The notes under the pieces are model-generated. The model saw only the letters and a program-made list of their open reading frames with translations, was not told where the DNA came from and did no database searches. A program made the translations under genes and the position numbers. A DNA stretch of 62,988 nt, the filler included, from a bacterium (GTDB lineage Bacteria > UBA9089 > CG2-30-40-21 > SBAY01), in assembly GCA_040757115.1 (NCBI GenBank). It is 3 parts of 3 records of this genome, joined end to end, with 100 filler letters (N's around TTAATTAATTAA, not from the genome) between each part and the next. Parts side by side here need not be neighbours in the genome. Positions count along the whole stretch, not along the records: positions 1 to 21,265 come from JBFLYA010000050.1; 2 more parts are not named here. One strand, written 5' to 3'. Shown here one piece after another: positions 1 to 62,988 of the stretch (the stretch's first letter is position 1; each line of letters begins with the position of its first letter).

Positions 1-232
1 CCCGTTTACGCCAATATTCTATCTTTCCTTTACGAACATACCGATGCCTAGTTTTTCCATCTATAGACGCAGAAAGATAATAGACTAAAGGTGCATCCTT
101 TCTTAATCTGCGCGGTATAAATGATGCCGCTACCATAGGAGATCGCCCTATCGCTATCTCCTCAAATCTGTCTCTTTCCTTCTTTAAAATACTAATCTTC
201 TTGCGATGAATAGATATCTCTTCAAAATTCAT
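1..232 (-). CDS. Small basic protein, DUF6788-like (runs off the window)
   Basis: Manual translation from ATG 232: MNFEEISIHRKKISILKKERDRFEE...VYYLSASIDGKTRHRYVRKGK; open to the edge; consensus promoter directly upstream. Confidence 0.55.
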   Translation of the reverse strand, partial: MNFEEISIHRKKISILKKERDRFEEIAIGRSPMVAASFIPRRLRKDAPLVYYLSASIDGKTRHRYVRKGKIEYWRKR

Positions 233-239
233 AACACCT

Positions 240-268
240 ATTATATATATTAGGTGTTATTTTGTCAA
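240..268 (-). promoter_or_regulatory. Sigma70 promoter overlapped by a 10-bp inverted repeat
   Basis: Minus strand TTGACA-17-TATAAT, 7 nt before ATG; ATAACACCTA (231-240) / TAGGTGTTAT (251-260). Confidence 0.75.
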
Positions 269-389
269 GAAAAAAAATAATAAAATCTAAATTTTTTATT
301 ACTTTGTTACCCTACTTCTATCTAACACTCTATCAACTCTACCTTTTATTGGTGTTATCCCTTATGTCTGAATTGAACTAATGACCCTT

Positions 390-561
390 GTAATGGGTCA
401 GCTATCGGTGGTAAAAGATATTCCTCTCGCAAAGACGCAAAGAACATAAAGTAGTCAGAAATTCCAAATTTCAAGCTGATTTGAAATTTCTTTGCGTTCT
501 TTGCGCCTTTGCGAGAAATTTAATCTTTGTTCCTTTCTCCCACCAATAACTAACGCCTTAC
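390..561. mobile_element. GTAA-ended miniature element with inverted 9-mer arms
   Basis: GTAATGGGTCAG...CTAACGCCTTAC ends; CTCGCAAAGACGCAAAG / CTTTGCGCCTTTGCGAG arms; related end at 41892-41963. Confidence 0.6.
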
Positions 562-580
562 TAAAAAATGTAATAAGGTC

Positions 581-609
581 TTGACAAAAGATTTAAATTA
601 TGATATTAT
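581..609 (+). promoter_or_regulatory. Sigma70 promoter of the SNF2 gene
   Basis: TTGACA-17-TATTAT with TG extension; GGAGG before ATG 636. Confidence 0.65.
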
Positions 610-635
610 AAAAAACAATAAACTGGAGGGAGATA

Positions 636-3410
636 ATGTCGGGGGTTGATATTTTTGAGAGATTAAAGAGGAAGAAGAAAATCTCTATTAAGAAAAAAAG
701 ACCTGCCTCTTCAATATTCTTTCAGTTACACTTCAATGAGATTGGTGCCTATATTACGGTTGTTGATAAGGATAGAAATGAGGTTGAACCAGATTTTGAA
801 TATTATACTGGTCGCACACACGATATATTGAAATCTATTGCCGCTATTAGAGATAAAAGTAACTTTCGAATTAACTGGGAAATCCCAGACAATAAAATCT
901 ATCTATCGGAACATGAATATCTTCTCTGGCAACTTCAACATTGTAACAATTTTGTTGATGCACAATTTAGACCGATTGGTTTTATGGACGGATTGGCAAA
1001 GATTGTTGTTTCTATTGAAGGGGAAGATACTTTAGCAATCAAAATCTTCCTTTTATATCAAGGTAAAGGCTTCAAAGAGTTTTCGTTCTTAAATGAGAAT
1101 TATGTCTTTGCCGAAGGTAATATCTATAAAATCCCACCCGTTGGTGAAAATTTCAAGGAACTTCACCTCTTTCAAACATCCCTGCTGCCAATGAATCTTG
1201 AGAAGTATCTTTCCTTGCTTTACTCCTATTTTGAAAATATCTTCATAGATTACCAGGATTACAAACAGATAGAAGGAGAGATTAAAGAAAGTCAGCCAAC
1301 ACTCATCTTTGAAAAAATAGATGCGGATAATTCTTTGTATATCAGACTTACTACCTCTTTGCCTGGATTTGATGCAGATTTTTTTGATAATTATGATATT
1401 ACCAGAATTGCCGCGCTTAATGTGTTAGAGAAAAAGATTATTATTAGTGATATTACCTCTGAAGAGATTCATTTCACTATGGATGAGATTGAAACAGCCT
1501 TAAAAAGGTATCGGAAATCGGTTGCTGACAAAAATGACTATTTTGTCGAAGATAACCTCTTCATCATCGAAGAATCATTAGCCAGGGAGTTCATCTATAA
1601 TGAATTGGGACACTTTATTACTCGATTTGTCATCCTGGGGGCTGAAAAACTCAAGTCTTATAATATTCGACCTGTGAGCCCAAAACTTACTTTCTCATTA
1701 TCACACGGTATCGATTTCCTTGAGGGGGATGTTAATTTAGAGGTAGAAGGAGAAAATTTCTCTCTTTTTGATGCCTTAACTCAATATAAAAAGAACTCTT
1801 ATATCTTATTAAGCGATGGGACTTGTGCCATAATTAATAAGCATTACATTGAGAAATTAAAACGGGTATTCAAAAAGCAAAAGGATAAAGTCAGGGTCTC
1901 TTTTTTTGACCTGCCAATTGTCGAAGAGATGATTGATGAAAAGGTCGCCGCTGAATCTCTTAAGTGGTCAAGAGAGATATTTTTAGGCTTCAATAGGCTT
2001 GAAGAATCAAGATATAAGTTTCCGCAGTTAAATGAAGAGCTTCGAGGGTATCAAAAGCAAGGTTATAAATGGATAAGATACCTCCATCAACATAGCCTTG
2101 GTGGATGTCTGGCTGATGATATGGGGCTTGGTAAAACGGTGCAAGCAATTGCCTTGCTATCTTTTATCTATCCAGATGAAAAGAAGCCTTCCTTGATTAT
2201 TATGCCAAAGACATTACTTTTTAACTGGGCAAATGAGATAAATAAATTCAATCCTCAATTATCATATTATCTCTATCACGGCAATAACCGCAATTTAGAG
2301 GAAGCCAAAAAGAGTAATCTTATCCTGACTACTTATGCGATGGTTCGTAATGATATTGAGCAATTTAAAGAAGAGGAATTTTATTACATCATCCTTGATG
2401 AATCACAGAATATAAAGAATATCAATTCCCAGATTTCAAAAGCAGTAATGCTTCTTTCGTCCAAACATCGGCTTGCCTTAAGTGGGACACCGATTGAAAA
2501 TAACCTATCTGAACTCTATTCACTCTTTCGGTTTCTCAACCCTTCTATGTTTAGTTCGATTGATGATTTTAATCAGTCATACATCATTCCCATTCAGAAG
2601 GAAAATGACAAAGATGTCCTGTATGAATTGAAGAAGAAGATATATCCCTTTGTGTTGAGGCGTCTAAAAAAAGAGGTGTTAAAAGACCTACCTGACAAGA
2701 TTGAGCAGATACTATTTGTCGATATGAGCCAGGAACAACAGATTTTTTATGAAAATAGGCGTCGTTTTTATTATCAAACAGTAAAGACTCAAATTGCCCA
2801 GAGTGGGCTTGAAAAGTCTCAGTTTTTTATCTTTCAGGCATTAAGCGAACTGCGTCAGATTGCCTCTATCCCGGAATCTAAAAGCCAGATGCAAATAATC
2901 TCTCCCAAGCGTGAAGCACTTTTAGACAATATCATGGATGTGGTTGCCAATGACCATAAAGTTTTACTCTTTGCCAATTTCTTAGATGTAATTGATTGTG
3001 TTTCAGCTGACCTTGAAAAAGCGGGCATTGAGTATTTGACAATGACAGGTGCTACCAAAGATAGAAAGCAACTTGTAGAGGCATTCCAGAATGATGATAC
3101 CTACAAGGTATTCTTAATGACCCTGAAGACAGGTGGATTGGGACTTAATTTGACCGCGGCTGACTATATCTTTATCTTTGACCCATGGTGGAATAAAGCC
3201 GCAGAAGAACAGGCGATTGATAGAACCCACCGTATCGGGCAGGATAAAACGGTATTCAGTTATAAACTAATAACCAAAGGAACGATTGAAGAGAAGATAC
3301 TGGAATTGCAAAAGAGAAAAAAGGTGCTTTTTGAGTCTTTGATTTCAAGTGATGGATTGGCACTGAAAACCCTGGATAATCAAGATATAGAGTTTGTATT
3401 AGGAGAGTAG
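636..3410 (+). CDS. SNF2-family helicase/ATPase
   Basis: LADDMGLGKT, ILDESQ, LSGTPIENN, GGLGLNLT, DPWWN, QAIDRTHRIGQ motifs. Confidence 0.93.
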   Translation: MSGVDIFERLKRKKKISIKKKRPASSIFFQLHFNEIGAYITVVDKDRNEVEPDFEYYTGRTHDILKSIAAIRDKSNFRINWEIPDNKIYLSEHEYLLWQLQHCNNFVDAQFRPIGFMDGLAKIVVSIEGEDTLAIKIFLLYQGKGFKEFSFLNENYVFAEGNIYKIPPVGENFKELHLFQTSLLPMNLEKYLSLLYSYFENIFIDYQDYKQIEGEIKESQPTLIFEKIDADNSLYIRLTTSLPGFDADFFDNYDITRIAALNVLEKKIIISDITSEEIHFTMDEIETALKRYRKSVADKNDYFVEDNLFIIEESLAREFIYNELGHFITRFVILGAEKLKSYNIRPVSPKLTFSLSHGIDFLEGDVNLEVEGENFSLFDALTQYKKNSYILLSDGTCAIINKHYIEKLKRVFKKQKDKVRVSFFDLPIVEEMIDEKVAAESLKWSREIFLGFNRLEESRYKFPQLNEELRGYQKQGYKWIRYLHQHSLGGCLADDMGLGKTVQAIALLSFIYPDEKKPSLIIMPKTLLFNWANEINKFNPQLSYYLYHGNNRNLEEAKKSNLILTTYAMVRNDIEQFKEEEFYYIILDESQNIKNINSQISKAVMLLSSKHRLALSGTPIENNLSELYSLFRFLNPSMFSSIDDFNQSYIIPIQKENDKDVLYELKKKIYPFVLRRLKKEVLKDLPDKIEQILFVDMSQEQQIFYENRRRFYYQTVKTQIAQSGLEKSQFFIFQALSELRQIASIPESKSQMQIISPKREALLDNIMDVVANDHKVLLFANFLDVIDCVSADLEKAGIEYLTMTGATKDRKQLVEAFQNDDTYKVFLMTLKTGGLGLNLTAADYIFIFDPWWNKAAEEQAIDRTHRIGQDKTVFSYKLITKGTIEEKILELQKRKKVLFESLISSDGLALKTLDNQDIEFVLGE

Positions 3411-3625
3411 AGAGAATTGGAGGGAATATTGTAAATTCATTTGACAGGCAAAAAGTTAGATGGTAAAATACTGACAACGGACAGACAGAAAATCTGACCA
3501 GACATTTTATGGCTTGAGTTGTAAGGACAGAAATTATAGCGGTTATTAACCTGGAAGTCTACATAGGCTAGAGTTTCGTGATTTTTAGAAGATTGAAATC
3601 CCTTGAAAACACAAGGAAGAGGAAT

Positions 3626-3994
3626 TATTGCAAAGTTATGGCTAAACCATGAGTTGCAAAAAATAGTGAGTGAATTACAAAATTCCAAATCACAAATTAC
3701 AAATTACAAATAAATTCCAATGACCAAAAATCAAAATTCCAAACAAAAGAAAGAGAAGTGCTTTTCAATGAGGCAATAGAATTAAAGAAGAGTTATATTC
3801 CCCTCTTGAGAGGGGTTAGGGGTGTATCCTTCAATTATTGAAAAACCTAAATCTGACATTATTGAGTAAAATATTCAACTCCCTTTAACAAAATTGACAA
3901 AGCAATAGGTTTTGGAATTTGGTGTTTGGAATTTATTTGGAATTTGGTATTTGAAATTTGGAATTTATATTGCAAGGTTATGGTTAAACCATGA
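3626..3994. mobile_element. Heptamer-hairpin cassette with four-helix-bundle remnant between 27-bp direct repeats
   Basis: TATTGCAA(A/G)GTTATGG(C/T)TAAACCATGA at 3626-3652 and 3968-3994; AAATTCC/AAATTAC arrays versus GGAATTT arrays; remnant LFNEAIELKK...SIIEK. Confidence 0.6.
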
Positions 3995-4148
3995 TGAATA
4001 AATTCACGAAACTCCAGTTTCTCCAAAATGTCAAAAAATACAAAAAGATGGCAAGAAATGAGGTAACACAATGCCAGGGACCATAGATATAACTTTATGT
4101 CCTACGCAACGCTCTCCCCAGATATGGGTAAGTTTCAGAATATTTCTC

Positions 4149-4177
4149 TTGACAAATAATTTTTATGCTGTTATAAT
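4149..4177 (+). promoter_or_regulatory. Sigma70 promoter
   Basis: TTGACA-17-TATAAT with TG extension. Confidence 0.75.
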
Positions 4178-4217
4178 GCATAAAAAAGAAAAAAATTGTG
4201 TATTAGGAAATTAAACT

Positions 4218-5504
4218 ATGGAACTTAAAGATATAAAACAGATCTTAATTGACCAAAAAGAAGAATTAGAAGATTCCTTAAAAGGGAAAAAGATTATTGA
4301 AAGAGAGGTTTTAGGGGAATATAAAAAATTTCTAAAATCTTCTTTAATCAAAATAATCACTGGACCCAGAAGAGCTGGGAAATCAGTTTTGGGCTATGAG
4401 ATGTTAAAAGATAAAAATTTTGCCTATGTAAATTTTGATGATGAACGGCTTTTTACTTTAGAAACTAAAGACCTGAATTTACTTCTTCAGACAATTTATG
4501 AAATATATCAAAAACCCGATTTTATCTTTCTTGATGAAATCCAGAATGTTAATAATTGGGAACTTTTTGTAAACCGGTTGAAAAGAAGAGGATTTAATTT
4601 AATCATAACTGGCAGTAACGCCAGGATGTTGAGTAAAGAATTGGCTACTCATCTTACGGGAAGATATTTTTCCTTGGAACTTTATCCATTTTCTTTTCGT
4701 GAATATTTATATTTTAATAATTTTGACTATCAAAAAAAGGACATTAGCACAAAAGATACGGCTTCGATAAGAAGATTCTGGGAGAACTATTTATCCTCTG
4801 GAGGATTTCCTGAGGTTATTCAAGGTGAATATTATAAGAAATATCTTATTTCGCTATATTCAACAGTTATAACCAAAGATGTAATTATAAGACATAACAT
4901 AAAATATATAAATACCTTAAAGGAATTTGCAAATTATTTAATTTCTAACTTTGCCCGCCAGATTACTTTTAATAAACTTAAAAATATCTTCTCTTTAAAA
5001 AGTGTTCATACGGCAAAAAACTACTTTTCTTTTATTGAGGAATCATATTTAATCTTCCAAATTGAGAGATTTTCCTATAAAAGTAAGGAAAGGTTAACTG
5101 CACCAAGAAAAATTTATGCAGTTGACACAGGGCTGATAAATGCTTTGTCCACAAAATTTTCTCAAGAAATAGGAAAAATTTATGAGAATGTTGTAGCAAT
5201 TGAACTAATGAGAAGAAAGTTTCTTAATCCCAAGGAAGATATCTATTATTGGCAGAATTCTTATAATTATGAGGTTGATTTTGTAATTAAAGAAGAATTA
5301 AAGGTTAAGCAGTTAATTCAGGTTTGTTATGACATCAAGAATTACGATACCAGAAAAAGAGAGATTAACTCCTTACTTAAGGCAAGTGGAAATCTAAAAT
5401 GCAACGATTTACTAATTTTGACTGATGATGTAGAAGAAAAAGAAAAGGTTAAGGGTAAAATAATAACCTTCATCCCATTATGGAAATGGATAATTTGCCA
5501 TTAA
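4218..5504 (+). CDS. AAA_14 / DUF4143 ATP-binding protein
   Basis: GPRRAGKS, FLDEIQ, TGSNA, GGFPE, KIYAVDTGL, YENVV, EVDFV motifs. Confidence 0.9.
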   Translation: MELKDIKQILIDQKEELEDSLKGKKIIEREVLGEYKKFLKSSLIKIITGPRRAGKSVLGYEMLKDKNFAYVNFDDERLFTLETKDLNLLLQTIYEIYQKPDFIFLDEIQNVNNWELFVNRLKRRGFNLIITGSNARMLSKELATHLTGRYFSLELYPFSFREYLYFNNFDYQKKDISTKDTASIRRFWENYLSSGGFPEVIQGEYYKKYLISLYSTVITKDVIIRHNIKYINTLKEFANYLISNFARQITFNKLKNIFSLKSVHTAKNYFSFIEESYLIFQIERFSYKSKERLTAPRKIYAVDTGLINALSTKFSQEIGKIYENVVAIELMRRKFLNPKEDIYYWQNSYNYEVDFVIKEELKVKQLIQVCYDIKNYDTRKREINSLLKASGNLKCNDLLILTDDVEEKEKVKGKIITFIPLWKWIICH

Positions 5505-5599
5505 AACCCGGGTAAAACTATTAAATTGATTTTGTGAGCATATAGTGTCAAAACTTATTTTTTGAAAGTATGAAGTTGGGTTATTGAAAGGTTTAACTA

Positions 5600-5848
5600 A
5601 TGAAAATTATTGCTGACAAAAGACTATTTTGGTTTTTAAAAGAGGGAACAAACTTTGATCTTTCACAACCCTCTGTGTTAGATATGTATGTCCAGCAGAT
5701 AATTACCAGAGGTAGAACAGAAGACATCAAGGAACTCTTAAAGTTGCTCAACCTCAAGGAGTTGCAAACGGTATTGGAAAGAATAAAGCATTTTATCACT
5801 GATGAGGTAAGAAGATTTTGGGAGGATTTTATTAAGGATGATAAATAA
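5600..5848 (+). CDS. Small antitoxin-like protein (DUF6922-like), coupled to a nucleotidyltransferase toxin stub
   Basis: 82 aa with LFWF, YVQQIITRG and RRFW; stop overlaps the next ATG at 5838. Confidence 0.55.
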   Translation: MKIIADKRLFWFLKEGTNFDLSQPSVLDMYVQQIITRGRTEDIKELLKLLNLKELQTVLERIKHFITDEVRRFWEDFIKDDK

Positions 5849-5906
5849 TCTTCAAAGGGCAATACTTTTGGAATTTGGCAAAATCCCAGAGAGTGAAGAT
5901 TTTTAA
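5838..5906 (+). pseudogene. Truncated AbiEii/AbiGii-type nucleotidyltransferase
   Basis: MINNLQRAILLEFGKIPESEDF* stops where FYLTGGTAL would be expected, at a dispersed repeat also found at 19554 and 41367. Confidence 0.5.
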
Positions 5907-5991
5907 CTGATAGGAAATTGCTTTTCGGCTCTTTGGGAGTGTCTGGTAATAAAAGATTAAACTACCAATTTCCCCATTTCACAGCCCCGTT

Positions 5992-6319
5992 ACGGATGTC
6001 ACTACTGTGATTCAGACAGTAGACTATAGACATCAGATCTCAGACTAAAGCGGGCAGAAATTGCAGAAGAATGAAGGCTTGGGAGACCTGCCTATACTTC
6101 TGCTGGAAGAGTTGAAAGAGTAGAAAGAGTTGGAAGTGTTGGATGAGTTGAAGGAGTTTCTTCACTGACACTGACACTGTCACTGACATAGGTAAGGCTT
6201 AGGAAAAATTCAGGGAGTGAAGTTTTGAGGATAGTTTCCCAAATGTCACTAATTTCCTGCATAAATAGAGTCTATAGTCTTGTGTCTGATGTCCAGTGTC
6301 TGAATCACGGATGTCACTA
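5992..6319. repeat. Composite hairpin repeat
   Basis: ACGGATGTCACTA at both ends; GTGATTCAGAC/GTCTGAATCAC inverted ends; 7-mer, 9-mer (GAGTTGAAA-like) and 6-mer (CTGACA) arrays. Confidence 0.6.
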
Positions 6320-6327
6320 AAAAAAAG

Positions 6328-6356
6328 TTGACAAAAGTAAAGAGAAAAGATATAAT
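6328..6356 (+). promoter_or_regulatory. Sigma70 promoter of the topA operon
   Basis: TTGACA-17-TATAAT, 14 nt before ATG. Confidence 0.75.
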
Positions 6357-6370
6357 AATCCCCAACAACA

Positions 6371-8767
6371 ATGATGAAATCTTTAATTATCGTCGAATCA
6401 CCGGCAAAAACAAGAACTATAAATAAATATTTAGGTGCAGAATTTAAGGTTGCCTCATCTATGGGACATATAAAAGACTTGCCAAGAGATGCACTTGGCG
6501 TAGATGTTACAGATAACTTCAAACCAAAATATGTCGTTATCCCTGACCGAAGAAAAATACTAAAAGAACTCAAAGAGTTTGCCTTGAAAATGGACAATAT
6601 CTATTTAGCCACTGACCCTGACCGTGAAGGAGAGGCAATATCATGGCATTTATCCCACGAATTAAATGCCAGGCAGATATATCGACTTACCTTTAATGAA
6701 ATTACTAAACCCGCTATCTTAGAGGCATTAAAACATCCTGGTAAAATTGATAACAATAAGGTTGATGCCCAGCAGGCGAGAAGAATACTGGATAGATTGG
6801 TTGGGTATCTTATTAGCCCAATATTAAATAAAAATGTGCAAAAAGGGTTAAGCGCTGGCAGGGTGCAATCTGTGGCGGTTAGACTTATTTGTGAGCGAGA
6901 ACAGGAAATCGAGGCATTTGTTCCGGAAGAATACTGGTCTATCACCGCTAAACTACAAAAGGAAACTAAAGAGGTATTTAACGCAAAATTAGAGAAGATA
7001 GATGCCAAAAAGATAAAAATTCCGAATAAGGAGACATCTGAGCAAATCTTAACAGAACTAAAAGGTAAGGAATTCATTGTTGATAAGGTTATCAAGAAAG
7101 ATAAGCAACAAAATCCCGTTCCACCCTTTATTACTTCAACACTTCAACAAGAGGCGGCACGAAAACTAAACTTTAAGGCAAAAAAGACGATGCTCGTTGC
7201 CCAACAATTATATGAAGGTCTGGATGTTGGTGAAGAATCGCCAGTTGGAATTATAACCTATATGCGAACGGATGCCGTAAGAGTATCTACAGAGGCACAA
7301 ACACAGGCAAGAGAGTATATTAAAAAGGAATTTGGCTCACAATATCTACCGCTAAAACCGCCTCAATACAAAAGTAAAAAATCAGCTCAAGAGGCACATG
7401 AGGCGATTCGTCCAACCTCTGTTTTCAGAAAACCAGATGAAATTAAAGAATATTTAACCCCAGACCAATACAGGTTATATAAACTCATCTGGACCCGATT
7501 TATTGCCTCACAGATGACAGCGGCTTTATTAGAAGTTACAAGGGTTGAGATTTTAGTTGAAAATAAATTTTTATTTGTCGCCACCGGCACAGTCGTCAAA
7601 TTCGATGGGTTTATGGCTGTATATACCGAAGGAAAAGACGAGGAAGAAGAAAAAGAGGATATTTTACCACAACTTAAAGAAAAAGAACGATTAATTTTAT
7701 TAGAATTAATTCCAAAACAACATTGGACTCAACCCCCGCCGCGATATACAGAGGCAACATTAGTTAAAGCACTGGAAGAAAAGGGTATTGGCAGACCAAG
7801 CACTTATGCGGCTATTATCAGCACTATCCAGGAAAGAAATTATGTTCGGCTGGAAGAGAAAAAATTCTTCCTGACAGAACTGGGTAAATTGGTTACACAA
7901 TTATTAATCAAAAGTTTTCCGGATATTTTAGATGTAGGATTTACCGCCCAATTAGAAGATAAACTCGATAAGATTGAAGAGGGGGAGGTGAACTGGATTG
8001 ATGTTTTGCAGAATTTCTACATTCCTTTTAAAAATTCCCTGAGTAAGGCACAGGAAGAAATGAGAAATGTGAAAAAAGAGCAGGAAAAAGTAACCTCAAT
8101 CTTATGTGAAAAATGTCATAAACCAATGGTTGTCAAAATTGGTAAACATGGGAAATTCTTAGCGTGCTCTGGATTCCCTAACTGCCGGAATATCAAAAAC
8201 ATTGAATTAAAAGAAAATGGTGAAATACAGGTAAAACAAGTTGAAGAAACAGAAATACTTTGTGATAAATGCCATAAACCAATGATAATTAAAGAAGGCA
8301 GGTATGGTAAATTTTTAGCCTGCTCCGGGTATCCAAAGTGTAAAAATCTGAAATCCCTTGAAAAAAAGGAAGAAAAACCACCAGTCATAACTGAGACAAA
8401 GTGTGAAAAATGCGGGGCAAATATGCTTTTACGAGAAGGTAAATATGGTAAATTTTTAGCCTGTAGTAATTATCCCAAATGTAAATTTACTCAATCTGTT
8501 AGTTCGGGCCTACTGTGTCCGACGGGCTGTGGCGGAGAATTGACGAGGAAAAGAAGTAAAAAGGGTTTTTTCTATGGCTGTTCTAATTATCCTAAGTGTG
8601 AATTTGCTACCTGGGGCAATCCAGTTGAGACAAAATGCCCTGAATGTGGATATATGGTTGTTGAAAAGAAAAGCAAAAGTGGTTTGAAAATATTAGCCTG
8701 CACACGCAAGGGATGTAATTATGAAGAAGATGTATCCACAGATTTCGCAGATTATAAAAGGAGATAA
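6371..8767 (+). CDS. topA: DNA topoisomerase I
   Basis: IVESPAK, ATDPDREGE, SAGRVQS, ITYMRTD, GIGRPSTYA; C-terminal C4 zinc ribbons. Confidence 0.97.
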   Translation: MMKSLIIVESPAKTRTINKYLGAEFKVASSMGHIKDLPRDALGVDVTDNFKPKYVVIPDRRKILKELKEFALKMDNIYLATDPDREGEAISWHLSHELNARQIYRLTFNEITKPAILEALKHPGKIDNNKVDAQQARRILDRLVGYLISPILNKNVQKGLSAGRVQSVAVRLICEREQEIEAFVPEEYWSITAKLQKETKEVFNAKLEKIDAKKIKIPNKETSEQILTELKGKEFIVDKVIKKDKQQNPVPPFITSTLQQEAARKLNFKAKKTMLVAQQLYEGLDVGEESPVGIITYMRTDAVRVSTEAQTQAREYIKKEFGSQYLPLKPPQYKSKKSAQEAHEAIRPTSVFRKPDEIKEYLTPDQYRLYKLIWTRFIASQMTAALLEVTRVEILVENKFLFVATGTVVKFDGFMAVYTEGKDEEEEKEDILPQLKEKERLILLELIPKQHWTQPPPRYTEATLVKALEEKGIGRPSTYAAIISTIQERNYVRLEEKKFFLTELGKLVTQLLIKSFPDILDVGFTAQLEDKLDKIEEGEVNWIDVLQNFYIPFKNSLSKAQEEMRNVKKEQEKVTSILCEKCHKPMVVKIGKHGKFLACSGFPNCRNIKNIELKENGEIQVKQVEETEILCDKCHKPMIIKEGRYGKFLACSGYPKCKNLKSLEKKEEKPPVITETKCEKCGANMLLREGKYGKFLACSNYPKCKFTQSVSSGLLCPTGCGGELTRKRSKKGFFYGCSNYPKCEFATWGNPVETKCPECGYMVVEKKSKSGLKILACTRKGCNYEEDVSTDFADYKRR

Positions 8768-8770
8768 AAT

Positions 8771-9643
8771 ATGCTCAAAAGTATGACGGGATATGGTGCT
8801 GGGAGTAATGAATATTTTAGTGTAGAAATTCAGGCGGTCAATCATAAATTTTCCGAGATAAAGATTTTAACACCTTCTTTTATGACTTTTCTTGAGAATA
8901 AAATTAAAGAATATGTCCAGGAAAAAGTCAACCGTGGAAAACTCTATATTCCTATCAACACAAAAAACAGCGTGACATCGTCTTTTAATAAATTTCAAAT
9001 AGACCATAATTTAGTAAAGGCATATTTGGATTCTTTCCGCCAGGTAGGTAAATCATTCCGATTAAAAGATGACCTTAAACTAAGCCATATCATTGGAATA
9101 AGTAATATTATCAGTAAAAATTCTGATATGGAAATAAAAGATAAATTATGGGAGTGGTTGAAGGAACCATTAAATAAAGCCGTTAAGGGATTATTATCAA
9201 CAAGAATAAGTGAAGGGAAAAAGATAGAGACTGAGTTAAAATTAAGAATTAACAACATAAAAGAATTAGTGGCAGAAATTGAAAAAAAAACACCACAGGT
9301 AATTTTAGAATATCAGGAGAAATTAAAAAATAGACTGTCCACACTAAAAATAGATAAAGAGTTTTTTGATGAAACCCGACTTTATCAAGAGATAGCTATT
9401 TTTGCGGATAAGTGTGATATTACTGAAGAATTAGTCCGACTAAAAAGCCATATTCAGCAATTTGATGATACATTAGCCGTAGATAAGCCAATAGGCAGAC
9501 AATTAGAGTTTTTAGCCCAGGAATTACATCGAGAGATAAATACCATTGGTTCTAAAACAGGGGATATAAAAATTATTCAGTTTGTCCTTCAGGCAAAAAA
9601 TGAATTAGAAAAGGTTCGTGAACAAATTCAAAATGTAGAGTAA
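8771..9643 (+). CDS. yicC: YicC/YloC family endoribonuclease
   Basis: SMTGYG, DITEELVRLKSH, RE-INTIGSK, EKVREQIQNVE. Confidence 0.93.
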   Translation: MLKSMTGYGAGSNEYFSVEIQAVNHKFSEIKILTPSFMTFLENKIKEYVQEKVNRGKLYIPINTKNSVTSSFNKFQIDHNLVKAYLDSFRQVGKSFRLKDDLKLSHIIGISNIISKNSDMEIKDKLWEWLKEPLNKAVKGLLSTRISEGKKIETELKLRINNIKELVAEIEKKTPQVILEYQEKLKNRLSTLKIDKEFFDETRLYQEIAIFADKCDITEELVRLKSHIQQFDDTLAVDKPIGRQLEFLAQELHREINTIGSKTGDIKIIQFVLQAKNELEKVREQIQNVE

Positions 9644-9655
9644 GCATAATGGTAG

Positions 9656-9754
9656 AAAGTTTATAGTTGATAGTTTATAGTTGATAGTTGAAGGACTATA
9701 GACTATAAACTATAAACCATAAACTATAAACGAGTTCCTGGTTTTGCAGAACCC
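9656..9754. repeat. Empty heptamer hairpin plus collapsed TA-type element
   Basis: GTTTATA/GTTGATA then CTATAAA arrays; inverted near-copy at 62793-62876; GAGTTC...TTTTGCAGAACCC at 9732-9754. Confidence 0.65.
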
Positions 9755-9788
9755 TAAAGTCATCATCAAAGAGGAGGAAAATATTTCT

Positions 9789-10406
9789 ATGGGGAAAAAT
9801 CTACTTATTGTCATCTCCGCTCCTTCGGGTGCAGGGAAAACAACGATATGTAAAAGATTAATCAAAACTACACCTAATCTTGTCTTTTCTGTATCAATGA
9901 CTACCAGACAACCACGCGAGAATGAAATTAATGGAGCTGATTATATTTTTGTTGATGTTGATGAATTTGAGGATAAAATTAAAAAGGGTGAATTTATCGA
10001 ATGGGCAAAGATTTATGATGATTATTATGGCACCCCTAAAAAATTCCTTAATGAATCACTTGCCTCTGGAATGGATGTTCTCCTCGACATTGATGCTCAA
10101 GGGGCAATGAATGTTCAGGGAAGATATAGAGATAACAGTGTCCTGATATTTATTATCCCACCTTTCATAGAGGATTTAAAAACACGATTATCCAATCGAA
10201 TGACAGATAGCCTGGAAGAAATAGAAAAACGACTTTCACTGGCAAAACAAGAATTAAAAAATCTTGAGAAGTATGATTATTGCGTCGTCAATGACGACAT
10301 AGGAGTAACGGTCGGAAAATTAAAATCTATCATTATTGCGGAGAAAAATAAGGTAAAAAAAATTGGGAAAGAGATTTTAGAGCAATTGGGAATAGAAGAT
10401 GTATAA
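9789..10406 (+). CDS. gmk: Guanylate kinase
   Basis: SAPSGAGKTT, SMTTRQPRENE, YYGT; GAGGAGG supports ATG 9789. Confidence 0.95.
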   Translation: MGKNLLIVISAPSGAGKTTICKRLIKTTPNLVFSVSMTTRQPRENEINGADYIFVDVDEFEDKIKKGEFIEWAKIYDDYYGTPKKFLNESLASGMDVLLDIDAQGAMNVQGRYRDNSVLIFIIPPFIEDLKTRLSNRMTDSLEEIEKRLSLAKQELKNLEKYDYCVVNDDIGVTVGKLKSIIIAEKNKVKKIGKEILEQLGIEDV

Positions 10407-11619
10407 CGGTAAAAATATTATTCTGGGAATAACAGGAAGTATAGCGGCTTATAAATCTGCAGAGATAACCAGTCAGTTAGTCAAACTTGGAGCAAATGTT
10501 ACGGTTATAATGACTAAATCTGCGATACAATTCATCTCACCTCTTACCCTTCAAACCATATCTAAAAATAAAGTCATCACAGACCTTTTTGAGATACCTG
10601 CTTCATCCGGGGTAGAGCACATAACTTTGGTAGATAAAGCGGATATTTTCTTAATTGCCCCAGCCACAGCAAATATTATTGGTAAAATAGCCTGCGGTAT
10701 AGCCGATGATTTTTTAACCACTTTTGCCCTTGCCTGTCATTGTCCTATTCTCATTGCCCCGGCGATGAATGAAAAAATGTATCTTAACCCAATGGTCCAG
10801 GCAAATATCAAAAAATTAAAATCTTATGGTATCCAGTTTATTGAACCAGAAGAGGGCATTTTAGCCTGTGGTGAAAAAGGATTAGGCAAATTAGCCCATG
10901 TAGATAAAATACTTACCGAGATTGACTTGATTTTAAATTCATCATCTCTACTGAAGGGTAAAAAGATTTTAGTTACTGCTGGTGGCACACGCGAGCCAAT
11001 TGACCCAGTTCGCTATATCGGAAATCGCTCTTCAGGTAAAATGGGTTACGCCCTGGCTTTGGCGGCTAAAGAATTTGGTGCTGAGGTAACATTGATTAGT
11101 GCCCCGACTCAATTAGAGCCGCCTCAAGGTGTAAAAACTATTTTTGTAGAAACCGCCTTACAAATGCAAGATGAGGTATTAAAGGCATTTCCAGAGGTTG
11201 ATGTCGTCATATCTGCGGCGGCAGTTGCCGATTTTTCACCCATCCAGGTTGCCCCACAAAAGATTAAAAAAACTACCGCAAGCCTATCTTTGGAATTAAA
11301 AAAGACCCCTGACATCCTCGCCCAACTGGGCAAAAATAAAAAAGATAAAATACTCATAGGCTTTGCCGCTGAATCTGAAAACCTTATCTTAAATGCAAAA
11401 AAGAAATTAAAAGAAAAAAACTTAGACCTGATTGTGGTTAATGATATTAAAACAGGATTTGGTCAAGACACAAGCCAGGTAACAATTATTACTAGGGATG
11501 ATAGAATTGAGGAATTACCACTTCTACCTAAAAAAGAGATTGCAAGACGAATCCTTGCAGAAATCAGATTTGGGCGGGTGCGTGTAAAATTTATGGGTAA
11601 AAAATATTCTGAGAGTTAG
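10399..11619 (+). CDS. coaBC: Phosphopantothenoylcysteine decarboxylase / ligase
   Basis: GITGSIAAYK, APAMN, TAGGTREPIDPVR, SSGKMG, GFAAE; last ~13 codons come from an inserted element. Confidence 0.96.
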   Translation: MYNGKNIILGITGSIAAYKSAEITSQLVKLGANVTVIMTKSAIQFISPLTLQTISKNKVITDLFEIPASSGVEHITLVDKADIFLIAPATANIIGKIACGIADDFLTTFALACHCPILIAPAMNEKMYLNPMVQANIKKLKSYGIQFIEPEEGILACGEKGLGKLAHVDKILTEIDLILNSSSLLKGKKILVTAGGTREPIDPVRYIGNRSSGKMGYALALAAKEFGAEVTLISAPTQLEPPQGVKTIFVETALQMQDEVLKAFPEVDVVISAAAVADFSPIQVAPQKIKKTTASLSLELKKTPDILAQLGKNKKDKILIGFAAESENLILNAKKKLKEKNLDLIVVNDIKTGFGQDTSQVTIITRDDRIEELPLLPKKEIARRILAEIRFGRVRVKFMGKKYSES

Positions 11620-11960
11620 ACCTGAAATTAAATCAAATATCAAATATCAAAATGCAAAATTACAAATCAAATTTCAAAAAGGACGGGACGGTTCCTTTTA
11701 TCGTTTTTCCTATGATTTTTGTTAGAAATTGGAAATTAGAAATTGGGCTTTTGTCTCTCTCCCTAATTTCTAATTTCAATCCGCAATCTTTCAAACAAAA
11801 GTGAACCGTCCCAAAAGGACTTCTATTTTAACGCTGAAAGGAAAGAGATAATTTTACATTTTGATATGTAATTTTTATATTTGCTTTTTGCATTTTGCTC
11901 TTTGGAGGAGATTGATAAAAATAGAGGTGTAAAAGTTACCCACAAATTTTACATACACCC
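11576..11960. mobile_element. MITE with GGGTG termini (IS256-like), copy 1
   Basis: 25-bp imperfect terminal IR; flanks GATTTGGGC / TATTGGGGC (7/9). Confidence 0.75.
11685..11812. mobile_element. Nested MITE with GGGACGGTTC termini
   Basis: GGGACGGTTC...GAACCGTCCC flanked by perfect AAAAGGAC duplication. Confidence 0.75.
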
Positions 11961-12021
11961 TATTGGGGCTCACGAAAAAATAATAAAGTAATAAATCTAA
12001 CCTGTCGATATTTATATTAGA

Positions 12022-12918
12022 ATGAAGTATTTAGATGAATTTTTGTTATATTTAAGGGTAGAAAAGGATACCTCTTATCATACACAGCGAGGTTATAAGG
12101 CGGATTTATTAGGGATAGATAGCTTTATAAAAACCCTCACCAAACGGAAAATAGAATTAGGGAATCCTGGTGTTGATAGATTAATAATTAGACAATACCT
12201 TGCCTATCTTCAAAAAGAAAATTATTCTCGTAAAAGTATGGCGCGAAAATTAGCCAGTCTGAGGACTTATTTTAAATTTTTATGCAGAAAAGGATATATT
12301 CAGACAAATCCCGCTAAAAGTATATTTACCCCCAAGTTGACACAAGACTTGCCAACATTTTTATACCAGAATGAGATAGTAGCACTAATTGAATTACCTG
12401 AAAACTCAACAGCATTGCTTTTACGAGATAGGGCAATAATGGAAACCCTTTATTCAACCGGGATGAGAGTAAGTGAATTGGTTGGAATGAACCTGTTAGA
12501 TATAGATGAAACAAGTGGAATGGTGAAGGTGTTAGGGAAAGGGAATAAAGAAAGATTGGTTCCAATTGGCTCTTATGCCCTGAGTTGCATAGAAAGGTAT
12601 CTTGGAAAACGAATAGAATTACTTAAAAAGAACCGCGAGCAAGAGGCGTTATTCCTGAATGGAAAAGGAGGACGATTGACTTCACGCGGGGTAAGACTCA
12701 TTGTTAATAAATATGTAAATAAAATGGCTATTTCAAAACATGTCAGTCCACATACCTTTCGTCATACCTTTGCCACGCATCTTTTAGATGCTGGGGCAGA
12801 TTTAAGGATTGTTCAGGAATTATTAGGACATGCAAGTTTAGCTACAACCCAGATTTATACCCACTTGACTAAAGAACGACTCAAATCTGTTTATGACAAA
12901 GCCCACCCCCGAGCATAA
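12022..12918 (+). CDS. xerC: Tyrosine recombinase XerC
   Basis: LYSTGMRVSE, GKGNKER, HTFRHTFATH, LLGH, TQIYTH; housekeeping context. Confidence 0.9.
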   Translation: MKYLDEFLLYLRVEKDTSYHTQRGYKADLLGIDSFIKTLTKRKIELGNPGVDRLIIRQYLAYLQKENYSRKSMARKLASLRTYFKFLCRKGYIQTNPAKSIFTPKLTQDLPTFLYQNEIVALIELPENSTALLLRDRAIMETLYSTGMRVSELVGMNLLDIDETSGMVKVLGKGNKERLVPIGSYALSCIERYLGKRIELLKKNREQEALFLNGKGGRLTSRGVRLIVNKYVNKMAISKHVSPHTFRHTFATHLLDAGADLRIVQELLGHASLATTQIYTHLTKERLKSVYDKAHPRA

Positions 12919-12993
12919 AAGGTAAAAGGTTTTATGGTTGAATGGTTGATAGTTGATGGTTGATGGTTGATAGTCTATGAAACTATAAACTTA

Positions 12994-13269
12994 GAGTTCT
13001 GCAAAACTAAGAAACTGTAGTTTTTAAGCGGGTATTTAAAACCTCTTTTTATCAATTTCCTCCAAAGAGCAAAATGCAAAAAGCAAATATAAAAATTACA
13101 TATCAAAATGTAAAATTATCTCTTCCCTTTCAGCGTTAAAATACTTGAAGCAAAGATATTACCAATTTGAAATTTGATTTGTAATTTTGCATTTTGATAT
13201 TTGATTTTTTATCTCTAATTTCAGGTCTACCTCTCAGTTATCTCCCCCAAATCCTATTTTGCAGAACCC
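12994..13269 (-). mobile_element. TA-flanked MITE carrying a deleted four-helix-bundle cassette
   Basis: TA|GAGTTCTGCAAAA...TTTTGCAGAACCC|TA; interior matches both ends of the 20825 gene. Confidence 0.8.
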
Positions 13270-13388
13270 TAACTATAAACTATAAACTATCAACCCTGTT
13301 GCTATATCTGTTCTATGAGAAATTTTCGTTAATAACTACTATATTCCCCCATTTCACTGCCCCATTACGATTTACCTCTTTTTTCCCT

Positions 13389-13418
13389 TTGACAAATGGC
13401 ATTTGAATATGGTATAAT
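13389..13418 (+). promoter_or_regulatory. Sigma70 promoter of glycan cluster 1
   Basis: TTGACA-18-TATAAT with TG extension. Confidence 0.6.
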
Positions 13419-13436
13419 CTTGTAGAGGTATGATTA

Positions 13437-14204
13437 ATGACCACGATAGATAATAAACATCTTTCCATAAAAGAATTAAGAGCCTTTCAACCAGAAGAGA
13501 AAGACCCTACCTGGAAATTTTGTCTATTTTTTTCGATTTACATCACTAAATTGTTTTTATATACAAAGATTTCAGCCAATCAGGTGTCTTTTTTATTCTG
13601 TATTGTCAGTCTATTTGCGGCATTATTATTAATGGGGGGCATAGCAACCAATGATTGGAGATATTTTATCGGAGTTCCATTTTTTATTTATCTTTACTTA
13701 ATATTAGATTGTGTCGATGGAGAGGTAGCCAGGGCAAAAGCGACAGCCAATCCTATCACCGGGAAAATAGTTGATGTTTTATGTCATGAAATTTTTGATG
13801 ATGCGGTTATAGTCACGGTAACATTAGGTATATATTTTCGAATAGAAAATAATTTGCCTTTAATTATGGGCTTGTTTTTATTTTTTGGTAAAAGTATCAG
13901 CCGGAGATTAGAGGATATAATAATACGGGTAATTCGCTTGCATGCACAGGATAAAGTTCGTAAGGAAGATATTGTTAAGGTTTCTACTAATCATAAAATA
14001 AAAAGATTAATTCACTATATTCTACCTTCTAATTGTGAACATGGCTATATTCCATATAAAGGGATTTTTTTAATAATGATATGTAGTTTATTCGGAGACT
14101 TGATGTTATTAGGCGCTTTTGCTCTATGGGCATTTTGGTTTAATTTAAAATGGGTCTATAAAACCTGTAAATTTTTTAAAGCACCTTATAATTACCTTAA
14201 GTAA
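13437..14204 (+). CDS. CDP-alcohol phosphatidyltransferase family protein
   Basis: SANQVS, LDCVDGEVAR...GKIVD signature; hydrophobic helices. Confidence 0.85.
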   Translation: MTTIDNKHLSIKELRAFQPEEKDPTWKFCLFFSIYITKLFLYTKISANQVSFLFCIVSLFAALLLMGGIATNDWRYFIGVPFFIYLYLILDCVDGEVARAKATANPITGKIVDVLCHEIFDDAVIVTVTLGIYFRIENNLPLIMGLFLFFGKSISRRLEDIIIRVIRLHAQDKVRKEDIVKVSTNHKIKRLIHYILPSNCEHGYIPYKGIFLIMICSLFGDLMLLGAFALWAFWFNLKWVYKTCKFFKAPYNYLK

Positions 14205-14218
14205 AAAAGGATTTTTTT

Positions 14219-15688
14219 ATGACTTATGATGTCGGAGAAAAAACTAAAAGAAGTATTTTTTGGGTAACTTCTGGTCGAATATGCAATTATATAATTGAAT
14301 TTGTTGGTGGGGTAATAGTCGCCCGGATTCTATTTCCTCAAGATTTTGGGATTATGGCAATTGCCATGATTTTTATTCACTTCGCACAACGATTGGGTGA
14401 ATTTGGTTTTAATGTCGCCTTAATTCAAAAAGAAAAAATTACACAGGACCACATTTTTACAATATTTATGATTAATTTTGGGATGGGAACCATCTTATGC
14501 CTTTCTCTGGTCGGAACTTCTCCTTTTATTGGGAAGTTCTACGATAATGACCTGGTAGGAAAGGTATTGGCTGTTGTTTCCATAGAGTTTATCTTGAGAG
14601 GTTTAGCAAGCACTCCTGTGGCATTGTTGCAGAGGGAACTCAAATATGGTCAACATTCTGCAATTTCTTTGATAAGTATAATTTTATCAACCGGAGTAAC
14701 TATTCTATTAGCCTTAGCTAATTTTGAAATCTGGAGTCTTGTATTTGGCAGATTAGCTGCAAGTGTTGCGGAAATTATTAGTATTATGATTATAACTAAA
14801 TGGATTCCAAAATTTAGGTATAAACATTGGGCAATGAAAGAAATGTTTTCTTTTGGTATATGGATGTTTTTGAGGGCTCAACTTGCTTATTTCCTTAGAA
14901 ATATAGACTATCTTATTATTAGTAAAAGGCTGGGCGTTGTCCCGTTAGGTTTTTATGAAAGAGGAAATAACCTGGTCATTGCCTCTCAAAGACTAATTGG
15001 CATAGGTGTTCAGCAGGTAAGTTTTTCTTCGTTTTCCCGAATTCAAAAAGATAGTGAACTTTTGAAAAATACCTTTCAGAAAATATTAACAGGGCTCTCC
15101 CTCTATAACTATTCTATTTTAATAGGGATGTTTTTAGTTGCTCCTTCATTTATTCCTGTAGTCTATGGGGAAAAATGGATACCAACAATTTTACCTCTTC
15201 AAATTCTATGTTTCTCTGGTATCCCTCGCTCTTTAGAATTTTTAAGTAACTCATTTGCTACGGCCAAAGGAGACTTGAAAAAATTTACAGGAGTCCTGGC
15301 GATTCATTTTATCTTTTTATCTATCGCCTGTTTTATAGGGAGTTTTTATGGTATCATTGGAGTGGCTATTGGTGTAACTATCTCAAGCGTTTTCGTCTAT
15401 ATTCTTCTATTTAATTTCCTGATGCATCTTGGTGGGTTTAAATTAATGGATATTCTGTCACCGCAAATCCCTGCCTTAACCTATATTAGTATTATGGTAT
15501 TAGGGGTAAAATCATGGGAATTAATGATGAAAAACCTCTGGCAAATACAATCATTCCCTATGCTTATTTCCTCTATCCTTGTAGGAGGGATATTATATTT
15601 TGGCGCTTTATTTACGATAAGATTTAAACAGACGGAATTTTTAAGGCTGGAATTAATGACCAGGATTAAATCAGTTCTTAAAAGGTAA
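14219..15688 (+). CDS. Wzx-type polysaccharide flippase
   Basis: ARILFPQDFG, ALIQK, many transmembrane segments, 489 aa. Confidence 0.88.
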   Translation: MTYDVGEKTKRSIFWVTSGRICNYIIEFVGGVIVARILFPQDFGIMAIAMIFIHFAQRLGEFGFNVALIQKEKITQDHIFTIFMINFGMGTILCLSLVGTSPFIGKFYDNDLVGKVLAVVSIEFILRGLASTPVALLQRELKYGQHSAISLISIILSTGVTILLALANFEIWSLVFGRLAASVAEIISIMIITKWIPKFRYKHWAMKEMFSFGIWMFLRAQLAYFLRNIDYLIISKRLGVVPLGFYERGNNLVIASQRLIGIGVQQVSFSSFSRIQKDSELLKNTFQKILTGLSLYNYSILIGMFLVAPSFIPVVYGEKWIPTILPLQILCFSGIPRSLEFLSNSFATAKGDLKKFTGVLAIHFIFLSIACFIGSFYGIIGVAIGVTISSVFVYILLFNFLMHLGGFKLMDILSPQIPALTYISIMVLGVKSWELMMKNLWQIQSFPMLISSILVGGILYFGALFTIRFKQTEFLRLELMTRIKSVLKR

Positions 15689-16177
15689 CTATTCACCCTG
15701 TAGGAAAGTAGGAGAGTAGGGAAGTAGGAAAGGGAAAGAAAATGAATGAGAAGTTAGATGATTTTAGACAACTTGTAGTATGGCAAAAAAGCCATCATTT
15801 AGTGATAAGAATATACGAAATAACCAAAAACTTCCCAACTGAAGAAAAATATGGATTGGTGCAACAGATGTGCCCAGCGGCTGTTTCTATTCCAGCAAAT
15901 ATTGCAGAAGGTTTTAAGAAACAAGGCATAAAGAATAAGTTAAATGCCTATAATATAAGCCAAGGATCTCTTGAAGAACTAAGGTATTATCTAATTCTAT
16001 CTAAAGATCTTAATTATCTGCCAGATTTTCAATCCATTTGGGATATATCTGAAGAAGTGAGTAGGATGCTTATAGGTTTAATCAAATCAATTAAGAGTAA
16101 AATAGTATGAAGTATTTTCCCCTCTTCCTACTTCCTACTTTCCTACTTCCTACTTGCTTGGTATGCTGAATAGTTAC
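15685..16177. mobile_element. GTAA-ended element carrying an intact four-helix-bundle cassette
   Basis: GTAACTATTCA...TGAATAGTTAC; GTAGGAA array upstream and TTCCTAC array downstream of the ORF. Confidence 0.75.
15742..16110 (+). CDS. Four helix bundle protein (23S rRNA IVS protein family)
   Basis: FRQLVVWQK, FPTEEKYGLVQQ, SIPANIAEG, GSLEELRYYL. Confidence 0.92.
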   Translation: MNEKLDDFRQLVVWQKSHHLVIRIYEITKNFPTEEKYGLVQQMCPAAVSIPANIAEGFKKQGIKNKLNAYNISQGSLEELRYYLILSKDLNYLPDFQSIWDISEEVSRMLIGLIKSIKSKIV

Positions 16178-16263
16178 TTATAAAGTAAGTAATCGGTTAA
16201 ATGGTAGCTGGTAACTAATTACCATTCACCAGTTACCAGTTACCAAAAATAAGGAGGCTTTGG

Positions 16264-16509
16264 ATGGAGATTGAAGGAGCAATTAGAAAATTTATCGAGG
16301 ATGACCTTTTAGAAGACTCAATGACTGAATTAAGTAATAATGATTCATTATTAGAAAAAGGCATCATCGATTCATTTAATATGGTCAAACTACTTACATT
16401 TATTGAATCTACATTTTCACTTAAAATTGACGATGAAGAACTTATGCCAGAAAACTTTGACTCAATATCAGCCATTGCAAATTTTGTTAAAAATAAGAGA
16501 CAAGAATGA
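16264..16509 (+). CDS. Acyl/aminoacyl carrier protein
   Basis: GIIDSF phosphopantetheine site, ELMPENFDSI; acidic 81 aa; AGGAGG RBS. Confidence 0.88.
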   Translation: MEIEGAIRKFIEDDLLEDSMTELSNNDSLLEKGIIDSFNMVKLLTFIESTFSLKIDDEELMPENFDSISAIANFVKNKRQE

Positions 16510-17717
16510 AAAATATATCTATTCCTTTTAAAGCCTGGTATGGAGATGAGCAATTTATCCTTGAATTCCCGGATAACTGGGAAATTCAGGAATATAATAT
16601 GGTAGATGCACCTCCAATACCCATTAATGAAATAGAAAAGGCATTTTATAATCCCATCGGTAGTAAAAGAATAAGCGAATTAGTCAGAGGCAAAACTACA
16701 GCCGCTATTGCTGTTGAGGATATGACAAGACCTTCTCCACTTGAGGATATTCTCCAATTAATCTTAAAAGAACTAAAAATAGGTGGGATAGAGGATAAAA
16801 ATATAAAAATAATTATTAGCACAGGCGGGCATAGACCGTTACTCCAGGATGATTTAATCAAAAAATTAGGCAGGGAAATAGTTAAGAGATGTGATATTTA
16901 TAATCATAATCCATTCGAAAATCTTTCAACTCTCCATGGTATCCGAATTAATAGATTCTTTCTTGAGGCAGAATTTAAAATTGTCGTCGGCAGTGTCATT
17001 CCACATCCATTTGCCGGGTTTAGTGGTGGGGCAAAGATAGTCTCGCCGGGATTAACAGGTATAGAGTGGTTAGTTAGAAGTCATAAGTCTGTTCTTATGG
17101 GATTGAAAGGTAGTATTGGGGTAGTTGAAGGGAATAAATTTCGGGCGGAATTAGAACAGATTGCTAAAAATATTGGCGTGGATATTGGGATTAATATTGT
17201 TCCTAATTCTAAAAGACAAATAGCAAAGGTAGTAGCAGGAGATATTGTTGAGGCACATCGCGAGGCAGTAAGATTTGCCCGCGAGATTTATATGACAAAA
17301 ATCCCTCATCAGGCAGATGTTGTTATCCTCAATGCCTATCCAAAGGATACAGAATTGTTACAATCAGAAAATGCCTTTGATTTCTATCGCTCGGCTAATG
17401 ATTCTATAATAAAACAAAATGGCGTAGTCATTTTAATAAGTGCCTGTAGTCTGGGTAGAGGTTACCATGCATTATTTGAACCAGGAATGCAATTATATAG
17501 ACTGCCAGGCAAGAAAAGATTCCTCGGCGATAAAAGGCTTTTTTTCTTCTCACCTTATATTAATCATCTGGATTTTTGTAAGGTTTTCTGGAGTGATTAT
17601 TTCTTTTTTGATAACTGGCAAAAACTCATTACCGAACTTAAAAAAATATATCCAGATAATTGTCAAATAGCCATTTTCCCTTACAGTTCAATTCAATTAG
17701 CCCAAAATGAAGGATAA
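16506..17717 (+). CDS. LarA-family (lactate racemase-like) protein
   Basis: DMTRP, GGHR, NHNP, PHPFAGFSGGAK motifs; ATGA-coupled to the carrier protein. Confidence 0.85.
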   Translation: MKNISIPFKAWYGDEQFILEFPDNWEIQEYNMVDAPPIPINEIEKAFYNPIGSKRISELVRGKTTAAIAVEDMTRPSPLEDILQLILKELKIGGIEDKNIKIIISTGGHRPLLQDDLIKKLGREIVKRCDIYNHNPFENLSTLHGIRINRFFLEAEFKIVVGSVIPHPFAGFSGGAKIVSPGLTGIEWLVRSHKSVLMGLKGSIGVVEGNKFRAELEQIAKNIGVDIGINIVPNSKRQIAKVVAGDIVEAHREAVRFAREIYMTKIPHQADVVILNAYPKDTELLQSENAFDFYRSANDSIIKQNGVVILISACSLGRGYHALFEPGMQLYRLPGKKRFLGDKRLFFFSPYINHLDFCKVFWSDYFFFDNWQKLITELKKIYPDNCQIAIFPYSSIQLAQNEG

Positions 17718-17724
17718 AAAATAA

Positions 17725-17783
17725 GTAACCGTTCAGGTAGTCCTTTACTGCACAGACGCTGTGTCTCTGCGGTGAACAGTTAC
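17725..17783. mobile_element. Collapsed GTAA-ended MITE between convergent genes
   Basis: GTAACCGTTCAGG...TGAACAGTTAC; ends match 47046-47291. Confidence 0.65.
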
Positions 17784-17794
17784 CTCTTTTTTAA

Positions 17795-18568
17795 TTATCC
17801 AGGTAAAGTGAACAAAAGCCATTTAAGAAAATAGATAGATTCGAAATGCGGGACTTCTTTTTCTTCAAGAATCTGATTAGTAAAGAAGAAGGAATCACCG
17901 ATAACGACAAATTTACCCTTGCCATAAGGTAGCTGAACAATAAGGGGGTAGCCGTAGGCACTGCATATCGTTTTAGCATTTTTATCCTCACAGAGGACTG
18001 GCCAACCCTTATAAAATGTTGCCACCTTATTTATACCTTCCATCTCTACCTGGAAATACCCCAGTGGAACATTGGCGAGTTTGAACCCAAAGTTATTCAA
18101 CAGCCTTAAAGAACCACCCTTTTCCTCAAACCCAACAGATAAAATCACAATGCCCCCTTGTTGAAGATATTCTTTAATAATTTCAATCTCTTTTTGGCAA
18201 AATGGTTTAGTTGGGGCTATAAAAATCAAAATATCTCCATTTAATATCTTTTCTCTGGAAAAATCCTTTAACATAAAGGAAAGATAGCCATTACGCATTA
18301 AATTAAGGTGTAATCCCATTATTCCTTGAGGTTTCCAGCTGTCTAATGTATAATATCCCGAATGGGAATTATCGACATAAGCAATATTTCCTTTAGGAAT
18401 TCGGGTTTGATTTCTTTTATTCAATTCAATAGAAACCAGAATAATAATGAGTGATAAAAAGACAAGAGAAATGAGAACAACAGTATTTCTTGAAAATATC
18501 AAGAAAAGGATTAAAGCAATTATTAAAGTAACGACTGGAAGGTAGGGATAATTAATGATTGATTCCAT
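17795..18568 (-). CDS. Membrane-anchored DUF4350-like protein
   Basis: Two N-terminal TM helices; AYVDNSH, YLQQGG, GKGKFVVIGDS; AGGAG RBS and promoter at 18586-18614. Confidence 0.65.
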   Translation of the reverse strand: MESIINYPYLPVVTLIIALILFLIFSRNTVVLISLVFLSLIIILVSIELNKRNQTRIPKGNIAYVDNSHSGYYTLDSWKPQGIMGLHLNLMRNGYLSFMLKDFSREKILNGDILIFIAPTKPFCQKEIEIIKEYLQQGGIVILSVGFEEKGGSLRLLNNFGFKLANVPLGYFQVEMEGINKVATFYKGWPVLCEDKNAKTICSAYGYPLIVQLPYGKGKFVVIGDSFFFTNQILEEKEVPHFESIYFLKWLLFTLPG

Positions 18569-18630
18569 TTTTTTGTCTCCTTTTTATTTTACTCTATTTT
18601 CTATTAATTGTCAACCTTTTTATTTGAAAC

Positions 18631-18995
18631 GGGTGCGTGTAAAATTTATGGGTAACTATTTAGCCGTCTGAAGTAACGGTTAAATCAATTGAAAATCACA
18701 AAATTCCAAATCACAAATACCAAATTACAAATAAATTTCAATGACCAAAATTCAAAATTCCAAACAATACAGGAAAAAGATTTTTTCTTCAATTATTGAA
18801 AAATCTAAATAAATTCCTCTCGTTGTCATATAATCTTTGGAATTTGAAACTTATTTGGAAATTGGAATTTGGAATTTATTTGAGATTTGGTGCTTGGAAT
18901 TTGTAATTTTCGCATTGAATTTCATCTATTTCTTTATATCGGCAAAAAGATGAATATTCCTCAATATTTTTTACCCACAAATTTTACATACACCT
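18631..18995. mobile_element. MITE with GGGTG termini (IS256-like), copy 2
   Basis: Same termini as 11576-11960; flanks ATTTGAAAC / GTTTGAAAC; heptamer hairpin cargo with KKIFSSIIEKSK* remnant. Confidence 0.75.
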
Positions 18996-19073
18996 GTTTG
19001 AAACCGAAAAACTGCTTGACAATTTCTCAGAGATATGCTACATTTTAAAGCAATACTCGATGTTCGAGTTTTT

Positions 19074-19550
19074 GTAACCGTTCAGGATATAACCACAGAG
19101 TCACAGAGAACACAGAGGGAATATATAACCACGAATGAACACAAATACAAAAAGATTTGTAGTGCGAGGCTTTAACCTCGCTTCTGGCAAGCAGGAAAGC
19201 GAACCTAATGGTTTTTGCAAAATTAACTTCCACTTTTCTGGAATACCATAAAATAAATTAAAAATCAAACATCAAAATGTAAAATTACAAATCAAAAATC
19301 AAAATATTCTCCAGCTACTTTGTTAATTTACAAGTATTTTTGCATTTTGCATTGTAATTTTGATATTTGCATTTTGATATTTACATTAAAGTTCTTCTTG
19401 CTATCGCTCTCCCCAAAAGAGGAACCTATTTATGAAAAAGCAATAAGGTTCGCACTACATTTATGGGATGTCAGAGGTTAATTCGTATCCATTTGTGGCT
19501 AATTTCCTTAATTCTCTGTGAACTCTGTGCCTCTGTGGCTGAACGCTTAC
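19074..19550. mobile_element. GTAA-ended MITE with 9-mer arms, REP doublet and nested insert
   Basis: GTAACCGTTCAG...CTGAACGCTTAC; flanks GAGTTTTT / AAGTTTTT; insert-free inverted copy at 41502-41748. Confidence 0.8.
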
Positions 19551-19614
19551 AAGTTTTTTAAGTGATAGGAATTTGCTTTTGGGGTGTTCTGACTATTCCA
19601 AAAGGAGGTGCCTT

Positions 19615-20724
19615 ATGTATCTTCCGGAAACTGATTCAATAAAGATTGTTGAGGCAATCAGAGGGTTTAATGTCCATGATAAAGAAGTTGCCTTGATTAT
19701 GCTTGGGGAAAAGAATAAGCCTGATGTTGACCAGATGATTGCCAGTCTTAATGAAATGGGTATTGAGTTTTTGGGCGGGGTATTTCCTGGGATAATCTAT
19801 GGTGACAAAAGCTATGAGCAAGGAGCGGTGGTAAGTGTTTTGCCTGCAGTAAAAACCCCTTACCTCATCAAAGGGTTTAATCAACAAAAGATTCAACTCC
19901 CGGAGCTGGGTCAAGAAGTCGAAGGATGCACAGCGATTGTTCTAATAGATGGACTGACCTCAAATATTGCCTTTTTCCTTTGTGAGCTTTTCAATCGGCT
20001 GGGTCAGACGGTTCATTATTTTGGAGGCGGGGCTGGGTCATTAAGTTTGAAACAGGCACCTTGCCTTTTTACCAGAGGAGGGTTTGTTCAGGATGCCGCG
20101 GTGATTACCTTTGTCCAACTAAAAAGCAATCTGGGGGTTCGGCATGGTTGGGAAAAAGTAATGACTCCCTTTGTCGCCACCAAAACCAATAAAAATGTTA
20201 TCTCTGAATTGAACTGGAAAAATGCCCTTCAGGCCTATCGGGAAGTAGTCGAGGCTGATTCAGGCAAGAAGTTATCTGAGAAAGATTTCTACTCCCTGAG
20301 TATGTCATATCCATTTGGGATGTTCAAGGAGAATGCTGAGGATATTGTCCGTGACCCGATTGCCACAAATGAAAAAGGAGAGTTAATCTGTGTTGGTGAA
20401 GTCCCACAAAATAGTGTTTTGAGTATTTTGAGAGGAAACAAGGCATCTTTGATTCAAGCCGCTGGTCAGGCGGCAAGTGATTGTCAAAATCTTGTAGGAG
20501 AAAAGGTATCTCATTGTTTAGTTGCTGATTGTATCTCAAGGGCACTTTTCTTAGGAGAGGATTTTGAAAAGGAATTGGCATTGGTGAAACAAAAGATTGC
20601 CACTATAAATGATAAGTGTATGCCAGAAGGTATGTTGACTCTGGGCGAAATAGCCTCTTATGGAGAAAGATTTCTTGAGTTTTTTAACAAAACTATTGTT
20701 GTGGCACTCTTACAGAAATTCTAA
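19615..20724 (+). CDS. FIST signal-transduction domain protein
   Basis: GGVFPG, FGGGAG, HGW, DCISR, LTLGEI, FFNKT; AGGAGGT supports ATG 19615. Confidence 0.88.
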   Translation: MYLPETDSIKIVEAIRGFNVHDKEVALIMLGEKNKPDVDQMIASLNEMGIEFLGGVFPGIIYGDKSYEQGAVVSVLPAVKTPYLIKGFNQQKIQLPELGQEVEGCTAIVLIDGLTSNIAFFLCELFNRLGQTVHYFGGGAGSLSLKQAPCLFTRGGFVQDAAVITFVQLKSNLGVRHGWEKVMTPFVATKTNKNVISELNWKNALQAYREVVEADSGKKLSEKDFYSLSMSYPFGMFKENAEDIVRDPIATNEKGELICVGEVPQNSVLSILRGNKASLIQAAGQAASDCQNLVGEKVSHCLVADCISRALFLGEDFEKELALVKQKIATINDKCMPEGMLTLGEIASYGERFLEFFNKTIVVALLQKF

Positions 20725-20764
20725 TTTATTTACACCTTAACTCTTTACGCCCTGGCAAGAAATA

Positions 20765-21265
20765 GGGTTCTGCAAAATAGGATTTGGGGAATTAGAGATA
20801 AAAATTCAAATATCAAATATCAAAATGCAAAATTACAAATCAAATTTCAAAAAGGATTTCAAGAAAAGACTGTATAACTTTACTCTGCGACTTATAGAAT
20901 TCATCGATAAGTTACCAAAGGATAGTGTTTCTCAAAGAATTGGTGATCAATTATTACGGAGTGGTACAAGCATCATTGGGAATTATATTGAAGGGCAGGC
21001 GGCGAGTAGTAAAAAAGATTTTACTAATTTCTTTGATACATCTCTAAAATCAACTAATGAAAGTAAGTTATGGCTTGCATTACTTCGTGATAGTAAACGT
21101 GCTAAACCAGAGGAAGTAGCATGGTTTCTCAAAGAGTTGGAGGAATTTGGTAATATCTTTGCTTCAAGTATTTTAACGCTGAAAGGAAAGAGATAATTTT
21201 ACATTTTGATATGTAATTTTTATATTTGCTTTTTGCATTTTGATTTTTGGAGAATACCCGCTTAA
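20765..21265 (+). mobile_element. TA-flanked element with intact four-helix-bundle gene (right end lost in the gap)
   Basis: TA|GGGTTCTGCAAAATAGG start; flanks match 12994-13269 and 60995-61380 in reverse. Confidence 0.75.
20825..21196 (+). CDS. Four helix bundle protein
   Basis: QLLRSGTSIIGNYIEG, ASSKKDF, KSTNESKLWL. Confidence 0.92.
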   Translation: MQNYKSNFKKDFKKRLYNFTLRLIEFIDKLPKDSVSQRIGDQLLRSGTSIIGNYIEGQAASSKKDFTNFFDTSLKSTNESKLWLALLRDSKRAKPEEVAWFLKELEEFGNIFASSILTLKGKR

Positions 21266-21365
21266 NNNNNNNNNNNNNNNNNNNNNNNNNNNNNNNNNNN
21301 NNNNNNNNNTTAATTAATTAANNNNNNNNNNNNNNNNNNNNNNNNNNNNNNNNNNNNNNNNNNNN
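21266..21365. other. Artificial contig linker
   Basis: N run, TTAATTAATTAA, N run. Confidence 0.95.
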
Positions 21366-21569
21366 ATTTTGATTTTTGATTTGTAATTTTACATTTTGAT
21401 GTTTGATTTTTAATTTATTTTATGGTATTCCAGAAAAGTGGAAGTTAATTTTGCAAAAACCATAAGGTTCGCACTACATTTATCGAATGTCATAGGTTAC
21501 TTCGTGTCCATTTGTAGCTAATTTCTCTAATTCTCTGTGAACTCTGTGCCTCTGTGGCTGAATGCTTAC
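21366..21569. mobile_element. Right half of the 19074-type element, with the nested insert inverted
   Basis: GCAAAAACCAT|AAGGTTCGCACTAC junction; ends CTGAATGCTTAC. Confidence 0.7.
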
Positions 21570-21600
21570 GGGTTGACGATTTGAAAGGGAGGTAATTTTT

Positions 21601-22215
21601 ATGATTAAAAGAGTAACCTATTTACTTTGTGGGTTATTACTTATAAGCGGGACGGTTTGGGGAGAAATAGAACAAGGTGATGTAGATATAGAATTAGAGG
21701 TGCCAGAGATTATCCAATTAGAGATTTTAACCGCAAATTTACGAATAATTCCTGGTCCTGAGGATTATGCCCGAAATTTAGGTAAAGATGAATATGAAGG
21801 TGGAAATGAAGAGATAGACCCGGGTAAAGGCTTTGCCGATAGGAGCAGCGCTATTGAATTGACTATGTTCAGTAATGCTCAAAATGGTGGACTTCTTTAT
21901 GTCCATGGTATTCAGTATGGAGGTCCAGAAGGCATCCTCAGACTCGAAGATACATATTTAGCCGTTCAAACAGAAAAAACATATATCCTCCAGAATAATA
22001 TCGAAGGTGCAACCACTAAATTTAGAACATATCCCGATAAAAAGACATATTGGCTTAGACTTCATAACGAAGCTCAGGAAATATTTAAAGTAACTATGTC
22101 AACTAAAGATGCAAGATTGATAGTATTTAAAGCCGGCCTGGGTAATTTAGCCCGATATACACACGGCCATTATAAAAATACTATCACCTTCTCTCTAATG
22201 CCATCAATTATCTGA
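21601..22215 (+). CDS. Secreted hypothetical protein
   Basis: Signal peptide; GGAGG RBS; C-terminal GHYKNTITFSL strand reminiscent of pilin/WxL-like folds (inference). Confidence 0.7.
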   Translation: MIKRVTYLLCGLLLISGTVWGEIEQGDVDIELEVPEIIQLEILTANLRIIPGPEDYARNLGKDEYEGGNEEIDPGKGFADRSSAIELTMFSNAQNGGLLYVHGIQYGGPEGILRLEDTYLAVQTEKTYILQNNIEGATTKFRTYPDKKTYWLRLHNEAQEIFKVTMSTKDARLIVFKAGLGNLARYTHGHYKNTITFSLMPSII

Positions 22216-22227
22216 GGAAATTTAAAA

Positions 22228-24318
22228 ATGAAGAAAAAAATTATACCTTTAATTTCTTTAGTCTGTATTTTAGCATATAACAATATATTTGCTCAACAAT
22301 TACTCTCATTTATTGGAAAATGGCCTGACGATGCTATTATTTATCGATTTAATTCACCAGGTGATATAGGTGTTGATTCACAAGGTAATGTTTATGTTGT
22401 AGATACCGCAAATCATCGCCTTCAAAAATTTGATTCTATGGGAAATCTAATTACCATCTGGGGGAAAAAAGGTAATAATAGAGAAGAATTCCTTGCTCCT
22501 GAAGGAATAGGTATTGATAAAAATGACAATATCTATGTAGTTGATACAGGGAATAATCGTATCCAAAAATTTAGCTCTGATGGAAAATTACTTCAGATAT
22601 TTGGTAGTTTTGGGGACGATTATGGTGAATTCAAATTACCGCAGGATATTGTTGTTGATTCAGAATTTAATATTTATGTTCTGGATACAAATAATAATCG
22701 TATCCAAAAATTTAGTAATACAGCCGCTTTCCTTATGGCGTTTGGCGGTTATGGAACCGAAACCGGGAAATTCTCCAGTCCACAAAGTATAACTTTAGAT
22801 ATAAATGATTCTATCTATGTTGCGGATACAAATAATAATCGTATCCAGAAGTTTGATAAAAACGGTAATTTTATACGAAGTTGGGGCATAAAAGGAAATC
22901 AAGACGGTGAGTTTGATTACCCAACAGGAATAAATGTGGATAAAATTACCGGGCAGATTTATGTCGTTGATACGACAAATAGACGAATACAGGTTTTTGA
23001 TGTAAATGGTGGTTTTGTGAAAAAATTTGGGGAAAGAGGTGAAGGATTAGGAAAATTCGAATCTCCTAAAGGAATAGTTATTAACAGTTCAGGTAATGTA
23101 TATGTCTCAGATAAAGTAAATAATTGTATTCAAAAGTTTGATGAAACAGCTACTCCTCTTGAGATGTGGAGTGAATATAGTTATGAGCCAGGAAGGTTCA
23201 ATTCTCCATTTGGGATTGATAGGGATTCTCAAAATAATATCTATGTCGCTGATTCTAATAATCATCGCATCCAACAATTTGATAAAAATGGTAATTTTAT
23301 TAGATGGTGGGGTGGTAAAAGCACCCCAGTTATGGAGCCTGGTAAATTCTGGAATCCTTATGGGATACTGGTAGATACAAAGGATAATAATCGGGTATAT
23401 GTGGCGGATACGGAAAATTGCAGAATTCAAGTATTTGAAAATGGAAATTTTATCCGCAAATGGGGCAAATACGGCTCTATGGAAGGAGAGTTCATATCAC
23501 CTTATGACTTAGCGGTTGATTCTACAGGCTTGATTTATGTCGTAGATAAAGATAATCAACGCATACAGGTCTTTACTAAACAAGGTGTTTTCAAAAAACA
23601 GTGGTCCACTTTACTTAATCCTGAAACAATTAGTATCCCTGTAAATATAGAGATTGATTCTAAAGATAAAGTCTATGTTGTGGATATTAAAAATCATTGT
23701 GTTAAAGTATATGATAAAGATGGTAATTTTATTAAAAAAATTGGTGAGAATGGACAGGATGACGGCGAGTTCAATAGCCCTTTTGGAATTGATATTGATG
23801 TAAGTGATAATCTTTATATCGTAGATAAGGGAAATAATCGAATACAGGTATTTGATGCCAATGGTAATTTTATTTCTACCTATGGACATTACGGAGATAA
23901 TGATGGTGAGTTTAATTCACCAAGAGGAATTACACTTGATAATGAAAATAATATTTATATCGTTGATACTGGAAATCAACGAGTCCAGAAGTTTGAAAAT
24001 GAGATTAATCAAAATAATCCTGTTCCTAATTCAGAAATAAACGCCTATAATTTTCCAAATCCATTTAATCCTAATCTACGACAGACAACGATTACTTATA
24101 CCATTGGAACAACACAACCAATCACGATTAAAATTTATAATATAGCCGGTGAACTAATTAGAACCTTACTTGATTCTGCACAACGACCAGCCGGACAATG
24201 TCAGGATAAATGGGACGGCAAAAACGATGATAATGAAATAGTCTCAGAAGGCGTTTATATCTGCGTGATTAAAACTCAAGATGCCACAACAAAGTTTAAA
24301 ATTGCGGTAGAAAAGTAA
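22228..24318 (+). CDS. Secreted NHL-repeat beta-propeller protein with T9SS/FlgD-type C-terminal domain
   Basis: About 12 repeats of F..P.GI..D....IYV.D..N.RIQKF; C-terminal FPNPFNP, IKIYNIAGELIRTL, WDGKND, GVY. Confidence 0.88.
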   Translation: MKKKIIPLISLVCILAYNNIFAQQLLSFIGKWPDDAIIYRFNSPGDIGVDSQGNVYVVDTANHRLQKFDSMGNLITIWGKKGNNREEFLAPEGIGIDKNDNIYVVDTGNNRIQKFSSDGKLLQIFGSFGDDYGEFKLPQDIVVDSEFNIYVLDTNNNRIQKFSNTAAFLMAFGGYGTETGKFSSPQSITLDINDSIYVADTNNNRIQKFDKNGNFIRSWGIKGNQDGEFDYPTGINVDKITGQIYVVDTTNRRIQVFDVNGGFVKKFGERGEGLGKFESPKGIVINSSGNVYVSDKVNNCIQKFDETATPLEMWSEYSYEPGRFNSPFGIDRDSQNNIYVADSNNHRIQQFDKNGNFIRWWGGKSTPVMEPGKFWNPYGILVDTKDNNRVYVADTENCRIQVFENGNFIRKWGKYGSMEGEFISPYDLAVDSTGLIYVVDKDNQRIQVFTKQGVFKKQWSTLLNPETISIPVNIEIDSKDKVYVVDIKNHCVKVYDKDGNFIKKIGENGQDDGEFNSPFGIDIDVSDNLYIVDKGNNRIQVFDANGNFISTYGHYGDNDGEFNSPRGITLDNENNIYIVDTGNQRVQKFENEINQNNPVPNSEINAYNFPNPFNPNLRQTTITYTIGTTQPITIKIYNIAGELIRTLLDSAQRPAGQCQDKWDGKNDDNEIVSEGVYICVIKTQDATTKFKIAVEK

Positions 24319-24330
24319 AGGAAAAATCAA

Positions 24331-25584
24331 ATGAAAAAGATATTATTCTCTTTATTAGTTTTATTAGTTTTATTCTCTGTAACTGAGGCAAAAAGTCAAG
24401 GAAAAAGCGGAGCGACATTTCTAAAAATAGGTGTTGGTGCCAAACCGACAGCAATGGGTGGAGCTTTTGCCGCCGTCGCCGATGACTCAACAACCATCCA
24501 CTATAACCCTGCCGGATTAGCCCTGTTCGAAAATAAAGAATTATCCTTTACCCATATCGCCTGGTTTGAAAAGATTAACTACGAATACTTAACTTATATC
24601 AACCCATTATCACAACTAAATTTGCCTGGTGTTTTTGCCACTAATCTGTCCTATCTTGGAATAAATGATATTAAAGAATATGACCAAAATCAAACTTACC
24701 TTGGAGAATTTAAAGCATCCGATTTGTTACTTAATCTCACTTATGCCAGGACAATAAAACCTAATCTTTATTCAGGACTGAATTTAAAATATGTTAATCA
24801 AAAAATTAAATCATCAAGAAGTGCCCTTGTGACAGATTTAGGATTATTATATAACACATCTATTAAAAATCTAACTTGTGGACTGACACTCCAAAATTTT
24901 CTCCCACTTTTTAATAATTTTAAAGATAACCTGCCTTATAATATTAAATTAGGTGCCTGTTACAGATTGTTAACAAACAAAATACTCACTCTGGCAATGG
25001 ATGTTGATTTACCTAACAATGATAATGGACTGAGATTACATTTAGGTGCTGAATATCGGTATCCGGAAATGGAAAATATCGCTATTAGACTGGGATATAA
25101 AACAGGTGTTGATTGTGGTAACTTAAGTTTCGGTTTTGGAGTAAATTACGATAAATATAAACTTGATTATGCCTATTCTTCTTACAATGACCTCGGTAAT
25201 GTTCATCAACTTTCTCTTAATATGAAGTTTGAAAGTTTAAAGTCGAAAGTCCAGAATGAAAGCCTAAAACCTGAAATCCAAAGTTCAGAAAACAAAATCC
25301 AAAATACTAATGTCCTCTCCCCCTCTACCTCTTCGGACTCAAAGCCCAATGTGGTTTTTGAGTCCGAAGAGAAGAGGATAATTGAATATGTCGAATCTGA
25401 AAAAGAAACGATACAAAAAATAGAAACCGTAGAAAAACCGGTCATAGAAGAATTTGAAGAAGACCAGAAACAAGAAGACCCTTTACCAGAGCCAGAATCC
25501 AAAATCCAGGATTCAGAAGAATCAGATGCTCTAAAACCTGAAGAAGTTAGAGCCAAAGTAACCATAGGAGGAGATGAAATATGA
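24331..25584 (+). CDS. PorV/PorQ family beta-barrel with acidic C-terminal tail
   Basis: GATFLKIGVGA, AMGGAF, YNPAGL, LDYAY, LGNVHQLSL. Confidence 0.85.
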   Translation: MKKILFSLLVLLVLFSVTEAKSQGKSGATFLKIGVGAKPTAMGGAFAAVADDSTTIHYNPAGLALFENKELSFTHIAWFEKINYEYLTYINPLSQLNLPGVFATNLSYLGINDIKEYDQNQTYLGEFKASDLLLNLTYARTIKPNLYSGLNLKYVNQKIKSSRSALVTDLGLLYNTSIKNLTCGLTLQNFLPLFNNFKDNLPYNIKLGACYRLLTNKILTLAMDVDLPNNDNGLRLHLGAEYRYPEMENIAIRLGYKTGVDCGNLSFGFGVNYDKYKLDYAYSSYNDLGNVHQLSLNMKFESLKSKVQNESLKPEIQSSENKIQNTNVLSPSTSSDSKPNVVFESEEKRIIEYVESEKETIQKIETVEKPVIEEFEEDQKQEDPLPEPESKIQDSEESDALKPEEVRAKVTIGGDEI

Positions 25585-27734
25585 GATATTTAGTTTTGAC
25601 CCTGACATTGCTTGGGGTAATGTTAATAATGAATAATAGGAATGTCTGCACTGAGGAAAATGCCTATTTCTATTTTAATCAAGGAGAAAAGTATCGAGCA
25701 GAAAAAAACTATGAAGCGGCAATCTCTATGTATAAAAAGGCAATAAAATTAAATCCTGACTACGATATCACCTACAATAATCTTGGCTGTGCTTATTATG
25801 AAAAAGGACAGTTTGATGAGGCAATTGCTAATTATAAAAAGGCATTAGAATTTAACTTAACGACAAAAGTTACACATAGTAATCTTGCCTGTGCTTATTA
25901 TTATAAAGGGATGTTTGATGAGGCAATTGAGGAGTTCAAAAAGGAATTAGAAAATAACCCTGTATGCGTTGACTCGTTAAATGGTCTTGGTTGTGCTTAT
26001 TATAACAAAAAAATGTATGAGGAGGCAATAAAATGGTTCAAAAAGGCACTTGAAATTAACCCGGATTATACCTCTGCTAAAAATAAGTTAGCCTCAGCAA
26101 AAAAGGCGATTGAAAAAGAAAATTATTGCAAATACTACAATTCAGGTATTGACCAACTATCTCAACAAAAATATGAAGATGCCATCTCAAGTTTTAACCA
26201 GGCACTCGAATATACCACAATGGATTATGAAAAGACACTGGTAAAAGAAAAGATAAAATCTGCACAAGACAACTTAAATAAGATAAGAATAAGAGAAAAT
26301 TACTTCAGATGCTACAATTCAGGTATTGACCAGTTTGCTCAACAAAATTGGGAACAGGCAATTTTGAACCTTAATCAAGCACTTGAATACGCCGCCACCG
26401 ATGAAGAAAAGATAATGATAAAAGAAAAGTTAAAATCTGCACAAATTGGTTTGAATAAACGGAAAGTTAAAGCAAACTACTGGAAGCGGTATAATTCAGG
26501 AATTGAACAGATGGCTCAAAAAAGATGGGAAAATGCCATTAATGACTTTAATAACGCCCTTAAATATGCCACTACCGCCGATGAAAAAGGAAAGATAACC
26601 GTCCAATTAAATCAGGCAAAAAGGTCTTTGAATGAGACAAAACGCCAGGAAACCTACCATAAATGGTATAATTTAGGAATGAGCCGAATAGCTCAAAATA
26701 GATGTAAAGATGCAATGGAAAATTTTAGTCAGGCACTTAAATACGCTATTACCGATGAAGAAAAGATAATGGCACAAAAAAAGATAGATGAAGTCAGAAC
26801 AATTCTGGAAAAATCCCAACAATCTAAAGCCATCGCCTCTTTAAAAACTCCAGAAACCCCAGTAGAGATAAAGCAAAAAGTATTAATCAAAGAAAATAAA
26901 CCATGGAAATTTAATGTAAGTGATATTGCCTCGGTTTTATTGATAGTTATTTTAGGGTTATCCATTTTGCCACAATCAAATTCTATAAAAGCAAAAATTT
27001 ATCTCTGGCAAAAAAAATATGACCAAGCGGCTTCAATCTATGAAGAGGCAATATCAAAAGGGAAAAAAGTCTGGCTTTATCCAGCATTAGCAGAAATTTA
27101 TCTGAAATTAGACCAGGTAGATGAAAAGGCTATAAAAGTCTATGACAAAGCGATATTCCTTGATGCCGGTAATCGAAAAATGATTAGAATTGTTGCAGAT
27201 TATTATATGAAGAAAAAGAGACCCGGAGAACGAGCAATTGAAATTTTTGAAGAGGCATTAAAATTTGACCCAAATAATATTCATATATTGAATATTCTTG
27301 GAAAAACATATTGTAATTATGGAGAGGAGGCAAAGGCAATTGATGTTTTTCAAAAATTATATGAATTAGGACATAGAGATGAAACTGTGGTAAAAAATCT
27401 GGCAAAGGTATATCTGAAAGAAGATAGATTGGATAATGAGGCAATTCCAATCTATGAGGAGGCAATGAAATACGAACCAGAAAATCATGATTTGATTATT
27501 GCCTTGAGCCAGGCATATATAAATCAAGGAATGAGGGATAAAAGAACAGTAGATATTTACAGGAAGTCTGTTGGTTTATGCTCAAACTTAGTCAAAACTT
27601 ATAAAGAAAAAAATGATTTCGATAAAGCACGGCGATACGCAGAAATAGCCTACAAAATAGTTTATTGCTATTCATCAGGAATAGTCGATAGTTTAGTTCG
27701 CGAAAGCGTCATGGGGGTCTTGAATAAATTGTAA
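25581..27734 (+). CDS. Tetratricopeptide repeat membrane protein
   Basis: Multiple TPR units on both sides of one hydrophobic segment; N-terminal signal. Confidence 0.85.
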   Translation: MRYLVLTLTLLGVMLIMNNRNVCTEENAYFYFNQGEKYRAEKNYEAAISMYKKAIKLNPDYDITYNNLGCAYYEKGQFDEAIANYKKALEFNLTTKVTHSNLACAYYYKGMFDEAIEEFKKELENNPVCVDSLNGLGCAYYNKKMYEEAIKWFKKALEINPDYTSAKNKLASAKKAIEKENYCKYYNSGIDQLSQQKYEDAISSFNQALEYTTMDYEKTLVKEKIKSAQDNLNKIRIRENYFRCYNSGIDQFAQQNWEQAILNLNQALEYAATDEEKIMIKEKLKSAQIGLNKRKVKANYWKRYNSGIEQMAQKRWENAINDFNNALKYATTADEKGKITVQLNQAKRSLNETKRQETYHKWYNLGMSRIAQNRCKDAMENFSQALKYAITDEEKIMAQKKIDEVRTILEKSQQSKAIASLKTPETPVEIKQKVLIKENKPWKFNVSDIASVLLIVILGLSILPQSNSIKAKIYLWQKKYDQAASIYEEAISKGKKVWLYPALAEIYLKLDQVDEKAIKVYDKAIFLDAGNRKMIRIVADYYMKKKRPGERAIEIFEEALKFDPNNIHILNILGKTYCNYGEEAKAIDVFQKLYELGHRDETVVKNLAKVYLKEDRLDNEAIPIYEEAMKYEPENHDLIIALSQAYINQGMRDKRTVDIYRKSVGLCSNLVKTYKEKNDFDKARRYAEIAYKIVYCYSSGIVDSLVRESVMGVLNKL

Positions 27735-27782
27735 TTGGTAAGTATTTAACCAGTTATCAAATAAAAAGGAGGAGAAATTAAA

Positions 27783-29306
27783 TTGAAAGAGAATATAAGA
27801 GAAAAAATAATGATGATTATATTTATTTTGGGTTTATTATTAACTCAAACAAGTTGTGCCAATCAACAAGTGGAAGCAAAAATACCCAGAAATTTAATTC
27901 AATCTTTAAAATCTACGGATGCTGAAGTTCGTAAGCAAACAGCAATTATCTTAGGCGAATCAGGAAATAAAAAGGCAGTAAAACCATTGATTCAGGCTTT
28001 AAAAGATGAAGATTGGCAAGTGAGACGAGAAGCAGTCAAGGCACTGGGTAAATTAAAGGATGACCAGGCATTAAAACCGTTAATTGATAAACTAACAGAT
28101 TCACATTGGGTAGTGCAGGGTAATGCCGCCTGGGCACTGGGTGAAATAGGAGGTGACCGGGCATCTAAAGCTTTAATTACCGCACTATCCCATAAACAAC
28201 CTTTTGTTAGAGAAAATGCGGCTAAATCAGCTGGCAAACTTAAGATTCAAGAGGCAATAAAACCATTGATTAACCTGCTGAAGGATGAGGATAGTCAGGT
28301 TCAACAATCAGCCACTGAGGCACTTTCGCAAATAGGCAATCCTCAACCCCTGATTGAGGCATTGGATAGTAAAAATATACTTGTTCGCTGGCATGCAGGT
28401 GAGGCTTTAGGAAATATTGGTGATAAAAATGCAATTAAATATCTCCTGCCTTTATTAAAAGAGGAGGATAAAAATCTTCGACTTAATATCGCCTTTGCTC
28501 TTGCTAAATTAGGAAATAATGACGGCATAGAAATGTTAATTAATAGTTTAAAAGAGGAAGACGAAGAGGTAAAAACTTATGCCGCACTTACACTCGGCAA
28601 AGTAGGTGATAAAAGGGCAGTAGATGACCTGATTGGACTTTTAAATGATTCAAACATAAATATTAAGGCACAGGCAATATCTGCGTTAGGAAATATAGGA
28701 GAGGAAAAGGTAATATCACATCTTATACCCCTCTTAAATGATAAAAACGCATTTATTCAACAATTGAGTAGTAATGCCCTGATAAAAATAGGCGAACCTT
28801 CAATAAAACCTTTGATGTTTGGCTTACAAAATGCCAGGGAGAAAACTTTAAAAAACACCATTACAAATACTTTAATAAAAATAGGCACATCCGCTATTAC
28901 ACCTTTAATTGAGCTAAATGAGACTAAGACTATAGAAAATGACGAAACACAATGGTATATCGGAATCGCCTTAGGTGAAATTGGAAAAACAGGCAACGAC
29001 CAAATTTTTAATTCATTAATTACTACTTTAACTTCTGAAAATTGGTATGCACGAGGCGGGGCAGTCATTGGGCTGGGGAAAATGAAAAATAAACAGGCAC
29101 TTGAACCATTGATTAAGATTTTAAAAAATGACTCAAATAAAACTGTCCGTATGACCGCGATTGAATCACTGGCTAAAATAGATTATAAAAACAAAAGGAT
29201 AATGAATGTGTTAGTCTCTGCCTCAAAAAACGATAATGACCCGGGTGTCCGAACATTTGCTAAAGGGATTATTAATGCACTGAAAACGATAAAAGAAAAT
29301 CAATAA
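27783..29306 (+). CDS. HEAT-repeat (PBS lyase-type) protein, probable lipoprotein
   Basis: Repeated LI.AL.D....VR..A..ALG; hydrophobic leader ending QTSC. Confidence 0.85.
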   Translation: MKENIREKIMMIIFILGLLLTQTSCANQQVEAKIPRNLIQSLKSTDAEVRKQTAIILGESGNKKAVKPLIQALKDEDWQVRREAVKALGKLKDDQALKPLIDKLTDSHWVVQGNAAWALGEIGGDRASKALITALSHKQPFVRENAAKSAGKLKIQEAIKPLINLLKDEDSQVQQSATEALSQIGNPQPLIEALDSKNILVRWHAGEALGNIGDKNAIKYLLPLLKEEDKNLRLNIAFALAKLGNNDGIEMLINSLKEEDEEVKTYAALTLGKVGDKRAVDDLIGLLNDSNINIKAQAISALGNIGEEKVISHLIPLLNDKNAFIQQLSSNALIKIGEPSIKPLMFGLQNAREKTLKNTITNTLIKIGTSAITPLIELNETKTIENDETQWYIGIALGEIGKTGNDQIFNSLITTLTSENWYARGGAVIGLGKMKNKQALEPLIKILKNDSNKTVRMTAIESLAKIDYKNKRIMNVLVSASKNDNDPGVRTFAKGIINALKTIKENQ

Positions 29307-29390
29307 TACGAATTTCGTTAGAAACAGAAAACAGAAGATAGATATAAAGTAAAACATTATAATCTGACTTCTGTTCTCTGATAATCAGTG

Positions 29391-29470
29391 ACTCCGAAGT
29401 TCTTAACTAACCCAATAATTAATCTTTTCATCTCGATAAATAAGAGATAAAATCATAAGGGCTTCGGAGT
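29391..29470. repeat. Inverted repeat between convergent genes
   Basis: ACTCCGAAG ... CTTCGGAGT followed by a T run; heptamer hairpin at ~29320-29380. Confidence 0.4.
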
Positions 29471-29499
29471 TTTTTTATAGCATGACCCCAAATGCCCCC

Positions 29500-30438
29500 C
29501 TAAAATTTCACTCCTACAGAGATATAATGATTCCTGTCCAGATCTCCACGCACTAGATATGCATAGTCTAAAGAATAACCTCGTTCGACAAATCCCAGCC
29601 CAGCAGTAAAATCTTTTGTTTCATATCCAAATGCATATCCTACTCTTAGATACACATTTAATTCACACTCTACATTTAAATATTCCATTCCCACATGAGT
29701 TTTAATATCATCTCCTTTAGGTTTAACTAAATCTACACCTAAAAGAATATTGTTTGCATTTGGAAGTAGAAATTTATAAGAAGCTCCTGCTCGTATATTG
29801 AATGGCAATGGATCTTTTTTCTCACGATATTTTACATCTGACCCAAAATTTTGTCCTGCCACCCCAAAGCTAAGATTTTCTGAAATAAGTAATAATGTCC
29901 CAAAATCTATAGCATACGCCTTTGCCTTTATCTCTTCTACCAATTCACTTTGTATCTTTTTAAGATTAATTCCTGCTGATAGATTTTTAGTTAGTTTTAG
30001 CCCTCCAGATAGACTAATCACATAATCACTTTCTGCCTTTACCTTTCTACAGGGTTTATTCTCATAATTAATTTCAATATCACCCACTTGCAATGTAGCA
30101 ATACTTAGACCAAAGACACTATTTTCTTTCACCCTTTGTGCATAGCCTGCAAAACCATGTTTAATATCCAATAGAGTTGAGTAGAAGAAAGCCGCCTCCT
30201 TATGGTCAATTAATGACAAGCCTGCAGGGTTAAAGAAGATACTATCTATGCCATTTGGGCAACTAACTCCAATTTCACCTATGCCAGATAGTCGAGCACT
30301 TGTGGGAAATTTTAGCACTACCAGAGCAGAAGTTTTATCTCCTGCTTCAGCTTGATGAGTTAATAACATAACCCACCATATTGAAAAAACCAGGATAGTT
30401 CTTAAAATTATAAAACTTATCACTGTTATCCCCCTCAT
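29500..30438 (-). CDS. PorV/PorQ family beta-barrel
   Basis: LKFPTSARLSG, FNPAGL, LDYAY, terminal VGVKF. Confidence 0.85.
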   Translation of the reverse strand: MRGITVISFIILRTILVFSIWWVMLLTHQAEAGDKTSALVVLKFPTSARLSGIGEIGVSCPNGIDSIFFNPAGLSLIDHKEAAFFYSTLLDIKHGFAGYAQRVKENSVFGLSIATLQVGDIEINYENKPCRKVKAESDYVISLSGGLKLTKNLSAGINLKKIQSELVEEIKAKAYAIDFGTLLLISENLSFGVAGQNFGSDVKYREKKDPLPFNIRAGASYKFLLPNANNILLGVDLVKPKGDDIKTHVGMEYLNVECELNVYLRVGYAFGYETKDFTAGLGFVERGYSLDYAYLVRGDLDRNHYISVGVKF

Positions 30439-31352
30439 TTAATCACCGCTATCTTCTTTATTTCATTGAAATAGCCACAATCAAAATATACCAAATAAAT
30501 TCCACTGGCAACTATCTCATCATCTTCATCCTTACCATCCCATTTATCCGTATTATGTGGTCCGGCATCCCTATAACTATCTACAACTGTTTTTACCAGG
30601 AGACCATCTAATGTATAAACCTTAATTTTTACTTTAGCAGCCCATGAAAGGGTATATCTAAATGTTACTTGTTGTCCTTTTGTTGGGTCAAATAAGTTAT
30701 CATAGGGGTTAAATTGTGGTCTTAGAGGAGTAGTAGCAGATATTGGTTCAGAATAATTTGAATATCCATAACCATCCCGTCCAGCTATTCGATAGTAGTA
30801 AGTAGTATTTTCACTTAAATTTTTATCGTAATATGAAGTGGTATTTGCAACTACAGTGGTTATTGTGCTATAAACTCCATCCACACCCGTTTTTCTTTGA
30901 ATAGTAAAATCATATTCATCGTCATAGGTATCATTCCAGGATAATTTTATCTCATTCCACCAAATTGCATTAGCAATAAGACCAGTTGGTGTTCCAGGTG
31001 GTTTATCGTCAATAGTTTTAAATGTCCAGGTACCTCCTTCAGTGAATGTGCCATTGGTAGCAATGATTTTCCAGATATACCATGTATCATAGGCTAATTG
31101 GTGTAAATTATTATAAAAGGTGGAAGTAGTAGTTCCAATTTTATTTAGAGTAAATGAACGAGTTCCAAAATACACTTCATAAGTTACAGTACCACCTGTC
31201 CATGACCAGACTAAGTCTGTATCTATAGATTGATTAGTTGCATTGTTTGGGGGGATAATTGGTTGAAGTTCATCAAGTGGCTGAATACCAAAGGTTAAAT
31301 TTGCAAATACTAATGATAAAAGTAAAACTACTATGAAAACCTTACATTTCAT
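30435..31352 (-). CDS. Secreted fibronectin type III protein with T9SS/FlgD-type C-terminal domain
   Basis: PTGL..IKLSW..LSENTTYYYRI; IKVYTLDGLLVKT, WDGKD, VASGIY. Confidence 0.85.
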   Translation of the reverse strand: MKCKVFIVVLLLSLVFANLTFGIQPLDELQPIIPPNNATNQSIDTDLVWSWTGGTVTYEVYFGTRSFTLNKIGTTTSTFYNNLHQLAYDTWYIWKIIATNGTFTEGGTWTFKTIDDKPPGTPTGLIANAIWWNEIKLSWNDTYDDEYDFTIQRKTGVDGVYSTITTVVANTTSYYDKNLSENTTYYYRIAGRDGYGYSNYSEPISATTPLRPQFNPYDNLFDPTKGQQVTFRYTLSWAAKVKIKVYTLDGLLVKTVVDSYRDAGPHNTDKWDGKDEDDEIVASGIYLVYFDCGYFNEIKKIAVIK

Positions 31353-31362
31353 CTTAACAGAT

Positions 31363-31391
31363 ATTATATTCTATATTCTTAAAATTGTCAA
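31363..31391 (-). promoter_or_regulatory. Sigma70 promoter
   Basis: TTGACA-17-TATAAT, 10 nt before ATG 31352. Confidence 0.7.
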
Positions 31392-31400
31392 GGAAATATT

Positions 31401-31554
31401 GGGGGCATCAGCAATTCTCGGTGAATTTTTAGAGACTGAATTCACCTATGTTGAGGAGAGATAGAGAAAAATATTTTTCGTAAAGATTTTGAGAGGAAAA
31501 TAAGGAATAATGAGTCTCTATCTAATTTTTCACCGAGAATTTCTGAAAAGAGCC
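31401..31554. mobile_element. MITE-like inverted repeat between divergent promoters
   Basis: CAGCAATTCTCGGTGAA ... TTCACCGAGAATTTCTG. Confidence 0.5.
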
Positions 31555-31649
31555 GATTTTTGTTGACAAAGGATAAAATTTGTGGTAAAATATCCTCACA
31601 ATGGGCACAAATGGATATAATACCCAAAACACTTAAAAAGTAATTTCCT

Positions 31650-32210
31650 ATCAGTTCAGTTCACTTAGCTATTGTTTCAACCCGTGCTGGTAATACAATA
31701 GGCGGCGGAGATTGGGGCAAGGATAGACTTGTTTGTGACTGCATGCGAACCCTTATGGAAGATAAACTAATTGAGATTCGCAACCCTAATTCTACTCGTC
31801 CGTGGCAGTATGTCCTTGAGCCAGTGAGTGGTTATCTTCTTCTGGCGATGAAGTTATTAACCCAAGGAAAATAAATTTGCTCAAGCCTGGAATTTTGGTC
31901 CACTCGAATTGAAAGGGGTGACAACCAGAGTAGTTGGTAGAAAAGGTGATTGAATTATGGGGGCAAGGAGAGTGGAAAGATATAAGTTCAAAGGATGAAC
32001 CTCACGAAACATCTATCTTGCGGATAAACTGGGAAAAAGCGGCTAACTTACTTAACTGGTAACCAGTTTATACCTGGCAAGAAGCATTACCCAGACAGTT
32101 AAGTGGTTTAAGGCATATAAAAATCAAAATGTTGATATGTATGAGGTCTGTGTTAATCAGATTAACCAGTACACAAATAAGGCTGGACAATTAAATATTG
32201 AGTGGGCTAG
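31650..32210 (+). pseudogene. rfbG: CDP-glucose 4,6-dehydratase remnant (3' half)
   Basis: Manual translation: RAGNTIGGGDWGKDRL, IRNPNSTRPWQYVLEPVSGYL, AWNFGP, PHE; stops and frameshifts; N-terminal half absent. Confidence 0.85.
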
Positions 32211-32232
32211 TGCTTTATCACATTAATTTTTG

Positions 32233-32273
32233 GTAACAGGTTAGCCATCTCTCTCAGATGGCTAAATTGTTAC
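32233..32273. repeat. 41-bp GTAA-ended hairpin
   Basis: GTAACAGGTTAGCCATCT...AGATGGCTAAATTGTTAC; related copy at 36899-36939. Confidence 0.6.
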
Positions 32274-32288
32274 AAAGGAGGGATATAT

Positions 32289-32960
32289 ATGTTTTTTAAA
32301 AACGATCCGTGGTGGGAAATAAATAAATCCCATTTCTGGGATGGAGATGTGAGTATCTCACAATTACAGTTAGCAAAAGAGCATAATTTCCGAATAAGAA
32401 AGTTAATACCTCCAAGCAATCAAAAAGAAAAAATATGTTTAGATGTAGGATGTGGCTCGGGGTTATTCAGTGAACAAATTATAAAAAAGGGATATGATGT
32501 AATAGGAACTGATTATGATGAACGAGCAATTAAACTTGCTAAGGAAAGAGGGATTAATACTATTCAGGTAGATGTAGAGAGAGAAAAAATTCCTTTTGAA
32601 AATCAAACCTTTGACTTAATTGTATGTTGTGAAGTGATTGAACATATAAAAAACCCTCACAATATGTTAAAGGAAATACACCGAGTGCTAAAAGATGATG
32701 GTTTTTTTGTTATTACTACTCCTAATATTGCGTGGTGGTACTTGAGATTAAAAATGTTATTTGGCATTTGGGGCGTAATTGAACCAGACCATATTCGTTT
32801 CTTTACCCCGCGTTCATTAAAGGAGTGTTTAGATTTTTTTGGGTTTAAGGTTATAAAAGTAGCTTCTCTTTTCAATCTTCCCCGATTAGGCATCAGGGAA
32901 TTACCCTATGGTCATTCTATTTCCTATAACTTTGGGTTTCAATGTATTAAGAAAAGGTAG
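32289..32960 (+). CDS. Class I SAM-dependent methyltransferase
   Basis: LDVGCGSG, FDLIV..EVIEH, ITTPN. Confidence 0.9.
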   Translation: MFFKNDPWWEINKSHFWDGDVSISQLQLAKEHNFRIRKLIPPSNQKEKICLDVGCGSGLFSEQIIKKGYDVIGTDYDERAIKLAKERGINTIQVDVEREKIPFENQTFDLIVCCEVIEHIKNPHNMLKEIHRVLKDDGFFVITTPNIAWWYLRLKMLFGIWGVIEPDHIRFFTPRSLKECLDFFGFKVIKVASLFNLPRLGIRELPYGHSISYNFGFQCIKKR

Positions 32961-32965
32961 ATGAT

Positions 32966-34048
32966 ATGGAAAAAGAAAATATGGAGAGATTCAAATCAAA
33001 GATTATTTTAGATGATATTGCTCGAATTATTCAAAAGTTAGGTGATAAAATTGAAAGATTAGAAAATAAATCTTTTTTAATCACAGGCGCAAATGGAATG
33101 CTTCCCAGTTATATGGTTTATGTTTTGACTCGTTTAAATGATATATATTTTAAAGATAAATGTAAAATTTATGTTTTAACCAGAAACAAGATATTAGATA
33201 ATGACCGATTAGGTTATAGTTTAAAAAGAGATGATGTTGTTCAAATAACCGTAGATGTCAGTCAACCATTTACTTTCAATTATCCAGTTGATTTTATTAT
33301 TCATGCTGCATCTAAGGCTTCCCCTAAACATTACTTACAACATAGGCTTGATACTATTTTTGCTAATGTCAATGGAACTATAATTTTACTTGAATATGCT
33401 AGGAAAAATCCAATAGAGAGTTTTTTATATTTTAGCAGTGCAGAGATTTATGGAACACCAGATATAAATAATATTCCTACTCCTGAAGATTATATAGGAA
33501 GGGTTTCTCATCTCAACAATAGATCTTGTTATGTAGAATCCAAAAAGTTTGCAGAAACTTTATGTATGAATTATTTTTGGGAATTTGGTATTCCGGTTAA
33601 GATAGTTCGTCCATCTCATATTTTTGGTCCAGAGATTTCATTAGATGATGGTCGGGTTATTGCAGATTTTATAAATAATGGATTGAATGGACAGAATATT
33701 AAATTATTGAGTAGAGGAACTGCGACAAGGACTTTTTGTGATCTTTCTGATGCAACTATTGCTTTTTTCCTGGTGTTATTAGCTGATTATAATGGAGAGG
33801 TATTTAATATAGGTAATGATTCTGGAGAAATAAGTATGAAGTCTCTGGCAGAAATGATGGTTAAACTTTTTGATTATAAGATCAAAGTTGAAATGCCGGA
33901 AAAAGAACAGACAGATTATATAGTTGAGTCACCAGAGAGAAGTTGTGTTAGTATTGATAAGATAAGAAAAAAGTTAGGGTATAACCCCGAAATTACCTTA
34001 GAAGAATGCCTTAAAAAAATAATTGCTTATCATAAAGAAAAAATGTAA
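32966..34048 (+). CDS. NAD-dependent epimerase/dehydratase (nucleotide-sugar SDR)
   Basis: ITGANGMLP, HAASKASP, SSAEIYG, YVESK. Confidence 0.9.
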   Translation: MEKENMERFKSKIILDDIARIIQKLGDKIERLENKSFLITGANGMLPSYMVYVLTRLNDIYFKDKCKIYVLTRNKILDNDRLGYSLKRDDVVQITVDVSQPFTFNYPVDFIIHAASKASPKHYLQHRLDTIFANVNGTIILLEYARKNPIESFLYFSSAEIYGTPDINNIPTPEDYIGRVSHLNNRSCYVESKKFAETLCMNYFWEFGIPVKIVRPSHIFGPEISLDDGRVIADFINNGLNGQNIKLLSRGTATRTFCDLSDATIAFFLVLLADYNGEVFNIGNDSGEISMKSLAEMMVKLFDYKIKVEMPEKEQTDYIVESPERSCVSIDKIRKKLGYNPEITLEECLKKIIAYHKEKM

Positions 34049-34146
34049 CCCTTCAGATGGTTGAGTGTCTATGTATCTGAGATACGTAGACCACCAGACA
34101 CCGAAATACCAATAATGCTGATCAAAAAGCTTACAAAAGGTGTTAA

Positions 34147-34959
34147 ATGATTAATGATATAAAATATTTAGAAAATTTAGCAAAACAGGTTAGAGTTAAA
34201 ATACTTGATATTATTACCACAGCAAAAAGTTCTCATTTAGGCTGTTCTTTTTCCATAGTGGAGATTTTAATTGTCTTATATTATGAAATATTAGATATAA
34301 CATTAGAAAACTGGCGTTCAGTTAATCGAGAGCGGTTTATCTTAAGCAAAGGACATGCCTGTGCAGCTCTATACACTGTCTTATGGCAAAAAGGTTTTAT
34401 TACAGAAGATACCTTGAATACCTATTATCAAAATGGTTCCCTTTTGGGAGCCCATCCCTCCTTAGACACTATTCCTGGAATTGAAGCCTCTACTGGTTCT
34501 TTGGGACATGGTTTGTCAATTGGTTGTGGTTTAGCCTATGCTAATAAATTGAATAATCTAAACAAAAAGGTTTATGTCTTAATTGGTGATGGAGAATGCA
34601 ATGAGGGAACGATTTGGGAGGCAGCCTTATTTGCTAATCACCATCGCTTAAATAACCTGATAGTTATTTTAGATAGAAATAAAATACAGGGTTACGGTTA
34701 TACCGAAGAGATTATTAAATTAGAACCGCTACAGATGAAATGGCAGTCTTTTGGGTGGAATGTGTTACGAGTAAATGGGCATGATATAACTCTTTTAGTG
34801 GAGACATTCAATTCGATACAGAACAATGAAGGACCAACAATAATTATAGCGGATACACTTCATGGGAAATGTGTAGACTTTCTTGAAAATAAATTGGAAT
34901 GGCATTATCGCTCTCCGACAGAAGAGGAATTTAAAAAAGCAAAGGAATGTTTAGTATAA
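34147..34959 (+). CDS. Transketolase-like N-terminal (TPP-binding) subunit
   Basis: LSKGHA, STGSLGHG, GDGECNEG. Confidence 0.92.
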   Translation: MINDIKYLENLAKQVRVKILDIITTAKSSHLGCSFSIVEILIVLYYEILDITLENWRSVNRERFILSKGHACAALYTVLWQKGFITEDTLNTYYQNGSLLGAHPSLDTIPGIEASTGSLGHGLSIGCGLAYANKLNNLNKKVYVLIGDGECNEGTIWEAALFANHHRLNNLIVILDRNKIQGYGYTEEIIKLEPLQMKWQSFGWNVLRVNGHDITLLVETFNSIQNNEGPTIIIADTLHGKCVDFLENKLEWHYRSPTEEEFKKAKECLV

Positions 34960-34963
34960 TATT

Positions 34964-35881
34964 ATGAGGACAGCTTTTGTAGATGAATTGTCAAATATTG
35001 TTAAACAAGACAAAAATGTTATTTTGATAACCGGGGATATGGGTTATTCTGTTTTTGAAAATTTTCAAAAACAATTTCCCCAAAATTTTATCAATGCAGG
35101 TATTTCAGAAGCCAATATGGTAGGAATTGCGGCTGGTTTGGCTTTGGCAGGTAAAAAAATATTTTTATATACCTTCGCCTCATTTGATACGATGCGTAGC
35201 TTTGAACAGGTGAGAATAGATCTATGTTATCAAAATCTTAATGTCAATATAATTGGTCTGGGAGGAGGAATTACCTATGGTAAAGAGGGTTCTACTCATC
35301 AAGCTTTAGAAGATATTGCCTTGATGAAAAGTCTGCCTAATATGACGGTTTTATGTCCTGGAGACCCTATTGAAACTAAGGCATTAGTCTCAGAAATTAT
35401 AAAAAGAAATGGACCATCTTATATTAGAATAGGTAAAGCAGGTGAACCTATAGTTTATAACCCAAATCAGAAGTTTGCCATTGGTAAAAATATTAAATTA
35501 AATCAGGGCAAAGATGGTACTATTTTTACTACCGGAAATATGCTGGCTTCAGCTAAACAACTTGTGTCTGAATTGCACCAGGAAGGACTCAACCTTAATT
35601 TATATCAAGTTCATACGATTAAACCATTGGATAAGAGTATAATAAATGATGACCTGGGGAAATTTATATTCACCATCGAAGAACATTCAGAAGTAGGAGG
35701 ATTAGGCTCATCTATAGCGGAATTATTGTATGAGAATAGAATCTACTTACCTTTTTTTAAAATCTCATTACCTGATGCCTTTATTAAAGAAGTAGGAACT
35801 CAAGATTATTTAAGAAATATTTATGGATTGTCGGTAAGTAAGATGAAAAGTAGAATATTATCACAGGTGAAAAATATATAA
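34964..35881 (+). CDS. Transketolase-like C-terminal subunit
   Basis: GISEANM, FEQVR, GSTHQ, TIEEH..GGLGS. Confidence 0.92.
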   Translation: MRTAFVDELSNIVKQDKNVILITGDMGYSVFENFQKQFPQNFINAGISEANMVGIAAGLALAGKKIFLYTFASFDTMRSFEQVRIDLCYQNLNVNIIGLGGGITYGKEGSTHQALEDIALMKSLPNMTVLCPGDPIETKALVSEIIKRNGPSYIRIGKAGEPIVYNPNQKFAIGKNIKLNQGKDGTIFTTGNMLASAKQLVSELHQEGLNLNLYQVHTIKPLDKSIINDDLGKFIFTIEEHSEVGGLGSSIAELLYENRIYLPFFKISLPDAFIKEVGTQDYLRNIYGLSVSKMKSRILSQVKNI

Positions 35882-35896
35882 AAAGGCAAATTTACG

Positions 35897-36856
35897 ATGA
35901 ATGAATTAAAGTTATCTATCTTAATACCCACCTATAATCGGGCAAGATATTTAGAAGAATGTCTAAAATCAATTATTAATTCCTATAAGAATGATGATAT
36001 TGAAATAATTGTTAGTGATAATTGCTCTGATGATGATACGGAGTTAGTTGTCAAAAATTATAGTTCAGATTCAAGGATTAGATATTTTCGGAATAAAGAA
36101 AATATTGGCTCTGAAAGGAATTATTTAAGCTTATTGGAAAAAGCAAGGGCTAAATATATATTTTTTCTGACTGATGATGACCAGGTAAAACCACAAGCAA
36201 TCTCCAAAATAATTAACCTCATTGATAATTCTAATTATGGAATTATTATGGGAGGATATGAAGATTTTGATGATGATAAAAAAGAATGTATTAATATTAA
36301 TATAAAGCATAAAGAATTTAAGTCCTTTGAAAAAGGGGAAGACGGGTTAATCAACCTCTTTTCTTTAAGTCATATCTTGAGTGGTATAATTGTCAGACGA
36401 GATTGTATTGATTTGGCTGAATTTCGAAGTACTATTGGAACTATGTATTGTCAGATGTTCCTGGTAGGAAGTGTGTTAAATAAAACCACATCCTGCTATT
36501 TACCTGAAGTTATAGTTATTCATCGAGTTAATAATCAACTTTTCTGGTCACTCTCAAATGATTATAACGCCAGGAAGATATTAGATATTATTGAAAAGGT
36601 CTGTCAGGGAGAAAAACTAAAAAAAGCAAAGGGAATTTTGATTAGTCAGCGGGCAAAAGAAACCTTGTCTAATCTTATTTGTGCAAAAAAAGTTTCCTTA
36701 GTTAAGTATTTCAAAACCATCTTTATTTTCTTCCAATTTAAGGAATTTAGATTCAATATATTTTTTTGGAGAAGTCTGATTTTATCATTCTTATATACTC
36801 AAAAACTTAACACAATGAGAAGAAAAATGCTTAAAATATATCGACCTGTGCGGTGA
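35897..36856 (+). CDS. Glycosyltransferase family 2
   Basis: SILIPTYNR, VSDNCSDD, FLTDDD. Confidence 0.9.
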   Translation: MNELKLSILIPTYNRARYLEECLKSIINSYKNDDIEIIVSDNCSDDDTELVVKNYSSDSRIRYFRNKENIGSERNYLSLLEKARAKYIFFLTDDDQVKPQAISKIINLIDNSNYGIIMGGYEDFDDDKKECININIKHKEFKSFEKGEDGLINLFSLSHILSGIIVRRDCIDLAEFRSTIGTMYCQMFLVGSVLNKTTSCYLPEVIVIHRVNNQLFWSLSNDYNARKILDIIEKVCQGEKLKKAKGILISQRAKETLSNLICAKKVSLVKYFKTIFIFFQFKEFRFNIFFWRSLILSFLYTQKLNTMRRKMLKIYRPVR

Positions 36857-37189
36857 GGAATTACAAGCAATGTAACCTTTGGGGGGGTAAAATAAGGGGT
36901 AACAGTTTAGTCATCTGAGAGAAATGGCTAAACTGTTACAACATCTTCATATCCACATTCCAAAAGGGATAATTATGGTCAAACCTTGATGCAACTTCAT
37001 ACTAAATTGGTCATTTTGATCTAAAACTTGTCATTTTAAAAAATGAAATATCAATAATATCAATGGGTTAGAAATTTAAAGTGGTGAGGTGAACGGTTAC
37101 TAAAATGTGCAAGGAAATTTTACTTTCCCGTTTTCTCTCATGCTCATTTTGCCTATATCCCTTCCACCGATTACTGATTACCTGCTTTC

Positions 37190-38734
37190 TTACCAAATCA
37201 CTTTTATCTTAAAATAAAACGCCTGTGGATGAGGTTCAGAGGATGTATAAGTATATTTAGTTATTAATTCCTTTCCCTGCCTTTTTATTTTTATCTGTCC
37301 ATAAGTTTCCCTTTTTTCATCCGAACCATATTTAAACCTTGAAGTGAAGGTTATCCCCGGGTTAAAATAATATGTCCACTTCGCATAGGCATAGTCACTA
37401 ATCTTTTTATCTTCACTGGTATATTTATAATAAAACTTTATATCAAATTTTTCATAATTATTGTCTAACTCAAAGGAATAATTGGTCTTTTTACCTTCAG
37501 CCCGGACTATATCTTTATCTTCATATTCAATTTTACCCCTGATTTTTACTCGAGAGGATAATTTGTGCTCAACACAACCCCAGTATGTTTCATCTGTGAT
37601 AAAAATAGAAGGATGTTTATGGTAATCAACAAATCCTGTAAGTTTTAAGTTCCCTGAACTATACTCTATTTTAGCCTCACCGCCTTTCTCATCCCCTTCT
37701 TTTATTTGACTATGGGGATTAATAAAATCTTGTTCATATCTTCTTAATGAGAGCCAATATTTAAAATTACTTATCTTTTTATACCCTCTAAGAAATATTC
37801 CAGTGCCTTGATTTTTACTTTTGGCTATTTCTGCGGCAATCTCTGCCGTATTAATCCTTTTCATAAAGTCCATTCCCAGTATTTCAATCCGTTTATTTTC
37901 ATCTTTAGAATTAAAATTACTGATATAACCTGTTAGTCCAATGTGATTATCGCCTTTTACCAGATTAAGATTGCCTCCCCATAATTCCTCTTTACCATCA
38001 AATTCTGATAAAACATTGTTTGGGAATTTACTTAAATCCACACAGGAATAGAAAAAGGCAGAATTTAAGTTATCAAAAGATGTCTCGATGAATATTCCAT
38101 CTTGAATATCACTTTTTCTGGTCATATCATCCGGAACAACACCCTGGTATGAATTACGATGGGCAGAATTAAAGGTTATCCCTTCACCAAATCGTGCTTG
38201 ATAATTACCGATGAGGATTTGCGGCCACATTAAATATCTTTTCTTTAATTTAATCTCCTCTTCACGCTGACCGAAACCACCAAGTTTTATATTTTTAGTA
38301 TAAATACCTAATTTTGTATTAACCTCTGCCTTTTTATTATCCTCAAGGGTTTCGCTCGACCACAAGTCAAACTTTCCTTTCAATAATTCTTCAACCTGAA
38401 TAAATACCTTAATTTGTTCAAATATATCATTGCCAACGATAGGGATTATATCTAAAGTGGTTTTATAAGGTCTTTGATTATAAATCTGGTAAGCCAGGTC
38501 AAAACTTATATTAGGTAATTCTTGAATTTCTGAAGGTTTTGCAGTATTCAAATCAATGGGGTGTTGATAAAGGTAGTTTAAGATTTCATAATCATTCCAG
38601 GAAATTTCATTATCAGTATATAATTCCCAGATGTCATTTTCATCCTCAATTTTTATGGTAGGAATCTTGATTTCTCCAAAGGATAAATTATGGCATATCA
38701 AAATAAGGAATAGGACTGAGATTAACTTCTTCAT
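37190..38734 (-). CDS. Helix-hairpin-helix (ComEA-like) outer-membrane protein
   Basis: Signal peptide; PIDLNTA...LPNI motif; beta-rich C-terminus ending in W. Confidence 0.7.
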   Translation of the reverse strand: MKKLISVLFLILICHNLSFGEIKIPTIKIEDENDIWELYTDNEISWNDYEILNYLYQHPIDLNTAKPSEIQELPNISFDLAYQIYNQRPYKTTLDIIPIVGNDIFEQIKVFIQVEELLKGKFDLWSSETLEDNKKAEVNTKLGIYTKNIKLGGFGQREEEIKLKKRYLMWPQILIGNYQARFGEGITFNSAHRNSYQGVVPDDMTRKSDIQDGIFIETSFDNLNSAFFYSCVDLSKFPNNVLSEFDGKEELWGGNLNLVKGDNHIGLTGYISNFNSKDENKRIEILGMDFMKRINTAEIAAEIAKSKNQGTGIFLRGYKKISNFKYWLSLRRYEQDFINPHSQIKEGDEKGGEAKIEYSSGNLKLTGFVDYHKHPSIFITDETYWGCVEHKLSSRVKIRGKIEYEDKDIVRAEGKKTNYSFELDNNYEKFDIKFYYKYTSEDKKISDYAYAKWTYYFNPGITFTSRFKYGSDEKRETYGQIKIKRQGKELITKYTYTSSEPHPQAFYFKIKVIW

Positions 38735-38767
38735 AAGTATTCAGTCATTATCATAAACCACTAATGA

Positions 38768-41353
38768 CTAATTGGGTCGAGTAATAGTCAGGACATAATT
38801 GTTAAAATATTTATTAGCAACACTTTTAACTTCTTCCTTCGTCACAGCATTTATCTTTTCAATTAAATCATCCCGCCAGTCATAGTTTAAACCATAAAGT
38901 TCATATTGAGCGGATAATGATGCCTGGGATGAGTTTGTTTGCTTTAAGTATAATGCCTCCATCACAATGCAGGCTTTTTTTGCTCTATCTAATTCTTCAT
39001 CTAAAACTAATTCGTTTTTGATTAATTCCTGTTTTTCTTTGATAATTTTTAATGCCTTATCCAGATTTTCAACCGTTGTGGCGGCTTGAATAGCGTAATA
39101 GCCCGGGTCTTGTTTGACCTCATTCCAGGCATGGACAAAATAAACTAATTCCTCACCGCGCAAGGTATTATGTAACCAGCCTCCAGGATAACCAATGCCA
39201 GAGGTAATGGCATCAATAACCCGCATTGTATACCAATCCTTATCTCCGACCTTCATTCCTGAGTAGCCCATAAAGATTACCGCCTGCTTTTTCTCCGTGT
39301 TCATAGTCGCTTCAACATTTGAAGAAAGTGGTTCTTCAACAACTACTTCCGGGAAAGTAATCTCTGCCGGCGCCCACCCTTTAAATTTCTCCAATATTAA
39401 TTCCTTTGCTATTTTGGGGTCAATGTCACCAAAAACAGTTAGAATGATATTGTTAGGCAGACAATATCTTTTCCAGACATCAACCAAATCTTGCCTTTTT
39501 AGATTAGTAATACTTTCTTTTGTCCCGAGTGAGATAAATTGGTAAGGGCTTTTTTTGTAAAATGTCTTTTTGAAAAAGACCTCTGATTGTGCCTTCCAAT
39601 TATCGTCTAAACTCTCAATATCGGCTAAAATTGCCTTTTGTTCTTTTTTTAACTCCTCCTCGTCAAAAACAGGATTCATCAAAACATCGGCAATTATATC
39701 CATAGCCAGGTTAATATCCTGTTTCAGAACTTCTAAGGAGCAATTGAAGTAATCCTCACTACCAGCGGCGTTGATACTTCCACCTATCGAATCTATCTGT
39801 TTAGCAATTTGTTCTGCAGTGCGGTTTTTTGTGCCTTTAATCAGCATCCTTGCCATAAAATTAAACACACCATTATTTTGTGCATTTTCATACCGTAGTC
39901 CGCCTTTAAGATATGCACCAATATAGACTAATGGCACATTTACATTTTGTTTTAATAAAATGGTCATACCGTTGTCCAAAATTACCTTTTCTACCTTTCC
40001 AACCGCAATTTGTTCTTTTGCCGTTTCTGTTTTCTCTAATTTTGCTCCTTTAGGTTTTAGCATTGCCACGGTTAAGGCATCATCATAAAAATATGTATTT
40101 ACGACCCGTTGAATGTCCTCTTTCGTCACCTTTTTTATGTTTTCTACATAAATTTCGTGAAATAAAGGATTACCCGTATGAAGGACATCTCTACCAATAA
40201 CATTGGTTTGACTTTGCACGGTTTGATTGGCAAAGACATACTCACTTATTATTTGTGTTTTTGCCTTTTCAAGTTCTTCATCTAAAACAGATTCTTTTTT
40301 TAATTTATAAATCTCATCGAGTATAGACTTTTCTGCTTGATGAATATTAGAATAATCCAATGTTGCCTCAATCGTAAAGTCAGCGGCATCATATCGCGGG
40401 GTGAAAGATGAGGCAGAAATGCTGTGAACAAGTTGTTTTTTATCCTTTATTTCGCGATATAGTCTTGAGCTCTCCCCTTGACCTAAAATACAGGCCAGGA
40501 CATCAAGCGGATACATATCCGGATGAGTAATCGTCACGGTGCGAAATCCCATCAATAAATAGGTAAGTTTGACATCTAATTCCTTCTCAACTGTCCTTTT
40601 CCCCATTTGTTTTGGGTCAGACTCAATATAAATAGGTGGAGTAGGATTGCCTTTAAAATCGGCAAATGCCTTTTCTATCTTTGTTAATACCTCTTTTGAG
40701 TCAAAATCACCAACCGCAACAACAATTATATTTTGAGGGACATACATTCGATGATAGTATTTCAAAAGGTCGTCACGGGTTAATTTTTTAAATAATTCTG
40801 CGATGCCAATTATGGGAAAATGTTCAGGATGACGCTGAAACATTGTTTGATTATAGATTTTGCTTAACATCCTTTGCGGGTCATCGTCAATCATATTTAT
40901 TTCTTTTAAAATTACCCCCTTTTCTTGTTCGATTTCCTCTGGGTCAAAGTTACAATTCAAAATCCAATCAGATAAAAGGTCTATAACCGTATCAAAGTAT
41001 AGATTTGCGGTAGAAATATAGTAGCAGGTATGGTCTGATGAGGTGTAGGCATTAGATGCCCCGCCGATTGATTGGATAATCTTTTCGATTTCATCCTTGC
41101 TGTGATTTTTTGTTGACCCACCGGCAATGATATGTTCACAATAATGTGATATTCCTGCCCCTAAATACTCCTGTTCATAGATACTGCCGGCATTATAGAC
41201 ATAAACTTGCATTGTGGCAACAGGTGCGGCGTGATTTTCCATAATCACCACACGCAGACCATTATCCAATGTAGTTTGAACTATCTGTGCCGCAGAAACT
41301 AACTCTTCTGCCAACATCATTAAGGTTATCAATACTGCCATTAAATGTTTCAT
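38768..41353 (-). CDS. M16 family (pitrilysin-like) zinc peptidase
   Basis: HYCEH (HxxEH), NAYTS, duplicated M16 halves; AAGGAG supports ATG 41353. Confidence 0.92.
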   Translation of the reverse strand: MKHLMAVLITLMMLAEELVSAAQIVQTTLDNGLRVVIMENHAAPVATMQVYVYNAGSIYEQEYLGAGISHYCEHIIAGGSTKNHSKDEIEKIIQSIGGASNAYTSSDHTCYYISTANLYFDTVIDLLSDWILNCNFDPEEIEQEKGVILKEINMIDDDPQRMLSKIYNQTMFQRHPEHFPIIGIAELFKKLTRDDLLKYYHRMYVPQNIIVVAVGDFDSKEVLTKIEKAFADFKGNPTPPIYIESDPKQMGKRTVEKELDVKLTYLLMGFRTVTITHPDMYPLDVLACILGQGESSRLYREIKDKKQLVHSISASSFTPRYDAADFTIEATLDYSNIHQAEKSILDEIYKLKKESVLDEELEKAKTQIISEYVFANQTVQSQTNVIGRDVLHTGNPLFHEIYVENIKKVTKEDIQRVVNTYFYDDALTVAMLKPKGAKLEKTETAKEQIAVGKVEKVILDNGMTILLKQNVNVPLVYIGAYLKGGLRYENAQNNGVFNFMARMLIKGTKNRTAEQIAKQIDSIGGSINAAGSEDYFNCSLEVLKQDINLAMDIIADVLMNPVFDEEELKKEQKAILADIESLDDNWKAQSEVFFKKTFYKKSPYQFISLGTKESITNLKRQDLVDVWKRYCLPNNIILTVFGDIDPKIAKELILEKFKGWAPAEITFPEVVVEEPLSSNVEATMNTEKKQAVIFMGYSGMKVGDKDWYTMRVIDAITSGIGYPGGWLHNTLRGEELVYFVHAWNEVKQDPGYYAIQAATTVENLDKALKIIKEKQELIKNELVLDEELDRAKKACIVMEALYLKQTNSSQASLSAQYELYGLNYDWRDDLIEKINAVTKEEVKSVANKYFNNYVLTITRPN

Positions 41354-41442
41354 TGAACAAATCTCCTTTTTTAAACTGATAAGAAATTGCTTTTTGGGTC
41401 TTTTGGACCGTGCATTCATTTTTGCCCTTTCTGGGTGGGGGT

Positions 41443-41471
41443 ATTATAGCAGAAATTTTAGTATATGTCAA
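41443..41471 (-). promoter_or_regulatory. Sigma70 promoter
   Basis: TTGACA-17-TATAAT with TG extension. Confidence 0.7.
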
Positions 41472-41501
41472 GAGGCTGACCGAAAATTTTTTAAAAATAT
41501 C

Positions 41502-41748
41502 GTAACCGTTAGGAATATAACCACAGAGGCACAGAGTTCACAGAGAATTAAGGAAAGTAGCCACAAATGGATACGAATTAACCTCTGACAACCCATAAAT
41601 GTAGTGCGAACCTTTAAGTTCGCCTTTTGGCTTGCCAGAAGCGAAGCTAACGCCTCGCACTACAAATCTTTTTGTATTTGTGTTCATTCGTGGTTATATA
41701 TTCCTTCTGTGTTCTCTGTGACTCTGTGGCTATATCCTGAACGGTTAC
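41502..41748. mobile_element. GTAA-ended MITE with 9-mer arms and an intact GTAG REP doublet
   Basis: GTAACCGTT...TGAACGGTTAC; GTAGTGCGAACC..GTTCGC and CCTCGCACTAC in inverted orientation. Confidence 0.8.
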
Positions 41749-42152
41749 CAAATTCCAAACACCAAATTCTATTCGTTCAGAGTTCATTGTTTAAGACTCC
41801 TCGTTATTCGTTCAACGAATATCGAGGAACGGACTAATTTGGAAATTTGAATTTTGGTCATTGGGATTTATTTGTCCTTTGGAATTTGTGATTTGAAATT
41901 TCTTTGCCTCCTTTGTGCCTTTGCGAGAGGAATATTTTTTACCACCGATGACTGACGCATTACATAACGGACACGATTTTTGTTGACATTTATCCAAAAA
42001 TTTGTTATTCTTCTTTATACAGAAAGCATAGGGCTTCACGAAATTCTCTCACCCAAATATAGAAAAGATTAGAGGTGGAGGACAGATATTCCCCCTTAAT
42101 AAAGGGGGTTAGGGGGTTGTAAGTATATAAAGGGGGTTAGGGGGTTGTAAGT

Positions 42153-42183
42153 ATGAAGATTCATTACAATCCGAAATTGAAAA
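42153..42183 (+). CDS. N-terminus of a DUF559-type endonuclease-domain protein (cut by contig end)
   Basis: MKIHYNPKLK preceded by CCCCCTT..AAGGGGGTTAGGGGG repeats. Confidence 0.55.
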
Positions 42184-42283
42184 NNNNNNNNNNNNNNNNN
42201 NNNNNNNNNNNNNNNNNNNNNNNNNNNTTAATTAATTAANNNNNNNNNNNNNNNNNNNNNNNNNNNNNNNNNNNNNNNNNNNN
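42184..42283. other. Artificial contig linker
   Basis: N run, TTAATTAATTAA, N run. Confidence 0.95.
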
Positions 42284-42408
42284 ACGATCTTGAAGTAAAA
42301 ATACTCGAATATATCATGCATTGGAACAATTTTTGGGCTCATCCATTTGCATGGACGTATAATGGCAAACCCCTTAAACTGTGAAAGAACTTAGCTAACA
42401 CGGTACTA
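42284..42408 (+). mobile_element. Right end of an IS630-family element
   Basis: DLEVKILEYIMHWNNFWAHPFAWTYNGKPLKL* (stop 42382-42384); ends CACGGTAC|TA. Confidence 0.75.
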
Positions 42409-44274
42409 CTATTTCGCCTGAGTATGATTATACCAATAACAAATTTACAGAAATAGAGACAGTGGTAACCTCTCTTGACCCGAATGATAAATTAGTTAGC
42501 CCGCAAAGGTATATTCGAGATAATGAGTTGCTTAATTATACCATTCGCTTTGAGAATCAGGCAACCGCCACTGCCAGTGCTATCCTTATTACCATTGAAG
42601 ACCAATTATCTTCTAACCTGGACTGGACGACGATGAAGTTTGGTCAGATAAAGATAGACGATACAATCTATACCCTTGAGAATTTTGATAGAGGTAGTTT
42701 GGCTTGTAGTTATGATGTAGGGAGTGGAAGTATTCGCTGGGAATTTGACTTTAAGACCGGGGCGCAAGGATTGCCACCAAATATCGTTTCCCCTGAGGGT
42801 GAAGGATATGTCAGTTTCAGTGTTAATGCCAAACAAGGATTAGTGGCAGGAACGGAGATTACTAATCAGGCAAGTATTCGATTTGATTATAACCCATCGA
42901 TGGATACACCGCCAGTAACCAATATCGTTGATTTGAATAAACCAACTTCGACAATGACACCACTGCCTGCAACTCAAAGTAATACCTCATTTGTTGTTTC
43001 CTAGACAGGGACTGATACAGCTGGTAATAAATCTGGTCAGATAGAAAATTACACTATCTTCGTCTCGGATAACAATGGCACCTGGACAAAATGGCTGGAT
43101 GAGACGGTGGCGACATCTGGCACATTTACCGGGATGACAGGACATTCATACAAATTCTATTCTCTGGCCAAAGATAGGGCTAAAAATGATGAGGTAAAAA
43201 CACCAACAACAGAGGCACAGACAAGTTTAACTATCCCCAGACATCTTACCATAGCCACATTATCTACTACTCAGATACTTGTTGGTCAAACCTTATCACT
43301 GACATTGTCTATTTATGATACTTTAGGGAATTTAGTCACTGACTATGTTGGCACAGCCACACTGCAGGATAAATTAGGGGTTCTCGGAGAGGCAGTATTT
43401 AATGGCACCGCTACCTGGACAGGTGAGATAATTATTCCACAAATACCTAATGGCGGAACTAATGCCATTATTGTATCTGCCCCCTGGGGTTGGGGATGGA
43501 GTGAGCGATATATTGCTTATGGGTTTGGATTACGATGTGGGTGGAACAGTAACCTTATGGACACCAGGGATAGGAACGACAACGATTGGCTTTGGCTCGG
43601 GAACATTTATTCAAAGCTGGGACTTCTACATCATCATTAATTGTATCACGCCGGCAAATATTCCTGATAATGGGATAAGGGACTTTGTCCGCGAGATTTT
43701 GGCTTATAATGCCTATGATAGAAATACACAAATTACTGGCACTTTTACAAGAACTGCTTATCTTGAAATACCATATCCTGATGCTGACCAAAATGGATTT
43801 GTGGATGGAACAGCCGTTAAGGAAAGCACATTACGACTCTATGTCTGGGAAAATGACCAATGGCAGGAGGTGAGAACTTCAGGGGTAGATACACATAGAA
43901 ATGTTGTCTGGTGTCAGCTCAACCATTTATCAACCTTTATGCCGATGGGGATTTTAGTTGCTCCTTCAACATTAGGCAATGTGGCTGTTTATCCCAATCC
44001 ATTTAAACCAAATAGTGGCCTGGGGCATGAGTATATTACCTTTGGTAGTAAGCGTGAGATTAATCGGAGACTGACTTCGTATGCGACTATCAAGATTTAT
44101 ACCGTTGCGGGTGATTTAGTCAAGACATTAGAGGTTACACCGCAAGATAATGGGCAGAAGATATGGTATGCGGATAATGATGCGGATTATAAGGTTGCCA
44201 GCGGCGTGTATATATACTTGATTACCAATCCACAGGGCGAGAAATGCATTGGTAAGTTGGCGATTATCCGGTAA
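42409..44274 (+). pseudogene. Disrupted large secreted protein with T9SS/FlgD-type C-terminal domain
   Basis: SLDPNDK..YTIRFEN domain; in-frame TAG at 43002; frameshift in C5 run 43480-43484; YPNPFKP...VASGVY...KLAIIR end. Confidence 0.8.
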
Positions 44275-44334
44275 TTTTATCCGCAGATTACGCAGATTTT
44301 CGCAGATTTAATAATCTGTGTCCTCTGCGGAGCG

Positions 44335-46992
44335 TTATATTTCCCCCCAGTTCTTTCCCCAATGAATATCAATCTTTATTGGCACTAAAAATTGTCCTGC
44401 ACCCTCCATACACTCTTTAACTAAGCCACTTATTTCATCCAGATTTTCTTTTTTAACTTCAAAGATTAATTCATCATGAACCTGAAGAAGCATTTGGGCT
44501 TTTTGACGGTCTAATTTTTTATAAATGTTGAGCATGGCGATTTTAATCAAATCAGCACAAGAGCCTTGAATAGGCATATTAACTGCCTGGCGGTATGCAA
44601 ATTCACGCAATTGCCTGCTTTCAGAGTTGATTTCAGGTAAATATCGCTTTCTTCCCCACAAGGTTGAAACATATCCCTTTAGTTTTGCCTCCTCAATAGT
44701 TTTATCAATATAGCTTTTTACCCCGGGATACCTTTCAAAATAGCGACTAATTATCTCATTTGCCTGCGTTGGGCTAATCTTTAATTCCTGACTTAATCCA
44801 TAGGCACTCATCCCATAGGTAATGCCGAAATTAACAACCTTTGCGGCACGACGCATCTCAGGAGTAACCAAATCCGGGCTGCCACCAAATATTTCAATTG
44901 CTGTCTGAGTATGAATATCCTCATCATTGCGAAAGGCATTGATTAATCTTTCATCCAGGCTAATATGGGCTAAAAGCCGCAATTCTATCTGAGAATAATC
45001 CGCAGAAAGTAACAGGTAACCTTCATCCGCAATAAATGCCGCTCTTATTCGATTACCCAGTTCGGTGCGAATAGGAATATTTTGTAAATTAGGCTCGCTT
45101 GAGGTCAATCTTCCGGTTGCGGCAATCGTTTGATTATAAGAGGTATGAAGTCTATGGGTGATAGGATTGGTCAAGGATATTAATGCCTCAACATAGGTAG
45201 ATTTTAATTTGGATACCTCTCGATATTCCAGAAGTTTATCTGGCAATTCATGATAACAACTTAATTCCTTTAAAACCTGTTCATCAGTTGAAAATCCAGT
45301 TTTAGTTTTCTTTTTCACCGGCATTTTAAGTTTCTCAAATAATATAAATCCCAGCTGTTTGGGTGAATTAATATTAAATTCTGTTCCCGCAAGGATATAA
45401 ATCTCCTTTTCTAAATCATTCAACCTTTTGCCAAATTCTTGCGAAAGTTCTTTAAGATAATGAATGTCAATTTTGATACCATCCTGTTCCATCTGTGCCA
45501 GGACATCAACTAATGGCATCTCTATTTCTTCAAACAAAGAGATAAGATTTTCTTCATTTAATCTGAATCTTAGTATTTCATCACCTAGTCGATGTATAAA
45601 ATCTGCATTTGAGCAGGCATACTCTCCTACCTGCTGAATTTCTACAGCAGATATAGATGTTCCCTTAGCCATTATATCTTTAGCCGAGGGTTTAGTAATT
45701 CCATAATAATTTAAGATTATCTCTTCTAAATTATGTTTTGCCGTAGAATTTATAAGATAGGAAGCAATCATGGTGTCGAATTTTGTTCCTTTGAGTCTAA
45801 TTCCCTGATTAGTTAGAATAATTAGTTCATATTTAATATTTTGCCCAAGTTTCTTTGTATTCTTTGCTTCTAAAAAAGGTTTTAGTGCCTCCAGAACATA
45901 TTCCTTTTTTAACTGTGGGGGTGCTCCCGGATATTCATGTGCAATAGGAATATAGTATGCACAATAGGGTTTGAGGGAGATTGCAATTCCAACTATTTGA
46001 GCATTCATAGGATTTATAGCGGTAGTTACTAAATTAATACTAAATGAAGAGGTATTTTTCAGGGAATTTAGTAATATTTGAAACTTATCTTTATCCGCAA
46101 TTATATGATAGTCTCCTGACACCTCTTTTTTATACAGCCCAAGTTCTTTCAGGAGTTTTTTAAATTCTAATCTATTCAGTATTTCAAATACTTTTTCTTT
46201 GTCATAATCTTTTATTTTACAGGCTTCTAAATCTACCTCGATAGGAACATTGGTATCAAGCGTAACCAATTCTTTACTCATAATAGCACTTTGTGAGTGT
46301 CCGTTAATGTTTTCACGAAGGTTTTCATTAGAAACCTGATTAAGATTATTAAGTAAATTTTCTATGCCTCCAAACTGCTGGATGAGTTTAACTGCCGTTT
46401 TTTCGCCTACTCCTTTGATTCCTGGAATATTATCTGAGGTATCTCCAGACAGACCGAGGAGATCAATGATATTATGAGGTTGGACACCAAATTTTTCATT
46501 AACACCCTGAACATCATAAAGCACCGTTTCTGATAGCCCTTTTTTAGTTGCCAGGACCTTTATTTTATCATCCACAATTTGCAAAATATCCTTATCCCCG
46601 GAAACGACAACTATTTCATCTACCTCATTCTCATACCTTTTGGCTATTGTGCCAATAATATCATCTGCTTCATATTCACCCTTTGCAAATATGGGGATAT
46701 TAAATGCCGAGATGACCTCCATAATAAGTGACATCTGGGATTGCATTTCACCAGGCATCTTCTGTCGTTGAGCTTTATATTCAGGATATTTTTTATGTCT
46801 AAAGGTAGGGACTTTAGAATCAAACACAACTGCCAGGTATTCTGGCTTTTCTTCTTTGATTAATTTTAGGAGCATAATGGTGAAGCCGTAAACGGCATTG
46901 GTGGGTATGCCTGTAGAAGTTGATAATAACTTAATAGCATAAAACGCTCGATAGATTAAACTATGCCCATCTACTAAAAATAACCTTTTCAT
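44335..46992 (-). CDS. polA: DNA polymerase I
   Basis: LVDGHS, EADD, DYSQIELR, KVVNFG, QVHDEL; annotated TTG 47034 is the -35 box of the promoter at 47006-47034. Confidence 0.97.
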   Translation of the reverse strand: MKRLFLVDGHSLIYRAFYAIKLLSTSTGIPTNAVYGFTIMLLKLIKEEKPEYLAVVFDSKVPTFRHKKYPEYKAQRQKMPGEMQSQMSLIMEVISAFNIPIFAKGEYEADDIIGTIAKRYENEVDEIVVVSGDKDILQIVDDKIKVLATKKGLSETVLYDVQGVNEKFGVQPHNIIDLLGLSGDTSDNIPGIKGVGEKTAVKLIQQFGGIENLLNNLNQVSNENLRENINGHSQSAIMSKELVTLDTNVPIEVDLEACKIKDYDKEKVFEILNRLEFKKLLKELGLYKKEVSGDYHIIADKDKFQILLNSLKNTSSFSINLVTTAINPMNAQIVGIAISLKPYCAYYIPIAHEYPGAPPQLKKEYVLEALKPFLEAKNTKKLGQNIKYELIILTNQGIRLKGTKFDTMIASYLINSTAKHNLEEIILNYYGITKPSAKDIMAKGTSISAVEIQQVGEYACSNADFIHRLGDEILRFRLNEENLISLFEEIEMPLVDVLAQMEQDGIKIDIHYLKELSQEFGKRLNDLEKEIYILAGTEFNINSPKQLGFILFEKLKMPVKKKTKTGFSTDEQVLKELSCYHELPDKLLEYREVSKLKSTYVEALISLTNPITHRLHTSYNQTIAATGRLTSSEPNLQNIPIRTELGNRIRAAFIADEGYLLLSADYSQIELRLLAHISLDERLINAFRNDEDIHTQTAIEIFGGSPDLVTPEMRRAAKVVNFGITYGMSAYGLSQELKISPTQANEIISRYFERYPGVKSYIDKTIEEAKLKGYVSTLWGRKRYLPEINSESRQLREFAYRQAVNMPIQGSCADLIKIAMLNIYKKLDRQKAQMLLQVHDELIFEVKKENLDEISGLVKECMEGAGQFLVPIKIDIHWGKNWGEI

Positions 46993-47045
46993 TAAATTTA
47001 TTTCAATTTTACCATTTAATAAAGGTTCTGTCAATAGAAAAATTG

Positions 47046-47291
47046 GTAACCGTTCAGGTGGTAATTTACCGCAGAGACGCAGAGAAACAGAGAGGAAAAT
47101 ATCTTTTTTTTCGTGTTTTTCGCGTTTTTCGGTGTTTAAAAAGGCTTAAAAACAGTTAGTCAAAAGTCCGTATTAAAAGATTAATAAACAACGAAAGACC
47201 CGAAATGCACAAAAAAAAGGAAATTTCTGTCTCTGGTGAATAGATTTTAATTTTTTCTCTGCGTCTCTGTGTCTCTGCGGTGAACGGTTAC
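47046..47291. mobile_element. GTAA-ended MITE with nested 9-mer hairpins
   Basis: GTAACCGTTCAGG...TGAACGGTTAC; AAATTG on both sides; near-identical copy at 59048-59281. Confidence 0.8.
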
Positions 47292-47417
47292 AAATTGAAG
47301 ATGTGGCTATTTTTCTGTTGACAATTCTAATAGGTTATGATAACCTAAATAGGAAGTTAGGGGTGTGTGTAATAAAAGCAGGTAAAATTGGACACGCCCC
47401 CGAAGGTGAGATAAATT

Positions 47418-47627
47418 ATGAGCACTAAAATAGGTAATCCAGCGGATGTGGAGGGGATGTTTGAGGTAATAAAATTAATAGAGGAATTACGCGATATATT
47501 TCGGCAAACCGCTCCACTCCATATTCTCAATTCTCAACAAAAACAACAGGCAAAACAATTATTATCCACGGCTAAAAATATACTGGATAAGGTAGAAAAG
47601 TCCCTGTGCGGTTATAGCGATTATTAA
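47418..47627 (+). CDS. Small hypothetical protein
   Basis: Promoter TTGACA-17-TAACCT at 47318, AGGTG RBS, helical sequence; last codons come from a repeat. Confidence 0.55.
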   Translation: MSTKIGNPADVEGMFEVIKLIEELRDIFRQTAPLHILNSQQKQQAKQLLSTAKNILDKVEKSLCGYSDY

Positions 47628-47819
47628 CTGGAAGTCTACATAGGATAATACCCATAAATAAGGCATGAGAATAATCGTTCCGTTAGGAACATAATATCGG
47701 TAGGAATAGATAGACAAATCAATCAGTTCCGTAGGAACGATATATTGGTAGAAAATTTATGGAAAGCCATTTACCGATATATTGTCCCTATGGGACAATA
47801 TTTGTATGATATTTATTTC

Positions 47820-48034
47820 GTAACTATTCACCATTCACAATTTCTTCCCTAAATTTCCTTAATAATGGTGAATGGTGAATTGTCAATTGTGAATTGTGAA
47901 TTATCACTCTTCACGGTGTCAAGCAAACCTGGCCCAAGAGTTCGATGCACCGCTATAGCGCATCCAATGACTCTATTCGATAATTCATCAAATTTCACTT
48001 CGTGCTCTCCGTCCCCTTCGTGGTGAATAGTTAC
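47820..48034. mobile_element. GTAA-ended MITE with perfect 8-bp duplication
   Basis: TTTATTTC|GTAACTATTCACCA...TGGTGAATAGTTAC|TTTATTTC. Confidence 0.85.
47921..47998 (-). pseudogene. GxxExxY protein N-terminal fragment
   Basis: VKFDELSNRVIGCAIAVHRTLGPGLL, broken just before the ExxY motif. Confidence 0.8.
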
Positions 48035-48418
48035 TTTATTTCTACCGATATGTTGTCCCTATGGGACATTATAGCGGTTATTAACTGGAAGTCTACAGAG
48101 GATAATGCCCATAAATAAGGCAGGAGAATAATCGTTCCGTGAGGAACATAATATCGGTAGTCTTACCATGAGAATAATCGTTCCGTTAGGAACATAATAT
48201 CGGTAGGAATAGATAGACAAATCAATCAGTTCCGTAGGAACGATATATTGGTAGAATTAAAGAGATGGATGTTTGTTCAAAATCTTTCTTTTTTTCTGTG
48301 AATAGGCTGAAGGCGAAAGGCTTAAGGCTGAAGATTTTTTATCCTATATCCTTCAGTCTTCAGCCTACTTTTTACTTTCTCCTCCCTTTTATCCGTGCTC
48401 ATCCGTGTTAATCAGTGG

Positions 48419-49120
48419 CTAAACAGTTATCTCATCTCTAATTTGCTTCACTACTTTGATGGGATTTTCGGCGGCGATTATCGGTCTGCCAACCACGATA
48501 AAATTTGCTCCTGAGTCTATCGCCTGTTTTGCCGTTGCTATTCTTTTTTGGTCATCCAGGATACCGGCAGGTCTAATTCCTGGTGTAACAATAATAAAAT
48601 CTTGTCCACATTCCGTTCTAATCGCCTTAATCTCATGACTTGAGGCAACTACTCCATCAAGTCCTGATGATTTGGCTAACCTGGTTAAAGTAATCACTTC
48701 ATCATTCAAATCCTTTTCTATCCCAATTTCTTCAAGCACATCTGAATCTAAACTTGTCAGGATAGTTACTCCAATGACTAATGGTTTTGGTTGAAATTGT
48801 GCAAGTGTTTTAACTACACCTTGCATCATCTCCTTGCCGCCGAGGGTATGAATAGTGAACATAAAAATACCTATTTTAGCCACTATTTTTGTTGCAGAAA
48901 CCACCGTATTTGGAATATCGTGATATTTCAGGTCTAAAAATACCTTACCACCTTTGTCATGAACCATTTTAACCGCCTCAGGTCCTGCGGCTGTAAATAA
49001 CTGAGCCCCAACCTTAAAAATTGTAACATAATCTTTTAATTGGTTCACTAATTTTTCTGCGTCTTTCAAATTATCAACATCTAAGGCGACAATTAGCCGT
49101 TCTTCTGATTTTAGTTGCAT
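48419..49120 (-). CDS. pyrF: Orotidine 5'-phosphate decarboxylase
   Basis: IVALD, FLDLKYHDIPNTV, VTPGIR, VVGRPI. Confidence 0.97.
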   Translation of the reverse strand: MQLKSEERLIVALDVDNLKDAEKLVNQLKDYVTIFKVGAQLFTAAGPEAVKMVHDKGGKVFLDLKYHDIPNTVVSATKIVAKIGIFMFTIHTLGGKEMMQGVVKTLAQFQPKPLVIGVTILTSLDSDVLEEIGIEKDLNDEVITLTRLAKSSGLDGVVASSHEIKAIRTECGQDFIIVTPGIRPAGILDDQKRIATAKQAIDSGANFIVVGRPIIAAENPIKVVKQIRDEITV

Positions 49121-49165
49121 TATTACCCTTCCTTTTTTTCTCCTGGTCAGAGAAATCGGTCTAAC

Positions 49166-50053
49166 TTATTCGATTAGTCTGGCTTTTTTATTTTCTCTCA
49201 AATAATTTTCTATCCCTGCAATAATCTTTAACGGGACTTGCGGGTCAACGAAATTTGCCGTGCCGACTGCGACTGCGGTTGCTCCAGCAATGATGAATTC
49301 TAAGGCATCGGTGGTGTTCATAATTCCGCCCTGCCCAATAATGGGGACATGGACGGCCTTTGCGACCTCAAAGACCATTCGGAGTGCAATTGGTTTGATT
49401 GCTGGTCCGGACAACCCACCAGTAATATTAGCCAAAATAGGTTTTCGGGTATTAACATCAATCGCCATTCCCATGATAGTATTGATTAAAGAGATGGCAT
49501 CTGTGCCCGCATCTTCGGCGGCTCTGGCAATTACTTTTATATCCGTAACATTTGGAGATAGCTTGGTGATTAATGGAACTTTGCTCACCTGACGAACATT
49601 GCTTACCACTTGATATGTCAGGGAGGAATCCTGCCCAAATTCCAATCCCCCTTTTGCCACATTCGGACAGGAAATGTTAATCTCCAAACCATCTACTAAT
49701 CCATCTAACCTTCTGGCTAATTCAACATATTCCTCAACCGTCTTCCCGGCAATATTGGCAATCAGCGGGGTATCGAATTGCCGCAGGTAGGGTAATTTTT
49801 CCTTGATGAATTTTTCTACCCCGACATTTTCTAAACCAATGGCATTAAGCATTCCGCAGGGAGTTTCTACAATGCGAGGTGGAGGATTACCCTGGCGTGG
49901 GGCTAATGTAATTCCTTTACTCACAATTGCCCCGAGTTTATTTAAATCAATCAATTGAGCGTATTCCTCGCCATATCCAAATGTGCCGGAGGCAACCATC
50001 ACTGGATTTTTCATCTTTATACTGGCAATATTTACTGTTAAATCAGGGTTCAT
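49166..50053 (-). CDS. pyrD: Dihydroorotate dehydrogenase (class 1B catalytic subunit)
   Basis: [37 protein letters not shown] supports ATG 50053. Confidence 0.95.
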
Positions 50054-50131
50054 TCTTTTCTCCAATCGCCTATCCTCATGAAAAAATAGTTCACACCTTA
50101 TTTCTTCAATCCTGAACCTTCCCGAATAATC

Positions 50132-50342
50132 GCGACCGTTCAGGTGGTAATTTACCGCAGAGACGCAGAGGAACAGAGAAGACATAGAAATAAAGTAACT
50201 ATTCAGCCATTGATTAACACGAATTAGCACGGATAAAAAAATAAAATCAGTGTTTCATCTATGTCCATCTGTGGCTGAATAGTTACCAATAGATTTTAAT
50301 TTTTTTTCTCTGCGTCTCTGTGTCTCTGCGGTGAACAGTTAC
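50132..50342. mobile_element. GTAA-ended MITE in the folP 3' end, containing a second one at 50195-50286
   Basis: Perfect GAATAATC duplication at 50124-50131 and 50343-50350. Confidence 0.85.
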
Positions 50343-51543
50343 GAATAATCGCATCAAGCATAAGTGCTACTCGCCTGGCAGATTTAACATCATGCACGCG
50401 AAGGATATTTGCTCCATTTAATATCGAAATTGCCACTGTCGCCAGAGTCCCTTCTAATCGCTCTTCAACCGGTAAGTCCAGAATTTTACCAATAAACGAT
50501 TTTCGTGAAGTGCCAATTAAAATTGGTAAGCCAGGACTTTTGAATTCTCTTAATCTTCTTAAAATCTGTAGATTATGCTCCACCGTCTTCCCAAATCCTA
50601 TTCCGGGGTCGATAATAATCTTTTCTTTATCTATTCCAGAATCTTGAGCAAATTTAACTCTTTCTCTAAGATAAAGTATAATTTCAGAAACGACACATTT
50701 ATATTGAGGGTTTTCCTGCATATCTTGTGGTGTGCCTTGAATATGCATCAAGACAACAGGGACTTTATATCCAGCGACTACCTTTGCCATATTCATATCA
50801 AATTTTAAGGCACTAATATCATTAATGATATGTGCCCCTTCAGCCAAACAGGCTTTTGCGACCTCTGATTTATATGTATCTATGGAGAGCGGTAAATCAA
50901 TATTTTCTTTAATAAGCCTTTTTACGATTGGTATGAGTCTTTCTAATTCTTCTTTTACCGAAGACGGTTTGGCTCCCGGGCGTGTAGATTCCCCACCAAT
51001 ATCAATTATATCTGCCCCTTCTTCCTTCATCTCAAATGCCCTTTTAATAGCCTTTTCAGGTTCATCATATTGTCCACCATCTGAAAAAGAATCTGGCGTT
51101 ACATTTAAAATACCCATAATAAAAGTTCTTTGGGCAAGGTTAAATTGGTATTTTCCACAGACTAACTTGAAGTCATCCTTAATAAAATTATTTAATACCT
51201 CTTCAATCTTATCGGCGAGGTCAGATAGTCCAAAATATTGGGATTGAAGTTTGCTGATTAATCTTTGATAATGTTTTAAGCTACCTATGAGCAGGACATC
51301 TGTGGTTTTGCAGTTGAGAGAGATGGCGTCTTTAGTTAGAGCCGCCTCACCGCCGATGGAAAGCATTTCTTGTTTAAGGATAAGGGCAGGTTTTAGAGCA
51401 ACATCTTCTAATTTTATCACCCGGCATACTGCTTTTTTCGCCATTAAATCAATTCCTTTAGGGTCAACACTTATCTTTTTCATCTCATCACAGATTTGTT
51501 TTTCATTATAGATTTCTAAAACTCTGATTTTATAATCATTCAT
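50296..51543 (-). CDS. folP: Dihydropteroate synthase with N-terminal extension
   Basis: MGILNVTPDSFSDGG, GGESTRPG, DPGIGFGK, GTSRKSF, RVHDV. Confidence 0.95.
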   Translation of the reverse strand: MNDYKIRVLEIYNEKQICDEMKKISVDPKGIDLMAKKAVCRVIKLEDVALKPALILKQEMLSIGGEAALTKDAISLNCKTTDVLLIGSLKHYQRLISKLQSQYFGLSDLADKIEEVLNNFIKDDFKLVCGKYQFNLAQRTFIMGILNVTPDSFSDGGQYDEPEKAIKRAFEMKEEGADIIDIGGESTRPGAKPSSVKEELERLIPIVKRLIKENIDLPLSIDTYKSEVAKACLAEGAHIINDISALKFDMNMAKVVAGYKVPVVLMHIQGTPQDMQENPQYKCVVSEIILYLRERVKFAQDSGIDKEKIIIDPGIGFGKTVEHNLQILRRLREFKSPGLPILIGTSRKSFIGKILDLPVEERLEGTLATVAISILNGANILRVHDVKSARRVALMLDAIIRNCSPQRHRDAEKKN

Positions 51544-51591
51544 TTCGTTATCACCTCATAGAGGGTAGTTCAGGGTAACCTTTGTCAACTT

Positions 51592-52485
51592 TTATCTCTT
51601 CAAAAACTTAAATAACGGTAGTCTTTGCGTTTTAAATCGCCTATTTTTATCAAACAGGTGATATTGAATAGGTTCACTGCCATAAATACAGAGATTTTTA
51701 TATCTATCGGTATTTTGACAAAAACAACAAATGCCATTTTCCTTAGGTTTAGCAAGGCATTCGTTATCGCAATAAAAACAATCAGCGATAAATACGATAA
51801 TAGCCCAATAAAAATCATCCTTTATATCATAAATTTGCTCTTTTGATAGATTAAGTTTATCTTCTTGATTTAATTTATTAATCTCGTTTTCAAAACATTC
51901 CACAAGATGCCCACCTGTCCTGACCGCAAAGAAATCACCCAGAGTTTGCTCTGCTAATTCTTCTGGAAAATCTTCAATAGTTATTCCATTCAGGAAGATT
52001 TGCTTTTCAAATAATGCACTTCCATCCTCAATATAATTAATTGGACATCGCACTTCACAGCTATAGCATCTATTTACCTTTTCGTAACAAAGCGGGATAA
52101 TGTTGTTAACTAATTGGTCTATAAGTATTTTGGGTGAAATAAATAAATTAGAAATCTTTGGCAGAAAATTATTAACTATTGCGCCCGTAAGATTGGCTAC
52201 TTCGAAGACAAAATTATCAATTTTGGTTGGTTTTTTGGGGTCAACATATCTTTTTAGAAATTCTTCTCCCGATATAAGAATAGGAATCTCTTTTTCTAAT
52301 ATTTCTTTTTGGTTTGTCTTTTGTAATTCATAGAATTCGCCTTTAACTAAGTAAGGGCAATTTTGTGGGCAGTTGATTTCAATTGTTCTTTTTTTACCAC
52401 AGCATAAAGAGCATATCTGGTTATTTAATGCCGGACACCATCTTTTAGCCTTTGTATTTCCACAAGATAGACAAATAGTTTCCAT
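51592..52485 (-). CDS. Cys-rich hypothetical protein, probably metal-binding
   Basis: CxxC..KRWCPA..ICSLCCG..CPQNCPYL plus further CxxC clusters; GGAGG RBS. Confidence 0.7.
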   Translation of the reverse strand: METICLSCGNTKAKRWCPALNNQICSLCCGKKRTIEINCPQNCPYLVKGEFYELQKTNQKEILEKEIPILISGEEFLKRYVDPKKPTKIDNFVFEVANLTGAIVNNFLPKISNLFISPKILIDQLVNNIIPLCYEKVNRCYSCEVRCPINYIEDGSALFEKQIFLNGITIEDFPEELAEQTLGDFFAVRTGGHLVECFENEINKLNQEDKLNLSKEQIYDIKDDFYWAIIVFIADCFYCDNECLAKPKENGICCFCQNTDRYKNLCIYGSEPIQYHLFDKNRRFKTQRLPLFKFLKR

Positions 52486-52664
52486 AATTTTCCCCTCCCG
52501 ATTAATTTTTAATTTTAAATCACCCAGATTGGTATTTTTTAGAAAGTTCTGCTATTCCACACGAAAAAAAAGATATTTTCCTCTCTGCGAACTCTTGCGT
52601 CTCTGCGGTAAAGGATTACCTGAACGGTTACGATTTAAGATATAGTCATTCTGGGTCATATAAG

Positions 52665-52946
52665 TCATAATGGCACCCCTTCACTTAATGCTATTCGGAC
52701 GAATGGATTGGATGTATCTTTAGCTATGACAAGGTCAATCTTCTGCTCGCCTAATAATTCATAAAGATTCAGGCGAATTTTTCTTTTATGCTCATTAGTT
52801 AGTTTGTTTGACCAGATAAGGATATCTATATCTCCACCCCTCTGGGTATCATCTACCCGTGAGCCAAAGAGATAGATTTTTGCCTCCAGGTCTATCTTCA
52901 TAATGGTAGATTTAATTGCACTTATTTCCTCAGATGATAATCTCAT
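52665..52946 (-). CDS. Minimal nucleotidyltransferase (MNT) antitoxin
   Basis: LFGSRVDD..GGDIDIL..KIDLV. Confidence 0.88.
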   Translation of the reverse strand: MRLSSEEISAIKSTIMKIDLEAKIYLFGSRVDDTQRGGDIDILIWSNKLTNEHKRKIRLNLYELLGEQKIDLVIAKDTSNPFVRIALSEGVPL

Positions 52947-53031
52947 AAGAAACACTCACTATCCTGCGTCGGCTTACAAAAGGGAATAACAAACAGTTTG
53001 AAATTGCAGGCTAACCACCACTTTGTATCTA

Positions 53032-54636
53032 TCATTTTTTATCCAGTCTTTCGCAGATTAAGGAGCTTGAAAGAAGGGCATGTCTTAATCGTTCTTTCTT
53101 AATATTAGGGTATCTAATCATATTAATTGTATGGTAAAGAAGTCCAATATAGTATTCATAAATGTTGTTGCATGGTTGAACAAAACTATGTGCCAGATTT
53201 CTCAAATCCTGGATAACCGCAAAAGCTTTGTTAAGTTCTTCAATAGGACTTTTAAAACTGTATGGTTCATCAAATTGCTCTGGACTAACTAAAGATTTTT
53301 CAAATTCATATAGGGTTTCTATATTGCTTGTTTCAAGGTAGTTAAATTTAATGTCAGCCTCTAATTCTACAAAGTCTCTTAAGATGTGTCCATAACCCGT
53401 TCTGAAAAAATCAATCAACCATGTATGCCCATCCTCATCAACCAGGATATTCTTTCCATTCAAATCACCGTGGGTACAACAGCGATAAGTAGGAAAAGAA
53501 AAAAGTTTATCCTTTAACCAAACAACCGGGTTAATAAAATCTTTTTCTAAACCCGAAAAGTTAATCAGATGTTTTCCTTTATACTCTGAGAATATCTTTT
53601 TAAGGGCGTCGTCTAAGTCTTTCTGGTCACATCCTAATTGTTTTTTATATGACTCCTTAAGATTCAAATCTTGCGGATTACCTTTATTGCGATACCACAA
53701 TTCACAAGTCTCTTTAAAAAGATCCTTCAAGACCCGGGTAATATTCACTTTATCGTTTTTACCATAGTATGTTCTAAAATCACAAATATCTTTGAGGGTT
53801 CTACCAACAAGGGTATATCCTATTCCACCAAAATTTTGGGTATAAACAACTTCTCCTCTCTTAGTGCATCGCCGGGTCAGATATGGTGCTACATAGTTGT
53901 CATAGTTTCTCTCTTCTGTCTCGATTGCCTTCCGTCCTCCAAATTTAACCACAAGAGGAGCACCTACTCCCTGGTCACTCCGACCTGGTGTTACCCAAAC
54001 TACCCCTGTTCCACTGTAGCCCTTTGATGATAGAACAGAGATGATAATCTTATGTTCTTTATAAAACAGCCTTTTAAATATTTCTCCTAACTCTCTACTC
54101 ATCCTCTTTTTTTCTTCCTCAGAGTCTTTCCCTTTGATAAAAATTTCCTCCAGCAAAAATTCAAAAGCCTTTTCATCTTCTAAATTGGTAATAGTTACAC
54201 CTGAAGAAAGTTTCTCTTCCAACCTGACTTTAAGGTTAAAATTAATCTTTATCACCTTATTGAAAGCATCTTCGATTGTCTCTATCAAACTTGAAGGTGG
54301 GTCCTTTTTTGAAATATAATCAAATGCAATTCCTCCAAAACGAGGACTTCTTGCCATTCGCCCTGTTTCATAACTATCAAATCCTGTCAAGATAATCTTT
54401 GGTATAATTGAATCAATTCTCTTTGCCAACTCTATTCCGCTAGTGTCTTTATCATCATTATGGTCGATGAGTTTTAAATCAATTACTGCTAAATGAACCC
54501 GTTCCTTTTTTAACAATTCCTTTGCCTCATCTGGGCTCCCCGCTGAAAAAACCATATATCCTTGTTGTTCTAAATTAAACTTCCACGCATCCAATTCTGA
54601 AGATTCATTATCAACTAATAAAATTCTTTTTTCCAT
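53032..54636 (-). CDS. Receiver domain fused to a kinase/phosphotransferase-like domain
   Basis: ILLVDNE, VIDLKL, LTG, YISK; then KGYSGTGV, VVKFG, HGDLNGKNIL, IDF. Confidence 0.82.
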   Translation of the reverse strand: MEKRILLVDNESSELDAWKFNLEQQGYMVFSAGSPDEAKELLKKERVHLAVIDLKLIDHNDDKDTSGIELAKRIDSIIPKIILTGFDSYETGRMARSPRFGGIAFDYISKKDPPSSLIETIEDAFNKVIKINFNLKVRLEEKLSSGVTITNLEDEKAFEFLLEEIFIKGKDSEEEKKRMSRELGEIFKRLFYKEHKIIISVLSSKGYSGTGVVWVTPGRSDQGVGAPLVVKFGGRKAIETEERNYDNYVAPYLTRRCTKRGEVVYTQNFGGIGYTLVGRTLKDICDFRTYYGKNDKVNITRVLKDLFKETCELWYRNKGNPQDLNLKESYKKQLGCDQKDLDDALKKIFSEYKGKHLINFSGLEKDFINPVVWLKDKLFSFPTYRCCTHGDLNGKNILVDEDGHTWLIDFFRTGYGHILRDFVELEADIKFNYLETSNIETLYEFEKSLVSPEQFDEPYSFKSPIEELNKAFAVIQDLRNLAHSFVQPCNNIYEYYIGLLYHTINMIRYPNIKKERLRHALLSSSLICERLDKK

Positions 54637-54648
54637 ACTTATCCCTCC

Positions 54649-55044
54649 TTATTTATGAGCCAGAGAAGGTTTTATTTTAAGCCCTTCTTGTATAGTTTTT
54701 AGCAATTTACTCTCATCAAACGATTTGCTCAGATAGTCAATAGCCCCTATTCTAAAGATATCTCTTCCTTCTTTCCATGAAGGAGAAGCCGAGACAACAA
54801 CTACTCGTTCCTCCGGGTGTTTTTCTAAAATTCGCCTGAGAGAGACTGTTCCGTCTGGACCTGAAACATAAAAATCTAAAAATACTAAACCATATTTTTG
54901 AGAATCTAATTTTTTTAGAGCTTCATCTTCATTATGAGCTATATCCAATTTGTAACCGTGGGTAGAAAGCATCTTTTTGAAAAATTCTGACCACCAGGGT
55001 TTATCATCTATGAGTAAAATTCTTGCAATCCTTTTCATCTTCAT
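54649..55044 (-). CDS. Single-domain response regulator
   Basis: ILLIDD, FLDF, VVSA, DYLSK; ATGA overlap with the kinase gene. Confidence 0.88.
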   Translation of the reverse strand: MKMKRIARILLIDDKPWWSEFFKKMLSTHGYKLDIAHNEDEALKKLDSQKYGLVFLDFYVSGPDGTVSLRRILEKHPEERVVVVSASPSWKEGRDIFRIGAIDYLSKSFDESKLLKTIQEGLKIKPSLAHK

Positions 55045-57230
55045 CTCCTTTTGATAGGCAAGTAGAGGGTAAATGTTGTTCCTTTTGACCCTGTTGATGT
55101 TAACTTTATATTGCCTCCATATTTTAAAAGGATGGTCTTTACCAACAGTAAGCCAACACCATTTCCTTTTGCTCCTCTGACTTGGTTTTTAAAAAGTTGA
55201 GATTTAATCTTTTCTGGTATCCCACCGCCTGTATCACTAACTTCTATTAAAATTTCACCTTTTTCTTCTTTACAAATAATAGTTAATTTTCCTTTCTCTG
55301 GCATTGCCCTCAGGGCATTTTTGATTATGTGCTCAAAGGCAATTGTCAACCAGGTATTACTGGCAATTATACGAGTCAATTCTTTTGATGGCTTTGGACG
55401 ATTGACTTTAATCTTCAGCGGGGGATTGCATTTCTTAATTACAGCATCAAATATCTCATCAATAGAAACTTCTTCTTCTACATCCTCAGATGGTAGATCA
55501 GGTGCTATCTTTATTATTGCTTCAGCATCCTCATCTATTCTCTTAAGTCTGTCAAGGAGAACCTCTTTCGAAAGAGCAAATTTTTTTTCAAGTGTATATA
55601 CATTTGTCCTTATGGCATTAACCTTTTGAGTTATATCGTGCATCCAACTTGCCTTTACAATACCCAACCAGGCAAGGGTATTAGCTGCTGAAAGTTGGTC
55701 TTGAGCCTCCTGTAGTTCTTGATACTGTCTTGCCTTTTGGATAGCAATTGATGCCTGACCTGATAGTAACTCAATAAATTTCACATTATCTTCATCAAAG
55801 GCATCTAAAATAGAATGTTCGAAATTAAAAACCCCTATTAATTCTCTTTCTTTATTTAGAATAGGAACTGCTATCTCAGATTTAGTAGAAGGATTAAAGG
55901 AGAGATACCGTCGGTCTTTATTTACATCGGGAATTCTCATAGTCTTTTTCTCCTTTGCTGCATAGCCAACAATTCCCTCTCCAATCTTTATTGGATTCCA
56001 AGATTTTTCTGTTTCTAAACCTCGCCTAACTTTGGCTACTAATAATTCCCTCTCCTCAAGCAACCTTGCACTTGCTGAATGAGCACCCGTCTTTTCTAAC
56101 CCCTTATCTAATATTAACCCTAATATTTCCTTTATATCTAAAGTTGAATTGATTACTTTCCCAATTTCATAAATTGCATTTTGAATCTCAAATTGCTCAG
56201 CATTGTGAATAGCAATTACTGCTTGTCGAGAAAGAGATTCAATCAAACGTTTATCATCTTCATCAAAGGCACTAACTTTTGGACTCTCAAGATTAAATAT
56301 TCCTATCAATTTCTTCTCATCACCCAGTAATAAGGGCACGGCCAATTCTGATCTTACCCCTGGAATCATTTCTATATACCATTCCTTCCACCTTTCTTCT
56401 GTAACATCTCGTATTAAAAGAGATTTCTTTTCTTTTGCAACTAAACCAGTAATGCCTATCTCACCAATCTTTGCTCTTTTATCCTTTCTCTCTTCAGGTA
56501 CTCCAATACTTTGCTTGATAACTAACTCTCCTGTAGATTTATCTATAGACTGAATCATAGCATAAATTTTTACATCTTTATGTCTTTTTGCAATTAGCTC
56601 AACCCCTTTATTCAAAATTAGTTCCAATACCTTCTCAAGATTTAATACAGAACTAATAATTTCGTCAATGTGTTGTAATGCCTCAAGTTCCTTAACTCTC
56701 TCACTCAATTTTTTATCTGTTTGGTCAAATAGTCTTGCATTATTAATGTCTATTGCAGAAAAATCTGCTAAAGCCTCAAGGAGTTTTTGATTATTCTCAT
56801 CAAAAGCACCAATATTCGGGCTTTCAACATTAAGCACACCTATTAATTTATCTTGAAATATCATTGGGACGGCTAACTCTGATTTCATATTGGGAAAGAC
56901 CTCTATGTAGCCTGAATCTTTAGCCGTTACATCAGAAACCAGAATCGTTTTTTTCTCTTTGGCTGCCCTACCAGTAATCCCCTCTCCAATCTTCTGAGGC
57001 GGTGTTTTTACTCCTTCTGGAATAATTACATTATAGGTTAATTCAGTCTTCTCTTCATTCAACATCCCTAAGGTTCCATATTTAGAATCTGTAAGTTCTA
57101 ATGCCTTTTGAAGGATAAGTTTTAGAACTTCTTCCAACTTGAGTTCAGAGGTCAATATCTTTCCTATCTCATAGAGAGTTTCAATTTCTTGAACCCTTCG
57201 GTTAAGTTGAGTTTGACTTTTCTCTGTCAT
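55041..57230 (-). CDS. Cytoplasmic triple-GAF histidine kinase
   Basis: Three GEGI.G..A / SELAVP / IGV.N.ES units; WMHDI, IKNA, DTGGGI, GNGVGL; start moved to ATG 57230 because upstream is repeat DNA. Confidence 0.88.
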   Translation of the reverse strand: MTEKSQTQLNRRVQEIETLYEIGKILTSELKLEEVLKLILQKALELTDSKYGTLGMLNEEKTELTYNVIIPEGVKTPPQKIGEGITGRAAKEKKTILVSDVTAKDSGYIEVFPNMKSELAVPMIFQDKLIGVLNVESPNIGAFDENNQKLLEALADFSAIDINNARLFDQTDKKLSERVKELEALQHIDEIISSVLNLEKVLELILNKGVELIAKRHKDVKIYAMIQSIDKSTGELVIKQSIGVPEERKDKRAKIGEIGITGLVAKEKKSLLIRDVTEERWKEWYIEMIPGVRSELAVPLLLGDEKKLIGIFNLESPKVSAFDEDDKRLIESLSRQAVIAIHNAEQFEIQNAIYEIGKVINSTLDIKEILGLILDKGLEKTGAHSASARLLEERELLVAKVRRGLETEKSWNPIKIGEGIVGYAAKEKKTMRIPDVNKDRRYLSFNPSTKSEIAVPILNKERELIGVFNFEHSILDAFDEDNVKFIELLSGQASIAIQKARQYQELQEAQDQLSAANTLAWLGIVKASWMHDITQKVNAIRTNVYTLEKKFALSKEVLLDRLKRIDEDAEAIIKIAPDLPSEDVEEEVSIDEIFDAVIKKCNPPLKIKVNRPKPSKELTRIIASNTWLTIAFEHIIKNALRAMPEKGKLTIICKEEKGEILIEVSDTGGGIPEKIKSQLFKNQVRGAKGNGVGLLLVKTILLKYGGNIKLTSTGSKGTTFTLYLPIKRR

Positions 57231-57406
57231 CCTTGTTCTCCTGAAAATAGGAAGTAGAGAGTAGAAAGTAAAGAAAACATCACTCCTCACGCTTATCTCC
57301 CTATCTCCCACCTTCTATCTCCTACCTACTATTTTCATCCTCATTTGTGAGCCAACGGTTCATGGCCGTTCTCCTGAAAATAATATATCAATAAAATAAA
57401 AAAAAG

Positions 57407-58885
57407 TCAATCCTTTTTTAAAGGAGGTCTTTTTAAATGATGTTCTGTATTCTGTTCAAAGGTGTAGGCTACTTGTAATAGTTTCTCTTCTCCAAATAAT
57501 GGGGCTAAAATCTGTAGTCCAACAGGTAATCCATCCTGTGTCCATCCAGAGGGAATAGATATCCCCGGGACACCAGTTAAATTAGCAGAGATTGTAAGAA
57601 TATCAGATAAATACATTTGAATAGGGTCAGATACCCTGGAGCCAATCTTAAAAGCAGGTGTTGGTGAAGTTGGGGTAATTATAACATCACATCTTTTAAA
57701 TACCTCTTCAAAATCTTGCTTAATCAATGTCCTTACCTTTTGTGCATTTAAATAATAGGCATCATAATATCCCGCAGATAAGGCATAGGTGCCAAGCATA
57801 ATCCTTCTTTTGACCTCATTTCCAAAGCCTTGTGTTCTTGTCTGCTCATACATATCCATCAACTCTTTTTCTGGAACCCTAAGTCCATACTGAACGCCAT
57901 CATATCGAGCTAAGTTAGAGCTCGCCTCTGCTGGGGCAATAAGATAATATACTGCCACACAATAGTCTGTATGGGGTAGGGATACTTCTAACACCTCTGC
58001 CCCTAACCCTTCCAACAATCTAATTGCTTTGTCAATACTTTCCTTAACCTCAATATCTATCTCTTCTCTAAAATATTCCTTAGGGATACCAATCTTTATT
58101 CCTGAAACATCATTGATTAAAGATTTAGTATAATCTGGTGCAGGAATGGGAGTAGATGTAGAATCATTTTTGTCATAGGTGCAAATAAGATTAAGAAGTA
58201 AGGCACAATCAGTAACATCTTTGGTAATTGGTCCAATTTGGTCTAATGAGGATGCAAAGGCAATTAATCCATATCTTGATACCCTGCCGTAGGTAGGTTT
58301 AAATCCTACTACGCCACACAAAGCCGCTGGCTGGCGAATAGAACCACCGGTATCAGAACCTAAGGCTAAAATTGCCTCATCTGAAGCCACAGCCGCCGCA
58401 GAACCACCACTTGACCCCCCTGGTACTGTCTCTAAATTCCATGGATTTTTAGTAGTCCCAAAGCATGAATTCTCAGTAGAAGACCCCATGGCAAATTCAT
58501 CCATATTGGTCTTGCCGATGATAATTGCACCTGCTTCTTTTAATCTTTGAATGACAAAGGCATCATAAGGGGGGATGAAATTGTAGAGGATTTTTGAGGC
58601 ACAGGTAGTTTTTATACCTTTAGTGCAAATGTTATCCTTAATGGCAATGGGAATGCCTGCCAACGGATGTATCTGTTCTCCCTGGGCTATTTTTTTATCT
58701 ACCTCTTTTGCCTGCTCAATTGCCTCATCAAAACAGGTGGTGATGTAGGCATTTATCTTTGAATCTAAAGCCTCAATTCGACTAATGACGGATTCTGTTA
58801 CCTCTACTGATGTAACTTCTTTGGATTTAAGCAGGTTATGAATTTTATGTGCAGTTAGGGATGCTAATTCACTCAATTTTTTCAC
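57407..58885 (-). CDS. gatA: Asp/Glu-tRNA amidotransferase subunit A
   Basis: [42 protein letters not shown]. Confidence 0.97.
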
Positions 58886-58924
58886 TCTCCAATTATTCGT
58901 GGCAATTTAAAGAACTGAATTTTC
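58882..58924 (-). pseudogene. gatC: Probable gatC 3' remnant
   Basis: [13 protein letters not shown] with GTGA overlap on the gatA start; abuts a GTAAC terminus at 58925. Confidence 0.55.
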
Positions 58925-59047
58925 GTAACCGTTCATTTTATTATACCATTGATTCCTTGTAAATGCAACAATTTTTATTTCACCAGGGTAATGCGTCAGT
59001 GAAATGGGGGAACGATACTAACCACGAAAGCACGAAATAAAGAAAAT

Positions 59048-59281
59048 GTAACCGTTCAGGTAATCCTTTACCGCAGAGACGCAGAGAAACAGAGAGGAAA
59101 ATATCTTTTTTTCGCGTTTTTCGGTGTTTAAAAAGGCTTAAAAACAGTTAGTCGAAAATAAATATTAAAAGATTAATAAACAACGAAAGACCCGAAATGC
59201 ACAAAAAAGGAAATTTCTGTCTCTGGTGAATAGATTTTAATTTTTTCTCTGCGTCTCTGTGTCTGTGCGGTGAACGGTTAC
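59048..59281. mobile_element. GTAA-ended MITE, copy of 47046-47291
   Basis: Near-identical sequence and termini. Confidence 0.8.
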
Positions 59282-59286
59282 CAATA

Positions 59287-60825
59287 TTACTTCCATAAAT
59301 TTCTATCTAAACTGCGATATTGGATGGCTTCAGAGATATGTGTGGCGGTGATTGTATCTGTGTTTTCTAAATCACTGATGGTGCGGGCGACCTTTAATAC
59401 TCGGTCATAAGTACGGGCTGAAAAACCTAATTTATCAATCGCTGTCCGAAGTAATTCTTTCCCCTGGTCTTCTACCTGACAATATTTTTTAATCTCACGG
59501 GGTCCCATTTGACTATTAGCATAAACCTTTTGATGAGATGAATCTCTTTGTCGTTGAATCTGACGGGCTTTATTGATTCTTTCACGGATGACCGTTGATG
59601 ATTCTTCTTGAGTTTCCCCTTCAAGGTCTTTATACTTCAGACCGGGCACTTCAATATGAATATCAATTCTATCCCACAGCGGCCCTGATATTTTCGCCAG
59701 ATACTTTTGTATTTGAGTTGGGGTGCAACTACATTCTTTTGATGGGTCGGTTAGATTTCCACAAGGACAGGGATTCATTGCCGCAACCAACATAAATGAG
59801 GCGGGAAAGGTAAGCGAAGTGCTTGCCCGTGAGATAGTTACCAGACCATCTTCTAAAGGCTGTCTTAGTGATTCTAAGACATTGCGGGGAAATTCTGGCA
59901 GTTCATCAAGGAATAAAACACCATTGTGAGATAAACTTATCTCTCCTGGTTTAGGAACCTGGCCACCGCCGACTAATCCGGCATCTGAAATGCTGTGATG
60001 TGGTGCTCGAAAAGGCCGCGTCGTGAGTAAAGAACATTGATGAAAGACTAATCCGGCAATGGAATGAATCTTGGTTGTCTCAATCGCCTCGGATAATGAT
60101 AATTCCGGTAAAATAGTTGGTATGCGTCTGGCTAACATTGTTTTCCCTGAACCTGGTGGTCCTATCATCAAAATATTATGTCCTCCAGCACAGGCAACTT
60201 CTATTGCCCTTTTGACATGAGCCTGTCCTTTTACCTCACAGAAATCTAAATCATATTTAGAGGTTTGAGAAAATAAAGCCTTAATATCTACGATATGCGG
60301 AGAGATACTTAATTCACCCGCAATAAATTTTACTGTTTCATATAATGTTTTAACTGGATAAACATTTATTCCTTCAACTACAGCGGCCTCTGGGGCATTG
60401 GCAAAAGGAACAATCAGGTTTTTAAATCCAGCCTCTTTAGCCGAGGAAGCAATCGGCAGTGCTCCTTTAATCGGTTTGACCGCTCCATCCAGGGATAATT
60501 CACCAACAATGAGATATTGAACTAAGGCTGTGGCAGGAATTTGTTGGGTAGTGGCAATCATCGCCAGGGCAATTGGCAGGTCAAAAAACGCACCTTCTTT
60601 TTTTATCTCGGCTGGGGCTAAGTTGACAACAACTCTTTTATTATACGGAAATTGACATTGCGAATTAACAATAGCAATCTTAACACGCTCTTTGCTTTCT
60701 TTCACCGCAGAATCAGGTAATCCCACAATATTAAAATAAGGCATAGAACCAGTGGCATTTACCTCGACCGTAACAATATATCCATCTATACCTGATAATC
60801 CAGCACTATAAGATTTGGCTAACAT
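59287..60825 (-). CDS. yifB: YifB/ComM family Mg-chelatase-like AAA ATPase
   Basis: IVGLPD, GPPGSGKT, RAPHH, LFLDELPEF, AMNPCPCG. Confidence 0.93.
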   Translation of the reverse strand: MLAKSYSAGLSGIDGYIVTVEVNATGSMPYFNIVGLPDSAVKESKERVKIAIVNSQCQFPYNKRVVVNLAPAEIKKEGAFFDLPIALAMIATTQQIPATALVQYLIVGELSLDGAVKPIKGALPIASSAKEAGFKNLIVPFANAPEAAVVEGINVYPVKTLYETVKFIAGELSISPHIVDIKALFSQTSKYDLDFCEVKGQAHVKRAIEVACAGGHNILMIGPPGSGKTMLARRIPTILPELSLSEAIETTKIHSIAGLVFHQCSLLTTRPFRAPHHSISDAGLVGGGQVPKPGEISLSHNGVLFLDELPEFPRNVLESLRQPLEDGLVTISRASTSLTFPASFMLVAAMNPCPCGNLTDPSKECSCTPTQIQKYLAKISGPLWDRIDIHIEVPGLKYKDLEGETQEESSTVIRERINKARQIQRQRDSSHQKVYANSQMGPREIKKYCQVEDQGKELLRTAIDKLGFSARTYDRVLKVARTISDLENTDTITATHISEAIQYRSLDRNLWK

Positions 60826-60994
60826 TTATTCCTCAAGAAAAGGTTATATACCGTTTCGCCTTTTCTCTCATCTCCTTTATCCTCAAATTCAAACAATTTC
60901 GCCCCATTGAAAGTAATAGAAAACTCCTTCTTTAATCTTTCTATCATCAAATATTTCTAACAAACGATTCTCCATTTAATTCTTACTCCTCATA

Positions 60995-61380
60995 GAGTTC
61001 TGCAAAACTAAGAAACTGTAGTTTTTAAGCGGGTATTTAAAAACCTCTATTTTTATCAATTTCCTCCAAAGAGCAAAATGCAAAAAGCAAATATAAAAAT
61101 TACATATCAAAATGTAAAATTATCCGACCTGTGCAGTTAGAGATTACAGAAAAATATCTATAACTTTCTCAATAAACATATCGCTCCTACGGAGCTAATT
61201 TGATGTTGAGACGATAAATCTATAAACATCTCGCCCTTACAGGGCTGAATATATTTTATAAACTCCGTTAGGAGTGATATATTTGTAGACTTTTTGAAAT
61301 TTGATTTGTAATTTTGCATTTTGATATTTAATATTTGATATTTATTTGTTGTCTCCCCCAAATCCTATTTTGCAGAACCC
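60995..61380 (-). mobile_element. TA-flanked MITE; four-helix gene replaced by REP-like palindromes
   Basis: TA|GAGTTCTGCAAAA...TTTTGCAGAACCC|TA; GCTCCTACGGAGC-type palindromes at 61172-61288. Confidence 0.8.
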
Positions 61381-61385
61381 TATTC

Positions 61386-61757
61386 TTACTCCTCAAGATA
61401 AAAGGCATCTTTTATTAATTCAATTTTAGGTTTTTGGTTTGGCCGCCAGGTGATAGCCACAATATCAAATCGACAATCAATATCCTGTAAATTTTTCTTT
61501 GCAAGATATTCTAAGGCGACTTTACCCATCTGTCTTTGTTTACGAATATCAACGGCTTCTTGCGGTAGTCCAAATTCTTCACCTCGACGCGTTTTTACTT
61601 CAATAAATGCTAAAACCTCCTGATTTTTAGCAATAATATCAATTTCCCCGGAGCGGGTTTTATAATTCTGTTCTAATATTTTGTATCGATGTCGTTTTAA
61701 ATGTTTTAAAGCTAACGCCTCTCCTTTTTCTCCTAATTCAATTCTTTGTTTGGACAT
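61386..61757 (-). CDS. yraN: YraN family protein
   Basis: GEKGE, GEIDIIA, FIEVKTR, RFDIV. Confidence 0.93.
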   Translation of the reverse strand: MSKQRIELGEKGEALALKHLKRHRYKILEQNYKTRSGEIDIIAKNQEVLAFIEVKTRRGEEFGLPQEAVDIRKQRQMGKVALEYLAKKNLQDIDCRFDIVAITWRPNQKPKIELIKDAFYLEE

Positions 61758-61786
61758 AGGGATATTAAAACCTCATAAAAAAACCT

Positions 61787-62440
61787 TTAATTTCGTGAAG
61801 CCCTCTTACACATAGATTTAATTGGTTCAAAAGATTTTCGGTGTATCGGACAAATACCATATTTTTTAATTGATTCAATATGTAAAGAAGTTCCATAGCC
61901 TTTATGTTTAGCAAAGCCATATTGCGGGAATTCTTTATCATATTCAATCATCATTCTATCTCTTATTACTTTGGCTAATATTGATGCAGATTGAATGGAA
62001 ATACTCAATTGGTCGCCCCGAATGATAGGTTTTTGTGGAATGTCTATAGAAGGAATTTTTAGTCCATCGACAAGTAAGAAATGTGGTTTTGACTTCAAAG
62101 AATCTATCGCCTTTTTCATCGCCAGGTGAGTTGCTCGTAAAATATTAATCTCATCTATTATCTCTTCATTGACAATACCTATTCCCCAATCAATAACTAC
62201 ATCAGAAATAGTCTTAAATAATCTTTCTCGTTGTTTGGGGGATAATTTTTTAGAATCATTTATGCCCGGTATTTTAGCCTCTTCTGGTAAAATTGCTACC
62301 GCGGCTACTACCGGGCCCGCTAATGGCCCTCTACCAACCTCATCTATTCCACCTATTAATTCATAACCTAAAGAAGATGCCTCTTCTTCATATAGGCAAA
62401 GTTTTTTAAAGGGATAATTTTCATATTTTGATGGGGCCAT
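61787..62440 (-). CDS. rnhB: Ribonuclease HII
   Basis: GIDEVGRGPLAGPV, DSKKL, SILAKVIRD, HKGYGT, HRKSF. Confidence 0.96.
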   Translation of the reverse strand: MAPSKYENYPFKKLCLYEEEASSLGYELIGGIDEVGRGPLAGPVVAAVAILPEEAKIPGINDSKKLSPKQRERLFKTISDVVIDWGIGIVNEEIIDEINILRATHLAMKKAIDSLKSKPHFLLVDGLKIPSIDIPQKPIIRGDQLSISIQSASILAKVIRDRMMIEYDKEFPQYGFAKHKGYGTSLHIESIKKYGICPIHRKSFEPIKSMCKRASRN

Positions 62441-62894
62441 TGTATCGCCTCCTTATTCAAAGTAAGCGTTTCAGGTATGGTAAGAAAAGGATGAAATATT
62501 AGTATTTTAACAATCAATTAGTCAACCATCAAACCATCAATTATTAAAATTTTACCACACCTTCCTTAAAAAGTCAAGAGGCTGACCGAGAATTTTTTAA
62601 AAAATATCCACCTGTGCGGTTAAATGTAAAATGGATAATGTAAAATGAGAAATGTAAAATGAAAATGTATAACTGAAAGGTAATGCGTCTTGCGAAGTCC
62701 TAAAATTTGGTGGTGTCTGAAAATAACTCTAATAGTGAAATCTATGCAGATTTGGTGTCCAAAAGGGATTTCCTCCAAAGAGCAAAATGCAAAACTCGTT
62801 TATAGTTTATAGTTTATGGTTTATAGTTTATAGTTTATAGTCTATAGTCCTTCAACTATCTACTATAAACTATCTTTGCCAAAGTTCAGTAAAA

Positions 62895-62988
62895 TTATCT
62901 CTTTCCTTTCAGCGTTAAAATACTTGAAGCAAAGATATTACCAAATTCCTCCAACTCTTTGAGAAACCCTGCTACTTCCTCTTTGAAA
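62895..62988 (-). pseudogene. 3' end of another copy of the 20825 four-helix-bundle gene
   Basis: EEVAGFLKELEEFGNIFASSILTLKGKR*; joined to TTTCAAA as in the deleted copies. Confidence 0.7.

What the first reader, a model, noticed from the sequence alone, without database searches (positions are those of the whole stretch)
15685..16177. Four-helix-bundle genes in the loop of inverted heptamer arrays, with many empty arm pairs
Seen: both intact genes have a 7-mer array upstream and its reverse complement downstream (GTAGGAA/TTCCTAC; CAAAAT-type/ATTTTG-type). About ten more arm sets with other heptamers lack an intact ORF (near 3.7, 6.0, 9.7, 11.7, 12.9, 16.2, 18.7, 29.3, 47.8, 48.3, 57.3 kb). 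Established: this family was found in excised 23S rRNA intervening sequences and shares a fold with DGR Avd. Inference: period 7 and pairing are conserved rather than sequence, suggesting a structure-defined mobile or RNA-excised unit. This one lies inside an apparent operon.
Basis: partly seen in the sequence, partly recalled or inferred. Interest (0 to 1): 0.75.

Follow-up and report, generated by a model that had tools for sequence, protein, structure and literature searches.

The report
Jumping hairpin element carrying four-helix-bundle gene
A small gene known from the spacers of ribosomal RNA sits here inside a 493-base jumping element whose two arms are mirror-image runs of a 7-base repeat, and this groundwater bacterium holds hundreds of gene-less copies of such hairpins, which gives a first concrete way these puzzling cassettes spread.

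Summary
Window 15685-16177 is a discrete 493-bp element. It has 13-bp terminal inverted repeats (GTAACTATTCACC), inverted GTAGGAA/TTCCTAC arrays, and an intact 122-aa PF05635/TIGR02436 four-helix-bundle (4HB) gene between them.

It is a non-autonomous transposon. Eight of 11 two-ended copies have perfect 8-bp target duplications. Two copies face clean empty sites in a same-genus genome. Its ends are 10/13 identical to those of a broken IS66-type transposase element in the same genome.

Arms covary across loci: a locus's own arms pair best in 29 of 40. Most "empty arm pairs" are real, and at least some are deletion derivatives of 4HB elements. The genome has 1170 period-7 arrays against 1 in a shuffle, and 454 inverted array pairs.

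The 4HB genes are almost always co-oriented with their neighbours (30 loci against 1). This suggests expression by read-through. The predicted transcript closes into a long stem like the RNase III-cut 23S intervening sequences. RNA processing is inferred, not shown: arm mismatches show no G·U bias, and no RNA data exist.

This scan has noted the same architecture on other DNA (366 notes, at least 337 genomes). My searches found it in print only for rRNA.

The parts
15685..16177 (+). Whole 493-bp non-autonomous element (GTAGGAA sub-family, here called F1)
   Evidence: Ends defined by comparing 11 two-ended copies. 8 of 11 have perfect 8-bp target duplications.
15685..15697 (+). Left terminal inverted repeat GTAACTATTCACC. 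Its TAA (15686-15688) is the stop codon of the upstream gene.
   Evidence: The motif GTAACTATTC occurs 225 and 215 times per orientation, against about 8 expected.
15700..15739 (+). Upstream arm: purine-rich array of GTAGGAA(A) units, ending in the ribosome-binding region of the 4HB gene
   Evidence: TRF 15700-15732, period 8, 4.1 copies; pairs with the downstream arm
15742..16110 (+). Intact four-helix-bundle gene (122 aa), PF05635 / TIGR02436
   Evidence: Matches PDB 2gsc at E 1.4e-13 and 2rld at 5.7e-8, each entry holding 5 chains. It is the only intact gene of this sub-family in the assembly; the C407 copy has a 1-nt deletion.
16117..16155 (+). Downstream arm: TTCCTAC array, reverse complement of the upstream arm
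   Evidence: TRF 16124-16155, period 7, 4.4 copies
16165..16177 (+). Right terminal inverted repeat GCTGAATAGTTAC
15677..15684 (.). Degenerate left target duplication CTTAAAAG (partner TTATAAAG at 16178-16185, 5 of 8 identical)
   Evidence: an old insertion, shared with the congener
16186..16262 (+). Separate gene-less hairpin element (GGTAACT/AGTTACC arms) ending in AAAAATAAGGAGG, which serves as the ribosome-binding site of the next gene
   Evidence: The same repeat gave DNA matches in genomes G002-G005. In contig C2 another 4HB element sits in the loop of such a hairpin.
14219..15688 (+). Upstream host gene, Polysacc_synt_3 flippase-type, whose stop is supplied by the element
   Evidence: Pfam E 6.5e-76
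16264..16509 (+). Downstream host gene, small carrier-protein-like (PP-binding 20.7 bits, cut-off 20.8), followed by a LarA_N-domain gene at 16506-17717
20762..21265 (+). Second 4HB element (family F2, end ATAGGGTTCTGCAAAAT), ORF 20825-21196, cut by the contig end
   Evidence: 97.6% identical to the copy on contig C126
3680..3966 (.). Gene-less arm pair (57-nt arms, 82% complementary). By inspection the arms are those of 4HB family F3.
   Evidence: arm sequence compared by eye
9658..9731 (.). Gene-less heptamer hairpin (AGTTGAT / ACTATAA), loop under 10 nt
11609..11928 (.). Gene-less derivative of family F2
   Evidence: BLAST hits 11609-11684 (89%) and 11824-11928 (99%) to the F2 element
12944..13295 (.). 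GTTGATA/AACTATA arm pair with an F2-type fragment nested in its loop
18700..18910 (.). Gene-less arm pair of F3 type (57-nt arms, 75% complementary)
19254..19388 (.).
47820..48034 (.). 215-bp gene-less element with the same GTAACTATTCACC ends but ATTCACA and CACGAAG arrays
   Evidence: Contig C411:5537-5751; local hairpin 47823-47883
48303..48367 (.). Gene-less AGGCTGA hairpin

Best explanation
The feature is a mobile insertion cassette: a 493-bp non-autonomous transposon of an IS66-like superfamily. Its only cargo is an intervening-sequence-type module, a four-helix-bundle gene enclosed by inverted heptamer arrays.

Shown: it has terminal inverted repeats, family-wide 8-bp target duplications, many copies, and empty sites in a congener.

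Inferred: an IS66-type transposase acting in trans moves it.

It landed in the last codons of a flippase-type gene, before this species split from its congener, and its GTAA end now supplies that gene's stop codon. It has no promoter-like site of its own on the sense strand, so the 4HB gene is most likely read from the host operon's transcript.

In that transcript the terminal repeats plus arms are predicted to close into a long stem of roughly 50-60 pairs around the gene. By analogy with 23S intervening sequences, RNase III would cut the stem and release the cassette RNA (inferred, not shown).

Gene-less hairpins arise by internal deletion and spread as miniature elements.
For: - **Ends and duplications.** Of 11 two-ended GTAGGAA-type copies, 8 have perfect 8-bp duplications. 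Across all GTAACTATTC-ended pairs, 31 of 111 are perfect and 3 have one mismatch; the shifted control gives 0 with two or fewer mismatches.
- **Empty sites.** Copy C11:1404-1949 faces G001:C57 with ACTTTTCT present once. Copy C20:10653-10936 faces G001:C217 with TTCATCCT present once.
- **Transposase link.** Element C198:3061-4623 (1563 bp) has ends GTAACCGTTCAGG and carries a PF03050 IS66-type gene (E 1.9e-39, two in-frame stops). Its end is 10/13 identical to GTAACTATTCAGC. Pairs with that end: 202 found, 199 scored, 77 perfect and 13 one-mismatch 8-bp duplications, none at one mismatch or fewer in the control. Two captured IS66-family elements make 8-bp repeats (PMC3281130, Table 2 row read).
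- **Read-through expression.** The 4HB gene is co-oriented with both neighbours at 30 loci and opposite to both at 1, of 37 callable loci. No sigma-70-like site lies on the + strand and no terminator-like site was found in 15300-16600.
- **Stem.** RNA fold of 15670-16195 gives -136.1 kcal/mol, z = -4.28, with 0 of 100 shuffles as stable. Terminal repeats and arms form the closing stem.
- **RNase III.** An RNase III gene is present at C26:429-812. RNase III cuts in the stem of the Coxiella intervening sequence, which has tandem heptamers before its ORF (PMC4990558, passages read).
- **Deletion derivatives.** The F1, F2 and F3 families have many gene-less copies.
Against: - No intact IS66-type transposase was found in this assembly: 6 matches, all broken or partial. 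The match between ends is 10/13, not exact.
- The focal copy's own duplication is degenerate (5 of 8 identical).
- For the RNA step: arm mismatches show no excess of G·U-compatible types on the sense strand. Counts are 15 against 7 in this genome and 39 against 41 in 25 loci of the phylum, with 17 of the 39 from one odd locus.
- The two arms differ in unit number between congeners at a conserved cassette.
- The orientation bias could partly be ascertainment, because only gene-bearing loci were counted and related genomes are not independent.
- At least 364 of 454 inverted array pairs have loops under 200 nt, so the hairpins persist without the gene in cis.
- Cassettes without terminal repeats ('bare', for example C26, C68, C226) are not explained by this transposase.
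Confidence: 0.6

Rival explanations
1. One reading: the unit moves or is excised because of its structure (hairpin recognised as DNA or RNA), not through terminal repeats and a transposase. The heptamer arms are the recombination or excision sites.
For: Arms covary while their sequence differs. 'Bare' cassettes without recognisable terminal repeats exist (C26, C68, C226). At two such sites the congener has a different gene-less heptamer hairpin in exactly the same intergenic gap. In family F3 the centre of a 151-bp element is replaced by a 4HB cassette in three long copies. By inspection, 6 of 18 listed F2 copies sit inside heptamer arrays that cover 1.9% of the genome.
Against: The focal family has classical ends and 8-bp duplications. 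No junction signature was found for bare cassettes. Elements with the GTAACTATTC ends rarely abut outside arrays (2 of 112).
Confidence: 0.15
2. The arms are binding arrays for the cassette's own ring-shaped 4HB protein, as DNA or RNA. The protein acts in trans on all hairpins, gene-less ones included, for their upkeep or spread, in the manner of REPINs and their RAYT transposase.
For: The 4HB gene is the only ORF of three repeat families whose copies are mostly gene-less. About 20 gene-bearing loci stand against 454 inverted pairs. Across 12 genomes of the phylum, period-7 array density rises with 4HB genes per Mb: Spearman 0.79, nominal p 0.002. Two within-family contrasts go the same way: G018 against G020, and G009 against G007. 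Relatives 2gsc and 2rld are deposited with 5 chains. Three columns are invariant among 15 paralogues: S49, E56, E79.
Against: No binding was tested. An earlier scan note proposing base-by-base reading was marked 'part of it fell'. The correlation is equally expected if gene and arrays simply travel on the same elements. Related genomes are not independent, samples were 28-100 kb per genome, and G012 has many arrays (15 per 100 kb) with only 2 genes.
Confidence: 0.15
3. The arms have no function. Heptamer arrays grow by replication slippage, and the two arms are kept alike by intramolecular templated repair in a palindrome. The 4HB gene is a passenger with an unrelated cellular role.
For: Unit numbers differ between congeners at a conserved cassette, 8 against 4 units upstream. 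G·U-type and A·C-type mismatches are symmetric. Heptamers are reported as over-represented repeats in many bacteria, and polymerase slippage has been proposed as the cause (PMC4692102, passages read).
Against: This does not explain why 4HB genes in particular sit in such hairpins: in the 40 loci compared, own arms were top-ranked in 14 of the 15 from this genome and 15 of the 25 from the phylum. Nor does it explain the strong co-orientation with host genes.
Confidence: 0.1

Closest known systems
ORF-bearing intervening sequences of 23S rRNA (Coxiella burnetii, Leptospira; PMC4990558, passages read)
   Same: Same protein family. The ORF lies in the loop of a stem formed by terminal complementary sequences. 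Tandem heptamers (GACAGAT x3) lie just before the ORF, with strain-variable copy number. The paper cites old proposals that the element is a transposition remnant or that its ORF serves mobility.
   Different: This element lies between protein-coding genes, not in 23S rRNA. Its arms are longer arrays. It has outer terminal repeats, target duplications and many genomic copies. RNase III cutting has not been shown here.
MITEs and mobile insertion cassettes derived from insertion sequences, here the IS66 family (8-bp direct repeats: PMC3281130, Table 2; 'GTAA' ends and MIC231 are recalled from memory, not from a call)
   Same: Terminal inverted repeats, 8-bp target duplication, no transposase inside, many internally deleted copies, empty sites in a relative.
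   Different: The cargo is always the same kind of module (heptamer hairpin with or without a 4HB gene). That module also occurs inside at least three other end-types in this genome (families F2, F3, F4) and without any ends.
REPIN-RAYT systems (PMC3116915 seen in a search listing only; content recalled)
   Same: Hundreds of short palindromic repeats per genome, with a small number of copies of one associated gene.
   Different: The 4HB protein has no known nuclease or transposase motif. The hairpins here differ in sequence from family to family. The link rests on a correlation only.
Avd accessory protein of diversity-generating retroelements
   Same: Homologous four-helix-bundle fold (PMC10053308, passage read). 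Weak hits to bAvd (37.8 bits) and DivGenRetAVD (35.3 bits).
   Different: Both hits are below the curated cut-offs (40 and 80 bits). The annotated neighbours are a flippase-type gene, a carrier-protein-like gene and a LarA_N gene, with no reverse transcriptase among them.
Heptamer repeat arrays of Xanthomonas (GGGAATC) and cyanobacterial STRR (PMC4692102, passages read)
   Same: Genome-wide excess of period-7 arrays, often as convergent inverted pairs (70-75 pairs per Xanthomonas genome), with length variation between relatives.
   Different: The passages I read in that paper discuss G-quadruplexes and mention no four-helix-bundle gene or transposon ends.

Membership tests
PF05635 / TIGR02436 four-helix-bundle (23S rRNA intervening-sequence protein) | Profile score above the curated cut-off over the full domain | tested here: met
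   120.1 bits against 33.8, profile positions 1-106 of 106; 114.2 bits against 24
PF05635 / TIGR02436 four-helix-bundle (23S rRNA intervening-sequence protein) | Sequence relation to the solved pentameric bundles | tested here: met
   2gsc_A E 1.4e-13; 2rld_A E 5.7e-8; 5 chains in each entry. The oligomeric state of this protein was not modelled.
23S rRNA intervening sequence (IVS) | Located inside a 23S rRNA gene | tested here: not met
   Flanked by a Polysacc_synt_3 gene and a carrier-protein-like gene
23S rRNA intervening sequence (IVS) | Terminal complementary sequences form a stem that encloses the ORF | tested here: met
   (z = -4.28)
23S rRNA intervening sequence (IVS) | Excised from the transcript by RNase III | not testable with these tools
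   No RNA run listed. An RNase III gene is present.
IS66-derived non-autonomous element (MITE / mobile insertion cassette) | Terminal inverted repeats and a fixed-length target duplication | tested here: met
   8 of 11 family copies have perfect 8-bp duplications; 34 of 111 in the wider end-family have one mismatch or fewer, against 0 in the control. The focal copy itself is degenerate (5 of 8).
IS66-derived non-autonomous element (MITE / mobile insertion cassette) | Presence/absence polymorphism with precise empty sites | tested here: met
   Two loci against genome G001. The focal site itself is occupied in G001.
IS66-derived non-autonomous element (MITE / mobile insertion cassette) | A cognate transposase element with matching ends | tested here: inconclusive
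   C198:3061-4623 carries a PF03050 gene with 2 stops; its ends are 10/13 identical. No intact copy was found.
DGR accessory protein Avd | Score above the equivalog cut-off and a neighbouring reverse transcriptase with template and variable repeats | tested here: not met
   35.3 bits against cut-off 80. None of the four neighbouring ORFs scanned is a reverse transcriptase. No search for template repeats was made.

The most novel reading that the evidence does not exclude
Heptamer-armed hairpins and 4HB genes form one self-propagating system, analogous to REPINs and their RAYT. The few intact 4HB genes, expressed from host operons, act in trans on hundreds of gene-less hairpins of changing sequence. 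They recognise the periodic stem rather than its letters. Different transposon ends (IS66-like, IS5-like) are only interchangeable vehicles. This would also account for 23S intervening sequences, and for the cassettes found between CRISPR repeats, as insertions into heavily transcribed and processed RNAs.
Probability: 0.15. Interest if true: 0.85.

Novelty: new variant of a known kind. Interest (0 to 1): 0.66.

Why it matters
The PF05635 family has had no function since it was found in 23S intervening sequences about 30 years ago. Period-7 repeat arrays in bacteria are likewise unexplained. This genome ties the two together and adds a concrete way of spreading:

- transposon ends with target duplications;
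- clean empty sites in a relative;
- gene-bearing copies alongside many gene-less derivatives.

It also offers two testable regularities. The genes are co-oriented with host operons, and array density tracks 4HB gene count across a phylum. These make a bench test straightforward: RNase III mapping, protein-arm binding, and a transposition assay.

Tried and rejected
- **Expression data.** No RNA holder was listed for window 14900-17000: 3 DNA runs of one study.
- **Empty site for the focal copy.** The same-genus genome has the element at the same place. The family-level genomes gave no match to the flanking genes. The one order-level hit (G007) has no synteny, its upstream ORF being unrelated (E 0.17).
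- **G·U against A·C test.** This was meant to separate RNA-level from DNA-level pairing and gave a null result.
- **dN/dS of a conserved cassette.** G000 against G001 showed only 5 differences (1 synonymous, 4 non-synonymous), which is uninformative.
- **The search for related loci with protein alignments A1 and A2.** It failed for lack of a conserved stretch. I used a family search over the phylum instead.
- **Transposase between widely spaced end pairs.** The 12 pairs of 0.8-5.5 kb hold ordinary-looking ORFs. These were looked at by eye only, not scanned against Pfam.
- **Y1 transposases.** They are present (7 matches), but I found no link to the hairpins.
- **Orientation of the 11 F1 copies.** Five are co-oriented with both neighbours and 2 are opposite; the rest are mixed or uncallable. 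That is too few to tell.
- **Terminator reading of the arms.** No terminator-like site was found.
- **Not in print.** The claim rests on five searches in the held library only; subscription journals are not covered.
Full report
**What is there.** The window is three contigs of one 4.32-Mb, 36.8% G+C assembly joined by N: C409 = 1-21265, C410 = 21366-42183, C411 = 42284-62988. Earlier scan notes describe the organism as an uncultivated groundwater bacterium of a candidate phylum.

ORF 15742-16110 (122 aa) matches PF05635 at E 6e-35 and TIGR02436 at E 3.2e-33. Its hits to the Avd models are below their cut-offs. It resembles the solved bundles 2gsc (E 1.4e-13) and 2rld, each deposited with five chains.

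The gene is bracketed by a purine-rich GTAGGAA(A) array (15700-15739) and its complement (16117-16155).

The upstream Polysacc_synt_3 gene (14219-15688) ends in the TAA of that GTAAC. A carrier-protein-like gene and a LarA_N gene follow on the same strand.

**It is a transposon.**
- The 10-letter end GTAACTATTC occurs 225 and 215 times per orientation, where about 8 are expected.
- BLAST of the element finds one other full-length copy (C407, 97.6% identical, with a 1-nt deletion after codon 16), about nine partly deleted copies, and two gene-less ones. The focal gene is therefore the only intact one of its sub-family in this assembly.
- Of the 11 GTAGGAA-type copies with both ends, 8 have perfect 8-bp direct repeats of flanking DNA.
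- Among all end pairs of 60-700 bp, 31 of 111 scored are perfect and 3 have one mismatch. The next 8 bp outward give none with two or fewer mismatches.
- The same-genus genome G001 supplies direct proof. At the site of copy C11:1404-1949 it has ACTTTTCT once and no element. At the site of copy C20:10653-10936 it has TTCATCCT once and no element.
- At the focal site G001 has the same element, gutted, plus a further element with ends GTAAGAGTTCAGG...CCTGAACGGTTAC and duplication ATTAAATC. That element's GTAA again supplies the flippase-type gene's stop. The focal insertion is therefore older than the split of the two species.
- I could not recover an empty focal site.

**Which transposase.** The genome has six PF03050 (IS66-type) matches, all broken or partial. 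The best lies in a 1563-bp unit, C198:3061-4623, bounded by GTAACCGTTCAGG and its complement. That end is 10/13 identical to GTAACTATTCAGC.

Counts of ends over both strands are 390 (GTAACCGTTCAGG), 200 (GTAACTATTCAGC), 182 (GTAACTATTCACC), 169 and 122 for the commonest variants.

There are 202 pairs with the GTAA[CG]CGTTCA end. Of the 199 scored, 77 have perfect and 13 one-mismatch 8-bp duplications, with none at one mismatch or fewer in the control. Captured IS66-family elements make 8-bp repeats (PMC3281130, Table 2).

That IS66 ends begin with GTAA is my recollection, not a call. Mobilisation in trans by such an enzyme is an inference.

**The hairpins are everywhere, and most are empty.**
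- TRF finds 1170 period-7 arrays (score >=40) against 1 in a block-shuffled genome. Period 8 gives 515 against 2, and period 6 gives 21 against 1.
- Pairing arrays within 1.5 kb gives 454 inverted and 211 direct pairs, with 63 canonical units. Of the inverted pairs, 364 have loops under 200 nt and 29 have loops of 300-500 nt.
- The genome has 26 PF05635 matches, 23 over the cut-off.
- Nearly every match is flanked by complementary arrays of its own unit, among them GGGACTC, GTGTCG, GCAGAGG, TAGTTGA, GATTAGA, TAGTCAG, GTGAATT and GTAGAGA.
- In an all-against-all test of 40 loci (15 from this genome, 25 from other genomes of the phylum), a locus's own downstream arm is the best partner of its upstream arm in 29. 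In 26 the own-pair score exceeds the 99th percentile of 1560 cross pairs. Eleven loci are not top-ranked, and at least four of these show no arms.

**What the "empty arm pairs" are.** Families F2 (the window's second gene, 20825-21196) and F3 have many gene-less copies: 288 and 135 BLAST segments.
- Window sites 11.7, 12.9 and 19.3 kb are F2-type by BLAST.
- Sites 3.7 and 18.7 kb are F3-type by inspection.
- The 47.8-kb site is a 215-bp element with the focal element's ends but other arrays.
- Sites 6.0 and 57.3 kb are not above chance.

F2 has its own ends (ATAGGGTTCTGCAAAAT) and roughly 9-bp duplications. By inspection, 6 of 18 listed copies lie inside heptamer arrays.

F3 is a 151-bp element with ends CTAGTGCTCTGTCGC. 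In three long copies its centre is replaced by a 4HB cassette.

The same module thus rides inside several unrelated end-types, and also occurs with no ends at all.

**Bare cassettes turn over at fixed sites.** Three bare cassettes were compared with G001:
- one is conserved at 94% identity, but with 8 against 4 upstream units;
- two are replaced, in exactly the same intergenic gap, by different gene-less hairpins. TAGTCAG arms plus gene are replaced by a long AATTACC hairpin upstream of rpmF, and GTAGAGA arms plus gene by a CCACAGAG hairpin.

I found no junction signature that explains this.

**How it may work.** The sense strand of 15300-16600 has no sigma-70-like promoter and no terminator-like site.

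Across 41 gene-bearing loci, 37 had both neighbours callable. The 4HB gene is co-oriented with both neighbours at 30 of these, opposite to both at 1, and mixed at 6. For an insert in a co-directional pair, equal numbers would be expected. Two caveats apply: related genomes are not independent, and only gene-bearing loci were counted. This points to expression by read-through.

Folded as RNA, 15670-16195 gives -136.1 kcal/mol (z = -4.28), with terminal repeats and arms forming the closing stem and the start region at its top.

An RNase III gene exists. In Coxiella, RNase III cuts in the middle of such a stem, at the first of the heptamers that precede the ORF (PMC4990558). Hence the proposal that the cassette RNA is cut out of the operon transcript. 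This step is inferred.

Against a specifically RNA-level constraint, G·U-type and A·C-type mismatches in the arms are balanced at 54 against 48.

**A link between gene and arrays across genomes.** PF05635 occurs in 22 of 25 genomes of the phylum. I sampled 28-100 kb from each of 11 of them and added this genome; a twelfth sampled genome, G015, was dropped because only 3.6 kb was obtained. Period-7 array density rises with 4HB genes per Mb: Spearman 0.79, nominal p 0.002, n = 12.
- The three genomes without the gene have 0, 0 and 7.2 arrays per 100 kb.
- The gene-rich ones have 4-30 per 100 kb.
- G012 is an outlier, with 15 per 100 kb and only two genes.

This fits either a trans-acting role of the protein or simple co-travel on the same elements.

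**Comparison with what is known.** The protein and the stem-enclosed layout are those of ORF-bearing 23S intervening sequences, but the location fails that family's defining feature. The vehicle is an ordinary kind: an IS-derived cassette or MITE. Heptamer inverted pairs have been described in Xanthomonas; the passages I read mention no link to this gene (PMC4692102).

Five literature searches found no description of 4HB genes in heptamer hairpins outside rRNA. Earlier notes of this scan report the architecture in at least 337 genomes (366 notes) and, in one note, an 8-bp duplication. I confirmed both points independently here.

Noticed in passing
G000 contig C356:5007-7300 and C430:38331-38908 (outside the window): A genuine CRISPR array has at least 23 repeats with core CCTGATGAATAAGGGATTG at a period of 72-79 nt. 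It ends with a 4HB cassette (GGGACTC arms) and then an empty GGGACTC hairpin, each sitting between repeat copies like a spacer. On C430 two solo repeats bracket another 4HB cassette.
   Followed up: partly
G000 contigs C135:9472-10041 and C108:3239-3805 (loci L042, L043): Two 190-aa variants of the 4HB protein carry an insert between helices 3 and 4. The DNA of that insert is a third copy of the locus's own repeat array, so an array lies inside the reading frame.
   Followed up: no
window 15686-15688, and G001:C656 (locus L008, near 3180): The GTAA at the ends of two different elements supplies the stop codon of the same flippase-type gene in the two congeners, giving slightly different C-termini.
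   Followed up: partly
locus L009 (G003:C302) 384-616: A 233-bp copy of the focal element family is 97-98% identical to it in a genome of another genus. The flanking host genes of the focal locus gave no DNA match in that genome. This may reflect recent horizontal spread.
   Followed up: no
window 16186-16262: A gene-less GGTAACT hairpin repeat ends in AAAAATAAGGAGG. That sequence serves as the ribosome-binding site of the next gene here and at a second locus on contig C2. The element appears to bring its own Shine-Dalgarno sequence.
   Followed up: partly
locus L028 (G001:C217), about 120 nt downstream of the empty site: The congener has an insertion that is absent from G000. It has ends TGTAGGGTTCTCTAAG, CTAG at both junctions, and a GTTGATA heptamer hairpin at its centre. 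This is a second kind of polymorphic hairpin element.
   Followed up: no
window 26117-26444: A 177-bp tandem repeat, 1.9 copies, 76% matches. Not examined.
   Followed up: no

What the first reader, a model, noticed from the sequence alone, without database searches (positions are those of the whole stretch)
47812..50350. IS66-type miniature shells with interchangeable cargo
Seen: more than ten elements or solo ends start with GTAA(C/T/G), mostly followed by nnnTCA. Perfect 8-bp duplications occur at 47820 (TTTATTTC) and 50132 (GAATAATC), 7/8 at 19074, and 6 bp at 47046. Sizes run from 41 to 493 bp, with cargo of an intact four-helix gene, a GxxExxY fragment, a REP doublet or another shell. 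Established: GTAA ends with 8-bp duplications characterise IS66. Inference: short ends mobilised in trans act as general vectors for hairpin cassettes.
Basis: partly seen in the sequence, partly recalled or inferred. Interest (0 to 1): 0.72.

Follow-up and report, generated by a model that had tools for sequence, protein, structure and literature searches.

The report
IS66-type MITEs carrying hairpin gene cassettes
The genome of an uncultured groundwater bacterium holds many hundreds of tiny jumping DNA elements that share the 13-letter ends of an IS66-type transposon and enclose hairpin cassettes, some still carrying a small gene; this is a striking case of an essentially ordinary kind of selfish DNA.

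Summary
GTAANNNTTCA ends occur 21 times in the window, against 3.8 expected, and 1780 times in the 4.3-Mb assembly. Of 438 paired ends, 141 have a perfect 8-bp duplication; none do at 9 bp or in a shifted control. Insertion is shown directly. The sister genome G001 has an empty site for 47046-47291. At least 12 uninterrupted paralogues of the repeat hit by 47820-48034 overlap by exactly 8 bp.

The ends match a 1563-bp single-ORF IS66-family element in this genome, which is a pseudogene with two stop codons. They also match intact elements in relatives and resemble the published ISDge4 ends (PMC12898284).

At least 40 families share only about 13 terminal nucleotides. Their interiors are hairpins built of tandem short words. 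In full form these carry a GxxExxY or a four-helix-bundle gene; many MITE families hold fragments of such genes.

Two steps are inferred, not shown: mobilisation in trans, and how cassettes came to lie between the ends. No intact cognate transposase is in the assembly.

The scan described this two-tier system before on another piece of this genome (e1-7292584), and IS66-type MITEs in other genomes. Verdict: a new variant of a known kind.

The parts
15685..16177 (+). 493-bp gene-carrying unit (mobile-insertion-cassette type). Ends are GTAACTATTCA / TGAATAGTTAC, with inner arms built of GTAGGAAA-type words. It holds an intact 122-aa four-helix-bundle gene at 15742-16110.
   Evidence: Sequence. 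PF05635 at 6e-35 and TIGR02436 at 114 bits. Of 26 PF05635 hits checked, 6 lie between such ends, and 4 of those 6 have perfect 8-bp duplications. This copy's flanks match 5 of 8.
17725..17783 (+). 59-bp minimal unit: two ends enclosing only a CGCAGAG-type hairpin.
   Evidence: G001 has about 173 bp at the same site.
19074..19550 (+). 477-bp unit with CACAGAG-word arms, ends GTAACCGTTCAGG / GTAAGCGTTCAGCC, and 7 of 8 flanking duplication.
   Evidence: The left part is orthologous in G001, but the interior differs.
21366..21569 (+). Right-hand part of a unit, cut by the start of contig C410.
41503..41748 (+). 246-bp unit with a degenerate left end (GTAACCGTTAGG) and an intact right end.
47046..47291 (+). 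246-bp MITE of the CCGCAGAG-arm family, lying 12 bp upstream of the polA ORF start. AAATTG is duplicated.
   Evidence: G001:C19 has an empty site with a single AAATTG.
47812..47819 (.). Left copy of the 8-bp target duplication TTTATTTC.
47820..48034 (+). 215-bp chimeric MITE (family F5). It is made of an ATTCACA-word hairpin that is 96.7% identical to the one beside a four-helix gene on C31, joined to the first ~25 codons of a GxxExxY gene (47849-47998, minus strand) and a CCACGAAG arm.
   Evidence: (14-nt perfect inverted repeat). Family F5: 14 of 19 perfect duplications and 98.2% mean pairwise identity. At least 12 uninterrupted paralogues of the host repeat overlap by 8 bp.
48035..48042 (.). 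Right copy of TTTATTTC.
50124..50131 (.). Left copy of the 8-bp duplication GAATAATC.
50132..50342 (+). 211-bp composite MITE with a mutated left end (GCGACCGTTCA). It lies in the 3' end of the folP-type gene.
   Evidence: It is present at the orthologous site in G001 with 1 substitution inside the element.
50195..50286 (+). Nested 92-bp unit (family F8, GTAACTATTCAGCCA ends) with no duplication of its own.
   Evidence: In 7 of 8 copies it lies at the same position in the same outer unit.
50343..50350 (.). Right copy of GAATAATC.
52560..52631 (+). Truncated unit; only the right end remains (...CCTGAACGGTTAC). The left limit is approximate.
59048..59281 (+). 234-bp MITE of the CCGCAGAG-arm family, with no matching duplication.

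Best explanation
The GTAA-ended units are non-autonomous transposons of the IS66 family, of the single-transposase ISBst12 type. Most are non-coding MITEs. A minority are gene-carrying 'mobile insertion cassettes'.

All of them share only a terminus of about 13 nt, GTAA(C/G)(C/T)(G/A)TTCA(G/C)(C/G). A DDE transposase, encoded by a 1.5-kb insertion sequence with the same termini, is inferred to bind these ends. It would insert the unit at AT-rich sites through an 8-bp staggered cut, whose repair leaves the 8-bp duplication.

The interiors are hairpin cassettes whose two arms are tandem runs of a 7-9-nt word. In full form a cassette encloses a small gene, either a GxxExxY (PD-(D/E)XK-fold) gene or a four-helix-bundle gene. 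Many of the MITE families are deletion derivatives or chimeras of such cassette-bearing units.

Shown: the shared ends, the 8-bp duplication, insertion polymorphism, an IS66-family element with the same ends, and the gene and gene-fragment content.

Inferred: that the transposase acts in trans, and how cassettes came to lie between the ends. I think cassettes most likely inserted into, or were enclosed by, pre-existing MITE ends more than once.
For: Ends and duplications:
- 1780 GTAANNNTTCA ends in the assembly, against 183 for the reversed pattern. GTAACCGTTCA occurs 601 times, GTAACTATTCA 415 and GTAAGCGTTCA 241.
- 141 of 438 pairs have a perfect 8-bp duplication. The figure is 5 of 438 at 7 bp, 0 of 438 at 9 bp and 0 of 437 in the shifted control.
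- Duplicated sites are 75% A+T, A-rich in the first half and T-rich in the second.

Insertion shown directly:
- G001 has an empty site for 47046-47291.
- At least 12 uninterrupted paralogues flank the 47820-48034 site with exactly 8 bp of overlap.
- G001 carries a unit with the duplication ATTAAATC at a site that is empty in this genome, window 15665-15672.

The matching transposon:
- C198:3061-4623 has GTAACCGTTCAGGTA at both ends and one ORF scoring 283.6 bits on NF033517.
- TnpB_IS66 (PF05717) has 0 matches in the genome.
- An intact 468-aa relative lies between GTAACCGTTCAC ends in L008. L028 has GTAACCGTTCACGGG ends. L032 has GTAGCCGTTCACGG ends plus an 8-bp duplication.
- The published ISDge4 (ISBst12 group) has one 449-aa ORF, TIRs GTGACTACTCAGCA / GTAACTGCTCAGCA and an 8-bp direct repeat, and transposition was observed (PMC12898284, passages).
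- IS66 inverted repeats start GTAAGCG and give 8-bp direct repeats (PMC11946415, passage).

Families and cargo:
- Information content across all ends falls to about 0 after position 13. There are 40 families of at least two members.
- The IS shares at most 33 terminal bp with any MITE.
- 6 of 26 four-helix hits and 26 of 66 GxxExxY hits lie between paired ends. These include full genes in units of 459-511 bp and gene fragments in the 292-, 268- and 212-bp families.
- Shell-borne GxxExxY genes fall in at least 2 clades.

Distribution: the motif GTAACYRTTCA is at least 5 times its control in 19 of 24 same-phylum relatives, and never exceeds 14 matches in 16 genomes outside the phylum.
Against: - No intact cognate transposase is in this assembly. 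PF03050 gives one pseudogene with two stop codons and five fragments. The same-genus genome G001 gave only a partial, 30%-identical match.
- Only about one third of pairs have a perfect duplication. Some families have few or none: F3 4 of 43, F8 0 of 8, F11 0 of 6, F13 0 of 5, F15 0 of 4.
- Even the youngest large family, F2 (98.2% identity), has only 31 of 62.
- One proven insertion duplicated 6 bp, not 8.
- Neither the IS on C198 nor the one in L008 has a flanking duplication.
- Hairpin arm words of several cassettes without GTAA ends are also multi-copy; 16-mers occur 1 to 96 times. The shell is therefore not the only route to amplification.
- In relatives G003, G008 and G024, 0 of 10 full GxxExxY genes lie between both ends.
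- The genome is a 462-contig metagenome assembly, and 343 of the 1780 ends lie within 300 bp of a contig end. Mis-joins at repeats may affect both copy numbers and flank pairing.
Confidence: 0.8

Rival explanations
1. One origin, no repeated capture. A single ancestral unit (IS66-type ends plus a hairpin cassette) diversified in place. The arm words turned over quickly, the two arms were kept complementary, and genes were lost. On this reading the 'interchangeable cargo' is an illusion of divergence.
For: In most families the arm starts directly after TTCA at one end. All interiors have the same architecture. The two shells around one GxxExxY clade differ only at end positions 6-7.
Against: Two unrelated gene types occur in shells. 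Shell-borne GxxExxY genes fall in at least 2 clades, separated by shell-less genes; well-supported branches force at least 2 changes. Nested and chimeric units show that material does enter shells. Of the shell-less genes checked, 14 of 16 four-helix genes and 9 of 12 GxxExxY genes are flanked by cassette arms of the same build.
Confidence: 0.13
2. The ends belong to the cassettes' own mobility system. The GxxExxY nuclease (or the four-helix protein) cuts at GTAAC...GTTAC, and the likeness to IS66 ends is coincidental.
For: Full-length GxxExxY genes of a nuclease fold lie between the ends. No intact IS66 transposase is in the assembly.
Against: The same ends and the same 8-bp duplication bound units with a GxxExxY gene, units with a four-helix gene and units with no gene. 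Most intact cassette genes in this genome, and 10 of 10 in relatives, lack the ends. IS66-family elements in four genomes carry the same ends. A fixed-length duplication is what a DDE transposase produces (established knowledge).
Confidence: 0.04
3. Another enzyme encoded in the genome moves them: the Rpn/YhgA-like 'Transposase_31' proteins or a Y1 HUH transposase.
For: The genome has 4 full-length PF04754 genes, and one lies inside a 1942-bp pair of GTAA ends with the perfect duplication AAAAAATC. It also has 7 PF01797 matches.
Against: Only 1 of the 4 full-length PF04754 genes is inside such ends, and that unit is a mosaic of other repeats. HUH transposition uses no inverted ends and makes no duplication (established knowledge).
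Confidence: 0.02
4. Chance motifs or an assembly artefact.
For: The genome is a fragmented metagenome assembly.
Against: The window has 21 matches against 3.8 expected. The reversed-pattern control is 10-fold lower. The duplication length is specific. The same units occur at orthologous sites in an independent assembly.
Confidence: 0.01

Closest known systems
IS66 family, single-transposase ISBst12 group (for example ISDge4 of Deinococcus geothermalis; PMC12898284, passages read)
   Same: One transposase ORF of about 450-470 aa, with no TnpA or TnpB. Short imperfect inverted ends: ISDge4 has GTAACTGCTCAGCA, and this genome has GTAACTGTTCAGCC-type ends. 8-bp target duplication.
   Different: Almost all copies here are non-autonomous, and the only full-length copy is a pseudogene. 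The classical IS66 end GTAAGCG (PMC11946415) is one of three main variants here, alongside GTAACCG and GTAACTA.
MITEs and mobile insertion cassettes (MICs) mobilised by a cognate IS, such as IS231-MIC231. The concept is stated in a passage of PMC3129680; I saw the original MIC231 paper only as a reference.
   Same: IS-type inverted ends, a target duplication, no transposase of their own, and passenger genes in some copies.
   Different: At least 40 families share only about 13 nt of end. The passengers are themselves a repeat class (tandem-word hairpin cassettes with GxxExxY or four-helix genes) that also exists without the ends.
Hairpin-armed GxxExxY and four-helix-bundle cassettes, including ORF-bearing intervening sequences of 23S rRNA. 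The link to 23S rRNA is recalled from memory and from earlier notes of this scan, and was not tested here.
   Same: The same two gene families (TIGR04256, TIGR02436), each between inverted arms of tandem words.
   Different: Here a subset is additionally enclosed by transposon ends and multiplied with 8-bp duplications. None of the copies in this window lies in an rRNA gene.
REP / REPIN elements with RAYT transposases
   Same: Abundant intergenic hairpin-forming repeats.
   Different: REPINs have no IS-type inverted ends and no target duplication (recalled). Here the ends and the duplication point to a DDE transposase.

Membership tests
IS66 family (ISBst12 group) | A transposase matching the IS66-family models lies between the ends | tested here: met
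   The C198:3061-4623 ORF scores 283.6 bits on NF033517 (cut-off 180). Its three open pieces give partial PF03050 (DDE_Tnp_IS66) hits, one of them also DUF6444. It is a pseudogene with 2 stop codons.
IS66 family (ISBst12 group) | Inverted ends that begin with GTAA | tested here: met
   GTAACCGTTCAGGTA at both ends of the C198 element. 1780 such ends in the genome. Published rule: PMC11946415.
IS66 family (ISBst12 group) | 8-bp target duplication | tested here: met
   141 of 438 pairs are perfect at 8 bp, against 0 at 9 bp and 0 in the control. L032 has the IS with GTTTAATC on both sides. One proven insertion duplicated 6 bp.
IS66 family (ISBst12 group) | A single ORF, with no TnpA or TnpB accessory genes | tested here: met
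   One ORF fills the 1563-bp and 1505-bp elements. PF05717 has 0 matches in the genome. The group definition is from PMC12898284.
MITE mobilised in trans | An intact cognate transposase in the same genome | tested here: not met
   PF03050 gives 1 pseudogene and 5 fragments. The assembly breaks at repeats, so an unassembled copy cannot be excluded.
MITE | Small, non-coding, with inverted ends shared with an IS, high copy number and a target duplication | tested here: met
   446 pairs of at most 900 bp; the pairs have a median size of 241 bp. 40 families of at least two members.
MITE | Presence/absence polymorphism at orthologous or paralogous sites | tested here: met
Mobile insertion cassette (MIC) | IS-type ends around passenger gene(s), without a transposase | tested here: met
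   The four-helix gene unit at 15685-16177 and 5 sister copies. GxxExxY gene units of 459-511 bp.
REPIN-RAYT | No target duplication, and mobilisation by a Y1 HUH transposase | tested here: not met
   A fixed 8-bp duplication is present. Y1_Tnp genes exist in the genome (7 matches), but I tested no link to these ends.
23S rRNA intervening sequence | Located inside a 23S rRNA gene | tested here: not met
   The window copies lie between or at the ends of protein-coding genes (polA, pyrF, pyrD, folP-type, a polysaccharide synthesis gene). I did not examine rRNA genes.

The most novel reading that the evidence does not exclude
The tandem-word hairpin cassettes (with GxxExxY or four-helix-bundle genes) are an independent kind of mobile DNA that repeatedly settles between the very short ends of IS66-type MITEs. 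One parasite would thus ride on the non-autonomous ends of another, and each such event would found a new MITE family. This would explain why at least 40 families share only 13 nt. It would also give the enigmatic genes of the 23S-IVS type a documented route of spread.
Probability: 0.3. Interest if true: 0.72.

Novelty: new variant of a known kind. Interest (0 to 1): 0.5.

Why it matters
MITEs driven by an insertion sequence are ordinary. Two things here are less ordinary.

First, the scale and variety. Paired units alone make up about 2.7% of a 4.3-Mb genome. They fall into at least 40 families that share only a 13-nt terminus. This implies that an ISBst12-type transposase needs very little sequence to recognise an end.

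Second, the cargo. The two small gene families best known from 23S rRNA intervening sequences (GxxExxY and four-helix-bundle) sit, whole or as remnants, inside these shells and have been copied with 8-bp duplications. That gives a concrete and testable route by which such cassettes multiply.

The elements also reshape housekeeping genes. One supplies the last codons and the stop codon of the folP-type gene, and another supplies the stop codon of a polysaccharide synthesis gene.

I found no description of IS66-derived MITEs in the papers I opened, and none linking GxxExxY genes to mobility among the few that mention the family.

Tried and rejected
- Large pairs as candidate autonomous elements. 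The 2941-bp pair on C68 encloses ordinary metabolic genes, so its ends are unrelated. The 1942-bp pair on C444 is a mosaic holding an Rpn/YhgA-like gene. I rejected it as the driver because only 1 of the 4 full-length PF04754 genes lies in such ends.
- Public runs and laying them on 46600-50700. All three runs are kept as contigs that break at the repeats. No contig bridges an empty site, so this gave no verdict on polymorphism within the population.
- Looking for inverted ends around the more distant transposase relatives. No GTAA-type or other ends were found for L030, L031, L034, L035 or L036 with my criteria.
- Looking up earlier notes by the sequence of 47046-47291 returned nothing.
- The idea that only shell-enclosed cassettes are multi-copy. 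I dropped it because arm words of several shell-less cassettes also occur tens of times.
- The idea that MITEs are internal-deletion derivatives of the IS. I rejected it because the IS shares at most 33 terminal bp with any MITE.
- The first translation of the pseudogene was in the wrong frame and was repeated correctly.
Full report
WHAT THE WINDOW IS. The window is three contigs (C409, C410, C411) of one metagenome-assembled genome, joined by runs of N. The genome has 4.32 Mb in 462 contigs and 36.8% G+C. The finding lies on C411, among housekeeping genes: polA (44335-47034, minus strand), pyrF (48419-49120), pyrD (49166-50053) and a folP-type pterin-binding gene (50296-51543).

THE OBSERVATION IN THE WINDOW. 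GTAANNNTTCA occurs 21 times, against 3.82 +/- 1.84 in shuffles; 0 of 100 shuffles reach 21. Reading the sequence gives these paired units:
- 15685-16177 (493 bp)
- 17725-17783 (59 bp)
- 19074-19550 (477 bp, flanks 7 of 8)
- 41503-41748 (246 bp, degenerate left end)
- 47046-47291 (246 bp, 6-bp AAATTG duplication)
- 47820-48034 (215 bp, perfect TTTATTTC)
- 50132-50342 (211 bp, mutated left end GCGACCGTTCA, perfect GAATAATC at 50124-50131 and 50343-50350), with a nested 92-bp unit at 50195-50286
- 59048-59281 (234 bp)
There are also several solo or truncated ends. I found no 41-bp unit.

GENOME-WIDE. The ends are hugely over-represented. GTAACCGTTCA occurs 601 times, GTAACTATTCA 415, GTAAGCGTTCA 241 and GTAACTGTTCA 105. 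In all there are 1780 GTAANNNTTCA ends, against 183 for the reversed pattern. Pairing ends like brackets gave 442 pairs. Of the 438 with enough flank, 141 have identical 8-bp flanks. The figures are 5 of 438 at 7 bp, 0 of 438 at 9 bp, and 0 of 437 when flanks shifted by 8 bp are compared. With the looser pattern, 446 pairs of at most 900 bp cover 116 kb, or 2.7% of the assembly. They fall into 40 families of two or more members (350 members) plus 96 singletons. Reconstructed targets are 75% A+T, A-rich in the first half and T-rich in the second (144 perfect cases).

INSERTION IS SHOWN, NOT ONLY INFERRED.
- The same-genus genome G001 is 95-99% identical in the flanking genes. It has the polA upstream region without the 47046-47291 unit and with a single AAATTG.
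- The 47820-48034 unit sits inside another repeat of about 246 bp. In at least 12 other full copies of that repeat in this genome, the two flanks are contiguous and overlap by exactly 8 bp. The same holds for copies in G001.
- Conversely, G001 carries a GTAAGAGTTCAGG...CCTGAACGGTTAC unit with the duplication ATTAAATC at a site that is empty here, window 15665-15672.
- The 50132-50342 unit is older. It is present at the orthologous site in G001, with one substitution inside the element.

THE TRANSPOSON BEHIND THE ENDS. PF03050 (DDE_Tnp_IS66) finds six places in the genome. The best lies in a 1563-bp element, C198:3061-4623, bounded by GTAACCGTTCAGGTA on both sides. Its single 472-codon frame scores 283.6 bits on NF033517, IS66 family transposase (cut-off 180), but has two in-frame stop codons. 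TnpB_IS66 is absent from the genome.

Matches to this protein occur in 14 of the 41 genomes searched, counting G000 itself. In a same-order relative, an intact 468-aa gene lies in a 1505-bp element bounded by GTAACCGTTCAC...GTGAACGGTTAC. A locus whose record is titled as a Planctomycetota MAG is an element with GTAACCGTTCACGGG ends (L028). One titled as a Phycisphaerales MAG has GTAGCCGTTCACGG ends and a perfect 8-bp duplication (L032).

In print, IS66 inverted repeats start GTAAGCG and give 8-bp direct repeats (PMC11946415, passage). ISDge4, a single-ORF member of the ISBst12 group whose transposition was observed, has the ends GTGACTACTCAGCA / GTAACTGCTCAGCA and an 8-bp repeat (PMC12898284, passages). 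These are close to the GTAACTGTTCAGCC ends seen here. The family assignment is therefore well founded.

HOW MUCH IS SHARED. Over all 1773 ends with enough sequence, information content is high to position 13 and about zero beyond it; positions 1-4 and 8-11 were fixed by the search pattern. The IS shares at most 33 terminal bp with any MITE (4 hits). The MITEs are therefore not deletion products of the IS. They are unrelated interiors between short ends.

THE CARGO. Every family I inspected encloses a hairpin whose arms are tandem runs of a short word, such as CGCAGAG, CACAGAG, CACGAAG, GTAGGAAA, GGAGATAA or ATTCACA.
- Four-helix-bundle genes. The 493-bp unit holds an intact gene (PF05635 6e-35; TIGR02436 114 bits). 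Of 26 PF05635 hits checked, 6 lie between such ends, and 4 of those 6 have perfect duplications.
- GxxExxY genes. PF13366 gives 81 matches. I checked the 66 best. Of these, 26 lie between paired ends and 21 more have one end nearby. Full genes sit in units of 459, 472 and 496-511 bp. The 292-, 268- and 212-bp families hold halves or stubs of the gene.
- The unit at 47820-48034 is a chimera. Positions 4-95 are 96.7% identical to a hairpin beside a four-helix gene on C31. The rest encodes the first ~25 residues of a GxxExxY protein, up to 62% identical to full copies. On its own this stub is below the family cut-offs.
- The nested 92-bp unit at 50195-50286 has the same neighbours in 7 of 8 copies, so the composite was copied as a whole.

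SHELL AND CASSETTE ARE SEPARABLE. Most intact cassette genes have no GTAA ends, yet they are flanked by tandem-word inverted arms: 14 of 16 four-helix genes and 9 of 12 GxxExxY genes. In a tree of 20 full GxxExxY proteins, the 8 shell-borne ones fall in two well-supported clades separated by shell-less genes, so at least 2 changes are forced. With the four-helix units, this makes at least three associations of a gene lineage with the ends. In three other relatives, 0 of 10 full GxxExxY genes have both ends. The commonest arm words are mostly next to an end; for example, 308 of 374 CCGCAGAGAC occurrences are. But arm words of several shell-less cassettes are also multi-copy, so the shell is not the only way such hairpins multiply.

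DISTRIBUTION. GTAACYRTTCA is at least five times its control in 19 of 24 same-phylum relatives (G001 1285, G012 738, G008 351). It never exceeds 14 matches in the 16 genomes outside the phylum.

WEAK POINTS.
- No intact cognate transposase is in this assembly or in G001.
- Only about a third of pairs have perfect duplications, and some families have almost none (F3 4 of 43, F8 0 of 8, F13 0 of 5).
- Part of this shortfall is nesting inside other units and age: F1 and F3 copies are about 86-87% identical.
- Part may be recombination between copies, or mis-joins in a short-read metagenome assembly. Of the ends, 19% lie within 300 bp of a contig end, a zone that makes up 6.4% of the assembly.
- The public runs are held as contigs that break at the repeats, and they settled nothing.

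LITERATURE AND EARLIER NOTES.
- A search for IS66 with MITE terms listed no paper on IS66-derived MITEs among its top hits. In the two I opened, IS66 is only a table entry.
- A 2024 review of prokaryotic MITEs does not contain the term IS66.
- Seven papers contain GxxExxY or the related terms. Going by their titles and abstracts alone, none concerns mobility.
- The MIC concept is stated in PMC3129680 (passage).
- Within this scan, the same two-tier system was already described on another piece of this genome (e1-7292584). IS66-type MITEs and hairpin-armed GxxExxY cassettes were each noted in many other genomes. Those notes are unchecked leads; the counts above are my own.

VERDICT. These are IS66-type (ISBst12-like) MITEs and gene-carrying cassettes, a known kind of element in an unusually diverse and cargo-rich form. 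How cassettes get between the ends remains open.

Noticed in passing
window 18621-18995: A 375-bp unit of a different MITE family. Its inverted ends are GGTGYRTGTAAAATTT and its direct repeat is about 9-10 bp, T(A/G)TTTGAAAC. It encloses a tandem-word hairpin (GGAATTT words) and is absent from the orthologous site in G001. The genome has 11 + 10 such ends and 7 pairs.
   Followed up: partly
window 47612-47819 plus 48035-48072 (and 48075-48250): A repeat of about 246 bp with small hairpins (TCCGTTAGGAAC..., TGTCCCTATGGGACA). It is present in at least 12 other copies in this genome and in many copies in G001. It is the target into which the 215-bp MITE inserted. Its own mobility was not studied.
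   Followed up: partly
window 50296-50350: The folP-type ORF (50296-51543, minus strand) runs through the duplicated GAATAATC into the MITE, which supplies its last 14-15 codons and the stop codon. The same arrangement is conserved in G001.
   Followed up: partly
window 15685-15688: The stop codon TAA of the polysaccharide-synthesis gene (14219-15688) is formed by the GTAA terminus of the four-helix-gene unit.
   Followed up: no
L019 (G001:C394), opposite window ~50056: G001 has a 122-bp insertion directly at the pyrD start codon. It has GTAGAAAG-type words but no GTAAC ends, and about 6-7 bp (TTCTCC) is repeated at its borders. It looks like a hairpin-word element that moved without an IS66-type shell.
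   Followed up: no
window 47615-48330 compared with L023 (G001:C19): The spacer between the 69-aa ORF (47418-47627, no family match) and pyrF is filled with different elements in the two genomes. G001 has one 240-bp CACAGAG-arm MITE that abuts and changes the 3' end of the small ORF.
   Followed up: partly
G000:C444:4176-6117: A 1942-bp pair of GTAA ends with the perfect duplication AAAAAATC. It encloses a mosaic of repeats and an intact 343-aa Rpn/YhgA-like (PF04754) gene. The genome has 4 full-length genes of this family.
   Followed up: partly
G000, 7 places (for example C119:1846-2208, C430:13423-13755): Y1 HUH transposase (PF01797) matches. I did not examine a possible link to the TSD-less hairpin repeats.
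   Followed up: no
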